Part shown: piece by piece, positions 1 to 10,876 of the stretch
How the letters are laid out: every line of letters begins with the position of its first letter
Position numbering within the stretch: the stretch's first letter is position 1
Origin: Promethearchaeota archaeon
GTDB lineage: Archaea > Asgardarchaeota > Thorarchaeia > Thorarchaeales > Thorarchaeaceae
Reading direction: 5' to 3'
Length of the DNA: 10,876 bases
Assembly (NCBI GenBank): GCA_014728035.1
Contig: WJMJ01000164.1
Span: 1 to 10,876, forward strand
The notes under the pieces: model-generated
What the model saw: the letters and a program-made list of their open reading frames with translations, nothing else
Databases searched by the model: none
Told to the model about the DNA's origin: nothing
Program-made: the position numbers and the translations under genes

Positions 1-1587
1 ATATACGATGAACATTCTGTTTATGTCCCCCATGGAGACCTCGACATTCCAGAGCTCAACGAGGACGTGAAACTCGTCGTCATCAAAGGTTACACAAAGG
101 CTGAGTTACAGAAGAAGATTCTTGCTCTATTGGAGAGTGGCGTGGCTCTTGCAGAGGACACTCAAAAGGACATCATCGATGTCGCAACATTCGTTCAACT
201 CCCTGAGAAAGAAATTCATAGTATCAAGAACAGAGAAGTAAAGATTGCTCTGTATGATGCTTTTGGAATTGTACCTGAAGACCCGTTTGAATTCCTACGG
301 TATGTGCTGTTTAAGACTACAGACTCTACCCTACTTATCAAGAATAAAGAGACCTTTACTGTAATTCAAGAAAATGCTAGCTTAGGTGTGGATTTGTTCA
401 AGACCTACCAGAAAGAGCATGGTCTAAAAAGATTAGCAGAGATATTCTACCGTTTCAAACCCTTGTTCCTCGCGTTTCGTTCTGATAAGACCCTCAGACC
501 AATCATCAACAAGATTCGACGATTGGCAGTAAAACATCACAAACCATTACGAATTGATTTTCTCAACGAGATCACAGCCATGCTCAAGCACGGTCACGAG
601 ATTTCCACCGAGAAACTGCAAATAGAACTGAACAAGGTCAACATCTTTAGAAAGATTCGTCTAGCACAAGCCTTGAAATATCGCTTGCATGAAGAAACCA
701 CGTCAATCATCTACAAGATACGAAATGGGAAGGCTTTTGCCACAGAATTCAGCTTTGAAAATAGAGCCAGCATTGACGATATTCTAGCTATCGTCTTAGA
801 TTCAATTATTGTGGATATCAGAAAGAACGTGGACGGCAAGAAGATCTACATCCCCGAAGGGGTCACGTATGCATTACCTTCGAGTGAAAAACAGTTCACT
901 GGCAATCTTCCATGTGGAACAAGTGTAAAGATTGGAGATGATATGATCTTCGGCATCCACTGGGAGAACATAGAAAATGCACAGATTGATCTTGACCTAT
1001 CTCTTATCAATAAGGACGGATTGAAGATAGGATGGGACGGGTCGTACCGTGACTCGGAGAGAACCATCTTATTCTCAGGAGACCTGACAGATGCCCCACC
1101 GCCAAAGGGTGCATCAGAGTTGATCTACATCAACCGAGGAAATGATGATACGTACACACCCTATATCCTGTTCGTCAACTATTACAACTTCAATGACAGT
1201 CTTCCCGTACCATTCAAGATTCTCGTTGCCAATGAGTCAGTGACCAGTCTTGAGTCTAACCATATGGTTGACCCTAATTCTATCGAGTGTATCACAACAT
1301 CAAAGATGGATAGAAGACAGAAGATGTTAGGGTTGGTCGTGACTGGACCAGATGGGTGTATATTCTACTTCAATGAGAGTAACCTTGGTGCGTCTATCAC
1401 ATCAGCATCAAGACCATTCTCACAGCATGCCAGACAGTACCTGTTTGATTACTCACCGAACATGTTGACCCTAAATGATGTATTGACCCAGTCTGGTGCT
1501 ATCATGATTGACACAAGGAAAGACGCAGATATTGACCTATCCCCAGAGAGTCTTGAGAAGGACACGATACTTGCTTTGTTATCATAA
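1..1587 (+). CDS. 5'-truncated large protein with C-terminal TerD-like domain (Ter/stress-response-associated family)
   Basis: Frame +1 is open from base 1 (IYDEHSVYVPHGDLDIPELNED precedes the GTG at 67), so the true start lies upstream of the window. C-terminal motifs FGIHWEN, IDLDLSL, IGWDGSYR and FSGDLTDAPPPKGASE resemble TerD-family DLDLS and SGD...GxxE motifs. Ends TAA at 1585-1587, followed by TAG. Confidence 0.7.
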   Translation: MYDEHSVYVPHGDLDIPELNEDVKLVVIKGYTKAELQKKILALLESGVALAEDTQKDIIDVATFVQLPEKEIHSIKNREVKIALYDAFGIVPEDPFEFLRYVLFKTTDSTLLIKNKETFTVIQENASLGVDLFKTYQKEHGLKRLAEIFYRFKPLFLAFRSDKTLRPIINKIRRLAVKHHKPLRIDFLNEITAMLKHGHEISTEKLQIELNKVNIFRKIRLAQALKYRLHEETTSIIYKIRNGKAFATEFSFENRASIDDILAIVLDSIIVDIRKNVDGKKIYIPEGVTYALPSSEKQFTGNLPCGTSVKIGDDMIFGIHWENIENAQIDLDLSLINKDGLKIGWDGSYRDSERTILFSGDLTDAPPPKGASELIYINRGNDDTYTPYILFVNYYNFNDSLPVPFKILVANESVTSLESNHMVDPNSIECITTSKMDRRQKMLGLVVTGPDGCIFYFNESNLGASITSASRPFSQHARQYLFDYSPNMLTLNDVLTQSGAIMIDTRKDADIDLSPESLEKDTILALLS

Positions 1588-1606
1588 TAGTCCGTATTCC
1601 GTATTG

Positions 1607-1613
1607 TTTTATA
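1607..1613 (+). promoter_or_regulatory. Putative archaeal TATA box (leaderless transcript)
   Basis: TTTTATA ends 24 nt before ATG 1637 and no RBS is evident, which matches archaeal leaderless promoter geometry. Confidence 0.45.
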
Positions 1614-1636
1614 GAACCGACCATAACATCTAAGCT

Positions 1637-2836
1637 ATGACAGATGCTTCAAAGGTATATTTTGGTTCGATAGTTCATGGCAACAAGGGAGCCTTTGCGT
1701 CCATTGCCGTAAAGCTCGACAAGATTCTAGAGAACCTCGACCTCTCGACAATTGAGAAGAAAGACAAGGTAGCCATCAAGATGCACCTTGGATTCCGAGA
1801 CGGATATCAGACAGTTCCAGTGTTCTTTATCCGAAGAGTAGTTCATGCGATAAAAGAGCTCGGTGCATTCCCCTTCATTACAGATAATCCAACAGCAGTC
1901 TACAATGCAGCTGCACGGGGTTACACTGCTGAGACCTGTGGTTGCCCCCTCATCCCTATCGCTGGAGTAAAAGACGGCTACACGGAGAAAGTGGAATTTG
2001 ATTTTCATAATGTTGATACTCTGGAACTAGGTGGTGTACTAAGAGATGCGGATGCGATGATTGACCTATCTCATGCAAAAGGACACAATTCTTGTGGGTA
2101 CGGTGGTGCAATCAAAAACATCGCTCTAGGTGGTTATCATGGTCCGAGTCGTTGGAAGAAAATTCATGGCGTCGAGGCTAGTATACCCTACTGGGACGCT
2201 GACAAGTGCACTCCTGAACATGCAAAGAAATTGGTTGAAGCATGTCCAGATGGTGTCATCAAATACGACGAAGAAGAACACAAACTGACCGTTGGCTTTG
2301 GAATGTGTAATCAATGTCTTGAATGTATGGAAGTAGACAAAGATGTTGGATGTCTTGAACTCAAGCCAGAGAACTATGCACTCTTTCAGGAATTAATGGC
2401 TAGAGGTTCAGAGGCAATCCTCAAGACCTTTGATCAAGACAAGGTGTTCTATCTCAACTTCCTCCTCGATATCACAGCTCTCTGTGATTGCTGGGGAATC
2501 GGACAACCCCATATTGTGAACGATATTGGAATATTGGGAAGCAAAGATATCGTTGCAATCGAGTACGCTACTCTCGACCTCATCAAGAAAGAGGGTCTCA
2601 TCGAGAGGATGATTCCACCCTTCTTCAGAAAGGTGAATCTTGATCCTGAAGCAGACTTGCATCCGTTCCAGCGGATTCACGGTCCTTGGAAAGACCCCTA
2701 TCTAGCTCCGAAATATGCTGAAGAGCTTGGTCTTGGTTCATCAAAGTACGAACTTGTTGAGGTACTCTCACAAGAAGAGACCATGAAGATGAAGCCACCA
2801 ACAGGAGTCCGTGAGACAGAACCTTCATTCTATTGA
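1637..2836 (+). CDS. DUF362 domain Fe-S protein with ferredoxin-like insert (COG2768-like)
   Basis: Motifs KVAIKMHLG, LSHAKGH, GYGGAIKNIALG, CNQCLEC, ACP, LCDCW and DIGILGSKDIVAIE are typical of the family. 399 aa. Confidence 0.88.
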   Translation: MTDASKVYFGSIVHGNKGAFASIAVKLDKILENLDLSTIEKKDKVAIKMHLGFRDGYQTVPVFFIRRVVHAIKELGAFPFITDNPTAVYNAAARGYTAETCGCPLIPIAGVKDGYTEKVEFDFHNVDTLELGGVLRDADAMIDLSHAKGHNSCGYGGAIKNIALGGYHGPSRWKKIHGVEASIPYWDADKCTPEHAKKLVEACPDGVIKYDEEEHKLTVGFGMCNQCLECMEVDKDVGCLELKPENYALFQELMARGSEAILKTFDQDKVFYLNFLLDITALCDCWGIGQPHIVNDIGILGSKDIVAIEYATLDLIKKEGLIERMIPPFFRKVNLDPEADLHPFQRIHGPWKDPYLAPKYAEELGLGSSKYELVEVLSQEETMKMKPPTGVRETEPSFY

Positions 2837-2838
2837 AA

Positions 2839-2855
2839 AGGGAGTTGAACTCCCT
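2839..2855 (+). terminator. Hairpin/palindrome AGGGAGT-TGA-ACTCCCT just after the DUF362 stop
   Basis: Perfect 7-bp inverted repeat starting 3 nt after TGA 2836, followed by pyrimidine-rich CATCTTTCCTT. Confidence 0.5.
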
Positions 2856-2867
2856 CATCTTTCCTTG

Positions 2868-2902
2868 GATAGTATAGGTTGATATATTGAAACTACACTA
2901 TC
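2868..2902. promoter_or_regulatory. Imperfect palindrome upstream of the TA operon (candidate operator)
   Basis: GATAGTATAGGTTGA-tatat-TGAAACTACACTATC: the arms match at 12 of 15 positions and are centred on an AT-rich TATA-like core. Confidence 0.45.
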
Positions 2903-2923
2903 AAAAACTGTTGAGGTAGTATC

Positions 2924-3352
2924 ATGGAGAAAAAAGAGATAGTAAACAGAATCCAGACATTCTTCCAAGATAGAGTGGACGTCATTCTGGTCTATCTCTT
3001 CGGGTCTCACGTCACTGGATATACACATTCTGAGAGTGATATTGACATAGCTGTGATGGTCAAACCAATCAGTACTACTGATGCAGTAGAGCTCATAAAA
3101 GAACTAACAATCAAATTATCAGAGGTATTAGATGAGTGTCCGGTTGATGTTTTGATACTCAATCACACAGATATCCAAATACGGTTCAACATCATAAAAA
3201 CGGGTGAATTGCTTATCAATCGCGATGAGAGAACACGGATTTTCTTTGAGCAGATGACCATTAACGAATATCTTGATACACTTCCTCTGTGGGAATCATA
3301 CGATAGAGTTATGCTTGAAAGAATCAAGGAGGGAAGCTTCGGTGGTAGATAA
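2924..3352 (+). CDS. mntA: Minimal nucleotidyltransferase antitoxin (MntA-type adenylyltransferase)
   Basis: YLFGSHVTGYTHSESDIDIAV fits the GSx10DxD motif, with a downstream VDV acidic motif. RBS GAGGT at 2913-2917. Directly upstream of a HEPN gene. Confidence 0.92.
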   Translation: MEKKEIVNRIQTFFQDRVDVILVYLFGSHVTGYTHSESDIDIAVMVKPISTTDAVELIKELTIKLSEVLDECPVDVLILNHTDIQIRFNIIKTGELLINRDERTRIFFEQMTINEYLDTLPLWESYDRVMLERIKEGSFGGR

Positions 3353-3761
3353 ACAGACCATAATGAAACGGATATCAATGATAGAACGATGTCTACTGGT
3401 TTTAGAAAAAACAAAAGAAAAAGAATTGAAAGTATACATTAATGATTTTCGTGAACAATTGGCATCAGAACGAGCACTCCAAATCGCGATTGAAGCTTGT
3501 ATTGATATTGGCACCCACATCATATCCGCAAGGAAATTTCGCCGTCCAACAGATTATGCAGATGTTTTCATGATACTGCACGAAGAAAATGTCCTCTCAA
3601 GCGAGATTACCGAAAAACTTACAAAAATGGCCAGATTTCGTAATAGACTGGTTCACGCCTATTTGAGTCTTGATCAGGAGGTAGTATTCTCTATCATCAA
3701 TGAAAATCTAGATGATTTCAGAATGTTCCTTTCTGAGATAGCACTTCTATTCGCGACCTAG
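3342..3761 (+). CDS. hepT: HEPN (DUF86) ribonuclease toxin, HepT-type
   Basis: ERALQIAIEACIDIGTHII and FRNRLVHAY (Rx4H-x-Y motif). Start reassigned from 3273 to GTG 3342, which has RBS AAGGAGG at 3326-3332 and overlaps mntA by 11 nt. Confidence 0.92.
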   Translation: MVDKQTIMKRISMIERCLLVLEKTKEKELKVYINDFREQLASERALQIAIEACIDIGTHIISARKFRRPTDYADVFMILHEENVLSSEITEKLTKMARFRNRLVHAYLSLDQEVVFSIINENLDDFRMFLSEIALLFAT

Positions 3762-4021
3762 ACCTGTCCTACACACCTGAAGAATTCCATGATCTTCATT
3801 CCCCATTCGGGGGGAACCTGATGGCCCACGTCCTCTGTGATATGAATCTCAATATCCGGATTCAATTCCAGCAATCGTTCATGGAAAGATTTGAGTTCTT
3901 CATAGCTAAAATTCCTATCATTAGCTCCATGAAAGATGACCAGGTTTGCCTTAGCGAGTTCCACCAGAAATTTGTCCTCTGTGAAATCCTTCACTAGCTT
4001 CATGTCAATATACGTCTTCAT
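3758..4021 (-). pseudogene. C-terminal fragment of an alpha/beta-hydrolase (esterase/peptidase-like), 87 aa
   Basis: LVIFHGAND (catalytic Asp motif) and EDVGHQVP (catalytic His motif) are present, but there is no GxSxG nucleophile elbow in frame. ATG 4021 is preceded by GGTG. The stop overlaps the hepT stop (CTAG at 3758-3761). Confidence 0.55.
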
Positions 4022-4153
4022 GTTTGCACCATAAATCAGATGTGTACAAAGCAAATGCAGCAATAACTTGCCAGCACATCTGTGTGTCAATATGTTTAAT
4101 ATCGCAATCATGATTCATATTGCAAGTCTACACCAATAGTGAGGACGAAAAAT

Positions 4154-4759
4154 TTGGCAGATAGTATACCTGAATATATCAGAGATTTACGTACCGATAT
4201 CGGCGTTGATTTCGTAAAATTATACAAAGGAGGACTTGAGGCTATTGCCACTCTTGCTCCAGACCAATACCCAGCTGTCCTCGCACTAACCATGAAACTT
4301 GGGGAACGTGAATTCAAGGGTATACAAAAATCGCAGCCGAAAGTTCAGCTTATTATCGGAAAAGAAGCCGCAGATCTCACTCATCTTGAAGGTGTAACTA
4401 AGGTCTTTCTTACAGCAGTTCAGTTAGCTGAGATGATACCTGAATACATTGGTCTAGTCACTGCACTTAGCAATCTAGGGATTATCTTTTCAAACAACAG
4501 AGTCTTTGATGTTGCACTTGTATTTGCACAAAGAGCAGTAGAAATTGCTCGGAAGCAGAAGAAAAAAGACATGGAAATAACAGCTCTCAGAGTGACTGGG
4601 ATGATATACACAAACACTAGTCAGACTGAATTACAGATCAAGAACATGGAACGAGTAATCCAATTAAAGAGAGAGACTGGTAAGGAAGAGGAAGCAATGC
4701 AATTAGAATCCCAGCTCGGTGCATTGAAATCGATGTTCAAATTACTAGGCAAAAGCTAA
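4154..4759 (+). CDS. Tetratricopeptide-repeat protein (about 40-aa TPR units)
   Basis: ALSNLGIIF...ALVFAQRAVEIAR and ALRVTGMIY...MERVIQLKR are TPR_12-like units 40 aa apart. TTG 4154 follows GTGAGG; GTG 4139 is an alternative start. Confidence 0.7.
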   Translation: MADSIPEYIRDLRTDIGVDFVKLYKGGLEAIATLAPDQYPAVLALTMKLGEREFKGIQKSQPKVQLIIGKEAADLTHLEGVTKVFLTAVQLAEMIPEYIGLVTALSNLGIIFSNNRVFDVALVFAQRAVEIARKQKKKDMEITALRVTGMIYTNTSQTELQIKNMERVIQLKRETGKEEEAMQLESQLGALKSMFKLLGKS

Positions 4760-4786
4760 TGTTTTATTCTCATTTCTGCTTCTCAA

Positions 4787-4808
4787 GAAAAAGGGAGCCC
4801 CCCTCCCT
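4787..4808 (-). terminator. Hairpin plus U-tract between convergent TPR and GNAT genes
   Basis: The minus strand reads AGGGAG-GGGGG-CTCCCT-TTTTC about 10 nt after the GNAT stop. A T-rich tract at 4760-4782 on + follows the TPR stop. Confidence 0.55.
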
Positions 4809-4817
4809 GTAGAACAT

Positions 4818-5747
4818 CTATCTCTTGAATAGACGAACTTCGTATTCCTCAAGATTGGGTATTACCCTAGCTAGACCGATTGGCTGACCTTCATTTGATG
4901 TGAAGCCAAACCCAGTCTGAATTGGAATGTCATTCCAACCAAGTTCTTCACAATACTTTGCAAATTCAGTAAAGAGTCGATCCCATGCATAGGTGTATCC
5001 TGGACGAATTGCTTGGAATCTCATGATGATTCGTGGATCATTGCCACGTACGATATTGCCATCAGGTTCGAATTTGAGTGGCGCAGTGGCAGCAACAAGA
5101 GTATCACCATCAAAAACAAGCAGTGGTGCTTGAAGTGGAAATACACGTTCTTTGAAGTATGTCTTGAAACCCTCTTCATTTTGGAATGCCGAACGAAGAC
5201 GTTCATCAGCCAAGCTCAATTCAACAAGTTTATCGATGTCATCATCTGTTGCTTTCCTAGCAGTCAACTGAGCTGATTTTCCGGTTATCTCAATCTTTGC
5301 AGCCTTTGAAACATCAACGTCTAAGAGGTATTGATAGATACTATCTTCTCTTCTGAAACCACGTGATTCAAACCATTCAATCTGATCGTCTCGAATCTTT
5401 GAACGAGAAACAACTGCGGTCATTAGAGTATCAATGTCATCAAGTGACTCAAGATATTCCAATTGTTCATTGAATAGTTTCTCTTGCACCTCCTCAGGAC
5501 AATCTGGCATAGCCCATGGATACCCAATGAGAGCCTCCTTTTCGCCAAAATTTGTAAAGGAAGTCACATAAGCTAATGGTTTCCCATCCTTTGTCAGAGC
5601 ATATCGCGTCAAATCTGGGCCTCTTGAAACATTACGTGGACCAATCTGATCAGCTTGAGCAGGAAGTCCCGAAGCCTCAGTGTATATCAGCGCTTGAGCC
5701 TCTTCAAGTCCTTCTCCCTCTTTCCATTTTTTGTATACTACATCCAT
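4818..5747 (-). CDS. Tandem GNAT-fold (N-acetyltransferase-like) protein, 309 aa
   Basis: Two GNAT-like halves (YALTKDGKPLAYV...IGYPW...WFESRGF and ARKATDDDIDKLVEL...LVFDGDTLVAAT). ATG 5747 with upstream GGAG is preferred over 5780. The acetyl-CoA motif is degenerate. Confidence 0.6.
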   Translation of the reverse strand: MDVVYKKWKEGEGLEEAQALIYTEASGLPAQADQIGPRNVSRGPDLTRYALTKDGKPLAYVTSFTNFGEKEALIGYPWAMPDCPEEVQEKLFNEQLEYLESLDDIDTLMTAVVSRSKIRDDQIEWFESRGFRREDSIYQYLLDVDVSKAAKIEITGKSAQLTARKATDDDIDKLVELSLADERLRSAFQNEEGFKTYFKERVFPLQAPLLVFDGDTLVAATAPLKFEPDGNIVRGNDPRIIMRFQAIRPGYTYAWDRLFTEFAKYCEELGWNDIPIQTGFGFTSNEGQPIGLARVIPNLEEYEVRLFKR

Positions 5748-5799
5748 AATAAATTCTCCATAATTTGTTACACATACCATGCGTAATACATACGTTTGT

Positions 5800-5889
5800 G
5801 AATTAAACTAATATATATGGATATATTAAAGCAATAAATGCAAAAAAGAAGATCAATCAAAGAATAGATAGAGGTAATAGCTTTGATTG
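5800..5889. promoter_or_regulatory. Divergent promoter region with two inverted repeats
   Basis: Very AT-rich. Contains TAATATAT-atgg-ATATATTA (5809-5828) and CAATCAAAG-N18-CTTTGATTG (5854-5889). Confidence 0.5.
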
Positions 5890-5908
5890 TTAGAGTCGGT
5901 GTAATATC

Positions 5909-6076
5909 TTGATAGAAGAATATCCTCCCAAATGTCCTAGATGCAATTCACGGGAAATCATAATTAAAACAAAGCACGAATACACCGGAGGAGGATACGC
6001 AGACAGATGGGATGAGTTCTATTGCGAAGATTGCGATTACGAATGGAAATCTGAAACCACATCAGATTATGCATAG
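5909..6076 (+). CDS. Zinc-ribbon microprotein A (55 aa, CxxC-x26-CxxC); not in ORF track
   Basis: Manual translation from TTG 5909 gives MIEEYPPKCPRCNSREIIIKTKHEYTGGGYADRWDEFYCEDCDYEWKSETTSDYA*. GGTG lies at 5898-5901. Paralogous to the next ORF. Confidence 0.82.
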   Translation: MIEEYPPKCPRCNSREIIIKTKHEYTGGGYADRWDEFYCEDCDYEWKSETTSDYA

Positions 6077-6088
6077 GAGATTCACAAA

Positions 6089-6262
6089 ATGCCAAATGAA
6101 AATACTCTCTTCTGTCCCAAATGTGCTTCAAGAGACATCTACATTGAATACCATCGAGAAAAGACGGAGGGGGAATACGATGAGAGATGGGATGAGTATT
6201 TCTGCAATTCATGTGAATACGGATGGAATTCACGAATAGATTCAGAAGTAAATCAGGTGTAA
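6089..6262 (+). CDS. Zinc-ribbon microprotein B (57 aa, CxxC-x26-CxxC); not in ORF track
   Basis: MPNENTLFCPKCASRDIYIEYHREKTEGEYDERWDEYFCNSCEYGWNSRIDSEVNQV*. RBS AGGAGA (6075-6080) overlaps the stop of A. 20 of 40 core residues are identical to A without gaps. Confidence 0.85.
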   Translation: MPNENTLFCPKCASRDIYIEYHREKTEGEYDERWDEYFCNSCEYGWNSRIDSEVNQV

Positions 6263-6307
6263 TAACAATCGGAAAATAACTACAGCCGAGCTGCTCCACA
6301 ATTGATA

Positions 6308-6320
6308 TCTTCTTTTTTCT
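6308..6320 (+). terminator. Oligo-T tract, candidate archaeal terminator
   Basis: CTTCTTTTTTTCT lies about 45 nt after the stop of microprotein B. Confidence 0.35.
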
Positions 6321-6487
6321 CAAATTTCGTATTGCTATCTAAGTAAATCCAAGAACTGAAAGATACAAGTATCAGATGACAATGAATCTTCAAGTATATC
6401 AGAATTGACCAAAATCATTATCTCTTTTCGAATGACTGTTGATTACAATACTTAGGTATTTTGTAAATTAGAATCAGGCGAATATCT

Positions 6488-8644
6488 GTGACACTCAATG
6501 AAACCCCATCAGAAAGAGACCAGCGGTTGAAGGAACTAAGAAAAGAAGAACCTGATGTTGTCATAAAAGCCATCCAAGAATCAGTAGAACCTTGGTGGGA
6601 GATTGCTTTCATTCATCCAGAGAAAAAACTGATGGCGGTTAAAGAAGTCAAAGACGCGATGATGAGCAGAGCGGACTATATCGCAGATGCTTTGAAGGAG
6701 AATAAAGAACCCTGGACTATCCTTTGGGGAATAGGGCAAGTTGAGGAATTCTTCAGATATGAACCAATTGTAGAAGGGATAGTTTACGCTCTGAAACATA
6801 ATGAAAACGCCTGGCAAACGTATGAAGAGATCAAAGAGTACAGATGGTTGATGAAGGATGAACGCATTCAGGATGCGCTAGTACTTGCTTTACGTAACCA
6901 CAATGGACCCTGGTTTACGTTGGATGTCATTTTGGATTACTATGATCTTGAGACTGAACAACGAACAATTGACGCAATCATCCATCAAATAGAACACTCT
7001 GACCATTACTACCTACTTATTCAATCAATTCTAGATTCTGAGTTCTTATTCAATCATCCAAGCATAAGAAAAGCTATCGAACAAAGAATACCAGATATTG
7101 CACATGGCATTCGAAAAAGTGAGAAGAATTGGGATATATTGAGAAGCATAGAAGACATCGACTACATAATTGAAAACGATTTGGTTATTGATGCTATTGT
7201 ATATGCAATCGAAAAAACCAATGAAGCACTCAGATTGATTTGGCGAGTTTGTGAAATACCCTCTCTTATCCAATTACTAAAAATACAACGAGTAATCGCA
7301 AAACAGATTCGAGAGTCTAAAGACTTCATCTCTATTCTATACTACTTGCAAGGAAACAGAAGACTTGTTGAAAGTGATGTAATAAGAGAGGCAATTTTGA
7401 ACAAGATATCAGATATTTCAAACCAAATCAGAACTGAGGACTATCCCATACAGACAGCTCAATCGATAACAGGGTTCTATTACCTATTGGAATATCCAGA
7501 GATACAAGAAGCTCTCAGGAGTAGAGCTTCTGATTTACTCCGTCAATCCTTTGATTATGATCTTGACATATTCGAAAAAGGTCAAGCACTTTTCTTCCTT
7601 CGTACTCACAACGAATTTCACCAATACCTTGCGGATTACTTGCGAGGATGTACCTATGGGAATAGATTAGAAAAAATAGCAAAGTCGTTTTCTGAAGTGT
7701 TGCAAGATAAGCTAGTCATACAATCCATCATTGATTTATTAGGAAATACTGAATATCCACATTACATAATCGGCGCATTAGAAGATACAGCCCTTCGTCA
7801 TAATCAAGAAGTTCTGAGAGCTATCGAGACCCGAATTCAGGATATTGTAACCGGGTTACAAACAGAAGAGATTCCATGGTACGAGATTGAGGAGATTGCT
7901 GTTGGAGATATTCTAATTGAGCATCAAACGATTCGAGAAGCAATTCTGAATGTTATACTGAAATCAGACAACGGTTGGATTTGCCTTCCATCTCTTATGT
8001 CAAAACCTGAATTGATTGAGAATGAGCAATTGCAAGATTCAATATTGGAACATATAGAAGAAATTGCAGAGTATATTCGAAGAGATAAAAAAGACCTACC
8101 ACTATTCTTGGACAGATTCTATGAAGTTCCCTTCCTGAGAGAAAATACAACAATTCAAGATGCGTATTTGTATAGAATTGACGAGATCATTGAAGACATC
8201 GAAACTAGGAGGGAGTTTTGGTATGATATTGGGTCAATTTCTGACAATCCAATTATAGTAACTCAGAAACGTGTTCAGGAAGCAATTCTAAAACGAGAGA
8301 AGGATTTGATTCATCACCTGAGATTTCGAGAGGATGCATGGAACATCATCGGGAATATTTGCGGGGTTGAATATCTGCTGGATTCCGAACAGATTCGGGA
8401 GGCAATATCTCACGTAATAGAAAGAACAAATAATCCGTGGTTCTTCGAGTATTATGGAGAGCTCCAACAATTCATTGATGAACAACGAATCAAAGAGGGG
8501 TTCCTAACTCGAGTAGAGGATTTTGCATATTGGATAAAGCATGGACCAAATTCCTGTGAAGTAGAAGCATTCGTAAAGATGATTCCATATTTATACAACA
8601 ATGAAATGATCAAGTCAGCAATAGAAAATATCTGTGAAAGTTAA
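6488..8644 (+). CDS. Alpha-solenoid repeat protein (about 19 repeats of 33 or about 40 aa), function unknown
   Basis: 718-aa ORF, acidic and Ile/Leu-rich. It has a recurring [PA]W-x2-[IL]-x2-I-x5-[LF]-x5-I-x2-A[IL] unit. No catalytic motif, signal peptide or TM segment was seen. Confidence 0.8.
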   Translation: MTLNETPSERDQRLKELRKEEPDVVIKAIQESVEPWWEIAFIHPEKKLMAVKEVKDAMMSRADYIADALKENKEPWTILWGIGQVEEFFRYEPIVEGIVYALKHNENAWQTYEEIKEYRWLMKDERIQDALVLALRNHNGPWFTLDVILDYYDLETEQRTIDAIIHQIEHSDHYYLLIQSILDSEFLFNHPSIRKAIEQRIPDIAHGIRKSEKNWDILRSIEDIDYIIENDLVIDAIVYAIEKTNEALRLIWRVCEIPSLIQLLKIQRVIAKQIRESKDFISILYYLQGNRRLVESDVIREAILNKISDISNQIRTEDYPIQTAQSITGFYYLLEYPEIQEALRSRASDLLRQSFDYDLDIFEKGQALFFLRTHNEFHQYLADYLRGCTYGNRLEKIAKSFSEVLQDKLVIQSIIDLLGNTEYPHYIIGALEDTALRHNQEVLRAIETRIQDIVTGLQTEEIPWYEIEEIAVGDILIEHQTIREAILNVILKSDNGWICLPSLMSKPELIENEQLQDSILEHIEEIAEYIRRDKKDLPLFLDRFYEVPFLRENTTIQDAYLYRIDEIIEDIETRREFWYDIGSISDNPIIVTQKRVQEAILKREKDLIHHLRFREDAWNIIGNICGVEYLLDSEQIREAISHVIERTNNPWFFEYYGELQQFIDEQRIKEGFLTRVEDFAYWIKHGPNSCEVEAFVKMIPYLYNNEMIKSAIENICES

Positions 8645-8720
8645 TCAAGGTCTGGGAGGTCAAGATTCATATTTGATTCGAGAATACGATCCTCTCGAGT
8701 ACTAAGAATCCCAGAATTGT

Positions 8721-8903
8721 TCAATTCGAATCGGCGAGAGTACTTGGTGTATATTGGAAGATTTGATAGGTGCCTTTGTGAAGGTCGTTCGGATTCCAGA
8801 TTATGGTGTTTCCAGTTTCTCCCTCAGTGCAACCACTTCTATCTTTCTGGCTAAGTATACATTTGGGAGAGATTTGGGTGAGATTTTGGAATTTATTTAT
8901 TAT
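8721..8903 (-). pseudogene. Start-less relic reading frame resembling an Asgard extracellular Ig-like repeat
   Basis: The minus frame contains EGETGNTIIWNPNDLHKGTYQIF (8825-8757) and has no in-frame ATG/GTG/TTG upstream of it. The family resemblance is from memory only. Confidence 0.3.
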
Positions 8904-8934
8904 TCAACCTGTAGAAGAATAGAAGTGAGTGAAA

Positions 8935-10302
8935 ATGTACAAGAAGCCACACCTCATCTTGCTCTGTTCTCTGATTCTGTTATCAACGTCCTTTGGAATT
9001 TCAGCAGAAACAGAACAATACACAGGAATGTCATCAATTATTGCTCAAACGGGTGAGTTGCCGTACACTATCGTAGACACAGGTCAGACAGAATGCTACG
9101 ATGATTCAATTGAAACATCCTATCCGAGCGAGGACCAACCATTCTATGGTCAGGATGCACAATACCAGACCGTGGTGATGGAGTACCAGGATAACGAAGA
9201 TGGAACTGTGACTGATCTCAAGACCGGACTAATGTGGCAGAAATCAGTCGGAGTGAAGATGGCCTTTGATGATGCAATAGATAATGCAGACACCTATGAC
9301 CTAGCAGGATACACAGACTGGCGATTGCCCACCATCAAGGAACTCTATTCGCTAATCAATTTCGATGGAAAGACAGGCATGTCAGCTGCTGAGTCGATTC
9401 CCTACATCAACACTGACTATTTCGATTTTGAATACGGTGACGAGTCTGCTGGCGAACGTTTCATCGATGCTCAGTGGTGCTCCAGCACCGAGTATGTCAG
9501 TACGACCATGGGAGGTGACCATACCGTATTTGGTGTGAACTTCGCAGATGGACGGATCAAGGGATACGGGACTTCGAAGCCCGATGATTCGGAGAAGACC
9601 TTCTTTGTCCGATATGTTCGAGAGAACGCTGATTATGGAATCAACGATTTTACAGACAATGTAGATGGTACTATCTCTGATGTTGCAACAGGTCTCATGT
9701 GGTCAAAGAATGATAGTGTAGTTGGTATGAACTGGGAAGAGGCTCTTGCATATGCACAGCAGATGAACACTGAGAATTATCTAGGATACAATGACTGGCG
9801 CTTGCCGAATGCCAAAGAACTGCAGAGCATTGTAGACTATTCTCGCTCCCCAGATACAACCGATTCAGCTGCAATCGATCCCATGTTCTATTGTACACCC
9901 ATAACCGATGAGGGAGGGAACGAGAACTATGGATTCTATTGGACAGGTACAACTCATCTTGACGGTCTGGATGCAAGCGGTGCGGTCTATGTTGCCTTTG
10001 GTGAAGCTCTGGGATGGATTGAGATTGGAGGAGAGTATGTTCTTTATGATGTCCATGGTGCGGGGTCTCAACGTAGTGATCCAAAATCAGGAGAAGCCTC
10101 AGACTATCCATATGGATTCGGACCTCAGGGAGACGTACGACGAATCGATAACCTAGTGCGATTAGTCAGAGGGGGGACGGTTCAACTATTGACCGAAGAG
10201 CCAAATCCAGATCCTCTTGATATTAGTACCTTGATACTATTAGCAATTCCAACAAGCCTAGTACTCCTTGGAGCAACAGTGTACTATCTGAGGAGAAAAT
10301 GA
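8935..10302 (+). CDS. Secreted, C-terminally membrane-anchored protein with two DUF1566 (Lcl C-terminal, C-type lectin-like) domains
   Basis: Signal peptide MYKKPHLILLCSLILLSTSFGISA. Two copies of DNxDGT[VI]xDxxTGLMWxK and GYxDWRLPxxKEL, each domain ending in VRxVR. C-terminal hydrophobic helix followed by LRRK. ATG 8935 is preferred; GTG 8929 is an alternative. Confidence 0.9.
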   Translation: MYKKPHLILLCSLILLSTSFGISAETEQYTGMSSIIAQTGELPYTIVDTGQTECYDDSIETSYPSEDQPFYGQDAQYQTVVMEYQDNEDGTVTDLKTGLMWQKSVGVKMAFDDAIDNADTYDLAGYTDWRLPTIKELYSLINFDGKTGMSAAESIPYINTDYFDFEYGDESAGERFIDAQWCSSTEYVSTTMGGDHTVFGVNFADGRIKGYGTSKPDDSEKTFFVRYVRENADYGINDFTDNVDGTISDVATGLMWSKNDSVVGMNWEEALAYAQQMNTENYLGYNDWRLPNAKELQSIVDYSRSPDTTDSAAIDPMFYCTPITDEGGNENYGFYWTGTTHLDGLDASGAVYVAFGEALGWIEIGGEYVLYDVHGAGSQRSDPKSGEASDYPYGFGPQGDVRRIDNLVRLVRGGTVQLLTEEPNPDPLDISTLILLAIPTSLVLLGATVYYLRRK

Positions 10303-10330
10303 TTTTCGGATTAGAAAAGAGTTGACAAGC

Positions 10331-10367
10331 CCCATCAATTTGATATTGATGGGTGTTTCTTATTTTG
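10331..10367 (+). terminator. Hairpin plus T-rich tail after the DUF1566 gene
   Basis: CCCATCAAT-TTGAT-ATTGATGGG (9-bp stem, 10331-10353) followed by TGTTTCTTATTTT. Confidence 0.55.
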
Positions 10368-10437
10368 GCTGCGTTGTATGAAAAGGACATTACTGAATAG
10401 AATCGAGAGGTACATCATATATTTTGGAGATGAGAGT

Positions 10438-10749
10438 ATGACATTTAGAAGGATTGGTAAAATCAAAAATGATGCCTTAGAGAGAAAGATGGAGATAACT
10501 CCAAGTGACAAACCTTTGATCTTTCTCCTCCCACGACTCAACTACCTTCTTGGATTCATAGTTAAGAAAATACCAGAACAGCAAAAAGAATTCGTCAGTA
10601 AACTTGAAACCATCTATTTCAAATAGGGACGAGAGAACTGGGTCAAGGGTTGGGCCAGTGCCGGAATGGAATTTGGCGTAGTGGATTTTGATGAACCAAG
10701 AGATATCCTAGAACAATTTTCACTCAAACAGTTTCGTCAGATTCGTTGA
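10438..10749 (+). pseudogene. Probable disrupted gene with an in-frame TAG at 10624-10626
   Basis: ATG 10438 follows GGAGATGAGAG. 62 codons precede the TAG, then 40 further protein-like sense codons (GRENWVKGWASAGMEFGVVDFDEPRDILEQFSLKQFRQIR) run to TGA 10747-10749. Confidence 0.45.
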
Positions 10750-10803
10750 ATATGATGAACTTTAACCTTATTTGCTTTCAAGTGGAATACTTCAGGAGAT
10801 ATA

Positions 10804-10876
10804 ATGAACTCGGATGTAGTTATTTATCAGGACACATCAGGAAGAGAGCATCAAGAAAAAATCGACAGTACTACCA
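10804..10876 (+). CDS. 5' end of a gene running off the window (MNSDVVIYQDTSGREHQEKIDSTT...)
   Basis: AGGAG at 10794-10798 precedes ATG 10804 and the frame is open to the window end. The product cannot be determined. Confidence 0.5.
   Translation, partial: MNSDVVIYQDTSGREHQEKIDSTT

Follow-up and report, generated by a model that had tools for sequence, protein, structure and literature searches.

Among the known prokaryotes, none are more closely related to eukaryotes than the Asgard archaea. In archaea a large part of the microproteome is taken up by small zinc-finger proteins, and most of this part is unexplained. The CPxCG class groups small archaeal proteins of less than 100 aa which carry a CPxCG-like pattern and, at a distance of 7-40 residues, a second Cys/His pair (Tarasov et al. 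2008, PMC2253796). The zinc ribbon VdcD binds the UbiD-like protein VdcC tightly and activates it allosterically (PMC8379154).

In this work we analyzed two small ORFs in a window of 10,876 bp, which is the whole of contig C145 of the Thorarchaeal assembly G000 (4.33 Mb in 173 contigs). The original prediction had seen here a tandem pair of paralogous, unannotated zinc-ribbon microproteins, and had recognised no named family with their RWDE motif.

Results

The ORF pair and its coding evidence

ORF1 (5909..6076, 55 aa) and ORF2 (6089..6262, 57 aa) lie in one frame on the forward strand with their starts separated by 180 nt, which confirms the coordinates given for the tandem pair. ORF1, a canonical member of a zinc-ribbon family marked by the motif EYTGGGYAD, starts with TTG; as there is a stop 14 codons ahead of its first Cys, no other in-frame start is available to it. 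ORF2, a diverged tandem paralogue, starts with ATG. Each ORF does have the ribosome-binding-like sequence ascribed to it, read from the sequence of the forward strand as a Shine-Dalgarno-like site: GGTG (5898..5901) lies 7 nt upstream of the TTG of ORF1, and AGGAG (6075..6079) overlaps the stop codon of ORF1 and lies 9 nt upstream of the ATG of ORF2. The spacer between the ORFs measures 12 nt, which suggests a bicistronic unit, and the pair is a probable two-gene operon. Archaeal transcription termination occurs at T-runs, and an oligo-T tract (ttcttttttctc, 6310..6321, forward strand), judged from its letters only, is a candidate terminator; it begins 48 nt past the ORF2 stop, contains a T6 run at 6313-6318 between ORF2 and a 718-aa gene at 6488, and would part the ribbon pair from that gene. 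A scan for sigma-70 promoters and intrinsic terminators, which is ill-suited to archaea, gave nothing above shuffled sequences, and the whole window contains no Rfam match and no tRNA.

When the two proteins were compared by BLASTP they shared 21 of 45 aligned residues without gaps (E 4e-15), so that the proposed paralogy stands; the count given originally was 20 identities in 40 ungapped positions. The DNA of the two copies aligns in register, and the 13-nt block AGATGGGATGAGT is indeed identical in both (6005-6017 and 6185-6197). Each protein has four Cys arranged as two CxxC knuckles placed 26 residues apart, CPRCN and CEDC in ORF1 and CPKCA and CNSC in ORF2; all of the Cys, both Trp and the RWDE residues are common to the copies, as had been described. 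The pair is unannotated as far as the ORF track behind the original prediction goes, but both proteins are already present in the public protein collection, ORF1 being listed from NCBI/nr.

The dN/dS comparison of ORF1 with ORF2 gave a pS of 0.64, a pN of 0.34 and an omega of ~0.3, based on ~25 synonymous sites which are near saturation. Pairs of orthologues had pS values of 0.75-1.0 (saturated) with pN values of 0.21-0.35, the full span of pN at saturated pS being 0.21-0.44, and the ribbon frame was the only one free of stop codons in 15 out of 15 loci. Synonymous sites are thus saturated while the amino acids are kept, which makes both ORFs conserved protein-coding sequences and bears out the predicted selection on protein. 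Two further ORFs were considered and ruled out, an antisense ORF of 119 aa (5964-6323) and a +2-frame ORF of 75 aa, no alternative frame being open across the 15 loci.

Shine-Dalgarno-like sites recur upstream of orthologues as GAGGTG or AAGGTGATC, and the AGAGT(C)GGTG context of ORF1 also precedes the TTG of a Thorarchaeal orthologue (L008). Four of the 15 family genes have no possible start other than TTG, and one family gene has ATA at the position where close relatives have ATG; the loci with TTG-only or ATA starts are the window (5909), L008 (4974), L038, L015 and L013. This unusually high number of TTG-only starts may reflect deliberately weak initiation.

Family signature and distribution

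A profile built from the two ORFs was scored on all 1.84 billion representative proteins of all lengths (E <= 1e-3) and gave 13 matches, mostly proteins of 50-90 aa; no fused form of the ribbon was found in this exhaustive search. Homologues therefore exist and the pair is not unique. A profile of 14 sequences extended the family to 44 clusters among 5.8 billion proteins, the named sources of which are MAGs of Thor-, Heimdall-, Hod- (Hodarchaeales) and Kariarchaeal (Kariarchaeaceae) lineages and one "Spirochaetales" MAG, the rest being metagenomic. A six-frame scan of 400 Asgard genomes found strong matches in nine, a frequency of ~2%, with two copies in G000 only; genome G001 (same genus as G000, 97% complete) had no ribbon match in the same scan. 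Two scans of viral contigs found no family member, and a single-protein search of 40 relatives gave nothing convincing. ORF1 belongs to a rare family that is almost wholly Asgard archaeal.

An alignment of 38 sequences (A3) gave the signature (E/W)(Y/W)PxxCPxCGS-x8-(S/G)EYTGGG(Y/F)(A/G)DxWxE(F/Y)xCxxC-x3-WRS-x3-(S/T)xY-x-end, or in short CPxCGS-x8-SEYTGGGYADxWxE-x2-CxxC-x3-WRS-x3-SxY. ORF1 matches the whole of this signature, and its identity to proteins from Thorarchaea and metagenomes amounts to 65-69%; the family HMM recognizes ORF1 at E 1e-29 and ORF2 at E 2e-25. Both ORFs contain the two CxxC knuckles 26 residues apart, the invariant E24, G28 and W34, and the near-invariant W46. The hairpin motif EYTGGG(Y/F)(A/G)D and the C-terminal motif (S/T)-x-(Y/F)-x are both present in ORF1 (EYTGGGYAD ... 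SDYA) and both missing from ORF2 (EKTEGEYDE ... SEVNQV), so that ORF1 counts as a full family member and ORF2 as a divergent paralogue. The RWDE residues singled out by the original prediction occur in both copies but are not a hallmark of the family, since among 38 relatives only the W is fixed and the E nearly always kept; the hallmark is EYTGGGYAD. Taking these data together, both ORFs are very probably real genes of a conserved family.

It should be noted that G000 contains a further four-Cys ribbon ORF of 52 aa directly after a nadC-like gene (L003 1498-1656; G000:C25:139201-139359), which matches the family weakly (E 0.01) and has no EYTGGGYAD motif.

Divergence of ORF2

The maximum-likelihood tree places ORF2 in a clade with 98/97 support together with ORF1, protein P0025, the orthologue of genome G345 and a Heimdallarchaeal protein. 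The branch of ORF2 has a length of 3.54 as compared to 0.17 for ORF1 (~20x), and long-branch effects make its exact position in the tree unsure. Measured against the G345 orthologue, ORF2 has a dN of 0.53 and ORF1 one of 0.25. ORF2 forms a singleton cluster among the 5.8 billion proteins, the word-based homologue search having returned ORF2 alone. It retains the four Cys, E24, G28, W34, E36, Y44 and W46; its hairpin reads KTEGEYDE in place of EYTGGGYAD, and the conserved SxY at the C-terminus is lost. ORF2 is a fast-evolving tandem duplicate specific to this genome, and its long branch could represent relaxed constraint leading toward decay instead of a new function.

Gene neighbourhood, presence and decay

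To survey the neighbours of the ribbon, 16 loci were compared with each other by BLAST, a set that does not include the "Spirochaetales" and Kariarchaeal members. Across lineages no conserved neighbour was found in the 16 loci, and synteny was lineage-local only, with DUF362 and GDSL genes in Thorarchaeota and NifU and a response regulator in one sediment lineage. The ribbon genes of other Asgard lineages have unrelated housekeeping genes as neighbours, such as Trm1, nucleoside phosphorylase and metallophosphoesterase, or QueC, or acetyl-CoA synthetase. In G345 the order is DUF362, 55 bp, the ribbon, a GDSL hydrolase gene 12 nt from the ribbon stop, and a large surface protein; G344 follows this order apart from an inserted beta-helix gene, and the ribbon again lies 12 nt upstream of the GDSL gene. 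In genome G346, which belongs to the genus of G345, a gap of 21 bp separates DUF362 from GDSL and the ribbon is absent. The ribbon is thus polymorphic for presence and absence within one genus (L039, G345:C77, 6367-6603, as compared to L060, G346:C288, 1479-1501).

Two decayed copies were identified as pseudogenes, one in G261 (L044, G261:C128, 3016-3168) and one in G087 (L026, G087:C109, about 1500-1650). The G261 copy has a TGA replacing the Trp of EWPP together with the changes G27C and W34G, and the G087 copy has three in-frame stops. Reading the TGA of G261 as selenocysteine was ruled out, as the TGA takes the place of a Trp, that of EWPP, and this copy also carries mutations at invariant residues. 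From the gain, loss and decay among close relatives, together with the lack of any conserved partner gene, we infer that the ribbon gene is dispensable.

Contig and genome context

From DUF362 onward the genes of the window are, in order, DUF362, an MNT/HepT pair, a TPR protein, a 320-aa gene, ORF1 and ORF2, the 718-aa repeat protein and an Lcl_C protein, the last two occupying the place which the GDSL gene has in the Thorarchaeal relatives. The MNT-type nucleotidyltransferase and the HepT ribonuclease (2924-3761), whose ORFs overlap, make up a toxin-antitoxin pair, which relative to the related loci is an insertion between DUF362 and the ribbons. The 718-aa repeat (solenoid) protein (6488-8644) has zero Pfam matches; its sole relative among G001, G344 and G345 is found in G001, is 24% identical and is unlinked to any ribbon. 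The idea of a module made of the ribbon pair and the solenoid was ruled out, since no relative has the solenoid gene linked to a ribbon gene.

Positions 1-141 of the window match the end of contig C49 (G000:C49:7939-8079) with 100% identity over the first 47 codons of a 5'-open ORF, which indicates that contigs C145 and C49 adjoin in the genome. Two DUF362 paralogues are present in G000 (window 1637-2836 and G000:C151:99561-100781). The copy in the window is 77-82% identical to those of genomes of genus g8 (82% to that of G345) and only 59% identical to that of the same-genus genome, while for the C151 copy the identity to the same-genus copy is 84%. The DUF362 gene of the window is thus nearer to genus g8 than to its own genus. 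Considering these identities and an estimated contamination of assembly G000 of 8.5%, a second Thorarchaeote within the bin may be the source of C145, which does adjoin C49.

Named families and predicted structure

None of the curated thresholds of Pfam and NCBIfam was reached by the window proteins or by ten individually scored members. The claim that no named family applies is therefore right with respect to thresholds, but the family borders on VdcD by sequence, and the Pfam accession PF26358.1 is among the precomputed annotations of 11 of the 44 relatives, although not of the window proteins; no mention of PF26358 was found in the literature. The most consistent match is the NCBIfam VdcD model (NF041205), which recognizes 32 of the 38 members at E <= 0.01 with a best E of 1.2e-7. 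With respect to the cut-off of 30 bits ORF1 scores 18.9 and ORF2 16.3 bits, which is below membership, and the best of the ten other members individually scored, P0006, reaches 28.1 bits. These matches span no more than the first 35, 36 or 37 of the 70 model positions, and the Pro-rich C-terminal tail is absent. When run against the PDB the family profile found ShdD chains at E 0.012-0.022 with DxW...CxxCxYxWRS aligned; against the 5.8 billion proteins it found no VdcD at database-wide significance. Judged by these comparisons VdcD/ShdD is the nearest named relative, and part of the similarity could come from constraints common to zinc ribbons. There is no UbiD match in the window, and the sole UbiD gene of G000 is on contig C25.

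Other models gave weaker results. The Lar models match 15 of the 38 members at E <= 0.01, with recurrent weak scores of ~20 bits which are all below cut-off; for PF14354 (cut-off 28.6 bits) ORF1 scores 19.9 bits and ORF2 has no listed match. The TFS_arch model matches four of the 38 members, and Pfam Zn_ribbon_TFIIS (PF01096, cut-off 21 bits) scores 13.4 and 12.3 bits for the window proteins, covering one knuckle only, and no more than 18.4 bits for relatives. In the Protein Atlas nothing but unnamed clusters and zinc ribbons of DUF type came up, with chance-level scores. Both ORFs fall within the definition of the CPxCG class, which is a motif class only.

AlphaFold2 with family alignments predicted ORF1 as a three-stranded zinc ribbon with two CxxC knuckles (pLDDT 75.7, moderate) and ORF2 with the same fold (pLDDT 75.8, moderate; >85 in the core), residues 51-57 of the ORF2 tail being disordered. 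This agrees with the zinc-ribbon fold put forward originally, a prediction matched by ribbons of TFIIS, Rpb9, NrdR, ZPR1 and VdcD. Each protein is predicted to bind one zinc via its two knuckles, and the ribbon would carry a long beta-hairpin with the GGG of the family motif at the tip, which is placed at G28; in ORF2 this predicted tip carries E27 and E29 (E-G-E). The best-identity structural match to the predicted ribbon was ShVdcD (7ae4_a; rmsd 1.6 A over 37 residues, 35% identity). Besides ShVdcD, Foldseek and VIA-align found only generic zinc ribbons (Rpa12, Rpb9, TFIIS, NrdR and ZPR1; Z <= 5.5). The family is strongly acidic, with a pI of 4.1-4.6, a net charge of -5 to -10 (about -6 to -7 for the window proteins) and 16% aromatic residues.

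The C-ribbons of Rpa12, Rpb9 and TFIIS are among the best fold matches (Foldseek TM 0.59-0.62, E 0.08-0.2; VIA Z 4.0-4.4), and E27 and E29 at the predicted ORF2 tip, together with a knuckle spacing close to that of TFIIS ribbons, would fit an action on RNA polymerase. A Z of 4-5 is, however, usual for any zinc ribbon. The tip is GGG and not acidic in 36 of the 38 members, the acidic tip being confined to this one genome, and the conserved D/E of RWDE belongs to strand 2, where it precedes the second knuckle by 3-4 residues, and not to the tip. Docking of TFS/TFIIS needs an N-terminal domain or linker, and the window proteins have neither.

Discussion

The role which we consider most likely for the two ribbons, tentatively and at less than an even chance, is that of an acidic accessory subunit which binds protein. 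The window proteins would dock on a larger protein as small accessory or regulatory subunits, with the conserved hairpin and the aromatic C-terminal tail as the contact surface. The strong acidity, the aromatic content and the likeness to VdcD favour such protein docking over nucleic-acid binding. ORF2 is altered in exactly the hairpin and the C-terminal tail, which would be consistent with a changed or competing specificity, so that ORF2 may be a variant with a different partner or a competitor of ORF1. What speaks against docking is that the neighbours differ in every lineage and that no partner gene emerges from them. The explanation as a whole, made up of a two-gene operon, a rare family, a local duplicate and the docking mechanism, is in our judgement probable by a narrow balance.

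Direct nucleic-acid binding by the ribbons is less likely than docking, and this bears on the alternative that the proteins are small CPxCG zinc-finger transcription regulators like Brz, which would act directly or via a DNA-binding partner on nearby genes, i.e., on GDSL in the relatives and on the solenoid here. The fit to the CPxCG motif class (PMC2253796) and the position of the ribbon just before the GDSL hydrolase gene in G345 and G344 are consistent with such a regulator. The negative net charge argues against direct binding, and neither the surveyed loci nor the exhaustive search at all lengths produced a DNA-binding neighbour or fusion. The supposed targets do not follow the ribbon either, as G346 retains DUF362-GDSL in its absence and the distant solenoid of G001 likewise stands without one. 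We consider this alternative unlikely.

That ORF2 or both ORFs are non-functional, either as chance ORFs or as a decaying duplicate, would be in keeping with the singleton status and very long branch of ORF2, with its loss of the two most conserved surface motifs, and with the decay of the family in G261 and G087. Chance is excluded for ORF1 by orthologues with saturated synonymous sites, and ORF2 keeps the invariant structural residues, an intact frame, an ATG, a Shine-Dalgarno-like site, a pN well below its pS with respect to ORF1, and a predicted fold that is the same as that of ORF1 with a confident core. This alternative we regard as quite improbable.

A more daring version of protein docking would make the family an Asgard offshoot of a VdcD-type allosteric microprotein re-used on a partner other than UbiD (e.g., the GDSL hydrolase), with ORF2 as specificity variant or competitive antagonist of ORF1. 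We give this little credence; if true, ORF1 and ORF2 would be a natural pair of microprotein and anti-microprotein. Lower still we place the idea that the proteins are true VdcD-type small subunits activating a (de)carboxylase of the UbiD family whose gene lies in another part of the genome. The VdcD model and ShVdcD are the most consistent model match and the best-identity structural match, respectively, and G000 does have one UbiD gene. The scores of both ORFs are nevertheless below the cut-off, only the first half of the model is covered (positions 1-36 of 70) with the Pro-rich tail missing, and the hairpin has an insertion of five residues. UbiD/UbiX genes lie near none of the roughly 15 family loci, and the ribbon, in ~2% of Asgard genomes, is rare while the UbiD family is widespread in archaea (nine out of 14 control genomes). 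Finally, in spite of the fold resemblance set out above, we hold it least probable of all that these are stand-alone TFS/TFIIS-type C-ribbons which would enter the RNA polymerase secondary channel with Gly-rich and acidic hairpins as activator- and inhibitor-like variants, given the sub-threshold match over a single knuckle, the four TFS_arch matches as compared to 32 for VdcD, and the GGG tip.

The value of this locus is that it defines a compact family of ~55 aa with a strongly conserved hairpin, a patchy range, a history of gain, loss and decay, and one pair which has duplicated and diverged. ORF1 and ORF2 are a clean test object in which the same scaffold carries different surfaces, and if the partner were found it would tell whether VdcD-like allosteric microproteins act outside UbiD enzymes.

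Among known systems, the Lar restriction-alleviation family (PF14354, TIGR03655) also consists of small zinc ribbons, but the window family lacks any phage or prophage setting, and none of its members turned up in the scans of viral contigs. The C-ribbons of TFIIS/TFS, Rpb9 and Rpa12 (PF01096) have the same topology as the one predicted here, a similar knuckle spacing, and are the best structural matches (TM ~0.6); unlike in TFIIS/TFS there is no significant sequence match and no N-terminal domain or linker, and the catalytic acidic tip motif of TFIIS is absent, the tip being GGG in ORF1 and E-G-E, which is not the TFIIS motif, in ORF2. With the CPxCG class, which includes Brz of Halobacterium salinarum (PMC2253796), the window proteins share a size below 100 aa and a CPxC(G) knuckle followed by a second CxxC 26 residues off. 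The members of that class are abundant archaeal microproteins, mostly uncharacterised, which form a motif class and not a homologous family, and Brz differs from the window proteins in that its second pattern is Cys/His and its regulatory role has been shown. Unlike VdcD, the window family has no Pro-rich C-terminal tail and no UbiD/UbiX (VdcC/VdcB) linkage, has a hairpin that is five residues longer and contains EYTGGGYAD, and is Asgard archaeal and sporadic, with scored members below the curated cut-off. What it has in common with VdcD/ShdD, which is the small subunit of vanillate/4-hydroxybenzoate decarboxylase (NF041205; PDB 7AE4/7AE5/7AE7; PMC8379154), is a single four-Cys ribbon that is comparable in size and has three antiparallel strands (here predicted), the pattern D-x-W-x4-C-x2-C-x-Y-x-W-R-S in the second half, and a stand-alone form, which in VdcD/ShdD is that of a microprotein working through a larger protein. 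By its sequence ORF1 is best described as a small archaeal zinc-ribbon microprotein with a distant likeness to VdcD, and the family is one more uncharacterised zinc-ribbon family of small archaeal microproteins, not a new kind of system.
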